Source: Cetorhinus maximus (lineage: Eukaryota). From it: a DNA stretch of 64,000 nucleotides. The translations under genes and the position numbers were made by a program. Below are positions 1 through 64,000 of the stretch, piece after piece. The stretch lies in assembly GCF_964194155.1 (NCBI RefSeq), contig NC_135879.1, forward strand, positions 31,124,001 through 31,188,000, given 5' to 3'. The stretch's first letter is position 1. Every line of letters begins with the position of its first letter. The notes below the pieces were generated by a model, which saw nothing but the letters and a program-made list of their open reading frames with translations, was not told the DNA's origin and did no database searches.

Positions 1-967
1 GTTACCTGGATACTTTGTACCAGGAGGCAATCACACCCCTTAGGATTGGGTCTTCTGATTTAGTCAGCAGTCAGGGAGAGGAGAGTGTGACTGAGAGTGA
101 GGCAGGTAAGGGGCACAGAGGTTATGAGGGCAGGAAATTAATCCATGGATCAAAAGATTAGTGTGGTAGAAGTGGGTTCAGGTACATGATCCAGTACTTT
201 GCATCAGTCTTCACTACAGGGGATGCAAGTAATATCCCAGAAATAGCTGTAAATGGCGGGGGGGGAGAAATTATCACCAGGGAAGTGGTACTGAGAAAAT
301 TGTTGGAGCTGCAGGCTGACAAGTCCCTGGTCCTGATGAGCTTCATCTTAAGGTCTTAGAAGTGGTTGGTGAGATAGTTGATGCGTTGGTTTTAATTTTC
401 TAAAATTCCTTAGATTGGGAGAATGTTCCATTAAATTGGAAAATAGCAAATGTAACTCCTTTATTCAAAAAAAGTGAGGGAGACAGAAAGCGGGAAGCTA
501 CAGGTCAGTTAGCTTAACATCTGTCATAGGGAAAATGTTAGAATCTATTATTATAGATGTTATAGCAGGGCTCTTAGAACAATTCAAGGTAATCAAGGAG
601 AGTCAACTTGGTTTTGAGAGAGGGAAATCATATTTAATCTAATTTAATTTATTGGAGTTCTTTGAAGTAGTAACATGTGCTCTGGACAAAGATGAAATTG
701 GTGGATGTATTGTACTTAGATTTCCAGAAGACATTTAATAAGGTGCCACATCTAAGGTTATTGTGGAATATTTTAACAAGTGATGTGCCACAGGAATCAG
801 TGCTGGGGCCTCAACTTTTTGCAATTTATATGAATGACTTGGATGAAGGGACCAAAGTAATGGTTGCTAAATTTGCTGACAACACAAAGATAGGTAGGAA
901 AGTAATTTGCGAAGAGAATATAAGGAGGTTACAAAGGAATATAGGTAGGTTAAGTGAGTAGGCAAAC
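1..967 (+). mobile_element. CR1-type LINE, internally deleted ORF2 (RT) remnant
   Basis: Translates to VDVLYLDFQKTFNKVPH and VPQESVLGPQLFAIYMNDLDEG...KFADNTK; many stops and frameshifts; resumes at ~1253. Confidence 0.85.
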
Positions 968-1252
968 GAACATACAAAGTAGGAGCAGGAGTAGACTATT
1001 CAGCCCCATGAGCTGCTCAGCCATTGAACAAGGTCGATCCGATTGTAACCTCAACTCCACATTCCTGCCCAACTTCGATAACCTTTCACCCCTCTGCTTA
1101 TCAAGAATCCATCTACCTCTGCCTCAAAAACATCCAAAGACTCCGCCTCCACCACCCTTTGAGGAAGAGAATTCCAAAGACCCACGATCTTCTGAGAGAA
1201 AATATTTCTCCTCATCTTGGCCTCAATGGGCGACCCCTTATTTTTAAACACT
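968..1252 (-). mobile_element. CR1 3' end nested in opposite orientation inside the flanking CR1
   Basis: Minus ORF RRNIFSQKIVGLWNSLPQRVVEAESLDVF..VDGFL is the CR1 ORF2 C-terminus; host element resumes after 1252. Confidence 0.85.
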
Positions 1253-1870
1253 GAAATCGTCCATTTTGTCAGGAAGAATTAAAAAATTAACTAATTGGTG
1301 AGAGATTGCAGAGCTTCGAGATAGAGCGTTCTGGGTGTCCTAGTGCATGAAATGCAAAAGGTTATTATGCAGGTACAGCAAATAATTAGGAAAGCTAATC
1401 GAATGTTATCATTCATTGCGAGGGAAATTAAATACAAAAGTAGGGAAGTTATGCTTCAGTTATACAGGGCATTAGGCGACTTGATTGAAACATATAAAGA
1501 TCCTGAGGGGTCTTGACAGGATGGATGTGGAGAGGATGTTTCCTCTTGTGGGAGAATCTAGAACTAAGGGTCACTGTTTAAAAATAAGGGGCTGCCCATT
1601 TAAGACAGAGGTGAGGAGAATTTTTTTCTCGGAAGGTCATGAGTCTTTGGAGAACTCTTCCTCAAAAAGCAGCGGAAGCAGAGTCTTTGAATATTTTTAA
1701 GGCAGAGCTCGGATTATTGATAAGCAAGGGGGTGAAAGGTTATTGGGGGGGCGGGGTTAGTTGGAAATGTGCAATTGAGGTTACAATCAGATCAGCCATG
1801 ATCTAATTGAATGGCAGAGCAGGCTCGAGAGGCAGAGTGGCCTTCTCTTGCTCCTAATTTGTATTTTTGT
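1253..1870 (+). mobile_element. CR1 LINE 3' part with 3' UTR tail
   Basis: ILRGLDRMDVERMFPLVGESRTKGH; tail ...cttgctcctaatttgtattt. Confidence 0.85.
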
Positions 1871-4089
1871 TTTAAATGCACCTATGCCATTTGCCTCAAT
1901 CTATCCATTCTTACCACTCTGGGTAAAGGAGGGGAATCAGAATAATCTCCATGACGGAACTGTTGACTAAAACAGATTATCAACAAATATAGAATGAGTT
2001 ATTATCGCATGAAATAATCTAAGCTCAGCATGGTTTAGAAGAGGGCTTTATTTTGAAGTTTATGGTGTGCCAAGTAGTAAATAATGCAAAGTAATATTTG
2101 TGTCATCCACTACAGGTTGGATGAATCACCCAGATCCCAATAAAAGCCATTACAATGGGCTGCATAACTTCAATGCAATTTATGTTCACACAGCTTTCAG
2201 AATCTTGGAAATTCTGTTTCAGCAGGAGGCTATAGCAGAATGTACCTGGAGAGAAGTGTATGACACCAACTGGAAGGCTAAATGGTGAGAGAGAAAAAAA
2301 AATCTCTTTCCAGAAAGCACGAATGTCTATCTGCAATTTGTTACTGATTTTTTTAAACTTGGTGAACTTTGGCTGGAAAGCCATTTTTCCAGAAATATTG
2401 ATTGCTGCAATGATTAGAACAAAACATTAAAATAAAACTATGAAATAATAATGATTGTGCAATTAACAACAATGAATAAAGATACACGATAGGCACTGAT
2501 TTGCGTGTGTTTTATTCCTATGCCGAATATCTTATCATGGTTGTATATGGATGTTACTACATACAGACTTCCAGAAGGCACTTGATAAAGTCTCAAAGCC
2601 TCTCATAAGAAACTAAAGTTGAAGCTCATGGAAGGGAAGGGAAATTATTAACCTGGTTAGGAAACTGGCTGAACAGAAGGTGACACAGTAGTAACATTTC
2701 ATCTTTTCATAGAAGAAACAGAAAAATTCCTCACCAGCTGTCAGGCTGAGCATGTCCCGATTCACTATTTACCAATCATCTTGAATTTAAACCTAGATCC
2801 CCTCCTTCCCCTGCTCTCCAAAACTTCACCTGTAAATAAGGTGCAAAAGTGATTCCAATGGTATTTAGTCTGGGAAGAAGGGGAGAGCAATTTGAATTTC
2901 ATTTGTCTGATTTGTCATCTGCAAAAAAATTTGAACGTGTTCTGTTTATTCATAATGGCCAAGTTCATATCCCTGTCTGCTAGAGGTGCCAGCAGCTCCA
3001 CAGCAAAATTTCTGCAAAAGAAACCATGACCGCCATAACCAGCCTACGACAACTAGTCTTCCTTTATTTGCTTTGACCGTTGCAAATTAGAAAGTAGAAA
3101 TTTTGAAAAATTTTTGTGAGTGCACAGTACCCTCTCTTAACATTGGTTTTTGTTACTCCCATTGCTAGATGGCTCAGTAGGTAAATGCATCATATAGTGT
3201 GATACTAACCATACATAATATGCTAATTCCATGTCTAGCCCCTAGCCTCTGCTTGTCAGATATCACCAGGGAAGTAAAAATTTGTTAACGCTGCCTCAAA
3301 TTCTCACTTAGGAGTAAAGATGGGGCTACACCTGAATATCCTATTTCTGATTCCTAATAAGTAATCCTTGCAGGAATACAAGCACATGCAAGAGGGAGTG
3401 GAGGAATTAAGTGCAAGAACAAGAGGAAACAGAGGGGGATGGTGGGCAGCAGTAAAACCAAGAAAGATTCTTTTAAATACATTTTTGGGTGTGGTGTTGA
3501 TCCCCATTTTATTGCCTAGGGGGATCAGGGCAAATGTAGTTACCAAGCAAGCTCAGGGCCAGGTCAGCACGTCAGCAAACAGTTACAATCTCGGCAAGGG
3601 AAGGAGGGTTGTTTGCTATGTGAAAGTGTGAGTCATCTATCTGATGCTAATTTTCCAGATCTACTCACTATCAATATTTCCTCCAATTTGGGCAACATGT
3701 TTTCAATTTATACTTCAGCAATAAAAAATGTAAAATCTTGATCTGAAAAAACCCAAATTGAGCTACTAGATTGATCATAAGAATCTTCCCAAGGAAGACG
3801 ACGTCTCATTCAGATCTTGTCAACAAGCTTAAAACAACTGGATTGGAGAGCTTTCACTTTGAAAGAAGCTGAAAGCTGTGTCTGTTACTTGAAATTCAGC
3901 CTGAGTTTTGCAACATGACCAAAGCAAGTACTAGAAGGAAATTTCTATCCTAAGCTCTTCAATTTGCTCAGTTACAGAGAACTGTAAATGGCTCCTGAGG
4001 ATAAAATTCAACCTTCTGCATTTGGAGTGAAGACCAGTCACCTCCAAAATAAAAAGTTGAAAAACAAAAGAAAAACGTTGCATCCTTGT

Positions 4090-5810
4090 TCAAAAAAAAG
4101 GGAGTCAAATAAACCTGTTAACTACAGACCAGTCAGGCTAATGTGGCAATGGGGAAATATCTAGAGACAATAAGAGGACAACATTGTCACTTGAAGGTTA
4201 ATAAATGAGAGCCAACATGGATTTGTTAAAGGCAAATCATGTCAGTCAAACCTGCTCGAGTTCTCCGATTAAGTAAAGAAAAAGGTTAATAAAGAATCTG
4301 TATGTGGGTTTTCAAAGGTGTTTAAGTGCTACAATATAAATTTGTCAGTGAAAATCAAGCCCATGGGATTAAAAGGGTGGCGGCAGCGTAGCTACAAAAT
4401 TGGCTATGAGATAGAAAGCAGGTGGTAGTGATGGATGTGTGTTTCAGATTGGAGAGGAGTATACAGTGGTGTCTCCCGGGGGTCAGTATTTGGACCATCC
4501 TTCTTTTCAATACATATTAAAGGACTAGGGCTTGGGTATTAGTGACATAATTTCAAAATTTTTTTGCAGATGACATGAAACTTGGAAATGTAGTAAACAG
4601 CAAGGAGGACTGTCGCAAGCTTCAAGAACACACACCTGGCAGATTAAATTTAAGGCTGCGTTTGCTGACAACGCTGTGCATGCGCAATTCAACTGTTTCT
4701 CTGCCATGCTTGCTGTTTTGCAGACACATGCAGCCATGAGCACATTGTTATCAGACTGACAGCAGAACAGGACTTCATAGATCTGACACTGCTAGACTGA
4801 AATTAATTCAGTGTCAAAGAAAACAAACGTTTTGCACCATTTTAATGCAGAAGTGGATAATTTAAAGCAGCAAACTAATGAACAGAAAATCTTGGAGACA
4901 CTCAGGCAGCATCTTGCGTTGAATGCCTCTAGAGTTTTCTGTTTCCAAGTTGCAGCATCGGCAATATTTTGCTGGTCTCTTTTGTGAATTATTAATGATG
5001 GTTCTTTGACAATCATGCAATATTAGGAGGGGGAGCTGGTCCTGAAGATGTTAAGATGCATACATTTCCTGCCTAAAAAACCCATGTTTTGAATGCAGCA
5101 GAGTGACATCTGCCTGGACCAGTGTGCATGTGCAGATGGCAATTTTGCATTGGCAGGAGACACTAAATTTAATGCCATGAAGTGTGGAGTGGTGTATTGT
5201 AGAAGGGCGCTAAAACAGAGAGACCTGGAGGTTTAGGTTTGTTGGTGGCAGGTCAAATTAATGAGGCCATTGAAGTATAGAGGACTCTGTGCTTTATAAA
5301 TAAGAGGCTTAGAGTGCAAATGCAAAGAAATTTGTAAATCAATTGTTAGGCCTCAGGTGGAATAATGTTTCCAAGGCTTTGGAGACTCTGCAGAGAGAAT
5401 TAACTAGAATGGTATAGGGATGGGGGTCTCCAGTTATGTGCAGAGACTAGAGAAACTGAGGTTGTGGTCCTTAGAATTGAAATGTTAAGGGGAGATTTAA
5501 TTTAGGTGATGAAAATGTATAAAGGTTTTTATAGAGTTGGACAATTTATCTTGCAGGAAATGTCAGCAACCACAGGGAAGATGAGGAGAGTTTTCTTTTT
5601 ATTCAGGCCGCTGCATCTGAAATGCATTGCCTGAAAGGGAGGTAGAAGCAGTTTCAAAAATAACTTTTGAATGTATATCCAAGGAATTAGATACACATTA
5701 AAAAAATAACTACTTGCAGGGCTATGGGGAAAGAGCAGGAGAGTGGGACTAATTGGAAAATCCCAAGAGCTGGCACAGGTACCTCCTACTCTGCTGTAAG
5801 GTTCTGATGT
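4090..5810 (+). mobile_element. Degenerate CR1 LINE, interrupted by an insert at 4654-5163
   Basis: Decayed QHGF.KGKSC, GVPQGS-like and FADD motifs, then 3' region and tail (cctcctactctgctgtaa). Confidence 0.7.
4654..5163. mobile_element. ~510-bp non-autonomous insertion in CR1 flanked by duplicated TAAATTTAA
   Basis: TAAATTTAA at 4645-4653 and 5164-5172; CR1 text (tggcaga...aaatttaatgc) rejoins across it; subterminal tgcatgcgca/tgcatgtgca motifs. Confidence 0.5.
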
Positions 5811-6447
5811 TAAGTCTGTTGAATTATTGAATGACATGACAGGCCTTCTGTATTGCATGATTCCACAAAGACTGACTCTGATTAATCCGTTGAGGTTGAA
5901 GGCCCAACTCCCCAGCTGCTGTCTAACCTACCCTTCAGGCAACATGGAGCGTTTGTTAAGTTGAACTTTGTGAGTAGGAGCATGCCCCCGGAAATTGCTA
6001 TCTATTCAGTGACTTTAAAACGTAATACCACCAAGCAATCTCCGTTTGATGCCGTGTTTGTCAGTGCCAGCACATTTTAACCCAAACTTGACAATGAATT
6101 CCAGTAGAACCTTGAAAACCAACAGATGACTAACTGCAGCATAAGAAGTTCTACCTATCAATAGGGTTGCTTGCACAAACATACAAAGTGATGCTTTGAT
6201 TTCAGGCACTGCAAAGCACATAATACTGTGGATAAAACTTTGAATATTCTAAAAGGATGTGAAAAAAATAATTTTGTCTAAAAAAAAGTACAATCAGAAA
6301 GAACAGCAAGCAAGGAGAACAAAACCCCCACAATACAGAAATGATGCATCAAACCAGGAAAGGCAGCCTTTGTCTCTCAACATTAAACACTTGTACTGGG
6401 AATATACCCGCAATGATTCTAAAGCTTGCTTCCTCAGCATTCTTAAT

Positions 6448-6494
6448 GTACTGAAGTTCTCAAAAGGTATGCAAGTACTCAAGTTCTCAAAAGG
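6448..6494 (+). repeat. Short direct duplication, 27-bp period
   Basis: gtactgaagttctcaaaagg (6448-6467) and gtactcaagttctcaaaagg (6475-6494). Confidence 0.8.
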
Positions 6495-6537
6495 GCTGTG
6501 GGTGGCGAGGGAGGGGGGAGGGGGAAGGTGCAGTTGC

Positions 6538-6925
6538 TCAAGCCCCATTCTAGAGAATTAAGCCTGTAATCTAGGGCAACACTTCAGTGCAATAGCGCGA
6601 GGGTGCTAGAGTTGAAAGTACTGTCTTTCGGATGAAATATTAAACCAAGGCTTTGCCTACTCTCTCAAATAGATGTAAACGATCCTATGGCACGATCTGA
6701 GAAGGAGTGGGGGTTGCAGGTGGTGCCTTGGAAAACATTTAACCCTTAAATCAACACTGAGAAACAAGATTATCTCACTGCTACTTGTGGGACCTTGCTG
6801 TGTGCAAGCTGGCTGCCATGTTCTCCTACATTAAAATAATAACTACATTTCATAGTACTTCACTGGCTGTGAAGCACTTTTGAGGCATCCCGAGGCCACA
6901 AATAAAACTACAAAGTGCAAGTTCT
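6538..6925 (+). mobile_element. DeuSINE-like (SacSINE1-type) SINE with L2-like tail, 5'-truncated
   Basis: Deu-domain-like ggatgaaatattaaaccaagg...gatcctatggcac; tail ctgtgaagcacttt...gcaagt; similar to copy at 62920. Confidence 0.7.
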
Positions 6926-7691
6926 ATTACTGGCCATCATTGGAGAAAAAAAAATTTAAGTCTATATTTCAGAAAAACCATTTTTTAAGTAGTACTGTAA
7001 ATACATGACTTGTGGATTTGTTTAAACATCCAACCCCGGTAGCAATATCATAATGGTCTCCATTTTGTTTTCATTTAAAATTTTAGGAAATCAGTTAAAT
7101 AACAGCACTATGCAAATACATAAGCCATTAAAGTATTATCAAGATTATTAAAAAATGCCTACCAGCAAGAAGAATTTGGTCAATTTGTAGTTACTTGCAT
7201 CTGAAGAAAACACTTGCCCGGAAATAAGAGCTGCTTATAAGAAACCCAGCCATCAACCATATTGGGGGGGGGAAACATATGAAGAAAATGTATTTATGCC
7301 TCAGTTACCATTATGGGCAAGATCATGAGTTTGTAGTGTAAATTGTGACCTTACTGTTTGGCTGGTTTACTTATGGAAATGAACTGAAAGAAACTAAACT
7401 GAAAACTGCTATCTGAATGCAGACTGGAATGATGCAGAAACTCTTAATTTATCCATATGCACTGCTAAACTTTTCACAGGGATTAGAGACAAGGTGATTT
7501 TGTTAAGGTTCTCCTATCAAGCTAAGTCACACCTTTGATGGTTTAAAAATATAACAATTAACTTTTAAAGCCCCATTTAAGTCTGCTTTCACATTTCTTC
7601 TAAGGACCCACAGCAATGTCTGTAAGGTGCAAGTGTGATCACAACACTGTTGGAGCTATTTGACTCCAAGTTGAATATTATATGAAGTAAT

Positions 7692-7983
7692 AAAAAAGCA
7701 AAATACTGCCAAAGGTGGAAATCTGAAACAAATGAAATGCTGAAAATACTCAGGCCAGGAATGTAACCTCTCCTGCCTTCCACTCTGTCAGACATTCCCT
7801 TTTGTTCTTTCTGCCTTTTCCCTGTCTCTATACTTGCTAAAAACATGTTACATCTTTAACTTTTAAAGTTCTGACGAAAAGTCATAGATTTGAAATGCTA
7901 ACTTTTTCTCTTTCCATAGATGTTGCCTGTCATGGAATATTTCCAACTTTTTTTCATTTAAATGTATTTGTTTTTCTGCATTA
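7692..7983. mobile_element. Penelope-like non-autonomous inverted-repeat element
   Basis: Ends aaaagcaaaatactgc..ggaaatctgaaa..atgctgaaaatactcagg and ..gatgttgcctg..atatttccaac..gtatttgtttt; ctgacga..gaaa core at 7871-7895. Confidence 0.55.
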
Positions 7984-8078
7984 TCATGCTTGTGAACCTC
8001 AGATTTGGAGAAGGTTAGCTAGGATGCAGGAAAGGATCACAATATAACCCTTAGGAGTTTCTGTACAAAGCATGCTAC

Positions 8079-8259
8079 CTTTCTTCCCCTTTTGTGAAGA
8101 TCCCTGGGATTCATCTTCAATGGTTGACTTTTCCTCGTCATCATTTTGCTGTGTTTCTCGGTTTTCTTTGCTTTCACTGTTGTCTTTCTTTTCAGTCTTG
8201 TCTTTTTTCTTATTTTTATTCAGAGGCTTTTTGTTTGGTTGGTTCATGATGTTATGGTG
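8079..8259 (-). CDS. LARP1B: La-related protein 1B, coding exon 4 (HHNIMNQPNKKPLNKNKKKDKTEKKDNSESKENRETQQNDDEEKSTIEDESQGSSQKGKK)
   Basis: AG at 8260-8261, GT at 8077-8078; 181 nt, phase 0 to 1; resembles LARP1B NKKPQNRKEKEEK...NSDSKENRET...EDEAQSSNQRKR; next exon not found in window. Confidence 0.9.
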
Positions 8260-8959
8260 CTATAAAAATGAAAGAGATTCAAAAACTAATATTCAGAATT
8301 GCACATTTCAATACAGTATAACCTTTCAAATCAACTATCCAAAAATCCAGTGATTATCCCATGTATTCTAAGTTAAAACCATCTAAAAGCAGCTATGTAG
8401 CAAGGGTATACTGGTAAATTCAATCTTTGGGCCAAATTCAGCCAGAGAAATTCAAACTTGAATAGCACAATATGTAGAATAGAGAGAGAAACTAATTACC
8501 AATTCCTCTGGTGTGGGAGTCAAGCATTAGCATTAAAATTATAGCTCGGTCATGGTGGCTTTGCACAAAGGATAATGCGAATCTGGAACTCTCTTCAAAG
8601 TTATTGATGTTAGTCAATTGAAAGTTTAAATTCTTATGGCAAAGGGCTCAGGCACAAGATAACAAGGCGGAAGTTAAGTTTTACAAAAAGACAAGAGTTT
8701 AAAACAAAGTTCCACTTAATATGCTGGAGTAGATGGGGGAAATAGATCAGTGTTTTCCCCATGGTATATATTTGTGGGTCACAGAAGAAACTCCTTCAGA
8801 CATTCTGAGCTAGTGATCAACATGTTGAAACTTCTTCTATATAGAAAACAAGCCTTTGCCATCAATGACAGGTGGAAAAATATGATCAGAATGTTGTTAT
8901 AAACCTTTAGTGGAAAGGAAAAGATAGTGGTCAGTGCACAGAGTAGGTGTATCTTAAAG

Positions 8960-9480
8960 GACTGCATTCCAAAGCACTCCTGGCTGGTCTCCCACATTCT
9001 ATGCTCCATAAACTTGAGGTCATCCAAAACTCTGATGCCCCTGTCTTAGCTCGCACCAAGTCCCGTTCCCCTATCCTGCGCTCGCTGATCTACAAGCAAT
9101 GTCTTGATTTTAAAATTCTCATTCTCATTTTCAAGTCCCTCCCCATCTCTGCAATCTCCTTCGACCCAATGCCTCAGAAATATCTGTGAGCCTCTAATTC
9201 TGGCCTCTTATGCACTTCCAATCATAATTGTTCCACCATTTGTGGCTGTGCCTTCAACTGCCTTAGCCAAAACTCTTGAACTCCCACTCTACACCTCCCT
9301 GCCTCGCTTTCCTCCTTTAAGACAATTCTTAAAACCTACCTCTTTGACCAAGCTTTTAGTCATCTGACCAAATATCTCCTTGTGTAGTTTGGTGTCATAC
9401 ATTGATTTATAATGCCCGTGGTGCGCCTGAGGGCTCATTACATTAAAGGTGCTACATAAATATTTATTGTTGTTACATGA
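8960..9480 (+). mobile_element. L2 LINE 3' end
   Basis: ALLAGLPHSMLHKLEVIQNS.A.VL.RTK; DFKILILIFKS; (ttg)n tail. Confidence 0.8.
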
Positions 9481-9688
9481 CAAGGTAATTTCCCCTATTG
9501 GATAACAAGTGTGCTTTTGGGGAAATAGTTTGAATGCAAACAGAGAAACCTTTTATAATCTCAGATACAGATTGAATTAAAAGATTAATTCTTCACTAGA
9601 GAAACCATTTAAAAGGCAGTGTTGCACCTCGTTTCATATTGGGGGAATCATTTCAATATAAAAGCAAGTGCACTGCATAGTAACATAC

Positions 9689-9748
9689 CTCTTTATTAGC
9701 GATTTCCCCTGGAGTAGGCCAGTTTGTGATGTCACTAAAGTCACTTGC
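9689..9748 (-). CDS. LARP1B: La-related protein 1B, coding exon 3 (ASDFSDITNWPTPGEIANKE)
   Basis: ttttag acceptor (9749-9750), GAG|gtatgt donor; 60 nt, phase 0-0; matches LARP1 VGDFGDAINWPTPGEIA and LARP1B ENWPTP. Confidence 0.93.
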
Positions 9749-9799
9749 CTAAAATAGGAAGAAAAAGTATATCATTCAAAAATTCAACAGACTTAACAC

Positions 9800-10215
9800 A
9801 CAATCTTACAGCACAGAAGATGCCATTGGACCTGTTCTGGCTCTCTGAAAGAGCCATCTGATTAAACCCAGGCCCCTGTTCATTTACCACAAAAAAATCT
9901 GCATTCCAAGCATATATCCAATTCTCTTTGACAAGTTACTATTGAACCTACCTTTTCCACCCCCTTTTTCCAGATCATCACTTGCAAAAAATTTTTTCCA
10001 GATCATCACTCGTAAAAAAATTCTCATCTCCCCTGTGATTATCGAACCTCCTGGAAAGAGTTTATCTTTAATTTACTCTGTCAAAACCCTTCATGATTTT
10101 GAACACTCCTTAAATTTCCCCTCAACATTTTCAGCTCTAAGCAGAACAATCCCATCTTTCCATATAACTGAAATCCCTCAGCCCCTGTATCATTTTGGTA
10201 ATCTCCTCTGCGCCA
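9800..10215 (-). mobile_element. CR1 3' fragment containing a ~28-bp tandem duplication (~9965-10020)
   Basis: Reverse CR1 tail (cagcacagaag..gccatt); ttttccagatcatcact occurs twice. Confidence 0.6.
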
Positions 10216-10499
10216 CCCTAACTATATGCAAATGAGATGAGGCATTTAATGATCGTTTCATGACAAGGTGTAAAATAAATCACAGGTTTAAAAGTTGCTG
10301 ATATTTATTAACTTCAAGAACTTAGGTAACTTGAAGAGCATGCAGTTGCAACATCAGGCTCCTTTTATAAAAAACTGACATATTATGGGGGTACCTCCTA
10401 AAATGTCATTCCAGCAATGGCAGCTGATGGATAAAACTGCAACAGTGTGGATTCTCAACATTAAATCCCTAATTGCATCCATTCATCAATACCTCTGTG

Positions 10500-10950
10500 A
10501 CTGTCCTCGCATTCCAAGGTGCTTTACTGGATCATTACAAAGCAAAATTGGACACCAAGTTGCATAGAGAGATATTGGGGCAGCTGGCCAAAAGCTTGGT
10601 CGCAGATTCAGTGTCTTCAAGGAGGAAAGCGAAGTAGAGAGGTAGAGGAAAGGAATTCCAGGGCATATGGGCCTAGGCATCTGAACGTGCGGCCACCAAA
10701 GGTGGAGCAATTAAAATCAAGGATGCTCAAGAGGCCAGAATTAGAGGTGGTGCAGATATCCTGATGGTAGAAATTACTGACATAGAGAGAGGTAAGGCCA
10801 TGGAGGGATATGGAAACATAAAATGAGAATTTTAAAATCCAGACATTGCTTAACAGGAGCCAACATAGATTAGTGGGCACAGGGGTGATGGGTGAACTGG
10901 ACTTGGTGTAAATGACAACATAGGAAGAAGTTAGGAAGACTTCAAGGCAA
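10500..10950 (-). mobile_element. L2 LINE 3' fragment
   Basis: Reverse complement of the L2 3' region seen at 8960-9480. Confidence 0.7.
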
Positions 10951-10989
10951 CTCTGGCACATGTATTATAACACACACTAAGTTTTGCTT

Positions 10990-11920
10990 ATCCATCACCC
11001 TGTGCTTACTGACCTACACAGGATCCTGATTCACCAACAGCCTGATTTTCAAGTTCTCGTCCTTGATCATATATAGATTTTTTTTTTACATTGTTCCATG
11101 GTCTCACCCATCTCTATTTCTGTAACCTCCTACAGCCTTACATACTCCAAGAACTATGTTCCTCCAACTCTGGCCTCTTGTGCAATCCCCGCTCCTTTCA
11201 CTGCACCATTTGTGTATTCAGTCATCTTGGCTCTAAACTCTGAAATCCCTTTCCTAAACCTCTCCACCTCCCTCTCTCCTCCTAGACAATTATTAAAAGA
11301 GATAGATTTTAACAAAGCTTTTGGCAATCTATCCCAATATCTCCTCCTTCAGCTCAGTGTCAAATTTTGGTTGTGCTCGTCTGAAACAGGGAGAAATGTT
11401 TTTAAGTTAAAGGCGCAATATAAATATTAGTTGCTTCTGTTGATCGAATAGGTTTTGTGAATATGATAAAATTGCAAACAGGTCACTGCTGAATAGAATC
11501 AAGTGTGCATATGCTGCACAAAGTCCCCCATGCTCATCACCCCAGTGTCCCTGTGGTTGCCTTTAAAAATCTCTCATCTAAAAGCCCTCCAAGGCTTCAC
11601 TACATTAGCTTTGCAATCTTAAACACTATTTCTTAAAATACATCCTCCAATTGTGGTTTATGCCTGCCACCTTTTCCATTCTACCGATGACAAATCCTTC
11701 AGCCACTAACCCTTCACATTATGGGGTTCCCATCGAAAATCTCTAAATTACCCCCTCCTTTCAAACGTTTTGTCCAAACTTATTTCTTTAAGCAGTGTCC
11801 TTCAACAACTTCTTTCCTATTTCTTGATCAGTGTTCATTAGTTTTTCAAGGCAAGCAGTACATAAATTTATGTGCTAGCAGCAACAAATGCACAAATTGC
11901 TTCCGTTTGTTGTTGTAAGC
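10990..11920 (+). mobile_element. Two consecutive decayed L2 3' fragments
   Basis: catcaccctgtgcttactgacctaca and ctttggcaatctatcccaatatctcctc; second fragment from ~11520. Confidence 0.6.
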
Positions 11921-12404
11921 CTTCAAAGTCAAGGATTCTTGGGATGCCAGAAACCTGATGACTCATCGAAAAGTGACTCAGGGCTTGAATAAGATAGCAC
12001 TGTCACAATTATCCTGCAGCTCACTGTAATCGGCTATTCTTATAGTGAGGACCCAGACAGCAGACAATAGCACACAGAGTTTCCTTTGAAGAGAGGGGTG
12101 GGAGAATAACATCAAGCCAAAATCCATGGATACTTTCCACAAATAATAGCTTTAGGTGACTTTTTTCATTTGGTTCTAAAGCTCAGCAGCTTTCGCCCGA
12201 AAGCCTCTGATCTATGTGCTATGCAGAGCAGAGGCCTGTAAGAGATGGGAGAGGAGCAAAGTGTGCAATTCAGACCAAGTATTATACATAAACTAGTAAG
12301 AGGAAATATTACAAGCTCACAGGGTACAAATTTCATCAAAAGAGCGGTGTTCACAGGTAGTTCAGATTTTTTCTCCTCCCTTTTACCAACCCCTCAATGA
12401 GATA

Positions 12405-14690
12405 CCGTTTGGTGGTGGAGGGTGAATATTTGTGGAAAGGGTGCCATTCAAGCGGGTTTTGTCCTGGATGGTGTTGCACTTCTTGAGTGTTGTTGCAGCT
12501 GCACCCATCCAGGCAAGTGGAGTATTTCATCACACTCCTGACTTGTGCCTTGTAAATGGGGAAAGGTTTTGGGGAGTTAGGTGGTGCATTACTCTCTGCA
12601 GAATTCCTAGTCTCTGACCTGCTCTTGTAGTCACAGTGTTTATATGGTTAGCTCAGTTCAATTTCTGGTCAATGGTAACCCCCACGATGTTAATATTGGG
12701 GCAGTGATGGTAATGCCATTGAACATCAAGGAGCGATGGTTGGATTCTCTCTTATTGGAGATGGTCATTGCCTGACACTTGTGGTGCGAATGTTACTTGG
12801 CAGCCCATGCCTGGATATTGTCCAGTTCTTGCTGCATTTGGGCATGGACTGCTTCGGTATCTGAGGAGTCACGAATGGTGCTCAACATTGCACAAATGGT
12901 GCTCAACATTGCACAATCAGCAGCAAACACCCCACTTCTGACCTTATGATGGAAGGTCGGTCATTGATGATGCAGCTGAAAATGGTTGGGCCGGCCTGGG
13001 ACACTACCCTGAGGAACTCCTGCAGTGATGTCCTGGGACTGAGATGACTGACCTCCAACAACCACAACCATCTTCCTTTGGTTGGAGTCATACCTAGCAC
13101 AGTGGAGATTTTTCCACGATTCCCATTGACTCCAGTTTTGCTAGGGCTCCTTGATTCCACACTCAGTCAAGTGCGGCCTTGATGTCAAGGACAGTCATTC
13201 TCATCTCACCTCGGGAGTTCAGCTCTTTTGTCCATGTTTGAGCCAAGGCTGCAATGAGGTCAGGAGCTGAGTGGCCCTGGCAGAACCCAAACTGGGCATC
13301 AGTGAGCAGGTGATTACTAAGCAAGTGCTGCTTGATAGCACTGTTGATGACCCCTTCCATTGCTTTACTGATGATCAAGAGTAGACTGATGGGGCGGTAA
13401 TTGGCCAGGTTGGATTTGTCCTTTGTGTGTAGAGGACATGCCTGGGCAATTTTCCACATAGCCGGGTAGATGCCCGTGATGTAGCTGTACTGGAACAGAT
13501 TGGCTAGGGGGCACAGCAAGTTCTGGACTAGTACTATTGTCAGGGTCCATAGCCTTTGCAGTGTCCAGTGCCTTCAGCCATTTCTTGACATCACGTGGAG
13601 TGAATTGAATTGGCTGAAGACTGGCATCTGTGATGCTGGGGACCTCCGGAGGAGGAGGTAGAGATGGATCATCCACTTGGCACTTCTGGCTGAAAATTGT
13701 AGCAAATGCTTCAGCCTCATCTTTTGCACTGATGTGCTGAGATCCTCCTTCATTGAGGATGGGGATATTTGTGGAGCCTCCTCCAGTGAGTTGTTTAATT
13801 GTCCACCAACATTCACGACTGGATGTGCTTCACAGCTAAATTTGATCCGTTGATTGTGGGATGGCTTAGCTCTGTCTATCACTTGCTGCTTATGCCGTTT
13901 GGCACACAAGTAGGCCTGTGTTATAGCTTCACCAGGTTGATGCCTCATTTTTAGGTATTCCTGATGCTGCTCCTGGCATACCTTCCTACACTCTTCATTG
14001 AACTAGGGCTGATCCCCTGGCTTGATAGCAATGGTAGAGTGGGGGATATGCTGGGCCATGAGGTTACAGTTTGTGCTCAAGTACAATTCTCCTGCTGCTG
14101 ATGGCCCACAGCACCTCATGGATGCCCAGTCTCAAATGGCTAAATCTGTTCGAAATCTATCCCATTTAGCACAATGGTAATGGCACACAACACAATGGAG
14201 GTCATCCTCAATGTGAAGGCAAGACTTTGTCTCCACAGCAACTGTGCAGTGGTCATTTCTACCGATACTGTTATGGACAGATGCATCTGCAGCAGGCAGA
14301 GTGGTGAGGATGAGGTCAAGTATGTTTTCCCCTCTTGTTGGTTCCCTCACCAACTGCCACAGACCTTGTCTAGCAGCTGTGTCATTTAGGACTCGGCCAG
14401 CTCAGTCAGTAGTGTTGCTACTGAGCCACCTCTTGGTGATGGACATTGAAACCCCCACCCAGAGCACATTCTGTGCCCTTGCCACCCTCAGTGCTTCCTC
14501 CAAATGGTTTTCAACATGGAGGAGCATGGAATCATCAGCTGGAGGAGGTTGGTACAAGGTAATCAGCAGCAGGTTTCCTTGCTCATGTTTCACCTGATGC
14601 CATGATACTTCATGGGGCCTGCAGTCGATGTTAAGGAGTCCCAGGGCAACTCTCTCCTGACTGTATATCACTGTGCCATCACTTCTGGAT
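12405..14690 (-). mobile_element. CR1/Jockey-group LINE ('family B') ORF2 remnant: APE endonuclease + RT
   Basis: VREPTRGENILDLILT..GRNDH (EN), NYRPISLL..SKAME, QFGF..GHS, LDIKAA; frameshifted; 21-bp tandem duplication at 12874-12915. Confidence 0.9.
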
Positions 14691-15024
14691 TACCAGCGAC
14701 AATACCATTCCGCCATCGCCTCCCCTTATGGGAGAAACATGGAACTTTCTTGGTCTGTCTAGATGGACTACTTTACTTTTGCTTCTTTGGTCATTGTTAC
14801 TTTCAGAGTAATTTAACGATCATTAATGTGGGCATCAAGCTCACAACCTGCTCAGCAACAATCAATGCCAAACACAGTGCTATGTTTATTTCACATAATA
14901 CTTAGGCAGTAACTTGTTTAATCTTTTTTGAACTGATGTTCTTGTAGAAGATTCAAATGGAAAGGCTGCAGCAGCAAAATCAGTAGAGTTAATAAATCTG
15001 GGCTCTGCCTCTTGCAGTATGAAT

Positions 15025-17193
15025 CTTAATAAAGGAAACTACGATAGTATGAGGCGCGAGTTGCTATGAAGGATTGGGAAACGTTACTTGAAGGGATGAT
15101 GGTGGATAGGCAATGGCAAACATTCAAAGAGCACATGGGTGAACTGCAACAATTGTTTATTCCTGTCTGGTGCAAAAGTAAAACAGGAAAGGTGGCCAAA
15201 CCATGGCTTACGAGGGAAATTAGAGATAGTATTAGGTCCAAGGAAGAGGCATACAAATTGGCTAAAAAGAAACAAACCTGGGGATTGGGAGTTTAGAATT
15301 CAGCAAAGGAGGACCGAGGGATTGATTAAGAAGGGGAAAATAGAGTACCAGAGTAAGCTTGCAAGGAACAAAAAAGCTGACTGTAAAAGTTTCTATAGGT
15401 ATGTAAAGACAAATGTAGGTCCCTTACAGTCAGAAACAGGGGAATTTATAATGGGGAACAAAGAAATGGCTGACCAATAAATACATACTTTGGTTCTGTC
15501 TTCACAAAGGAGGACACAAATAACATACCAGAAATGTTGGGGAACACAGGGTTTAGTAAGAGGGAGGAACTGAAAGAAATCAGTATTAGTAAGGAAATGG
15601 TGTTGGGGAAATTGGTGGGATTGCAGGCAGATAAATCCCCAGAGCCTGATAATCTACATCCCAGAGTACTTAAAAGAAGTGGCCCTAGAAATAGTGGATG
15701 CATTGGTGGTCATCTTCTGAGATTCTATAGACTCTGGAACAGTTCCTACAGATTGGAGGGTAGCCAATGTAACCCCACTATTTAAAAAGGGAAGTAGAGA
15801 TAAAACAGGGAATTACAGACCAGTCAGCCTGACATTGGTAGTGGGAAAAATTCTAGAGTCTATTATAAAAGATGTAATAGCTGAGCACTTGGAAAACAGT
15901 GGAAGAATTGGACAGAGTCAGCATGGATTTAGGAAAGGGAAATTATGCTTGACAAATCTACTGGAATTTTTTGAGGATGTAACTAGTAGAGTTGATGAGG
16001 GGGAGCCAGTAGATGTGGTTGATTTGGACTTTCAGAAGGCTTTCGACAAAGTCCCACATAAGAGATTAGCGTGTAAAATTAAAGTGCATGGGATTGGGGG
16101 TAGTGTATTGGGATGGATAGAAAACTGATTGGCAGGCAGGAAACCAAAAGTAGGAATAAACAGGTCTTTTTCCGAATGGCAGGCCTTGACTAGTGGGGTA
16201 CCGCAGGGATCGGTGCTGGGACCCCAGCTATTCTTAATATATATTAATGATTTAGATGAGGGAACTAAATATATCTTCAAATTTGCAGATGACACAAAGC
16301 TGGGTGGGAGGGGAAGTTGTGAGGAGGGTGCAGAGATGCTTCAGTGTGATTTGGACAAGCTGAGTGGGCAAATGCATGGCAGATGCAGTATAATGTGTAT
16401 AAATGTGAGTTATCCACTTTGGTAGCAAAAAACAGGAAGGCAGGTTATTATCTGAATGGCTATAAATTGAGAGAGGGGAATGTGCAACAAGACCTGGGTG
16501 TCCTCGTACACCAGTCGCTGAAGGTAAGCATGCAGGTGCAGCAGGCGGTAAAGGCGGCAAATAGTATGTTGGCCTTCATAGCAAGAGGATTCGAGTACAT
16601 GAGCAGGGATGTCTTTCTGCAATTATACAGGGCCTTGGTGAGACCACACATGGAATATTGTGTGCAGTTTTGGTCTCCTTATCTGAGGAAGGATGTTCTT
16701 GCTATAGAGGGAGTGCAACGAAGGTTTACCAGGCCGATTCCTGGGATAGCGGGACTGACATATGGGGAGAGATTGAGTCGGTTAGGATTATATTCACTGG
16801 AGTTCAGAAGAATGAGGGGGGAAATCTCATAGAAACCGATAAAAATCTAACAGAATTAGACAGGGCAGATACAGGATGGATGTTCCCGATGGTGGGGGAG
16901 TCCAGAACCAGGAGTCACAGTCTGAGGATAACGGATAGACCATTTAGGACTGAGATGAGGAGAAATTTCTCCAACCAGAGAGTGGTGAACCTGTGGAATT
17001 CACTACCACGGAAAGTGAGGCCAAAACATTGTATGTTTTCAAGGAGGAGTTAGCTCTTGGGGCAAAAGGGATCAAAGGATATGGGGAGAAAGCGGGAGCA
17101 GGCTATTGAGTTGGGTGATCAACCATGATCATGGTGAATGGCAGAGCAGGCTCAAAGGTCCGAATGGCCTACTCCTGCTCCTATTTTCTACGT
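15025..17193 (+). mobile_element. CR1 LINE, 5'-truncated, comparatively well-preserved copy
   Basis: QHGFRKGKLCLTNLLEFFE, LDFQKAFDKVPH, GVPQGSVLGP, KFADDTK, LYRALVRPHMEYCVQFWSP; tail ctcctgctcctattttct. Confidence 0.95.
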
Positions 17194-17789
17194 TTCCCCA
17201 CCACCCCACCCCACCTTCTGACAATGGTAAATCTTGCTGGCATATAACTTGATAGGTGCTGCAAGTGGTCCATGGTAGAGGTACCATGGTTGAGTGTTCA
17301 TTCTTCGCAGGCAAATGAGGTTGTGGAAGTTACCAAAAAAGATGTACACTTTCTATCAGGTATCACTATGGTCAGAAGCAGAAACTCTGGCTTATTTTGT
17401 TCCCTCCTAAGGTAACAAAGTAACTCAACAAAAAAAAAACTAATTTTCAACCTTTTGTAATGCTTGTATTTGCAGGATTCAGGTTAACCAACTCTATTGA
17501 CTTGCCGATGCTTCCTGACCATTTGAATCTGCTACAAGTAAACAATGCAAGAAACAACCAAAAAAAATTCACTGACCCAAATGCTGCTGTGAAGAAAATG
17601 TCATTGTATTTAGCACTGATTCACACACACAAGATCCTGCATGACAGTTTAAAAAAAAGCAGGACAGTAGGTGGAAAAGGGTCAGTTGAGAGGTAAAGAA
17701 AAATGTGACAGAGGAACTGAAGTGTGGATGAAGTGCAAGAAAAACCCAGCAAACTAGCAGGAGCTGGTGAGGCAATAAAATCAGGGGAC

Positions 17790-17945
17790 AAATATTGCAA
17801 ACAAGCAGTTAGAAATCATATGGAAAAAATGAGTCAGATTCACATTTCGGGTTTTGCCTTTGTCAGAACTGGTGAAGGATCCATACTCAAAACGTTAACC
17901 TGTTCCTTGTAACTCTTTCCAGATAGAGTAACCTGAACAAGAATA
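17790..17945. mobile_element. Penelope-like inverted-repeat remnant with back-to-back hammerhead-like cores
   Basis: cacatttcgggttttgcctttgtcagaa (minus core) abuts ctggtgaaggatccatactcaaaacgttaac (plus core). Confidence 0.5.
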
Positions 17946-17959
17946 CCTAAAAAAAGCAT

Positions 17960-18670
17960 ACAACTATTTATATTTACAGCACATCTCTAACATAATTAAA
18001 CATTCCAATGCTCTCCTCAGAGCATTATAAAACAAAGTATGGCAGCTGAGCTACATAAGGACATATTAGGTCAGATGACCAAAAGCTTGGTCAAAGAACT
18101 AGTTTTTAAGAAGTGACTTAAAAAGAAGCAAGTGTGGTAGAGAGGTGTAGGGAGGGAATTCCAAAGCTTGAGGTCTAGGCAACTGAAGGCGCAGCTAAAG
18201 GTGGAGCAATTAAAACAAGGGGTGTTCAAGTGGCCAGAATTAGAGGACAGCAGATGACATGGAGGTTTGTGGGGCTGGAGGAGATTAGAGGATAAGGAAG
18301 GCTGAGGTGAAAGGGATGTGAAAGCATGAAAATTTTAAAATCAAGACATTTATTGATCGGGAGTGAATACTAGTGGCTGAGCACAGGAATGACGTGAATG
18401 GGTGCAAGTTAGGCATGGGCAGTGGGGTTTTGGTAGCCTCAAGTTGTTTACGGACAGTAGAATGTGAAGGCACCAGCAGGAGTCAAAGTCATGAATGTAG
18501 ATCAGCCTAAGACAGAGGTAAAGTCGGGTGATGTTACGAGTGGAAATAGGCAGTCTTAAGTTATGGCACAAATGAGGTCAGAGCTCATCTCAGAGCCAAA
18601 TATGACACCAAGGTTGCAAACAGGTTGGCTTATCTCAGACTGTTGCCAGAGAGGGGGATAGGGTCAATAT
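17960..18670 (-). mobile_element. L2 LINE 3' fragment
   Basis: Reverse L2 tail and ORF2 C-terminal sequence (cagatgaccaaaagcttggtcaaag; gatgttacgagtggaaataggcagtctt). Confidence 0.8.
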
Positions 18671-19177
18671 CTAGGAAATAGAGAATGGTGTAATACCCTT
18701 CAGAAATAAAGAAAATTAGAAAAGTAGAAAGAAATTGGAATTTGGAAAAATAAGTCAAGGCGGAATATACAATTTGACACAAAATTTACATTTCCAGTGT
18801 GCATTACCAGTACAAATTTGATTTATCATTTTATCAACTCTGAAATGCATGGTGTCAAAACATTTTCCGGGTGGTGTTGGGAGTGCAGGAGGAAGAAGAA
18901 CAGAGAGAAAAAGGTAAAGGAGAAAACGTTATTTCAAGGGTGGCAGGGGGGGGGGGGGTTTGGCCTATACAACTAAAAGTACAGCAGATTACACAACTAT
19001 TTTTTGGCCACACCCAAAGTTTAAGAAACACTTTGCTGGGCAATTCATCAACAAAACTTTCTAATATAACCATCTAGTTTATTGGTTTCTATGTATGGTA
19101 TAGCTTCATTATATAGCCTCACTAATACCAAACAAGGACAATCCTTTAAAAAGGATATGATGGATTATTTTACATAC

Positions 19178-19239
19178 CTTTCCAGTTTTCTTTGTTTTGG
19201 GCTTGCCTGCCTTGATTACTTTGGTTGAACTTTGTTGCT
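19178..19239 (-). CDS. LARP1B: La-related protein 1B, coding exon 2 ((E)QQSSTKVIKAGKPKTKKTGK)
   Basis: ttttcag acceptor (19240-19241), AAG|gtatgt donor; 62 nt, phase 1 to 0, fits both neighbours; resembles LARP1 EHSAPAKVVRAAVPKQRKGSK. Confidence 0.88.
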
Positions 19240-19789
19240 CTGAAAATTAAAGTGCTCAGTTAAGTCTTTTGTACACAACTGAAAATTCAAGAATTCAATC
19301 AAAATAAAATACATTACAGCAAGGATGAGATACTGCATGTGGATTTAGCCAACAACAGAAAGCCCACAAAATGCACTCCTTTTAAAGGTGAGACTCCTAT
19401 AAAGGAAAATGTTTCCTTCTTTGTGCCTTGTAATGATTTCTCTGTACTCTATACACAAAATCAAGTGAGCTGTTGGTTTTCACCCCATCACTCTGAAGCC
19501 TGCACAAGAGTAGCCAGGGAACACACTCCCACTGATACTTCCCCTTGATTTCCTAGTCCTGGGAAACAAAAAGATTTGGCATGTCAATGGAGCAAATCCA
19601 TACCTCGTTAGTTCATGATGCAAGATATTAAGGTTCCATTGAATAAGACATTAACCTTCCATTGAAATTCACCTCATATTTCCATCATAAGGTTCTAAAT
19701 TCACTTACCCTTGTACAAGAGCATTTTCAAAAATTAGAGAATCAGACATTTCTGTCTTCATGGTTGACAACACAAAAAATTCTGGAAAT

Positions 19790-21285
19790 TATGGGAAACA
19801 AAAGGTACAGTGGAAGTGAGGAACTTAAAGTTAATTAGTGGGACAAAGTGTTGACAAATCTCCAGGGATATTGGCCTGCATCTGTTGGTTTTAAAAGAGG
19901 TAGCTACAGAGACAGTTAATGCATTGGCTTTGATCTTCCAGAATTCCCTGGTTACTAGAACTGTTTACATGGATTAGATAGTAGCTAATGTAACCCCACT
20001 ACTCAAGAAAGGAGGGAGATAACGTGGAACTATAGGCCAGTTAGCCTGGCATCAATAGCAGAAAAAATGTGAAAATCTATTATTTAGGGGCATGAAAACT
20101 GAACACTTCAAGAATCATAACATGATTTAGGCAGTCAATTATGAATTATGAAAAAGAAATAGTGTTGAAAAATCTGTTAAGAGTTGTTTGAGGTTATAGA
20201 TAGCAAGGTGGGTATGATCAGGGGAAAAACCAGTGGACATGACTTATTTGGATTTTCAAAAAGCATGAGATAAAAGTACCGCACAACCGCACTAAGTTAC
20301 GGCTTGTGGGATTGGGGGCGATACATTAACATGAATTGAAGATTGCCAATGGATAGAAAAGAGGGGGAAAACTGGTCATTTTCAGGTTAGCAAGCTGTAA
20401 CTATTGGGGTACCGTAAAGATCAGTGCTTGGTGCTCAGCTACTTAAAATCTATATCAATGACTTAGAAGAGAAGAGGAGACCAATTGTAATGTGTCCAAG
20501 TTTGCTGATGTTACAGTTAGGTGGGAAAGTAAGTTGTGAGGACAATACAATAGCAGATGGAATGTCATGTGGATAAGTGTGAAGTTATCAACTTTGGAAG
20601 GAGATAGAGAAACAGCAAATTTTTTTTTTATAAATAGTGAGACTGGAAAATGTTGGTGTGCAAAGGGGCACGTGTGTCCTTATACATGAATCATAAAGGT
20701 TAACATGCAGGTACAGCAAGCAATTCAAAAAGCAAAGAGTAAGCTAGCCTTTATTACAAAAGGGTTATAGAGTATCAGTGTGAAGAAATCTCACTGGAAT
20801 TGTATATAGCCTTGGTGAGAACACACTTGGAATATTGTGTGCAGTTTTGTTTTTTTTTAACTTAAGTATGATATACTAGCTTTGGAGGTAGTGCCATAAA
20901 AAAATTCACTAGGCTGATCCCTGGGATAAGAGGACTATTCTATGAGCAGAGATCATTTGGTCCAGGAATATATTTCCTAGAATTTAGAGGAGAGGTGATC
21001 TCATTGAAAGATATATATTTTTTTAAAAAGGCATTATAGGGTCGACGCTAGAAGGATGTTTCCCCTCGCTAGGGAATCTGGAACTTGGGATTGCAGTCCC
21101 AGAGTAAGGGTCATTGAACATATTCAAGTCCGATTATCAATAGATCGTTGGATATTAAACGGGTTGGAACATAGGGATAGTGCAAGAAGGTGGAATTGAG
21201 GTAGAAGATCAGCTGTAATCACATTGAATGGTAGAGCAGGCGCATAAGGGATGAATGGTCAACTCCTGTTCCTATTTCTTTAGGC
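19790..21285 (+). mobile_element. Degenerate CR1 LINE
   Basis: Decayed RT motifs (ttggattttcaaaaagca, ggggtaccgtaaagatcagtgcttgg, aagtttgctgatg) and tail ctcctgttcctatttctt. Confidence 0.8.
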
Positions 21286-21429
21286 TATTTTCTTACAATT
21301 CTCTAACGATTGAAATGTAACTATTAATACATTCAGACATGCAGAACAAGTCATTGGTCTAGAGATATGACTGCATACCACAAAGCCATGAAGCAAAATA
21401 AGTGCAAAGAAATCATTTTCATTTTTAAT

Positions 21430-22275
21430 GAATTAAGCTATACACAAAGTGGTGTTCTACAAGGATTGGTGCCAGGACCACTGCTGCTCACCACTTATAT
21501 AAACAATTTGGACTTGGAAATTGAAGTATGTCAAAATTTGTGGATGACACCAACTTTGGTTAAGGACTTAGTTAAGTGTTGCGAACTGGCACAAAATACA
21601 GAAACAGATTAATAAACTTCCAGGATGGGTACGTAATTGCCAAATGAACTTAAATATAGGCAAGTGTGATATGGTACATTTTGGTAGGAAGGAAAAGGAG
21701 ACCACCTACTCCTTCGAAAATAAAAGTGTCTCAATGGGGCACAGGAGCAGAGCGATCGGGGGTACAAATGCATAAATCACAACATATCAATGCAGATTAA
21801 TCAGGCTACAAAACTTACGTGCAGAGGTTTATTTCTAGAGAATAGAATTGAAAAGGAGAGCATTTACATTAAACTTGTACAGTTACAGAGGCACTGGAGA
21901 AGGTGCAAAAATGATTTACTAGAACAATACCAGAACTCGGAGGCTATACCTATTAAGGAGGATTTTACTGGCAAAGATTCCATTCTCTGGAAAAAGACGG
22001 AGGTGTGACCTGGTAGATATTGAAGATTGGGTTTTTTAAAAAAAAAGGTTTCTCCTGACTTCCCCAGAGTGCAGAACTTGCTACCGCAATTAACAGTTGA
22101 GGTGACTAGCAAAGATGCAAGTAAGGGGACACTAGTTAAACACATGCAAAAGTGAATAGAAGGATATGTTCCTAGGGTTAGGTTAGAAAACTGGAAGGAG
22201 GCTCATGTGGAACACAACACCGGCATGGATCCAATAAGTAGAATGGCCTGTTTCTGTGCTGTAAATACTATGTAA
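21430..22275 (+). mobile_element. Degenerate CR1 LINE (different 3' tail)
   Basis: GVLQGLVPGPLLLTTYINNLD; tail gaatggcctgtttctgtgctgtaaatactatgtaa. Confidence 0.75.
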
Positions 22276-22369
22276 TACCAAGTGTACAATGCTCACAATG
22301 CTGGTCCTTCCCAATGTCCATAAAGAGAGATAACTTGATAACAAAACGTACAAACAATGCATTCTTTTA

Positions 22370-22620
22370 AAATACATTCACGGGATATGGGCATCAGTGG
22401 CAAAAACTGGCATTTGCTGCCCATCTCGAAGTGCCCTTGAGAGGTAATGATGAGCCTGCTTGAACCACCATGCCAGCATGTTGTGAAGGAAATGTTAGGG
22501 AGGGAGTTCCAGAAATTGACCCATCAACAATGAAGGAATGGCATTGTATTCCCAAGTCAGAATGGTATACCTGATTTGAAGGTGATGGTATTTCCATGCA
22601 CCTCTAAAGGAGCGGTAGAG
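22370..22620 (-). mobile_element. Family-B LINE 3' end
   Basis: Reverse of the tail seen at 31890-32402 (catttgctgcccatct..gcccttgag). Confidence 0.6.
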
Positions 22621-22804
22621 CAAGCGTGGGTGGGGATGGATGAAAAAGAGCCAGGGCAGAGACAGAGCACGTGGGATGGTCAGAAGAATAGTTACATCAC
22701 GAATCCCATTAAAATTAAAAAGATTGCACACACACTAGAGAATTTTCCCCAAAACATTAAAAACATTTAAGACAACTGCATAAGTATATTATCTTTCCCT
22801 CTCC

Positions 22805-23080
22805 TCAGGTACCATGCCCCAAGAGGGCATTAGCAACCATGGACTTCCATGTGTTGGTCCATGGTTATGCTTGGCAAGGTAGGGCAGTTTTCCATTCCTT
22901 CTGCAGGCTGTAGCTGATCAGGAGACTCTCACTCTTACCGCATGCCACAGGATCACTGGAAGGATTTGCGGGTTGATAATCTACCTGTTTGGCCACGTTG
23001 TGAATGCACCTTCTGTGGCCATCAAGTCCCAGAGTTGGGGACTCACACTCTGAGCTTCTGGCTCAGAGGTAAGGACGTAC
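22805..23080 (-). mobile_element. tRNA-derived SINE with RTE-like tail
   Basis: Minus head gtccttacctctgagccagaagctcagagtgtgagtcccca (tRNA-like); tail ggaagtccatgg..ggcatggtacctgaggagag. Confidence 0.45.
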
Positions 23081-24339
23081 AACTTTCAAAATAAGACTTA
23101 AAAACACAAAAAGATCCTTTACAGGAGGTCAAAGCCAGAACTATTCTTTTTAGTACTTCTACATAGCTTTCCAGATGCTCCAAAACTACAGTTTTAAAAC
23201 AGCAGCTGACTTGACATCATTGTACTTTAAGCAAGGGAAATGGTACACAAAATGTAAACTGTTTGAAAATGTGATTACATGCAATAACCAAGGTCCAGCA
23301 GTCAGGTCTTAAACATTTTTAAATTTCACTTTAACAACAACTGTTTCTGGGAAACCTCATCTGCTAAAGTAGAAGAAAAATTCACATGGACTGCAGTTCT
23401 CTGAAATTCTTTGAAGAATTTTACAACCTTCACGACTACTAATCTGGTCATTCAGAAATCTATATTACATCGTTTCAACCTTTTCAGTCTTGTTCAAAAA
23501 GAACTGTTGCCACAAAAGTAGCTTTCTATCACACCAACCTTCAAGCAAATGGAGCTGGGGCAGGGACAAGCCAGTTTTTAAAAAACAACAGTGTGTAACT
23601 GGTTGGCCAATGTTCCAAGAAACTCTCTAAACATTCTATGTTGATTATTTAGGTAATAAGCATTCTATCATTTATTTTAATAGAATGCACAATTATGGAT
23701 GATCGAAAGCAAACACACTTCCTTCATATAACGTGATATGCATCTTCAAGCTGCCTGGAACACAAAATATGGACAGCTATCATACAAGCTGAGATAAGTA
23801 AAAATGCTCTCTTCCACAAACTGACATTTATACACAGTCAAGACCAAACATGATCAAATGCATGTACATTATGGAGCCCTGCAATTTACCCAGGAATTAC
23901 ATCCCAAACCACTGCATTCAATACATGTAAATGCAATCCCTAACAAGCAAGTTACAACTTTTTTTAAAAAAAAGTACTTTGATTTAAATTAACACACTAA
24001 AACGCTTTGTTCCCAAAACTAAATTTGGATTGGCTACTTGGTTTCAGGAGAAATTGCAGGAGAGCGAATCACTAAAACTTTAGGCGAGCTAACCAGAACT
24101 ATTCTCAAAATTTACTTTCCTGCAGCTCTTTCAGCATGAAGGGCCTTTATTAATATGTAGTGCCTTTCCTCTTTTGAGCATTTGCACATTTTCCCACAGA
24201 TAGCATTCAGTGAAAATACTTGTGGTTTTGATTCCTTATTCCACAGCAGAGGCCAAAAATGTAGAATTTTACAATTTAAGTTGACAAGTCAATACTCATC
24301 TACAATGCATAGACCCATGGGGAAAAATAATTCCTAAGA

Positions 24340-25030
24340 CACTGAAGCAGTGTGTGCCCATATGCAGCGTGATCTGGATAACACATTCAAGCTTGGTCTG
24401 TTAAGTGGCAAGTATCATTCTTGCCACACAAGTTCCAGGCAATGCCCATCGCCAACACAGAGAATCTAATCATCGCCCCATGACATTCAATGGCACTACC
24501 ATCGCAAAGGGTCACCATCAACCAGAAATGGAACTGGATCAGCTATATAAATACTGTGATTACAAGAGCAGCTCAAGGACCTGGATCACTGGCCTATCAT
24601 CATCTACAAGACACAAGTCAGGAATATGATGGAATACTCTCCAATTGCCTGGATAAGTGCAGCTCCAACAACACTCAGGAAGCTCAACACCATCCAAAAC
24701 AAAGCAGTTCACTTGATCGGCACCCCACCCACAACCTGAAGTATCCCACCACCAAAGCACGGTGGCAGCAGTGTGTACCATATACAAGATGCACTGTAGC
24801 AACTCACCAAGGTTCCTTCGACAGCATCTTCCAAACCCGCGACTTCTGCCACCTAGAAGGAAAGGGGCAGCAGATACATGGGAACACAGCCGGCTACAAG
24901 TTCCTTTTTAAGCCACATATCATCCCTGACTTAGAAATATATCGATGTTTCTTCACTGTCGCTGGATCAAAATCCTGGAACTCCCTTCTTAACAGAACTG
25001 TGGGAGTACCAACATAAGATAAACTGCAGT
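24340..25030 (+). mobile_element. Family-B LINE 3' fragment
   Basis: Same sequence family as 31890-32402; FFTVAGSKSWNSL. Confidence 0.8.
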
Positions 25031-25164
25031 GCTGCAGCACTCTGATCTTGACTCATTCTTTCCCAGAACACCCAAGTGTGGAGCTTATCTTTTTCCCTTT
25101 GCAACTTTTAAGCATTTAAAACACAATTTTACTGATTTTTCATACCCTTCAATATTCAGGAAGA

Positions 25165-27800
25165 GGTGAAGGACCTATGTGACACTTAGAAAGGGCAGGA
25201 AGATAGGAAAAGGTGGAGGGGTGGCTTTGTTAATTAATGATGGTATTAGCAGATTAGAGAGAGACTACCTTTGTTCAATAAACCAGGATGTGGAAGTGGT
25301 TTGGGTTGAGATGAGGAATGATAAAGGCAAGAAGTCACTTGTGGAAGTGGTGTACAGGCCCCCTAATTGTAACTACACTGTAGGGCAGAGTATAAAAGAA
25401 GAGATAGTGGGAGCTTGCCAGAAAGGTACAGCAATAACATGGGGGATTTTGATTTAAATATAGACTGGAAAAGTCAGATGGGCAAAAGGTTGCATAAATG
25501 TTCATCGAATGTTTTCAGGATAGTTTCTTAGAACAGCACGTTCTGGAACCAACCTGAGAGCAGGCTGTACTAGACCTGGTATTGAGCAACGGGAATTGAT
25601 AGCCTCCTAGTGAAGGCACCCCTAGGTGGCAACGATCATAATATGATTGAATTTTACATTCATTTTGAGGGGGAAACGAGTGCATACAAGGCTAGTATTT
25701 TAAACTTAAATAAGGGCAATTATGAGGGCTTGAACTGGCAAATGAGATTATGGGATAGGTCAATAGAAGTTCAGTGGCAGACATTTAAAGGGATATTTCA
25801 GAATATGTACATTCCAATGAGAAAGTAAAATTCCAAGGGGAGGGCCTACCATCCGTGGTTAACTAAAAAAAAGTTAAAGACAGGATAACACTTAAAGAAA
25901 AAGCCAAAGACGGGTGGCAGGTCAGAAGATTGAAAAGGATGTAAAGAACAGCAAAGAATGACAAAAAGATTAATAGGGAAGGAAAAATCAGAGTATGAGA
26001 GAAAGCTAGCTAGTAATATAAAGACAGATAGTAAGAGTTTCTATTGATATTTAAATATGAGTTAACAAAGTGAATGTTGATGCTATAGGAAGTGCGTCTG
26101 GAGAATTAATAATGGAAAATAGGGAGATGGCAGATGAATTAAACAAGTATTTTGCTTCAGCCTTCGCTATAGAAGACACAAGTAACATCCTAGAAATAGC
26201 TGTAAATCAGGAAATGGAAGAGAGGGAGGAACTCTGGAAAATTACAATCACCAGGAAAGTGGTATTGAGCAAACCATTGGGGCTGCGGGCTGACAAATCC
26301 CTAGGTCCGGATGGACTTCACCCTAAGGTCCTGAAACAAGTGGCTAGTGAGATAGTTGATGCACTGGTTTTAACTTTCCAAAATTCCCTAGATTCGAGGG
26401 AGGTTCCATTAGATTGGAAAACAACAAATATAACTCCTTCATTCAAAAAAGCAGGGAGATAGAAAGCAGGAAACTATAGGCCAGTTAGCCTAACAGCTAT
26501 CATAGGGAAAATGTTAGAAGCTGTTATTAAAGATGTTATAACAGGGCACTTAGAGTCAACATGGTTTTGTAAAAGGGAAATCATGTTAAACCAATTTATT
26601 GGAGTTCTCTGAAGGAGTCACATGTGCTTTGGATAAAGGGAAACTGATGGCTGTACCGTACTTAGATTTCCAGAAGGCATTTGATAAAGTGCCACATCAA
26701 AGGTTATTGTAGAAAATAAAAGCTCATGGTGTAGGGAGCAATATATTGGCATGGATAGAAGATTGGCTAGCTAACAGGAAGCAGAGAGTTGGCACAAATG
26801 GGTCTTTTTCTGGTTGGCAGGATGTGATGAGTGGTGTGCCATAGGGATCAGTGCTGGGCCTCAATTTTTACAATTTATACAAATGACTTGGATGAAGGGA
26901 CTGAAGGAATGGTGGCTAAATTTGCTGATGACATAAAGATAGGTAGGAAAGTAAATTAAGAGGACATAAGGAGACTACAAAGTGACAGACTGATTAAGCG
27001 AGTGGGCAAAGATCTGGCAAATGGAGTATAATGTGGGCAAATATGAAATGGTTCAATTTGGCAGGAAGAATAAAAAGATTATCTAAATGGTGAGAGATTG
27101 CAGAGCTCAGATTCAGAGGGATCTGGGTGTCCTAGTGCACGAATCACAAAAGGTTAGCATGCAGGTACAGCAAGTAATTAGGAAAGCTAATAGAATATCA
27201 TTTTTTGTGAGGGGAATTGATTACAAAAGTAGGGAGGTTAAGCTTCAGTTGTACAGTGCATTGGTGAGGCCATATCTGGAGTATTGTGTACAGTATTGGT
27301 CTCCTTATTTAAAGACGGAGATGTGTTAGCAGTTCAGATAAAGTTTCCTATGCTAATATAGGAATGGACGGGTTACCTTATGAGGAAAGGCGGGACAGGT
27401 TAGGCTCGTGTCCAATGGAATTTAGAAGAGTAAGAGGCGACTTAATTGAGACCTTTAAGATCCTGAGGTGTCTTGACAGGGTGGATGTGGAGGGGAAGTT
27501 TCCTCCTGCGGGAGAATCTAGAACTAGGGGTCACTGTTTAAAAATAAGGTACACTCATTTAAGACAGAGATGAGGAGAAATATTTCTCCGAGGGATTCTC
27601 TGCCTCAAAGGTGGTGGAAGCACCTGTCTTTGAATATTTTTAAGACACAGCTAGATAGATTCTTCATTAACAAGGGGGTGAAAGGTTATCAGGGGTGGGC
27701 AGGAATGTGGGGTTGAGGTTACATTCAGATCAGCCATGATCTTACTGAATGGTGGAGCAGGCTCGAGGGGCCTAATCCTCCTCAGAATTCATATGTTCTT
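25165..27800 (+). mobile_element. CR1 LINE, 2.6 kb, EN + RT remnant
   Basis: GGGVALL, VYRPPN, LGGNDHNMIEF, PGPDGLHP-like, LDFQKAFDKVPH, LVRPYLEYCVQYWSP; same subfamily as 1-1870. Confidence 0.95.
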
Positions 27801-28737
27801 CCCTTTCAATCTTGATGGTGCCCTTAGAGACATTAGCCTGGTTTCTCAACTAAAACATCCAGTAGAAGAAAAATCAAGGATTTTCACTGCCTCTTTCAAA
27901 ATAATCCGACTATCTTCTTACACTTATATATCAAATCATAATTAACTATAACTGCTATTTTTGTGTATTATACTTACAATCATCACTTGCAATGTTGGTT
28001 TCAAAGCTACAGTTTAACTGACATTCTGTGAAACAAACTGGGCAATTCAAAACACAGAAATCCAACTTCCTACATCAAAAATCATCCCCAGTTCCAATAA
28101 TGATTCAAAGTAACCTTCCTGCAGTTTATAAGATAAACTATTTTACTGCTCAATGCCATATTCAATTGCACCTTGCATAAATGCTTGTCAAATTTACTAA
28201 AAGCGAAAATTCACCTCAATCGCAGATAGTTTGATATTATAATAGGGGTGTGATGTCATATTAGATTCAGCCACAAGCAGGCAAGTAGAGGGGGTTTTGT
28301 ATAATGGCAGGGCAGCCTGGTAATACGTTACATTGATGCATGAACATACTGCATCATAAAGTCAGTCTTAGCTGCACAATGCAATTTCCCGAACTGCTAC
28401 TTATGTGTTCAGTTAGGCCACTGGGAGCCAATATCTGAGGGAACTGACATCTTATTATTTACTTTATTTATAGGCACATTCTTTAAGTGCAGCCTTCATA
28501 CAAAATAAGCAATTTGCCAACACACACCTTTTTTGATCGTGGGGTGAGCAAAACTGGAGAACTACCTCAAAAATAAACTATTTTAAAATTATCTTAGGTA
28601 ATCGCTCTGTTACGCGACAGTCTCTTTGTTTGGCAAATATACAAAGCTTTTGCCTGCAGAGGGCAGGCTTGTCAATTCAGTAACAAATCAGTAACAAGGG
28701 CAGCTGTTCAGCACTGGGCAATAAATTACCAGATACA

Positions 28738-29560
28738 GTACATAAGATCATAAGAAATGGGAGTAGGCCATTTGGCCCATCGTGCCTGCTCTGCCATTCA
28801 ATAAGATCATGGCTGATCTTGATTGTGGCCTTAACTTCACTTTCCTGCCTGCCCTCCATAAATCTATAACTCCCTTGTCAATCAAAAATCTGTCTAACTC
28901 ATCCTTGAATATATTCAATGACCCAGCCTCCATTGTTATCTGTGGAAGAGAATTCCAAAGATTAACAGAGAAAAATTTCATTTCACCCCAGGACTTAAAT
29001 GGGAGGCCCCTTGTTTTTAAACTGTACTCCCTAGTTCTAAATTACCCCATGACAGGAAAATCCTCACGGCATCTACCCCATCAAGCCCCCTCAAAACCTG
29101 ATGGAGTATGTCTCAATAAGATCACCTCTTATTCTTCTAAACCCAAACGAGCATAGGTCCAACCTGCGCAACATTTCCTCATAAGACAACACCCTCATCC
29201 CAGGAATCAGCCAACTGAACCTTCTCTGAACTATTTCCAATACAAGGATATCCCACCTTAAGTAAGGACACCAAAACCATACAGAATACACAAGGTGCAG
29301 TTTCACCAATGCCCTGTACAGTTCTAACTTTTATACTCCACCCGCCCCACCACTTGCAATGAAGGCCAACATGCTTTCTGCCTTCCCAATTAGTTGCTGT
29401 ACCTGCAAGCTAACTTGGAGATTCATGTACAAGGACACTCAGAACCCTCTCTGAACTGCAACATTCTACAGCCTCTCTCCATTTAAATAATGTTGCTATT
29501 CTATTCTTCCTGCCTAAGTGGACAAGCTCACATTTTCCCACATTATACTCCATCTGCCAT
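28738..29560 (-). mobile_element. CR1 LINE 3' fragment
   Basis: Minus ORFs VNLWNSLPQ..EAGSLNIFKDELDRFL and VQRRFS.LIPG. Confidence 0.85.
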
Positions 29561-29609
29561 ACATATCAGTCACACTCCATTTCATTGAGCAGGAACCTAA
29601 TTATTTTTA

Positions 29610-29870
29610 ATTAACTCTTAGGAAGTATGCACCGCCGGCAAGGCTGGCTATTACTATCAATCCTTGGTTGTTCTGGGCCATATCTTTGAACCACTACAGT
29701 CTGTGATGCATTCTTTGTAGTGGTTTGACAAGTCAAGTGATTTGCAAGGCCACTTCAAAAGGCAGCTAAGAGTCAATCACATTGGCTTGGGCCTGGCCCA
29801 GTGAGACAGCAGAGCCTTTCTTAAAAAGCACATTAGTGAACCAGCTGGGTGTTTATGACAATCTGACAGA
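29610..29870 (-). mobile_element. SINE 3' fragment (same family as 52681-53530)
   Basis: ggcagctaagagtcaatcacattg and cattagtgaaccagctgggtgtttatgacaatc match that SINE in reverse. Confidence 0.55.
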
Positions 29871-31109
29871 TTCACACATGTGATCTATAGCATGGAGTAT
29901 GAGAGAAAAAAAGTAAGAACCGCTGGACGAAAAAAGATGAAGAAAATCCATTTAGTTCACTGTCTCATATTCTGGTAGTCGCATGACAGAATGAAAATAG
30001 AGTTGTTGAATAATCATGGCAATCTATCTCGATCAACAACCTACACCAGACCCAGAATAAGGCAAGAAAAAACAGTGGTGGAAAGCTTTGGGAACTATAA
30101 GTCCAAAGCTAGCTGCTCTTCCTAAGCATGTTATTTTACCATATGAAATATCCAACATAACAGATGGGGAATGAGACAGATTTTGAAGGAAGCAAGCACC
30201 TTGGCAAGGTGATGGGGTTCAAGAAGAGAATTCACTCATAATGAACACTAGATCAGCGAGGGGTAACTGTGCACTAAATAGTTACACCAGTAGGACGAAG
30301 GGTTGGTGGATCAAACATAGATGATCTTACACCAAAAGTTCAAACTGCTTTGTACTACTTAATGCTAACAAAACAGTACATTGAAGCCTCGTAAAATAGA
30401 ATCTCATGCTTGCTTTAAATTATAACACTGCTGTTTCAGCAGTTCAGACATTGGGGACAGCGCTGTAATATAAAAGCGGCAATTGCACAACTGTCCTGAC
30501 AAACAATAAGCCTCTTCAAAAGACACGTTCGCCATGTTTCTTGAAACAGCAATGTCGACATCTATTTTTCTGGCCAGCAAAAAACTCATCATAACTCGTA
30601 TAAGTATCTCGTTTGCTGGTCTTTAGGGACACCCCTGGTCATCAGGGAAGCTCTGCAGTCAGGAACAAAGTTCACAATTCCTAGCTTTGAATACACAATT
30701 TCAGTTGATTCAATGATTTCTGTATTTTTGCCAGTGCTGCAGAATTCAACCGCAACATGCTGCTGTAATGCAAAGCAGATAATAAAAGAAAAGAAGTCTC
30801 TACATGCTGCAAATTTAAAGATACTCTGAACCAGGGCACACACAAAGAACAGCTGAAGTGTGCACATGATGTTCACAGATAATATAACTTTCAGTAAAAC
30901 ACAGGTTTCAAGATCTTGCCAGGTCAGAAATCAACCAACTTATTTCAGATAGTTCCTGAAATACTGTCTAATATTTACTACACGTATAAAAAATATTGTA
31001 CTTAATAGAATAAATTGTGCCCATGTTTAATGATATTAGGCATCCAGTACAGATTACCTGAACTATTTTGAAGGCAATACATGTACTCAACTGTACTGCC
31101 TGCTAAGTT

Positions 31110-31800
31110 TTCATAGAATAACAGAAAGGAACAGGAGTTCAGGAGTTGGTCATTTAGCCCCAAGCCTGTTCCGCCATTCAATGAGATCATGGCTGATCCA
31201 TGACCTAACTCCAGATATGTGTCTTTGCCAGATACCCTTTAATACCATTGATTGGTTAACAAAATGTGTGCCTGGGCCAACGCTTTCAAAGAGCTACCCA
31301 ATTAGTCCTGTCCCTATTCTTCCTGCACAGCACTCCAAAGCTTTTTCAAGTATATATCCAATTCTTTTTTGAAAGTTACTATTAAATCTGCTTCCACCAC
31401 TACTCTTACAGGCAGTGTATTCTAATACAACTTGCTGTATACAAACAATTCTCATTTCTCCCCAGTTCTTTGCCAATTATTTTAAATTTGTGTCATCTAG
31501 TTATAGGACCTTCCTCCCTGTGAAAACAATTTCTCCATAGTTGCTCCATATTAACCCTTCATTATCTTGAACACCTGTTAGATCTGGCCTTAACCTTCTC
31601 TGCCCTAAGGAGAACAATTCTAGCTTCTCCAGTCTCCCCACAGATCAAAAGTCTCTCTTCCCCCAGTATCAGCTTCCTTGCTTTTATACGCTACGTCTAT
31701 ATTTATAAAGCCCAGGATCCCGCAGGTTTTATTTTAAAAACCAGTCACAACAACTTGCACTGCCACCTCCAAAGATTTTGTATATCCTAACTCCCAAGTC
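31110..31800 (-). mobile_element. CR1 3' fragments
   Basis: Reverse CR1 tail (gcctgttccgccattcaatgagatcatggctgatc) and ORF2 C-terminal remnants. Confidence 0.7.
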
Positions 31801-31889
31801 AGCATCATTATAGCACAGGAGGCCACCATTCAGTCCATGTCTTACAGTCCAAATCTATTATATTAACAGAAATTGCAGATCAGGTAGCA

Positions 31890-32402
31890 TCCCAAAGCCT
31901 GTCCACCATCCACAAGGCACAGCTCAGGAATGTGATGGGATGCTCTCCACTTGTCTAGATGAGTGCAGCTCCAACATCACTCAGGAAGCTTGATATCATC
32001 CAGGACAAAGCAGCCCACTTGATTGTTTATGGATGGGGTGCCATTCACTCCTTCCACCACCTACACACAGTGGAAGCAATGTGTACCATCTACAAGGTGC
32101 ACTGCAGAAACTCACCAAGGCTCTTTCAACAGCACCTTCCTGACCCATGACCACTACCATCTAGAAGGATAAGGGCAGCAGATACATGGGAACACCACCA
32201 CCTGGAAGTTCACCTCCAAGCCACTCACCATCCTGACTTGGAAATATATTGCCGTACCTTCACTGTTGCTGGGTCAAAATCCTGAAACTTCATTCCTAAC
32301 AGCACAGTGGGTGTACCTACACTGCATAAACTGTAGTGGATCAAGGCAACAGCTTATCACCATCTTCTCAAGGGTAGTTAGGGATGGACAATGAATGCCA
32401 GC
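31890..32402 (+). mobile_element. Family-B LINE 3' end
   Basis: MSAAPTSLRKLDIIQDKAAHLI..HSFHH; tail caagggtagttagggatggacaatgaatgcc. Confidence 0.85.
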
Positions 32403-33439
32403 GATAGGAGTAAGAGGGAAGAGAAGGAATTAGGAAATAGGCACTATTTTTGAGCCAACTGCCTAATATCACAAAGGAAATTCCAATTTCCCTCTATCTT
32501 CAGGCTACACATTTAGCACCTTTTATTCCAGCATGCCTGAAATTGATGACTTTCATTGAGGGGTTGACATTTCCTAATTAGGAACCCAGCTCCCTGAAGG
32601 TCAAAACTAGTGATATTTTTCATCCCAGCATTATCAAGTACTCTCACTAGACTTGAAATAAGTACAAAATACCATCATTTTCAAATTAAATTTTCTCTTC
32701 AGTTTTCCATAGGCAAACTTGGAAGATCTAGAAACATTGATTTAAATAGACCAAAAAAAAAATCACATGAACAAAATTATGTACAGGTTCTAAACATCAA
32801 ATTTGGAACACCTTTCCATAGTCTTCCCTTTGGCCCTGGAGTTTGTTATGCAAATGTTATGCTAGTAATAAGCAGAAAGATGCAAATAGTAAAAAGTATC
32901 CTGTCTTAAAGAACTACTTTGCATGCGTGTGCTACACTTAAATTGAGGTCTTTGTGATCACATTAAGTGTTTCAAGGATAGAAGGAACTATCAACAAAAA
33001 CTTTTTAAATGGTCGACATTCACAAAACTTGTAAAGTCAGTATCCATACATTAACGACTAGAATAGCAGCGCACGGTCTATAGCTAGTTTCCCATTTTCA
33101 CGATGCTAAGAAGGTCATAGGTCAAGAGATTTCCCACAGCAGCAAGGGTGTAATTTTTTTTAAACACTTCACAGATAACTCAGGTCTTGATAGCACAGCT
33201 GACAAAAAAAAGTGGATAGTTCAAGAACAAAATTGTATACTAATTAAAAATGTAACCACAGTGCATAGAAACATTTCAAATAAATTTAACATGTTAAGGC
33301 TTAGCTTCAACTGTTACTTGAGGTCAGAAAATGGAGGTCAAAATAATATTTAATTGACAGTAAAAGACATTAGGTCTAGTTTTCAAGCACAGCATTCATA
33401 GGAGAAATGTACCGACACTGATCTCAGATAAAGAGTACT

Positions 33440-34590
33440 TTATTTTTATTCATTCATGTGGTGTGGGCTAGGCCAGCATTTATTGCCCCAGTCCATGTGG
33501 TGTGGGCACACACATAGTGCAGTTCGAGAGAGTGTTCCAGGATTTTGATCAGCATTGAAGGAATGGCAATATATTTCCAAGTCAGGATGGAGTGTGGCTT
33601 GGAGGAGAACTTCCAGGTGGTGGTGTTCCTAAGCATCTGCTGCCATTGTCCTTCTAGATGGTAGCGGTTGTGGGTTAGGAAGGTGCTGTTTAAGGGTCTT
33701 GGTGAGTTCCTGCTGTGCATCTTGTAGATGGTACACACTGCTGCCACTGTGTGTCAGTGGTGGAGGGAGTGAGTGTTTGTGGATGGGGTGCCAATCAGGT
33801 GGGATGCTTTGCCCCAGATGGTGTCAAGTTTCTCGAATTTTGTTGGAGCTGCGCTCATCCAGGCAATGGGAGAGTATTCCATCACACTCCTGACTCGTGC
33901 ACTATAGATGGTGGACAGGCTTTGGGGAGTCAGGAAGTGAGTTACTCGCTGCAGGATTCCTAGCCTCTGACCTGCTCTTGTACCACAGTCTTTATACGGC
34001 TAGTCCACTTTGGTTTCTGTTCAATGGTAACCCCCAGGATGTTGATAGTGGGGAATTCAGTGATAGTAATGCCAATGAATTTCATGGGGCAATGGCTAGG
34101 TTCTCTCTTGTTGGAGATCAACAGGCACTTGTGTGGCACGAATGTTACTTGCCACTTACCAGCCCAAGCCTGGACATTGTCCAGGCCTTACTGCATTTGG
34201 ACATGAACTTCTTCAGGACCCAAGTCATCACGAATGGTGTGGAGCACTGTGCAATCATCAGCGAACATCCCCACTCCTGACCTCATGATAGAAGGAAGGT
34301 CATTGATGAAGCAGCTGAAGATGGTTGGGCTGACAACATTACCCTGAGGAACTCCTGCAGTGATGTCCTGGAATTGAGATGATTGACCTCCTAAAATCAC
34401 AACCAGCTTCCTTTGTACTAGGTATGACTCCAACCAACGGAGAGTCCCCCCCCCCAACCCCGATTCCCATTGACTCCAGTTTTGCTCGGGTGCCTTGGTG
34501 CCACACTCGGTCATATGCTGCCTTGATGTCAAAGGCAGTCATTCTCATCTCACCTCTGGAGTTCAGCTCTTTCATACATGTTTGAACAAT
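33440..34590 (-). mobile_element. Family-B LINE RT/3' fragment
   Basis: DIKAAYDRVWHQG; GVPQGNVVSPTIFSCFINDLPS..GMFADDCT. Confidence 0.9.
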
Positions 34591-37500
34591 GACTGTAAAA
34601 TTAATAGCTAATATCAAAGTAATTTTGTTGTGAAAGAATTCTACATTTCAAAACAGAATGCAGGGATTTCACAATAAAAATCAAACAGTTTGAACTTAAA
34701 TTGTTGCTTCAATAATGCTTACCTCTCCAACCCATAAAGTAAACAAAACAAGTATACAGAGGACCCAAATTACTAAATTAACTCGTGCACACGATTGGCA
34801 ATTAGCTATGCGCAAAATTCTATAGTGCTGCAATCAATTTTACATTTAAGGCGATGCAGTGAAGGGAAAACAAACCAGTACCTAGTTTAAAGCAGTTAGC
34901 AATAGAGGAGACATTGAAGAAATTGAGGCCATTTACTTCAGAATGGGTTTAGGGGAGGTTTTATTGCGAGTCCTTAAGCGATTAAATCAAAGGAACCCCA
35001 TTAGCACAATGGAGACTCCCGCAAACTATGAAATGGGTGGAAGCTTAGAAGACTGAAGTGCACAGGGATTTTAGATTTAATGACTTTACACAAAAGGAGG
35101 AACACACAGCAGGAAAATGCTGAAGGGAGAACTGGACAGAAACAAGCAGAGTCTTTCTATTGGACAATGTAGAATTGAAAGTATGGAATGAAGGATTAAC
35201 TGATGCCTAATTCTAGTTCATTCCACCAGTGGACTACAAAATATTGTTTCCATATCAAAATTCTGCAATGCTACAATGGTTCCCAAGGCACCAGAGTGTT
35301 TTATAGTAGTGTTTCCACAATTAGGGAGTGATTTTCCATTTCAGCTATATTTTCCAAATGCAGAAAGTAAAATTTATTTATCTCCTTAATTTTGGGAAGC
35401 AGTGCAGGGTAAAAATTAGTTACCAAGAGTATCTTCCTAGCCCACTCTATCAGATTGACAAAAAAAGTGAGAGCACATTTAATAAGAGGAAAAGGAATGG
35501 CAGTTCAATGTTAAAATACAACGAAGCAAATCTAAGTAGACCCAAGTGATGAACAAAATTCTCTATTGTAAATTCTCCATGATCATGGCAAACTTTGGAC
35601 CTTACAGCAATTAAACCATGAGTAATTAAAACACTACTGTCCTCAACATTATAAAACTTTCTGCAGTTTTGAGATAGAAAAAAAAATGCACACACAATTG
35701 CAATTTCCCCACAAACACCACATCATAAACAAGTAATGGCAGTGAGATTTACTATGACCCAAATCATCTGGGATTGCATACGTACAAAGGTGGAAATTGG
35801 ACAGGCAATTAGATCAGAATCACAAACCACATCTTGTATGATTTGGGCTGCCCATGAGCCCTGGTAATCTGGTCCATGAAGGTGGTCACACAATTCAGTT
35901 CTATTTGCACTGAAGTTTCTTACTAGCTGATTTGTACTATTTGAATTTATGGGCCTGAAGGTTTAGAAATTATTCTTAGTGTTTTTGGATAAAATCTTAA
36001 ATCAAATCTTAGTATTCACAAATTTAGATACATTGAAATTAATGTTTTATTAAAACTTTATGTGTGGGCCATGAAAAAACTCAAATATTCCTGCCCTGAA
36101 AATAATTGCAGTCTTCCTCGGAATGACTTTTTTTTTTAAAGCAATATTTTACCTTTACTAAAGGAAGCTAAATGTGAATGCCAGTATTTTTGTTTCAACT
36201 GCACTGATTTTTTGCTAAAATTAACGTGAAGGATTTAAGTAAATTTTTCGGTACAGTACAATACTAGCTTTTTACACCTGTTCATGATATTTTTCAGTAT
36301 GCATTTCTGCTTTATATTTTTTGAAAGTTTCCAACTTGAGAAGATGTCTAACACATTTAAAAGTGTACTTGCTATTGTGGTGAATCTGTCTTTCAGAATA
36401 TTTGATCTTGCCCTGTATTTTGTTTAAATTGAGTTATGAACATGCTGGTATGTCACAACTTTTGTTATAAAGCGGGTTAAAAGGAGGGTATAACATAAAT
36501 AGGAAAGATATTGCCATGTGTGCTTTGGTGACTTAACTTTTAGTTTCTGGGGGTAAATGTTATTCTCCGTTTTACATCTCATTTTTCTGCAAAAGAATAC
36601 AGGCAAGATGAAGCACAAGAGGTGAGTCTCCTCACAAGGTACAGACTAGGTGGCTAGAATTCATTAATGAAGCCATGGGGCCTCAACAATGATAAGGGAA
36701 TCTGATCAACTTTTAAAGTTTTTAAGTGGCATTGAAAAATAATTGGTGTTCGCAACACAAATAACTAAACTGAATTTAACGTATTGAAGCTCAGTATAAA
36801 ATGTGCAGCCTCAATTTCACCAGTAACAAGCCATGTCAAATGTCCTTTTCGTTTGAGCTACTGCCTTTTAACTCTTATTAAATAATGCAAATTCCTCTAA
36901 GTGGTAATTATAGATTCTACTTGGTCACATCACACAAAATGGCTTCTGCAAGTACACTCACACTAGAGGACAGCAATAAGTTAGTATTAGGCGGCTGCAA
37001 CAAATCACACAGCAAAATTATCAAATGATACAGGATCAATTATGGTTATTCTAACAAGGTATAGGGTAAAAATACAAGGTACCTGAATGGATGTCAAAAG
37101 GACAATGCCTCATTTAAAGGAATTGGATTGCATAGTATTAAATTCACACAAATTCTTCCAATCCAATGTTGTCTACACTTTCAAATTATAGTGTCATTAA
37201 ACTACATGCACAAAAATTAAGCACAACCTTCCCTAAAATACTTAGGCCTCAGGTCTCTTAATATCTGGGATGACTAAACAAAACCTGAAGTCTGTTCATA
37301 CCACACAATATTAGAAACAACAGGGATCACCTGCTTTCAGGGAACAAAAGGTGCAGCTGCAGCTCTTAGAGCTGGCACAGTTCCAAGACACTAGCTAAGA
37401 AGCCACACTTTTACCTTTTCAAACACTTATTCCTAGGTGATTTTCCAGGAGCACTTAAGGGAGTAGTTGGTGTCAAATTTTGTTTGACAATGCTCCTGTG

Positions 37501-38409
37501 AAGTGCCTTGGATCCCCAAATCAATTTCGTAAGAACCAAAATTATAAGGGATACACTATTCCTTCAATATTCTGCACTAGGTTTTAGTGGTACAATAAAA
37601 TCAATATAGTTGGCTTCGAGTACATATAATAGCAAAGTATCAAAATCCAACTCTCTCTGCAGGAACATAGGAGTCACTTTGGGCTGCCAGAGCAATTCAC
37701 TGATTGACAGGAATTAAATTGATCCACCAGATCAAGATTCCTCAGATACAAACTTGCCTGGAATCAAGCTAATTAAAGCCCTAATAGGATACAACAGTAG
37801 TTAACTTTTTGCCAAGTCAAAATTTCCCGATATATCCAGTCAGCACTGACCATAATATGTTAAAACTTCCACACCAGCTCCACTGCTGGCCAATGTATAA
37901 AGGGAATACCCAGTGCAACATGGAGCTGCACAGAAAGGTCCTAGGTTTGATTTCCTTTTGTTGACATTTAGAACATTTGAGGCCCCTGGACTATATAATG
38001 GGTGGGAAAAAAAAACACAGCTGGGAATTCTTTCCTCAATGCTGCGATTGTTGGGTAAAAGAAGGATCCAACTTAATGCAATACTCTCTGGAGTCAACTG
38101 CCACACGACATCCACTGTTGAAACCTAAAATGAACAAATTCTTGGGCAAAGTACAGAGTTGGCCAGCATGCATGGGCCCACACAAAACCTTTTTTAAAAA
38201 AGGTAGAGAAACAAAATTAAACTGTACTTTAATTATATTGTCACTTTTCTCCCAGAAAAGTGCTTTGATTCTAAATACAAAATGTTGTAATGTAGGTCCC
38301 ATTAATAAGATATTAGAAACAACACCACTTATGTTCTTTATGAACTACATATCAACCAAACTCACAACTGGTATACCATATGTTCATGCCTCCAAATGGT
38401 CACAGGTTG

Positions 38410-39112
38410 AGTTCTTAAAGGTTTGCAACCTTAGTGTCATATTTGATCCCAAAATGAGCTTAATACCACAAATTGCTAAGACTGCCTACTTCCACCTCCA
38501 TAACAGTCACACGTACCTCAGTTCACCTGCTACTGAAACCTTCATGGCATGCCTTTGTGACCGCCAGACTTGATTGCTCTTTCGTACTGTTGGCCAGTCT
38601 CACATTTTAATCCACCAGCACTATAAACTGGAGGTTAACCAAAACTCTACTGCCAGTGTCCCAAGTCACATCAAGTCCCATTCACCCATCAGCCCTATGA
38701 TCAACCTGGAACCTATGCCTCGATTTTAAAATTCTAATCCTTGTTTTCAAATCACTTCATGGCCTCGCCAGTCCCCCACCCCTCATCCCCACGCCCTCCT
38801 AGATCTCCACACTTCTTGAATTTTGGTCTCTCGGTATCTCAGATTTTAATTGCCACACCACTGGTGGCAGTGCCTTCAGCTGCCTAGGCCGTAAGCTCTG
38901 GAGCTCCTTCCTTCAACCTCTCAGCTTCTCTAACCCAATTTCCTCCTCTAAGACACTCCTGAAAACCTAGCTCTTTAACCAAGTTTTTGGTCACCTACCC
39001 CCATATCTCCTTATGTGGCTTAGCTTCATATTCTATGTATTTTATTATGCCTGTGAAGCACCTTTGGGTGTTTTATTAAGCTAAAGAGGCTATATAAACA
39101 CAAGGTGTTGTT
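38410..39112 (+). mobile_element. L2 LINE 3' fragment
   Basis: VCNLSVIFDPKMS..IAKTAYFHLHN; tail ctatataaacacaaggtgttgtt. Confidence 0.8.
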
Positions 39113-39659
39113 AAACTCAATTTGGGAAGGGAAATGTTGAGCGGGGTGGGGTGTCAACAAGGGTGTGAAGGCATAGCAAAGGTTAGCCAATTCCCAATAG
39201 CAAGGGAAAAAGTAAAAGGTTAGGGCAACTCACCCTGGGATGCTCTTGCACACCTCCTAGCAACTGGTTAGAGCAGCTTTGGCAGAGGCCTGGGAGCAGG
39301 TCGCCTGCCCGCCCTCTCGGCAGGGGGGTGGTGCAGGGAGACCTAAAGAGGGGGGAAGAAAAATAAATTTTTAAAATAAAGTGATGGAGAAATTTGATCT
39401 CCAGCCCAATCAAATTTCATCCCACGGCAAAACAAGTTCTTAGCTCCAAATTAATCTTTTAACTTTAAGGGTTTAAATTACATTTGGAACACTGTCATCA
39501 TGAGAAAAGCATCCCCCCCGCCTCCTTTCCACCAATTTTCTCACTTCTCCTTAGAGCATTAATTATCTTCTGGGATATAGTTCTACCAGTGCCAAACATG
39601 ATCTGGTAGCTTGCCAAGCAGCCATTTTTCTTGCGAAAGCCAAGACAGTGGCAGTCTCA

Positions 39660-41750
39660 TAACAGCTCATATTTATACATCACCTTTAACATAATGAAAC
39701 ATCCCAAGGCACTTCATAGGAGCTATGTACAATAATTTATGATATCTAAGGAAATATTAGGTCAGATGATCCTCGGCTCAGTCAAAGAGGTAGGTTTTAA
39801 AAATCTTAAAGAAGGCAAGGGAGGTAGAGAAGTGTAAGGGGGAAAACTCCATGGTGGAGCAATTATAATTGGGATTGCGAAAGAGGTCAGAATTAGAGAG
39901 TGCAGATATTTCATGAGGGTTGCGGACTGGAAGAGATTACAGACATAGGGAGGAGCAAAGCCATGGAGGGGTTTGAAAACAAGGATGAGACTTAAAATAA
40001 AAAATGTTGGCTCCCAGGCAAGCAACATACGTCAGTGGGCACAGAGGTGATAGGGAAAAATGGACTTGCTGCGAGTTAAGACATGGGCAGCAGAGGTTTG
40101 AATGACCTCAAGTTTACAGAGGGTAGAATGCAGAAGACCAGTCAGGAGTGCATTGCAATAGTCGTGCAACAGTTGTAGGTAACAAAGGCATGGATGAGGG
40201 TTTTCAGCAGCAAACGAGCAAACGAGGGATGAAGTTGAGTGATGTTACGGAGGTGGAAAAAAGCAGTCTTAGAGATGGCACGAATGAGGTCAAAAGCTCC
40301 TCTCAGGATCAAATGTAACACCAAGGTTGCGAACAGACTGGCTTAATCTTAGACTGATGTAAGGGAGTGGGATGGAGTCAGTAGTTAAGGAATGTAGTTT
40401 GGGGCAGGGACCAGAAACAGTGGCTCCAGTCTTCTGAATATTTAACTGCAGTCTGAATTTAGCAACAGTAGATGAAGCAAGAGAGTTGGTGTGAGGTAGA
40501 GCTAGGTGCCATCAGTGTACATGTGAAAACTAATTTTGTGCCTTCAGACAATGTCACCAAGGGACAGCAAGCAGGTAAGAAATGCGCAGGGGCCAAGGAT
40601 TGATCCTTGGTGGATACCAGAAGCAATGTTGTGGGATAGCAAGTGATTCTTTGGCTACAATTAATTAGATAAGAATGGAAACACATCAGGCAGTCCCACC
40701 CAGCTGGACGACGGTGGAGGGGCATTGAAGCAGGATTGTACGGTCAACCGTGCCAAAGGCTGGAGACAATTAGAGAAGGATGAGGAGGGAAAGTTTACCT
40801 TAGTCACACAGGATGTCATTTGTGACTTTTATAAGAGCCATTTCAATACTGCGGCCAGGGCAGACACTTAATTGGACGGAGTCACATATAGAGTTCAGGG
40901 AAAGATGGGAATGGATTTGTGAGGCGACAACATAATCAAGGAATTTGGAAAGGCAAGGGAGGTTGGAGATGGGGTGGTAGTGTGCAAGGACAGAGGGGTC
41001 AAGGTGTGTTTTTTTGAGGAGGGGGGTTTTGACAGCAGATTTAAATGATGGATAACAACGGAAGAGAGAACTATTTATAATTTCAACTAACATGGGCGCC
41101 AGGAGGGGAACTTTAGTGGGATTAGAATAGAGGGAACAGGAGCTGGGTCTCATGGACAAGGTGAGCTCAAAAAGAGGATAGGAGGGAAACTGGAGAAAGA
41201 TGCAAGTTTAGGGATAACTCAAGGAGGAGCATTAAATGAAGTGTGGCCAGACAGGCTAGTGGAAGGGATGGACAGGGCAGAGGCAACTAATCTAATTTTC
41301 TCAGAGTGACAAAGAAATCCATGAGGTCCTTGCACTTGTTAGAGGCGAAGGTGGATGGAATAGGGAAGAGGGGTTTAAGACGACAGCGTGCAGACATAAA
41401 AAGAAGCCGGGGTTATCTTTGCATTCCAGGATAATCCTGAAATAGTGAGCAGTTTTAGCCAAGAGTAGGACCCAATAGTGTTTTAAGGTCTGGCAGTGGT
41501 AGCTAAACTAGTTATGTGCCCCATAACCTTTCAAGTCTGTGTCCCTTGCACTTAAGTGGAGGTGAGGGCCACGACAGGGGGAATGGCCAGGGTGAGCTCG
41601 TGTAATGATTTTATTGGGACTAGATCAAAGACGTTGGTGAAGATGCAGTTGAGTAAATCAGTAGCTGCAGAAATGTTGTCACAAATGAAGGGCCAAAGGT
41701 TAGATAGATGGAATCTGAAAGTGCATTAAGTGAATTTGGGGATAGCTTTA
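39660..41750 (-). mobile_element. L2 LINE, ~2 kb remnant
   Basis: LVEIINSSL..PLLKKTHLDPSVLAHYHPISNLP.LSK.L; ALIKVTNDILCD; KTAFFHLRNI. Confidence 0.88.
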
Positions 41751-42294
41751 TCCAGGGCCTGATTCCTTCCTCACTTATTCACTTCAATTGTGCCACTGGT
41801 TTGTGATCAGCAATAGGAAAGCTGCTCACAGCCTAAAGATGCGTAGATTGAGATAAGTTCCAACTAAGTTGGGAATTAAATCAATGTGGGACCTTCCTGG
41901 TCTGTGTGGTCTTTACCTTATGTTTTAAACAACTAAGCCACTGGAGAATTGAACACAAAAACTTTTAACCAAAGCTACCCCACTAGATGACACGACCACT
42001 GATTTCAAATATTTACTAGGCTTGTGCACTTGCCAATTGACATGCCCAAGTAATGCTAAGAAGAAATCTCAAGAAGTAATACAATCTGGATAACATGCTG
42101 ATCATAAAATAGCATTTTTGAATAGATGCATTTTCAAAGCTGAAAGGCCACATGTGCTAGTTAACATAGTATTAATTTCAAACAGGAAATGGCTGATTTA
42201 CATCAAAATATAGATACAAAAGGGAAAATCCTGACACTTGCAGCCAACCAGTGATCATAAAGTCTACTGGCTGCAACCCTGAAGTAGAACACAC

Positions 42295-42690
42295 AAACAT
42301 ACGAATGAGGAGTAGGCTACTTGGGTCCATGAGCCTGCTCCGCCATGCAGTAATAACATGGCTGATCTGACTGTAACTTCCACATTCCTGCCTTTAACCC
42401 CTTGGTTAATCAAGAATCTATCTAGCTCAGCCTTCAGTCTTCAAAGGCTTTGCTGTCACTGCCTTTTGAGGTAGAGTTCCAAAGGCTCACAGCCCTCAGA
42501 AACAATTTCTCCTAAATCGGTCTTAAATGAGCAACCCCCTATTTTTAAACCATGAACCCTATGAACCCATGATTCTCCCACAGGATGAAACATCCTCTCC
42601 ACATCCACTCTGTCAAGACCCCTCAGGATCTTAAAGGTCTCAATCAAGTTGCCTCTTAGTTGTCGAGACTCCAGGCAATACAAGCTGCTT
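42295..42690 (-). mobile_element. CR1 3' fragment
   Basis: LRGNLIETFKILRGLDRVDVERMF. Confidence 0.85.
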
Positions 42691-44496
42691 TTGCAGTTCA
42701 GATGGTCCAAAGCCAAGGATTTAGAAACAGATTTTAAAAAAGGTAAACATGCCCAAAACAAGGTTAGAAGAACAAAGATTTCATGCCCAAAAGGATTGGG
42801 CTTCTTGCAATGCCTATCAAATTATCTACACTTGCGAAGACTTAGATAAATAATAATGGTCCTTTGGGCAATGAGTCAGGAACCATGTAACAATAACAGC
42901 AAATGCCTTCTGAACAGGACAGGGAAGGATAATAGTTTGTTGAGAATAGGGATACCAGAAATATGGCTGTCAATGCCTCCAATGCTAAACCTAACTTGCT
43001 TTGTAATGTTACCAGGGGAGTATATAGTAATGCACTGCAAGTATATTATATAAAGTGAAAAAAATGATGCAATCACCACCAGAATTCCTCAGCAATCAAT
43101 GTTAACAGTAAATTAAATTCAACTACATGACATCGAACATTTTCAGTAACTTCTCACCATTTATTCAACGTGATAAGAATTTGTTAAACAAGATATTCAA
43201 ACACTAAAAACGAACGGTGTCGAAGGATGCAAGTCATATTCTTCAACAAAGTTACTGCTATTTGCTACAGACATATCTGCCGGTAACAGCTGGAAAGAAG
43301 CAAGTCAGGTTTTAAAAGTTAAGCATATGCCTACGACCATGTAAAATATCAGTTTCGGTTATCGGGCACAGCCGGTTCAATATTCCGTTCCAACACTGTT
43401 CACTCACCTCCCTCCAACACTATTAAAACCTGATTTCCTCCCATGAAACACGGCCTGCCTATAGTGGAACTACACGTGCTAGACTGAAATTTGATCAGAA
43501 ATGGGGGATGGGCATCATTCAGAATGCGCTGTAATCATGAATGCGCTTTCATCAGCAGATTCGACTACTTTCAGCTTCCCTACGAAAGTGAAACGATTTA
43601 ACTTTGGGGGGAGACAGAGAAATCTAACAAATCCACAATTTTCAAAACCATATATTCTATTGGAATATCAAGTTAATAGAAAAACCACCACGTTTCTTTC
43701 CAGTAGGATTATGGGTAAAGCCGCTTTGATCTTTATTGTCTGGGTTAATGCAACTTGCTGATACCAACCCAGTACTAGTAAACTCAACAAAACCGTTTAC
43801 TTTCGAGTGTAAATCATTACAAAGTTGCTCACGGTAGCGAAGAATGAATTGCATTGTGATAAGGATCATGTACATAAATTCTGTCAAACTAAAAATAAAT
43901 TTGATTAAATCCCCAGGAATCGATTTCAAGTTTCCCGACTGACCTCCTTCCTTGACAGCAACAATATAGAAAACCTCGACAAGGCTGCAGTAAACAGCAG
44001 TTCTTTCATTTAAAAATTATGGATAGATTTCACTCCAGACTTCTAGTGTAAACAGACCACACCTCTTACAGATTTGCTTAACCTGATGCCCATTTATGTA
44101 AATAAAATGGGTGAATGACACATACCAATATGGCAACACAGCATGAAAACATGGACTGTATACAGATTAAAAGAACGAGTACTCTTAGGCACGTGGGCTA
44201 TAAACTAATCCAATCAGATATTTCACCAAACCGAAAGACTGTCCACACAATTTTAAAACAGCAAGTCAGATTAAGAAACGGTTAAAAGCTCGTTTTAAAA
44301 TGGATGCATGCCACCATTTTTTAAAAACGCTATTTTTCCCCCCAAACTATTTACTAAATCACAACTTGGTCAGGTATAAATAGCAAACCACAGGCGATTA
44401 GAAAAATAAAGGTTGTCGCCACTCGACTGTCACCTTGTAGCTTTCCTTCAAAAGACCCCCTCAGTCAGATTTTAAATAAAGATCCCGTGCACAAAC

Positions 44497-44911
44497 CTGT
44501 CTCCTGGCTGCTGACATTCATGCTGTTGGCAGTGACCATGTTTTTCTTCTTGGTCCAGGGGTTGATTTTAGGAGGGGGCGCCTCCGTGAATTTTTTCTGC
44601 GACTTCTCCGTCGGCTCCCTCTGGGTTTGGTCGTTTTCCTTATTCTCGGCGTCGGTCGCCACCTCCAGCGCGCCGCTTCGCTGTTCGGACTGGTCTCGGC
44701 CTCCGGGCTGGGGCTCCAGCCTCGCCGATAGGCCGCTGCCCGCCTCCTCGTCCATCCCCGCAGCCGACGACAACGTGGAGCGGTCGCGGGTCACCGGCTC
44801 ATCTTGAGGGCTGCCTCCGCTGCTGCTGCTGTTGCTGCTACCCGACGGCTGAAGAGATGTGTCGTGATCCGTGGGCTGAAGCATGGGGGACTGAACCTCC
44901 GTGGCCATCAT
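44497..44911 (-). CDS. LARP1B: La-related protein 1B, first coding exon (MMATEVQSPMLQ...KKFTEAPPPKINPWTKKKN...SQET)
   Basis: ATGs at 44911 and 44908; CAG|gtttgt donor at 44495-44496; 415 nt, phase 1; LARP1-family MAT.V start and EAPPPK(V/I)NPWTK motif; probable acceptor (tttgatttgacag) at 45004-45005 gives a short 5' UTR part; paralog assigned by ABHD18 synteny. Confidence 0.88.
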
Positions 44912-46830
44912 GCGCTGCACGGCTGGGCCGCTCTCCAAATTCACCGCTCCTCCCTTGCTCTCTCTCTCTCTCTAATAATTGGCTTTTAAATATTCACGAT
45001 TTACTGTCAAATCAAAATACAAGATGGGCAATTAAAAAGTGTTCCCTCACTTCATTAAAATCCCTACGGTCACTGGGATCAAAAGCATAAAGGCAGCGAG
45101 TGGCTCTCTTCTCCCACCTCTCCCCCCCACCCCCATTCCCGAAAAAGGGCAAAGTTTAGGCGATTTAAAAATGGAGGGGGAGAAAGCGAAAGGAGCAGCT
45201 AATAAAAAACGAATAAAACAGTGTCAGTTGGGTGTGCAAATCAAACAGCTGCTCTAATGTTACTTGAAACGGGGGGGGAGGTTTACAAAATGTATTTTAA
45301 GGTAACAAATATACGCGTTCTTTCAGTCTAGACGCTATAATGACCACGCGTCCTGTTGCTCACCTCCCCTTGAGGGAGGAGGGGGGAAGAGGGGGTGTGG
45401 ATGTGAGCGCTTGATCAGCTGCTTAAAGCGCTCTCGCCGGCTCTCGGCCACCACGTGTGAGCGCTTCACACTGACGTGTCCAGACTTCGGGATCTCTTCA
45501 CCGGCCTAGGGCCGCCTCCTCCTCCCGGGCTTCGGGAAGCTCTCTCCCTCCCTCCCTCCTTCCTTCCTTCCTCTAGCCTCAGGAGCCCTCCGCCAGCCCG
45601 GGCCCCTATCCCTCCTCGGGGATTTCTCCGCCGCCTCCTCCTCCCGGGCTTCGGGAACTTCTCCGCCGGCCTAGGGCCCTCTTTCTCCCCCCCACCCCCC
45701 CACTCCTGGGCCGCGGGAGCTCGCCGCCAGCCCGGGCCCCCTCTCCCTCGGCCCGGGCTTCGGGAGCTCTTCCCGGGGCCGCCTCCCTTCACACCATTGT
45801 TACGACATCCAGCTGTTACTGTGGAAACAGGCCTTGTTTACTGTCTGTACCCCCCTCCTCCTTCCCCTGAGTCCGGTGAAATGTTTAAATTTTTATCTTA
45901 GACCAAAAAGCACGTGAGAGAAATTTGAACCCGAGGATTCTATAACGATCAAGACGGGGAACGAGGCCGCCAAGGGTCAATTCAATGCCACACACCAGCC
46001 CAACAATATGAAGGGCAATGTCCTAATTCTCCCCTTACCTTGGATCAGCATCTAAAAATACACCCTCTCCCTCTCTCTCTCTCTCTCAAATCGCTTTGGA
46101 AAAAAAAAATCCCCAAGAGGGAAAACGTGTTTTCTCTTTTAGCTTCAATGTCTCAGCGGGATTTCTTCAGGCCCCGGGGGGTGTGGAAAAAAGAAAACGA
46201 AGGAGCGTCCTGCGGGAGGAAATTCCAGCTCGCGAACTGAAAGCAGAAACCGGGAGGAGTCGAGCCAGCACCAGCACAATATGGTGGACTAGAGAGAGAA
46301 AAAAAAGGACGAGTCGCTCCCCCTTCGGAACTCGAGCACTGCAACAAACGTGGTTCCACGCCAGCCTCCTCTACCCACCCCCCCCTCCTCTTTTTCCTTT
46401 CCACTCCCCCCCCCCCCCCCCCCCCGGGAGACCGCCCAGCAGGAGCAGCCTTTCTTCTTTAATCCAAGGAGCGCTCCGAATCTTCTCCTTCCTTTCCCTC
46501 CACTTACTGCTGCACCCGCCGGCCATCCGCTGCCATTTGCGTAAGTTCACACATGCTTTCCCCGCACCATTGTCGATCGACAGCTCGGTTATGGCGCTGC
46601 GCCTGCGCACTGTTGGCTTCGTCTGTGTTTTTTTGGCTCCTCTACCGTCCCCGGGAGATGGGGTGCGTGGGTGGGTGGAGGGGCGGGATTACGCATGTAC
46701 GTCTCGCTTCCCCCCACCCCCCACGGCGCGTCGCCTTCCTTTTCAAAACACGCTGCCGGAAGTGCGTGTCCATGTTGCAGCATGATCGGTTTCAGAGCAG
46801 GGTGCATGCGCAGTTCACTGAACAGCGTCT
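44560..46830 (-). promoter_or_regulatory. CpG island / LARP1B promoter and probable non-coding first exon
   Basis: CpG-rich and free of interspersed repeats in a CpG-depleted window; NRF1-type GCGCCTGCGCA (46598-46608) and TGCATGCGCA (~46803-46812), ETS CCGGAAGT (46756-46763), GC box GGGCGG (46681), YY1-like AAATGGC (minus, ~46533-46539); minus donors AAG|GTAAGG (46037-46038) and GCA|GTAAGT (46506-46507). Confidence 0.8.
45484..45790. repeat. GC-rich mosaic repeat in the CpG island
   Basis: cttcggga x4, ccggcctagggcc x2, gccgcctcctcctcccgggcttcgggaa x2, cgccagcccgggcccc x2. Confidence 0.75.
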
Positions 46831-47024
46831 TCCCAAATTCACATTTCTTACCTTCCTCATCAATAGGAAATTATCACATCTCATCCCCAGTCCTTTCAGA
46901 AGAGCCAAACTGCCAGCAAAGACAACTTACTGGGTGAGTTGCACTCAACGCTGTGGGACTGGAGCAGCCCAGAGCGGCTGGAAGTGTATGAGATTTCACT
47001 TCTAACGGACAGCATGCCACAATT

Positions 47025-47790
47025 CATGAGGAAAGGCATCATCACCCTCATCTACAAGCAGAAAGGGGGAAAGGAAGGAAATTAGCAACCACCTTGGAAA
47101 GAATTTTGACCAGGTCAAGTGACCCTGCACTGTAGCCAGCCGCAAGATCTCAGAGAGCCTCATCCTACTCAGGGATATGATTGCCTATGTGCAGGATAGG
47201 GGGGGGGGGGGGTAGATACCTGCCTCATCAACCTGGAACTGGAGAAGGCCTTTAGCAGAATATTACACACACACACATGATGACTGTGCCCTCCAATATG
47301 GGGTTGAGGGAGGTAATTTTTTTTTGGGGGATGCAACTGCTCTACACAGCATCAATAGCAGAGTTTCAATCAATGGGTGGGAATCGGAAATCTTTCCAAT
47401 CAAATCTGGAGTCAGGCAGGGTTGTCCTCGCTCCCAAGTCCTGTTCGTGTGTTGTATCGAACGTTTCGCTGAGTCCATCAGGAGGGATGCAGACATAAGA
47501 CGGAGATGTGCAGGTTAAAGCCCCCCCCCCGTACATAGACAATCGCCATCTTCTGCTCGGATCCACTGTTGGTACGCAGACTGATAAGCATCTGAGACCA
47601 AGTCGAACTGGCCTCGGGAGCCAAGGTAAATCTTGGCAAGAACAAGGCCAGGTTCTTTGGTTCGTGAGCCAACCAATCTTTTCACCATCAGGTCAGACTA
47701 CCTGATATGCTGGAGATATGGTTTGGTGGGGTTTGAGCATGTGCTAAAAACTGGATGGAGTGCATAGCTCTAGTGAAACAAAAGCTGAAC
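47025..47790 (+). mobile_element. Tx1/L1-clade LINE RT remnant
   Basis: MRKGIITLIYKQKG, INL..EKAF.RI, INGWESEIFPIKSGVRQGCP.S.VLFVCCIE. Confidence 0.8.
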
Positions 47791-47819
47791 ATGAGTGGCC
47801 TGTTGGTCTTGTGCCGATA

Positions 47820-48370
47820 GCAAGCTCACCATAGAGTATGTCTTTGGGAATTCAGCCATCATCCATGCAGGCTAGCATATTTCCATATTTGGAACTCTGT
47901 CCTGCCAGGAGATGCCCAATATCTGTCCTAGGTCAGAGGTGGAAGCTGGTCAGCCACTTTTCCTGGCTTGCATAAGTTGTCAATGCTTCATTACTGTAAA
48001 GATGGGTACTGAGAACACAAGCACAGTACATAAGGAGCTTTGATTTCTGTTAGTTTGCTGTTGGTCCACACTTGTCTTCCCAAATTTGACTTAACAGCTG
48101 TGACCTTGGCAATCCTGGTGCTAATTTTGGCGTCAAGGGACAGGTTGCTTGTGATTGTTGAACCAAAGTATGTGAAGCTGTTGATGACCTCCGCAGTGAG
48201 GCTTGTCAATGTTGATGGAAGGTGAAGTCGCTAAGTCCTGGCTCACAATCTTGTTCTTCCTGACACTGATTGTCAGCCTAATTTCCTTGCAGGCCCAAGA
48301 GCACTGATCTACAAGCTGCTTCAGGTGAACTTCAGTATGAGATGTCAGTGGTGTCATCAGCAAATAACAT
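47820..48370 (-). mobile_element. RTE-clade LINE fragment
   Basis: HTEVHLKQLVD..S.ACKE..LTISVRK; EVINSFTYFGSTITSNLSLDA.ISTRIAK. Confidence 0.8.
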
Positions 48371-48374
48371 TACT

Positions 48375-49080
48375 CCTATGAGGCATCATGGGACATTTTA
48401 CTACAGTAAAGGCACTATAAAAATGCAAGTTATTGTTGTTTTACACAAGTTCTCTCTAATTGCCCTTGTCCAGAAGCAGATGCTTTTTGCCTTCAGCTTA
48501 GGTGTTTTATTACATTTTTTTTGTGTTTTATAAAAGTATATCTTTGCCTAACTTCACACCTGCCTCAGCTCATCTGCTGTAGAAACCCCCATTCACGCCT
48601 TTGTTCCTTTTGACTTGACTATTCCAACGCTCTCCTGGCTGGCCTCATATTCTTTCCACCATACATTTGCCCACATCCTTACACCAAGTTCTGTTCACCT
48701 ACGTTGATTGACTTACATTGGCTCTCAGTCATGCAACACATCAATTTTAAAAATGCTCAATCTTGTTTTCAAGTTCCTCTATGGCATTGCCCTCCCCATC
48801 TTCTCCAGCCCTCTAAGATAATGAAACTCACCTACTTCTGGCCTCTTGAACTTTCTCAAATTGGTCCGCCATTGATGGCTGTGCTTTCAGCTGCCTAGGT
48901 GCCAAGTTCTGGAATTCCTTCCCTAAACCCCTCTGTCTCTCTTCCTTTATCTTTGACCTAGCTTTTGGTCATTTGCCTTAATGTTGCTTTATGTGACTAG
49001 GTGTCTAATTTTGCTTTTTAAGGCTCCTGCAAAATGCCTTTGGACATTTTATTACATTCAAGGTAGTATATTAAGTTGTT
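48375..49080 (+). mobile_element. L2 3' fragments
   Basis: L2 tail at 48375-48440; cttgactattccaacgctctcctggctggcct through tail at ~49080. Confidence 0.75.
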
Positions 49081-49626
49081 GAGAACTGCTCTGTATTTTC
49101 TGTTTCTTTAAATGCATTTTTATGACATCAGTGTACCCGCACTAAAACTTGCTTCTTCAGTTGCAGATTTTTAAATATGCTGTACCTGAATGGTGGTTAA
49201 ATTAATTGACATTTCATTTTCATACCTAAGGATTATATGTAAATAATGGATTATGTGCTGTCCTTGGGGCCCCGATTTTTCACATTAATTTTACATTGGA
49301 GCACATTCTAATGAAATTGGCAAGAAATTTGAGCGTACTTTTACATTGGGATTTTTGGGTCTAACTTCCAGGTTATGTCCACAGAGGAAATTCCAAGTCT
49401 ACTCCCAGGCCTTGGTCATTACCTTTTACCCATAGTTATCTATTTACTTTTTAAAATTACAAATTTTGATTTCACCATTCTTGTGATGGCACAATATATG
49501 CCATAATAATCAAGTGCAAAAAATTGTTCCAATTTCCCCTTTCATTCTTTCGATGATCTTAAGTTCCCTAGTTATCAACCACTGGAAATGGACTTTCCTT
49601 TTCAGAATACCCAAATGCTATAATCT

Positions 49627-51320
49627 TGGTAGAGACCAGCAATATTTTCAATTTTGTTTTAGCAAACACTTGGGTTTTGGATTCTAAAAGAATGAATCCA
49701 CAGGCTCATAGTTTAAACAAAAAATTATTACACAAAAATCAAAGAACATGAATAATAACTACACTATCTTAAATAGTCAGTTACACTAAATGTACAATGA
49801 ACACAGTTAACTATACTCCAAACCAAACTTATAAATTTAACTTTCCTTCTACGCCCATTTGACTTACACCCCCAATAACGCAAGTCAGTTACTTAAGAAA
49901 TTGGAAGATAACCCACGATCTAAGTACTGTTTCAAAGATTCATATAAGGGCTGAGATTGTCCCTTCAAATCTCCTCCATCTCAGTAGACTCTCAATTCAA
50001 CACAGGTGGCACTAGCGTCTTAAGCATAGTCGCCTCAGGTCAGAACTCCCCTGGTTCTACTTTTTAAAATCCGCAGTCTTGCATCTTAAACTCGCTCTCC
50101 CTCTTCTCAGCTTGGCTATCTCTAGAAGTTCAATTCAGTGTTAGTTCCTTCAGTTATTAATGTTTCTACATCCTTTTAACCAGCACACAGAATTTCAACT
50201 GAACTCTGCTTGAAAGAGATGATTTTTTTCCCCTGTAGAAAGCTTGTTCTAAATGAAAAATTAAAATCATGCTCGAGACAATCTGCTCCCCCCCCCCCTA
50301 TAATTAACCTCCTATTTTTCTATCATTTAGGTCACAGGCAACTTGGTCACCTGATCAATTGCTGGAAGCAAGGTGATTTACCAGAAATCATCTCCTACAG
50401 AAATTGAGTTCTTAAAAAGACCTTCATCGCAACATAAGACATAGGTATTTCCCCCAAAGCACATGGACCATCAAATGTGACACAATACAATGCAAACAAT
50501 CAATCACTTGCATTACTGTAACACTGTTCATGGGTTATAAGGTTTCTTCAAACATTTTTCTTGAGTAAAAGAAACAGTGAGAGTTGTGGTGGTAACCTGA
50601 GAGAACAAAGCTTGCTATGATCCCCATAGAGACCAATAACTTTTAAAGAGAGATTGCTTCCCAAATGACCAATGGAAATAACTAAAGAACAAGACTTAAC
50701 ATTAAGATTTTTATTGTAACAAACAAACTAATTCAACATAAATCAAACACTACTTAACAGGCAACTAATACATTGAAAAGATACTCTAACATTAACCAAC
50801 ACAATTAAGATGTCATCCAGCTTCTTTTGCTGTGCGCCACACTTCTGGCAAATCTGTAGCATTACAAGGACAAGTCCAATGTTACTCTTGGCTGTCCAGC
50901 AGGCTTGCTTCTCCCTGCTACACTAGGTCAAAACTTCCAGCGTCCTTCATAAGTCGCTCCACTCAACCTTAATCTTCCAGATCCAAGGCCCACCTCGCAA
51001 CTCATTATTCCTTAAATTTCCAAAAGTCCAGTTGTTTCAGTTCACTTCCTTTCAATCAGAAAATGAACTCTTACAAGCATCCTGCTTCTCCACAGCAGTA
51101 GTTGCTTTCTCCCTCTCCCTGTGTCTCACAAAGCAACTGTCCCTTTACTGAGAGTTACTGTCTACAGGAAAACTGTCACTTGATTTCAATACATTTGAAT
51201 TTCACCTCCATGGCAACCAGACCACATTGGCATGTTTCTTCTGGAGTGCTTCCAGAATCCCCACTTTTACCTTAATTTAAATGAGACATTTTAAAACATA
51301 ACTGTCTTGTAAAGTCCAGC
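49627..51320 (-). mobile_element. Probable two adjacent solo-LTR-like sequences
   Basis: First unit ends gtaaca at 50523; AATAAA on minus (tttatt ~50710); composition resembles the LTR at 54329; no TSD confirmed. Confidence 0.3.
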
Positions 51321-51329
51321 ACTCCTAAG

Positions 51330-52680
51330 GTTTGATCAAAGAGAATCAGCTTAGGAGGTCTAGATTAGGTATTTCAGAGCCTAGACTGGTTGAAGAATTG
51401 GTCACTAATGTTGGGAACAAAGTTGGGGGTGGTAACAGGGATATATAGAGGCACGAATTAAAGGAATGGAGATCTCAGGGGAATTTCTAGCTTGTAGAAA
51501 GTAATGCAGATAGACCACAGAGAGATTTAAACACAAGAGTGAGAATTTTAAATTTGAGGTAATGGAGAACTAGAGTCCAATGTAGGTCGACCAGGGAAGG
51601 GATGAACAAACAGTCAGGATATGGGATCAGAAGATTAGTTTGTGGTTAACTAGGTGACTGAGGTAGTGACCAAGGGAGATGGCGTCTGGAGCAGGGATAT
51701 AAGACTATGGCTTTGATCTTCCCAAAACTTAGCTGGAAAAAATTATGGCTCATCCAAGATAATGTCAGACAAGCAATCAAACAGTTTAGAGGTAGTGGAA
51801 GAGCCAAGAAAGAGGTGAGAGGTAGAGCTGTTGGTCATCAGAACTTTTGTGGAAGATGTCCTATTTCTGCAAATTATGTTACGAAAGGCAGTATGTAGAT
51901 AAAGAGGGGCACAGTGCTAAGGATGGATTCTTGAGACTCCCAAAATGATAGCGCAAAGAAAGGCAAGAAGAGGCCAGTGTTAGAGATACACAAAAAACAA
52001 TCTGATTGGCATGAGTGGAACCAAACAAGGAAAATGTAATTGAGCTGGATAACAGAGGAGATGCACTGGGACAGCAGTCCACAACATATTCCAAAGTTTT
52101 CATAGAGGGGGCAGGATATTGCACTGATGGCCACAGGGAGTGTGTGAAACTTTGGTTAGGGCGTTTAGGTGCCACCGAAATGGGAGAAATCTGACTGGAG
52201 AGATTCAAATTGGAATAGCTGGAAAGATGAGCATAGGTCTTGAAGTCAACATGTTCAGAGGATAAGGAAGTTCAATTTGGTGTAGTATTTTGAAAAGCCA
52301 GAGGTTGAGTATTTTTTTTTGGATAATGATGGTGGCTGTTTTGAAAAGGAGGGGTCAATATCTGAGGAGGGGGAACAATTTACAATTTAGCATGGGGCCA
52401 GGGAGGCATTTTTGGTTGTTAGTAGTTTAGGGGGAAATGGGGTTGATGAAGCAAGGGTGAGCAAGGTGAAAGCAGATTTAGGAGCTGATCAGATAGGCTG
52501 GGACAATCCGACTGAAGAATACAAAGTCAAGAACTAAAATTGTTTAAATCAATGGCATGGGGAGCCACTGAAAGTTCAAGAATCCACAGAGTGACAAGGG
52601 TGCAGGCAAGGGTATTTTGCAGGAGTTGGAGATCGTGGAGAGTTAAGACAGGAAGGCCAGCGAGAAATGCATTAGATATA
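51330..52680 (-). mobile_element. Degenerate L2 LINE (left flank of the palindrome)
   Basis: Reverse L2 RT/3' remnants similar to 39660-41750. Confidence 0.65.
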
Positions 52681-53470
52681 TATTTTTTTTAATTCTTTCA
52701 TGGATTTGGGTATTGCTGGCAAGGTCAGCATTTGTTGCCCATCCCTAATTTCCTCTGATCTCTTCGGCCATTTCAGAGGGCAGTTAAGAGTCATCTACAT
52801 TGCTGTGTGTCTGGAGCTACATGTAGGTCAGACTAGGTAAGGATGCCAGATTTCCTTCCCTAAAAGGACATTCCCACCATGGTAGCTGGTGGAATTTAAA
52901 TTCAATAGGGAAAAAAAATCTGGAATTGAAAGCTAGTCCCTCTAATAGCACCATGATGCTATCATTTGATTGTTGTTAAAACCCATCTGATTCACTAATG
53001 TCCTTTTAGGGAAGGAAATCTGGCATCCTTACCTGGTCTGACCTACATGTAGCTCCAGACACACAGCAATGTAGATGACTCTTAACTGCCCTCTGAAATG
53101 GCCGAAGAGATCAGAGGAAATTAGGGATGGGCAACAAATGCTGACCTTGCCAGCAATACCCAAATCCATGAAAGAATTAAAAAAAATATATATCTAATGC
53201 ATTTCTCGCTGGCCTTCCTGTCTTAACTCTCCACGATCTCCAACTCCTGCAAAATACCCTTGCCTGCACCCTTGTCACTCTGTGGATTCTTGAACTTTCA
53301 GTGGCTCCCCATGCCATTGATTTAAACAATTTTAGTTCTTGGCTTTGTATTCTTCAGTCGGATTGTCCCAGCCTATCTGATCAGCTCCTAAATCTGCTTT
53401 CACCTTGCTCACCCTTGCTTCATCAACCCCATTTCCCCCTAAACTACTAACAACCAAAAATGCCTCCCTG
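52399..53470. repeat. Long inverted repeat: arms 52399-52872 and 52997-53470 (474 bp each), 124-bp spacer
   Basis: Block-by-block reverse-complement comparison gives 472/474 identity; mismatches T52527/G53342 and T52834/G53035. Confidence 0.97.
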
Positions 53471-53530
53471 AACCCAAGACCCATAGCCATTAGCCTGAGC
53501 CTCTGGGTTACTAGTCCAGTGACATTACCA
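52681..53530. mobile_element. tRNA-derived SINE sharing the family-B LINE tail, rearranged by the inversion-duplication
   Basis: Head on minus at 53471-53530 (tggtaatgtcactggactagtaacccagagg..gggtt); body and tail on plus at 52872-53186; second tail on minus at 52681-52872. Confidence 0.8.
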
Positions 53531-54328
53531 AGTTGGAAAGCCTGGGCCAAGGAGCAGAACATAAGCTACCAAAATTTACATTTCCTTGTCCAGCCCGATA
53601 AGCAAGACCTCAAATGTGTTATGAAATGAAAATACAGTAGGAATTCTAGTCTCAGTAAGGGTCCTATTAATTAACTAATTAAAAGCACAGGGTAATCTTC
53701 TGAATGGGGAAAAAATAAGTTAAGGAAAAACATTTGTATAATTGATATTTTTTGAATAGTGATTTTAAACTGAGGGTGAATATAAAAATGTCATGCAAGA
53801 AGCATTATAAATTCTGTTTAGCCATTGATCATTTACAAAGCATGGAGAGAAGTGGGGGTGAACAGTCAAGAACTTTGCAGAAACATTGAGACTCTCTAAA
53901 TTCCATGTCTTAGCGACTACATTACCGATAACACACTGTCCCCATTCATGTCATTGTAACAGAACTCAATGTCCTCATATCAGGAGCGCTATGCAGAATG
54001 TCTGGTGCCAGCCTGCTTATAACCAGTAGCTTTGAAAATATGAAACATATTAAACTCTCAAAATGGCAATTATAAACATAGAAATATCTCCTGAAATGAC
54101 ATTTAGAATTAAGAACTATTTGATTATATCTCTGCTTTAGTGAGCAGTTCAATCTTATGTATGACAATTCCACTTTGAAAGGAAGGAAGCAAGTTTTGGT
54201 GTTGAATATTCAGCTTTGAAGAACATGATCGAAATATATATTCTGAGGAAAAGTATTGTAAAACAACCAATACAGCCGCAGTTGTTGAAGCTTTTAAGTT
54301 CTATTTGTATGTCATAATTGGTATAGTA

Positions 54329-55383
54329 CGTTACGGACAGGAGGGGGTTCAACTTAAACAGCCCCGAATTCTCCTGTAACCACCCACCCATAAATAGAAA
54401 GGTGTTTTGATTTGCTTCCCCCTTTATATGTGGTGTATTTCCCAACCCCTTTTTTGGTATGATCCAAGTTCTATCAATAACCCCACAGCAAACTCGAGAT
54501 AGGATGAACTTGAAGTGTTAATTTATTTGCACGCACTCAAACGTGGGAGGAGGGTTGCTACATAGCCCCCTGTGCACTCAAGAGTAAAAGAGCTATAGAG
54601 GAAAGAACGAGTTACAGGGCAAAAACCACAGAGAAAAGAATTATTGTTTCACATGGGTCCAGAGTCCAGAATAAATGTCCAATGAGATATTCCTTATCTG
54701 AGGTCAGCAGCTAAAACTGATGCTGTATAATTCACTTTTCCAGTAGAGCTGACTTCCACGATGAATTGGCACATGGAGATGAATCGATCTTGTAGGTGAT
54801 GGTACAGAAGTTCCAGTAGAAACTAGGTGGGGCCAGGCATTCAAATCTAGGCAGAGCCCCTTTTCTGTGTTGCTGCTTGCAGATAGTAAAATGGCAGACT
54901 GAGCTTTGCAGCTCCACAAGGCAATATTACCGGCTCCACCAGCTAGAGGTTCATATATGACTCCCATCTCTCCACACCACTTTTGACAAAGGACGTGTAT
55001 TCCTCGTCTGGGTCCCCGAGATAGTTAAATGTCCCAGCCATTAAGAATTGAAAGGAAGGTTGCAGGGTTCTTTGTCCTAGCAGACTAGTGGACTCTGGGG
55101 TTGGCATGCAGATGGCCTTTGTATAGTTCTTTGAATTTGGTTTCTGCAGCACAAGGCGGGGTGATGGGGGGGGGGGGGGGTTGTTAGGGTCTCTTCAGAG
55201 GTAACGAAGTGTAAGCTTCTTCAAAACTGCCAAATAGCTCCTTTTGTTCAGGGTCACAGACATACATAGCTTTAGCCATTTGAAAAGGGTCTTTGTCCAG
55301 TTTTTAAAATTTTAGAAATAGCCATTAGGATATCCATATATATTTTACAAAAATATACAGTGTGAGGGCATAGTCCCATTACA
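54329..55383 (-). mobile_element. Solo LTR (Gypsy-like) with 4-bp TSD
   Basis: Termini cgttac...attaca (TG..CA-like); AGTA on both flanks (54325-54328, 55384-55387); AATAAA on minus (~54523). Confidence 0.6.
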
Positions 55384-55979
55384 AGTAATGATGCTAATTC
55401 TAAAATTCCAGTCGCAATAATACCATCATTTGGGAGAGATTTTTCTGCTGCACTGTGTACAAGTCTCAATGAAGACGTTTAGGGAATATATGATTCCTTG
55501 GAGCTCCAGCAGTCTAAAGGTTTGGAGAGACATATGGGGGGACATTAAAAGGAGGAATGATTGATTATGCTTTGGACTTTCAAAAGTACCCTATTCCACC
55601 TTTGCTTAATGAATACCACCTATGAAACTCCGTGACCTTGTTGCACTTGAGGGAATAATTCATAAATTCTTCACTCTAGTTGCCTTTAAATAAAAGGAGC
55701 ATTCCATCTTTCAGGAGTTTTAATGAAAATTGTAAATGATTAAATTTAATTATAAAATTCACATATAACATTGAGCTAACTCATCAATTTTCAGTTACAA
55801 CATTTCCATGCAAACTGTGCTAAACTCAAACCAAACATCATGGTTTTCACACATGCATTCAAAATTTAAGAGATTAAGATGAGATGATTACAGTGTAATC
55901 TCAATTCCAGTGTAGATTCAACAAAGCAGTTTTAACAAATTGGAACTAAAATGTCAATGTTATTTCCAGTTATTTCAGA

Positions 55980-56637
55980 TAGACAGAACTTGCAATATTT
56001 TTATTCATTAAATAAAAATGTCACCTTGTTACATCAGGATCATGGTTTCCAAATTTTGTAGGCAGTATATAGTACAACGTAGCACCAGATTTCTCATTTT
56101 TACATTGTGTTGTGCAGATTTCTATTACATTTGTTCAAGTCAGTTTTAATTTGTAGTACACACATTTAGTTTATTACTTTGTATTTATTCTTGTAAAAAA
56201 TGCAATTTGTATCTGCTTTCCCTGCATTCCATATTTAAGTCAAAAAATAAAATTAAGCATGCTTCAACCTATCCAATACTTTACTAGTGAAAATGTAAAA
56301 ACTATTCAATCAAGTTGACTGTTAATGCTGCTAAGAGCATCTTGGTTGCAACACTTATGACAATATAATAGTGTTAGTTTCAATCAATTTTGAAATATCA
56401 GACTAATAATAATTTGTACTAGGTTAGAGTACAGTGCATTTTTTTTGTTCCTGTAATACTAAGTGACTTTCAACCAGTACGGAACAATTAAGTTCTCTGT
56501 CCTCATTACAAAGTTGCTTCTACAATTCTTTTGCTTGCAGCAATAATTTGGACCAGCCGTAGTGCTGTCAGATATAAATGGGAAAAAAAATCACATGACA
56601 AGATGACTGGAATCAGCGTGGCATCCAATGCTCAGTT
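55980..56637 (-). other. ABHD18: ABHD18 3' UTR with candidate polyadenylation signals
   Basis: AT-rich, repeat-free sequence after the stop; AATAAA on minus at 56184-56189, 56170-56175 and 56000-56005; true 3' end unknown. Confidence 0.6.
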
Positions 56638-56689
56638 CTAGATGGAGTACTTCTGAAGAAAGCGGTCAAATGCATCATAAATGGCTCGC
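56638..56689 (-). CDS. ABHD18: Abhydrolase domain-containing 18, last coding exon ((R)RAIYDAFDRFLQKYSI*)
   Basis: ttttttacag acceptor (56690-56691); phase 2 matches the upstream exon; TAG at 56638-56640; matches the ABHD18 C-terminus QAIYDAFDRFLHKY. Confidence 0.93.
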
Positions 56690-57279
56690 CTGTAAAAAAA
56701 GTTGTTGAATTTTGAAGAAATGTGCAAGAGGTGGAATGTGATTATTTAGCACCTTCAACAGGAAATTTAGTATACTCATACCAGTTTATCCCTATTATAG
56801 ACAGTTAATCAATGATGGAGCTTGTGAACAAAGTACAACAAAAAGAGAAGGGACACATTTGATCGGAACTCTAAACATATCCTGAATTCGCACACACAAG
56901 TCTGAATTTTTACACTCTGAAGCTACAAAGCAGTTCCCAACCAATAATAAATCTCATAACCTTTGTCATTACAACTTTTATATTTCACATTGTACTCTCA
57001 TCCTACCCTAATAGGAACACAAGTGATTATGCCTTCCAGCAGTGCATGTCTCACCCAACCCAAAAGTGTCCATCTGTGCTTTTCCCCACTTGGCTCAAGC
57101 CCTTCTCAAATGCATCTGCCCGCATTCCCCATTGTGTCCCAACCATTTAAGTGCCAAGACTGCAAACCATATTTTCAAAGCAATACATAAAGCAGTACTG
57201 GGAACCAGGGCTGTTCCAGCCTATGTAGCAAATGAGAAAGAACACCCCAACTCCTATTTTTATATGGAATGGGAACCAC

Positions 57280-57950
57280 TTACATCAGGTACAGGCCATT
57301 TGGCCCAACTGATCTATGCTGGTGCTCATGCTCCACATGAGCCTCCTTCCATTTCTCTTGATCTAACCCCATCAGTATAACCTATTTCTTTCTTCCTTGT
57401 GCATTTAAGACAACTTCACCCGAAATGCATCTATGCCATTTGCCTCAACGAACTCTTGTGGTAATGCATTTCACAATCTTACCACTATTTCAGTAAAGAA
57501 ATTTCTCCTGAATTCCCTAATGGATTTATAAGAGACCATCTTACATTTATGACACCTAGTTTTGGCCTCCAGCACAAGCCTCTGTACCTTATCAAATCCT
57601 TTCATGATCTTAAATACCTCTATGACGTTACCCATGAGCCTTCTCTTTCCTGGAGAAAAAGAGCCCAACCCATTCAGTCTTTCCTGATAAGTAGATCCTC
57701 TGGATTCTGGTATAGTACTTGCAAACCTTTTTTGCATCTTCTCCAATGCATCTATATCCTTTTTTAAAATATAGAAACCAAAACTGTGTACAGTGTGATG
57801 TAAACCAAGGTTCAATACCAGCACATCATTTCTCTGCTCTTCAATTCTATTCCGCTAGAAACGAACGCTTGTGTTTTATTTGCTTTGTTTTTAAAAACAT
57901 GGCCTTATCCACCTGTAATACTACTTTTAGTGATTAATGTATCTATGCAC
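57280..57950 (-). mobile_element. CR1 3' fragment
   Basis: KKDIDALEKMQKRF..IP; RRLMGNVIEVFKIMKGFD; FRRNFFT. Confidence 0.85.
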
Positions 57951-58039
57951 TGAGACTAGACAGTTGAGCAAGCTGGGAGATACCTAGGCACATATATAAA
58001 CACATTCCATATGTTTCTGAGTATATGAGTATTCACCTT

Positions 58040-58330
58040 CAACATTATCTTGACACCTGCCACAGATTTCATACACCTTCTGGTCCTTTATACCTCCATC
58101 AGTTGTCCTCCAATATTCAACTTTCAATTAGCTTCTGGACTTCACTCACTACACCTGTTTGTAAACTTGGACAACATTTTGTTAATGCTCCATATTGACT
58201 CCACCCTACCTACTTCAACATTATCCCACCATGGGACCTCTGACTTTAACTTTGGACACCTTCCTCTTGTCTCCAATCCATTTCCCATCAGATTTTTATG
58301 TATTCTAATTGCTATGTAATCAGGCCCACG
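58040..58330 (+). mobile_element. Possible highly decayed Penelope-like RT fragment
   Basis: T.D....LYTSI resembles Penelope RT DVxSLYTSIP; HLPLVSNPFPIRFL resembles HP....SIPFSQFLR; weak. Confidence 0.3.
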
Positions 58331-58419
58331 TAGCTTGAGATTTCCCTGTGTCCATATACATGCACATTTTGGCTGCCGCTGCAGACTCAAGTCCATCGCT
58401 TCTATTTCCACTTTTTGCT

Positions 58420-59090
58420 CCCTTCTTTCAGCCCAATTCCATCTTCCTGCATTATCCCCATACCTTTTAATTCCCTTAGTACTCAAAAATCTATTGACCT
58501 GTCTTGAATACGCTCAACGACTGAACATCCACAGCTTTTTGCGGTAGAGAATTCCAACAATTCACAACCACTTGAGTGAAGAAATTTCTCATTTCAGTCC
58601 TAAATGGTCAACCCATTATTCTGAGACAGAGACAACTGTGATCGAATACCCCAGCCAGGGAAAACATTTTCTCAGCAACCATCTTGTCAAACCCTCTAAG
58701 GATTTATTGTATTTCAGTTAGATTATCTCTCAGTCTTCTAGACTCCAGGAAATATAGCCGAGTCTACTCAATCTCTCTTTATAGTTCCATCCCACGAACC
58801 AGTCTAATGAGCCCTCATTGTACTCGCTCTAGGGCAGGTATGGCCTTCCTAAGATAAGGAGACCAAAACTGCATACAGTACTCTACATGTGGCCTCAAAA
58901 ATGCCTTGTACAAATTTTATTAAGTCTTGTTTACTCTTATACTCCCATTGTTTTATTAAAAAAATGCTAAAATACCATTTTCCTTCCCAAATGCTTGGTG
59001 TACCTGCATGTTAACTCTGATTCATGTACAAGGACATCTTTGAATGCAAAACATTGCCAATCTTTTCACCATTCAAAAAATATTGCCTGA
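58420..59090 (-). mobile_element. CR1 3' fragment
   Basis: Reverse CR1 3' sequence (gagtgaagaaatttctc, ggagaccaaaactgcatacagtactc). Confidence 0.8.
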
Positions 59091-59099
59091 ATATTTCAG

Positions 59100-61355
59100 C
59101 ATTCATCTCAATTAATCATACTCTCCTTTGAGTTCACTGCCCTCTTATCTCTCCCTCCATGTAAACTCCCCAACCCATATTCACAACTACTCCCTTGACA
59201 ATGCTATCTCATGTGGCTTTGTGACTTCCATGCTATCAATCACAGATAAGGTGATCTCTGATCACTTCCTTGTATAACTCTCTATCCACATACCCCTCCC
59301 ACAGCACTCCCCTACTTCTTTCTATATCTGCCCCTGGGAAAGAAAAAACTTTCCCCCAATTCACTTATAACTGTACTTTGAAAATTCCAATTGTCTCACC
59401 TCTGGTCCTCCATTCATCACAACATTTCTGCAGCTGATTTGGTCAACTGGACCTGACCACCACCTTTAATGCCATAGCCCCACTAAAACTATTACTCTCT
59501 CGCACCTTGGTCAGTCGCCCTGGTATTACTCTCATCTCTTAAATTCAAGGGATGCAGACATGAATGGATATGGCTGACAACTGGTTTCCTCATTCCCTAC
59601 CAGATCTGGTTGGACTAAACACAGCATTATTGGGTCCTGCTCTCCTCTGCTAAAACAATGTTCCCTCTAGGCTGCAAGGCCACACAGCAATCTGATATTC
59701 TCATGCACAGTTGGCTCCTTTGTTACCGCACATGTACGGCTTTTGAGAAAAAATTTTAAGGGGCTGCACACAACCTAATTGCCCACTCACTCCACTCTCA
59801 AAGAAACCCACCCTTGATCCCACTGTTGCTTCAGACTTCTGTCCCATCTCCAACCTCCCTTTCTACTCCAAGTTCTGAAATGTGATTTTGCCTTCCAAAT
59901 TCACACCTAACTTTCCCAGAACTCCATGTCAGAATTCATCCAGTCAGGTTTTTGCTCTCATCACGGCACCAAACAGCTCTCATCAAAGACACAAATGACA
60001 TCCTATGTGACTGCAACAAAGGTAAACTATCCAACATTGCCTTTCTCAATCTGTCTGCAGCCTTTGACATGGTTGACCTCACCATCCTCCGCCAATGTCT
60101 TTCTATTCTCCAGCCGGGTAGGCTTGCACTCACTTACTTAATCATAGTCAAGGCATCACTTCCAATAACTTCTCTTCCTGCTCCCACAAGCTTGTCTCTG
60201 GTGTCTCCCAAGGATATGTCTTTAGCCCCCACTTTTTTCTCATCTAGCTTGAGAAATGGCCCTTGGCAACATCAACCGAAAATAGTGCTAGTTTTCACAT
60301 GCATACTGATGACATCCAGCTCTACCTTTACCTCCGCATTCTCATCTCCTCCACTGCCACTAAATGCTTGATCAGCATGTAGTACTGGATGAACAGAAAC
60401 TACCTCCAATTAAATATTGTGAAGACAGAAGCCTTTTGCCCAGATCTTCCCCACCAAAGAGGATGTGCTACAGGACCCCTTGGAAGTCCCAACTCAAGGA
60501 CTTAGCAGGAACTGCCCAGGAAGCTTCAACTTCCGAGGGACCACCAAAAGATTCTCCAACTCTTGAGTTGAACTTGGAGACTTTGGAGGGTTCCGACTTA
60601 TTTACCAAAGAAACATTAAACAGAAAGAAACCATGTCTAACTCCTGGGTAACTATACAACTGACACCTTCTGACTCCCCCCGCCGACCCTCCAACTCCCC
60701 CTAGCCCCCCAACCTACATCTCCCCGACCCTCCCACACCCTCCCTTCCACCCTGCTGGCACCCTACCCACACTACCATCTACCTCACTCAAACTCATTCA
60801 CTAACACACTGAAAAGCTATTTAAAGATCCCAAAGCTTTTCGGTGTGGTAGTGAATGAAGACTTACCAAAATATAGCAGCTAGTGCCATAAAAAGTAGAT
60901 ATGGCTTGGCTTTCCCTGACAATCCTGCACTCCACATTTCTGAAGAGGCCTGGTTTGGAAGTCTGGGCCAGAAACGCGGAGTTCCTGTTTAGTTCAAAAA
61001 AATAGCAGCGGAATGGCAATCCGGTTGTGACTGCCACCCTTTGGAAGATTCGGCCCACTGTCTTTGGTCCCCACTACAAACTCTGTTCCCTAGTTATCAA
61101 CTCCATCTCTAGCAACCGTGAGGCTGAACCAGACTGTCTACAATCTTAGTGACCTATTTGACCCAGAGATGAATTTCTGACCACATATCCACGCCATCAC
61201 AACAACCGCCTACCTATTTCCACCTTCCTAACATCGCCCCTTTCTGCCCCTGCTTCAGCTCATCTGCTGCTGAAACCCTCATGCATGCCTTTGTTACCTT
61301 TAAACTTGACTATTCCAAAGCACTCCTGGATGGCCTCCCACTCTCTACCCTCTGT
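59100..61355 (+). mobile_element. L2 LINE remnant split by a MITE at 60436-61056
   Basis: QSGF...HGT, TALIKDTNDILCD..G......LNLSAAFDMVD; L2 text gaagacagaagcc|..|gtctttggtcccc rejoins across the insert. Confidence 0.85.
60436..61056. mobile_element. MITE, probably PIF/Harbinger-type
   Basis: Imperfect TIRs gcccagatcttcc / ggaagattcggccc; interrupts contiguous L2 sequence. Confidence 0.6.
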
Positions 61356-61999
61356 AGTACAGAACTATTCCGTTGTACCCATAAACAGTAGCTATGAGAA
61401 AGACTTACCTCTAATTTCAATTTCTAATGCAACTTTAATTTAATAGCCTGCCTTTCCCTTTTATGATACCTTTTGCATCTTTCTCTTCTCCCCTCATTAT
61501 CAAAAATCAGACAATAATGCTCTATATTCAGCATGCACATCCAGAAACAGCACAGTTAAACACAAGGAATTTGTGTTGGCATCAACATTCCCTCAAGTTG
61601 TGCAGCAACCCAAACGTCCTCGTGCAAGCTGCACACAAGTCAGTCCCTCGTGTGTGAGCAGCCATGCAAAATAATTAAAGGAGTAACATACTTAAACTCC
61701 CCGTGTACTCCAAAAAAAACCTTAGGGAATAGGTTTGGAACTAAATTCAAGCAAAATCTCAATACACTGGAAGATCGTTAATAGATCATGTTTAGGCAAT
61801 GCAGTGAGCAGTATTCTGCAATCCAAGACTTCGTTTTGGGATGGTAGGGGGGAGGAAGAAAGACTTTGGTTGAAAATGGCCCTTTAAAGTATTCTTCCAT
61901 CTGAAACTTGAGATGAAACAATTATCATGGTTTTAGATATCTCCGATTCATTTTCTGTATTGGAGTAGGTTTCAGAAAACATCCTGCAAATGGTACTGA

Positions 62000-62460
62000 A
62001 GTCTGGTTGATTTAAAATACTAATTAGGGTAAATTTTTGATTTTTTAAAATTTAAAAATATTGCCCTTACCAGATGGAACCAGTTCTCACTTAGGACATT
62101 TAAACACACTATATCCATTAGAAGCTGGCATATGAGCTGAAGAGAATCTTTGTTTGTGTGCGTGGACCTGGAGTGTCCCTCTGGGCCTTGAAAAATACAG
62201 CAGGCTGCTGCCGGGCTTGCCGCCTTGGTGTTGTGCTTGACCCCTTGGTCTTGATACTCCTTTGAGGACCTACCCATAATTGCAGAGATTCCTATGGCCC
62301 AAAACCAGTGAGCTGCCTGCCTGAAGCTGCCCGTTTGCCAATGCAGCTCACCAGTTAGTTTCAAAAGAGACCCTGACCTCAAAATCATGGTAACTTCTTC
62401 ACCGCCAGAGTGGCCAGTCAGAAGATCTGCTGGTTGGCTGCTCAGAAGTTAAAATCTGCC
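62000..62460. mobile_element. Probable MITE-like repeat
   Basis: GC-richer segment ending ttaaaatctgcc, with ggttgattt near its start. Confidence 0.3.
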
Positions 62461-62464
62461 ATAA

Positions 62465-62745
62465 TGACATAGATTTGAGTTGACTGACAAAAGTACCAGA
62501 GGCAAAATGAATTTATTTAATGCCATGAGTTGTTGTGATATAGAATGCACTGCTTGAAAGGATGGTGACAACAGCTTCAATAGTATCTTTCAATAAGGAA
62601 TTAGGTTAATACCCGAAGGGGAAAAATATTACAGCATGATGGAGATAGAGCAGGGAAATGTAACTACTTGGATAGCTCTTTAAAAGAAGCACAGGCGCTA
62701 TGGGTTGAATGGCCTCCTATGTTGTATCAGTCTATTATTCTATGC
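62465..62745 (+). mobile_element. CR1 3' end
   Basis: gaatgcactgcttgaaaggatggtg.. and tail gaatggcctcctatgttgtat..ttctatg. Confidence 0.7.
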
Positions 62746-62919
62746 ATCAGCAAATTATCAAACCAAGGAGTCATCCTGTCCTCATGTGCACAATTTCAAA
62801 CAGAGGTGTAACTTTCAAACAGAGATAAATGCTCGCAATCAGGAGTGGGAACACTGGCTAACTTGTTTTGTTCTCCTTACAAACACAGAGATACTACAAA
62901 TTGCTATCATACTCCTAAG

Positions 62920-63330
62920 GTGCTGTGCCATAGCAGCATTCTAGCTTCGAAGTCAGAATGTCATGGGTTCAAGCCCTATCCCACAGACTATCCCGATGAC
63001 ATAATCCAAGCTGATACTTCTGCATCGTTGTGGGAGAGTGAAGCACAATCGGAAGTGCAGTTTTTCAGATGGAATGTTAAATCAAGATCTTGTCCTTGTC
63101 CATAAAAGAGCCCATGGCACTATTTGAATAGATCAGGGGAGTTTTTCCTAGTCTCCTGGCCAACATTTATTCTGCAACTAACAGCTAAACCAGATCTTTT
63201 CATATATTTCACTACTGTTGTTGGGACTTTGCTGTGTTCAATTTAGCTGCTGTGTTTCCTACAAAAGTGACATTTCAAGTACTTCTTTGACAGTAAAACG
63301 CTTTGGAATGTTCTGACATTGTAAAAGGCT
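62920..63330 (+). mobile_element. DeuSINE-like (SacSINE1-type) SINE, near full length
   Basis: B-box-like GGTTCAAGCCC (62966-62976); Deu-like taaaagagcccatggcactatttgaa..ggggagt..tcctggccaacatttat; L2-like tail gtaaaacgctttgg. Confidence 0.75.
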
Positions 63331-63696
63331 GAGAAAGAGTGGTAACAGGTGTGGGAGGAATAATGAGTGGTAGATTGATCAGGCAGGCGAAGATTAAAAA
63401 AAAGACACAAAGCCCAAAATAAAGGGTTTCCCATTCACCCATGCCAGCCAGTAAAGTCATCATGAACATATCTATAAGGTAGAGTTCAAAAATTGGAAGA
63501 CAGTAATTTCATCCTCTTGTATATTACCAAATAGTTAGCTAGATTCTCACTTGTCCCCTCACCTGGGGACAGTGTTTGATATGGGAAGAATAATCAATCA
63601 CCTACCAAAAAATTAGTGTTTGGATCTATATACTCGGCAATTTCTTCCCTTTAAACAACAGATAAATGCCAGTTTGGTAACTTTTCACTCCTTTTA

Positions 63697-63927
<231 letters not shown>

Positions 63928-64000
63928 TTAGAACTAATGAATACTAATTGAAATGCTCCACCAGAGAGAAAGCACAGAATTTAGTACAATAGGCAGAGGT

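What the first reader, a model, noticed from the sequence alone, without database searches (positions are those of the whole stretch)
52399..53470. Near-perfect 474-bp-arm palindrome between ABHD18 and LARP1B
Seen: arms 52399-52872 and 52997-53470 are 472/474 identical reverse complements around a 124-bp spacer, while every surrounding repeat is heavily decayed. The arms comprise old L2 flank plus a SINE tail, so they are not transposon TIRs. Established: long inverted repeats with short spacers form hairpins or cruciforms, are unstable, and give long dsRNA (ADAR/Dicer/MDA5 substrates) when transcribed. Inference: it lies ~2.5 kb past the candidate ABHD18 poly(A) signals, so read-through RNA would fold into a ~470-bp duplex. 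Both mismatches would be G-U pairs in a plus-strand RNA and A-C in a minus-strand RNA.
Basis: partly seen in the sequence, partly recalled or inferred. Interest (0 to 1): 0.7.

Follow-up and report, generated by a model that had tools for sequence, protein, structure and literature searches.

The report
Flip-and-copy palindrome that broke a SINE
The 474-base mirror repeat between two housekeeping genes is real and splits an old jumping-gene copy whose middle now lies backwards; it likely arose in one DNA-copying accident of a known kind, and no function is shown.

Summary
The repeat is as described (472/474, 124-bp spacer). Contigs from four runs of one sample carry both new junctions and both arm alleles, and one run shows the arm at about twice flank depth, so an assembly artefact is unlikely; no record spans the whole structure. 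Turning the spacer back and dropping the right arm rebuilds one SINE; 45 other copies align across that join, none across either observed junction. This is the outcome of a template-switch event of type 1-3-4-2/3-1-2-4 (a duplication-flanked inversion), with a 598-base copied tract and 2 bases lost. A related organism seems to have one arm only. Read-through hairpin RNA from ABHD18 is possible but untested, and this genome holds longer near-perfect hairpins made by a Penelope-like element. The scan noted the same event type before in another shark gene. Verdict: real, a new member of a known kind, most likely neutral.

The parts
52399..52872 (.). Left arm; keeps the ancestral join to the left flank; carries both derived C>T changes (52527, 52834)
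   Evidence: a repeat relative aligns across 52399; organism C contig shows no listed difference at 53342; 55 of 63 SINE copies have the right-arm base at 53035
52873..52996 (+). Spacer: middle 124 bp of the SINE, inverted relative to its head and to the left-arm tail
52997..53470 (.). Right arm; the added inverted copy, continuous with the spacer in SINE order
   Evidence: (60 copies align across the spacer/right-arm join)
53471..53531 (-). Orphaned SINE head with tRNA-like features (recalled consensus); cut inside the B-box-like motif, T5 run 10 nt after the junction
52680..52872 (-). SINE 3' part and A-rich tail inside the left arm (mirror copy at about 52997-53189)
52872..52873 (.). New junction 1 (arm/spacer), 1 nt of microhomology if the locus had the family's usual CAAAT
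53469..53478 (-). New junction 2 (arm/right flank): shared CA and 7 of 10 match to 52391-52400
51673..52459 (-). Decayed LINE reverse-transcriptase remnant, L2/CR1-like (clade name recalled); its relatives show RT motifs, its own frames give no Pfam match
56000..56689 (-). ABHD18 last coding exon (56689-56638) and candidate 3' UTR with three AATAAA
43001..47000 (.). CpG island, likely promoter of the minus-strand La-domain gene; 5.4 kb from the left arm

Best explanation
The palindrome is an inversion of 598 bases with duplication of 474 of them, which broke an older SINE and was likely made in one template-switch event during DNA synthesis; it is probably neutral. Shown: the earlier allele was left flank + arm + reversed spacer + right flank, holding one intact SINE of about 370 bp. 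Inferred: a strand being made leftwards stopped in the SINE's B-box-like motif, its 3' end (CTTGGGTTCA) primed on the opposite strand about 600 nt ahead at a 7/10 look-alike (CATGGGGCCA), copied the arm and the spacer backwards, then returned to the original template and copied the arm again (order 1-3-4-2, mirror of 3-1-2-4), losing 2 nt. Two C>T changes then hit the left arm. Inferred: any hairpin RNA is a passing by-product of ABHD18 read-through beyond its poly(A) sites.
For: Rebuilt join spanned by 45 other SINE copies, against 0 for the three other rebuilds and 0 for both observed junctions; the same order in genome-wide SINE hits, head and body adjacent on opposite strands of the query and in a 10-copy alignment. 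Both junctions map within 5 nt of each other in the SINE, as the model needs. A 7/10 match ending in 2 shared bases occurs in 0.2% of random pairs. Type 1-3-4-2/3-1-2-4 gives an inverted repeat with an inverted spacer and is 23% of human-chimp events (PMC5453318, passages and section 6). Read contigs support the structure. Organism C has arm and SINE head at the locus with a depth ratio of 0.88 where 1.22 is expected for two arms; own-sample ratios are 1.15, 1.20, 1.47 (1.26 expected) and 2.15 (2.0 expected).
Against: The earlier allele is rebuilt from family copies, not read at this locus in a relative; single copy in organism C rests on one contig's depth. Junction 1 has only 1 nt of microhomology, which fits end joining as well. 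Six sites within 1.6 kb match the primer equally well and the 7/10 measure was chosen after the fact. The 598-nt tract is far longer than the events in the passages read of PMC5453318, which concern short switches. Contigs cannot fix the spacer's direction; only the assembly does.
Confidence: 0.65

Rival explanations
1. Staggered-break inversion: two nicks 474 nt apart at one end and a near-blunt break in the SINE at the other; fill-in and end joining invert the piece and duplicate the overhang.
For: Gives the same product; one-sided inverted duplications at inversion breakpoints are described, median 321 bp, in Drosophila (PMC1885836, passages). 1-2 nt microhomology and a 2-nt loss fit end joining.
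Against: Does not explain the 7/10 match lying on the primer side of junction 2; needs 474 bp to melt next to a second break only 124 bp away.
Confidence: 0.15
2. An inverted copy of the arm was inserted into the SINE (type 1-4-3-2/3-2-1-4), and the spacer was flipped later by recombination between the arms, or is still flipping.
For: Both routes give the same two junction sequences, so contigs cannot separate them. That type is 31% of human-chimp events (PMC5453318 section 6). Inverted flank copies occur elsewhere in the sample, such as L098 and L102.
Against: Needs a second event; nothing here shows one.
Confidence: 0.12
3. A hairpin RNA kept by selection: ABHD18 read-through folds into a 474-bp duplex that is edited or diced and tunes termination, the next gene, or the SINE family.
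For: Position and strand allow it; the fold is stable, -981 kcal/mol; junction depths suggest both chromosomes carry it; two differences in 474 bp would mean about 3 million generations (0.4-11 million) at the epaulette-shark rate (PMC10587355, abstract).
Against: Three AATAAA and three ATTAAA lie upstream and one more AATAAA 1 kb before the arm. It seems absent from organism C. No compensatory changes. The SINE head is cut in its B-box-like motif with a T5 stop 10 nt on. The nearest SINE copies scored are 17-20% different. Longer hairpins are tolerated elsewhere.
Confidence: 0.04
4. Assembly or library fold-back artefact.
For: All supporting runs are one sample, possibly the one assembled; no record spans both arms; junction contigs miss the 31-nt rule by 4 and 1 nt.
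Against: Both junctions at flank-level depth, arm at 2.15-fold in X4, both alleles of 53342 present, and none of the 6 joints listed at 98% likeness is the single-arm join. A chimera would be rare beside a full-depth normal allele.
Confidence: 0.03
5. Made by a transposon: terminal inverted repeats, or an inverted insertion at the time the SINE or a Penelope-like element landed.
For: 21 of 44 inverted repeats in the 1.53-Mb sample come from a Penelope-like family.
Against: The arm does not match that family, is found at one place, crosses unrelated repeat boundaries, and is 0.4% diverged while the SINE is 17-20% from its kin and is present in organism C.
Confidence: 0.01

Closest known systems
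Four-point template switch, type 1-3-4-2 / 3-1-2-4 (PMC5453318; passages and section 6 read)
   Same: [quoted passage not shown]
   Different: Copied tract of 598 nt, against the short events treated there; found inside repeats, which their human-chimp counts masked; earlier state rebuilt from SINE copies, not from an aligned relative.
Duplication-flanked inversion, dupINV/INVdup class of complex structural variants (PMC5338099; passages read)
   Same: An inversion with a copy gain at one breakpoint, in inverted orientation.
   Different: About 0.6 kb, in a non-mammalian genome, apparently on both chromosomes; the passages read name the class but give no formal definition.
Staggered-break inversions with inverted duplications in Drosophila (PMC1885836; passages read)
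   Same: One-sided inverted duplication of a few hundred bp at the ends of an inversion.
   Different: There the inversions are chromosomal in scale, so the copies are far apart; here they are 124 bp apart and can fold.
Inverted insertions of Penelope-like elements (PMC8557442; passages read)
   Same: Also leave long near-perfect inverted repeats, common in this genome.
   Different: Arms are element sequence made at insertion; this arm is resident DNA and does not match that family.
Hairpin-RNA loci from inverted duplication and inverted-SINE editing substrates (recalled, no paper read)
   Same: Would give long dsRNA if transcribed.
   Different: No transcript, editing or small RNA shown; lies past the poly(A) signals, not in an intron or UTR as far as predicted.

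Membership tests
Template switch type 1-3-4-2 / 3-1-2-4 | New inverted repeat whose arm was single in the earlier allele | tested here: met
   Rebuilt intact SINE with one arm; organism C depth fits one arm, which is weak by itself
Template switch type 1-3-4-2 / 3-1-2-4 | Spacer inverted relative to the earlier allele | tested here: met
   45 copies span the rebuilt join, 0 span the observed junctions; direction rests on the assembly
Template switch type 1-3-4-2 / 3-1-2-4 | Switch points in the order 3-1-2-4, return point at or just beyond point 2 | tested here: met
   52399 < 52872 < spacer end < return, 2 nt lost
Template switch type 1-3-4-2 / 3-1-2-4 | Made in one round of DNA synthesis, primed by microhomology | tested here: inconclusive
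   7/10 at one junction, 1 nt at the other; end joining not excluded
DNA transposon or MITE with terminal inverted repeats | Dispersed copies of the whole unit, arms at element ends | tested here: not met
   Only SINE parts match elsewhere among the 40 candidates scored; arm spans several repeat types
Penelope-like inverted insertion | Arms made of the element's own end | tested here: not met
   Arm classed 'other' against the family reference
Palindrome kept by arm-to-arm gene conversion | Shared with relatives, arms changing together | tested here: inconclusive
   Organism C looks single-copy on one contig's depth; organism B gave no arm contig from the 48% of the run read
Hairpin-RNA / endo-siRNA or ADAR substrate locus | Transcribed through both arms on one strand | not testable with these tools
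   No RNA reads were laid on the arms
Hairpin-RNA / endo-siRNA or ADAR substrate locus | Editing clusters or phased 21-23-nt reads | not testable with these tools
   Needs RNA and DNA of one individual
Known structured RNA family (Rfam) | Match at gathering score | tested here: not met
   0 matches in the window

The most novel reading that the evidence does not exclude
A replication accident at a SINE's B box built, in the termination zone of ABHD18, a hairpin-RNA gene that has lasted for hundreds of thousands to millions of generations, is read by run-on polymerase, and yields edited or diced RNA acting on termination, on the downstream La-domain gene or on the SINE family; more widely, SINE B boxes would be hot spots for long template switches in slow-mutating shark genomes.
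Probability: 0.04. Interest if true: 0.6.

Novelty: new member of a known kind. Interest (0 to 1): 0.2.

Why it matters
As it stands it is a clean, base-resolved example of a 600-nt template-switch-type event, where a broken SINE records the earlier state without needing a relative's genome. It shows one way that long hairpin-forming DNA appears from nothing, and that such DNA can persist on both chromosomes. It would matter more if RNA data showed editing or small RNAs, or if the spacer flips between individuals.

Tried and rejected
No RNA holder was listed for the stretch; this says nothing on expression. Raw capture reads of a second animal (X21) did not cover the unique parts. Organism B's run gave no arm contig, with about half of the run read. 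No relatives' genomes are held for this window. ARAGORN and Rfam found nothing in the window. Four stop-free frames of the left flank gave no Pfam match; the LINE label rests on motifs in relatives at 57-59% identity. The 23 non-Penelope inverted repeats of the survey were tested for an inverted spacer: 19 gave no support and 4 gave 1-4 spanning copies (L064, L079, L122, L159), too weak to call; two were looked at again without a clear result. Both mismatches being C>T on one arm was considered as a mark of single-strand damage at the event and dropped: two changes cannot show it. A polymerase III hairpin transcript from the SINE head was rejected (broken B-box-like motif, T5 after 10 nt). Paper searches showed no listing about this locus; only listings were seen for most hits.

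Full report
Observation. The arms 52399-52872 and 52997-53470 are reverse complements at 472 of 474 positions around a 124-bp spacer. Of 70 inverted pairs in the window this is the only long near-perfect one. The window is G000:C1:31124001-31188000 in a 4.0-Gb assembly; a DNA search returned this place alone for the whole unit and SINE-family hits for parts of it, with 40 of 8634 candidates scored.

Is it real? Twenty of 24 listed runs hold the stretch or part of it; four, all one sample, hold more than half of its words. Laid at 98% likeness, exact contigs cross the arm/spacer junction in 3 of 4 runs and the arm/right-flank junction in 1 of 4, with 35/27 and 30/47 nt on the two sides, just under the tool's bridging rule of 31. 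In X4 the arm forms its own contig at depth 174.5, against 81 (right flank), 78.7 and 90.1 (junctions) and 64.1 (spacer). In the other three runs the arm lies on a 1.2-kb contig that runs on into other sequence, presumably the left flank, at 1.15-1.47 times flank depth, where 1.26 is expected for two arms. Position 53342 is G in two runs and A in two, so both arm alleles are in the reads. None of the 6 joints listed is the single-arm join. Junction depths near flank depth suggest both chromosomes carry it. Limits: contig depth is a rough guide, the sample may be the assembled one, no record spans both arms, and contigs cannot fix the direction of the spacer.

Anatomy. The inner 190 bp of each arm are the 3' part of a high-copy SINE whose nearest scored copies are 80-83% identical. 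The spacer continues that SINE into the right arm on the plus strand, while the SINE's head lies at 53471-53531 on the minus strand. In other copies head and body are adjacent. Rebuilding left flank + arm + reversed spacer + right flank gives one SINE of about 370 bp: 45 other copies in the fetched DNA align across that join, against 0 for three other rebuilds and 0 for the two observed new junctions; 60 span the spacer/right-arm join. A LINE-like relative aligns across the left flank/arm boundary, so that join is old. The family mostly reads CAAAT at the break (12 of 22 readable, 19 of 41 not readable): CA is shared with the start of the arm, T with its end, and AA is lost. The break lies in a B-box-like motif (consensus recalled). 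The outer part of the arm is a decayed LINE remnant for about 60 bp and unassigned for about 220 bp.

Mechanism. An inverted repeat around an inverted spacer is the product of template-switch type 1-3-4-2, mirror of 3-1-2-4, 23% of 794 filtered human-chimp events (PMC5453318, passages and section 6). At the outer junction the minus-strand end CTTGGGTTCA matches CATGGGGCCA at 52391-52400 in 7 of 10 positions including the last two; random pairs do so 0.2% of the time, but six such sites lie within 1.6 kb and the measure was chosen afterwards. The match is on the primer side only if synthesis ran leftwards, which favours the 1-3-4-2 reading (inference). The inner junction has 1 nt of microhomology. 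Staggered breaks with end joining give the same product (PMC1885836, passages), and so does an inverted insertion followed by a flip of the spacer; neither can be excluded. In structural-variant terms it is a duplication-flanked inversion (PMC5338099, passages).

Age. Both mismatches are C>T on the left arm: 55 of 63 SINE copies have the right-arm base at 53035, and organism C shows no listed difference at 53342, though 180 rows were hidden. Organism C differs at 36 of 1248 aligned bases and holds arm and SINE head at the locus, with a depth ratio of 0.88 against 1.22 expected for two arms. Arm divergence of 0.42% (0.05-1.5%) is 0.15 (0.02-0.53) of that distance. At 7e-10 per generation, measured in the epaulette shark (PMC10587355, abstract), that is about 3 million generations (0.4-11 million), if the rate carries over and the arms have not converted each other.

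Context and function. ABHD18 is on the minus strand; its last coding exon ends at 56638 and AATAAA stands at 56189, 56175 and 56005, with ATTAAA at three nearby places and another AATAAA at 54527. A CpG island spans 43-47 kb and a La-domain exon lies left of the window on the minus strand. The palindrome is thus intergenic, 2.5 kb past the candidate 3' end and 5.4 kb before the island. Minus-strand RNA folds into one duplex with two A-C mismatches. RNA past a cleavage site is normally degraded during termination (recalled), and expression was not tested. A 124-bp spacer is well beyond the range of strong cruciform-driven instability in yeast (12 to 100 bp: 300-fold less recombination; PMC10164571, passages), which helps explain its survival; hairpins in single-stranded DNA remain possible.

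Background. In 153 stretches of 10 kb (1.53 Mb; 200 kb beside the window, the rest in blocks at round coordinates; two overlapping follow-up stretches left out of the count; repeats crossing stretch edges are cut or missed) there were 44 inverted repeats in 41 stretches with arms of at least 40 bp, 90% identity and spacers up to 3 kb. Twenty-one belong to one family with a GIY-YIG-bearing frame (Pfam 22.3 bits, cut-off 22.6), read as Penelope-like, a class known for inverted insertions (PMC8557442, passages). One has 1581-bp arms, 3 mismatches and a 311-bp spacer. Of the 23 others, four have arms of 50 bp or more at 95% or more within 1 kb, and none reaches 200 bp. So a hairpin this long and perfect is not unusual here, but one built from resident DNA is rarer than one in 1.5 Mb.

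Earlier notes of the scan, read after these results, report the same event type in another shark gene and Penelope-made palindromes in this genome; they are unchecked and not counted as support. No supplements were opened; those of PMC5453318 hold the length distribution that bears on how unusual a 598-nt tract is.

Verdict. Real; a new member of a known kind; template switch about 0.65, staggered breaks 0.15, insertion plus flip 0.12, selected hairpin RNA 0.04, artefact 0.03. Interest 0.2.

Noticed in passing
L153:1714-5186 (also L060, L070/L154, L031, L035, L020, L082, L164): A young Penelope-like family leaves many inverted insertions, from 50-bp stubs to 1581-bp arms with 3 mismatches; 21 of 44 inverted repeats in 1.53 Mb.
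   Followed up: partly
L098:1536-3078; L106:7036-8169; L102:6281-6984: Inverted copies of 50-163 bp of nearby DNA sit at the edge of, or inside, other repeat insertions; dropping one arm restores repeat continuity in L098 (12 copies) and L102 (2). Possibly templated insertions made when a retroelement landed.
   Followed up: partly
L062:9110-9670; L076:9091-9974; L083:3809-4835; L108:1600-1766: Inverted repeats of 46-172 bp in DNA with no match among the sampled repeats; may be smaller or older events of the same kind.
   Followed up: no
window 31891-33926: Inverted arms of about 380 bp at 79-88% around a 1281-bp spacer, with related pieces at 24598-24811 and 12458-12522; looks like a decayed element with terminal repeats.
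   Followed up: no
window 43001-47000: CpG island (observed/expected 0.69-0.87), likely the promoter of the La-domain gene.
   Followed up: no
G000:C772:72092-72244 and G000:C1:79952218-79952355: Further La-domain matches: one on a small contig covering the same profile positions as the exon beside the window, and one with a stop inside; paralogs or copies, not examined.
   Followed up: no
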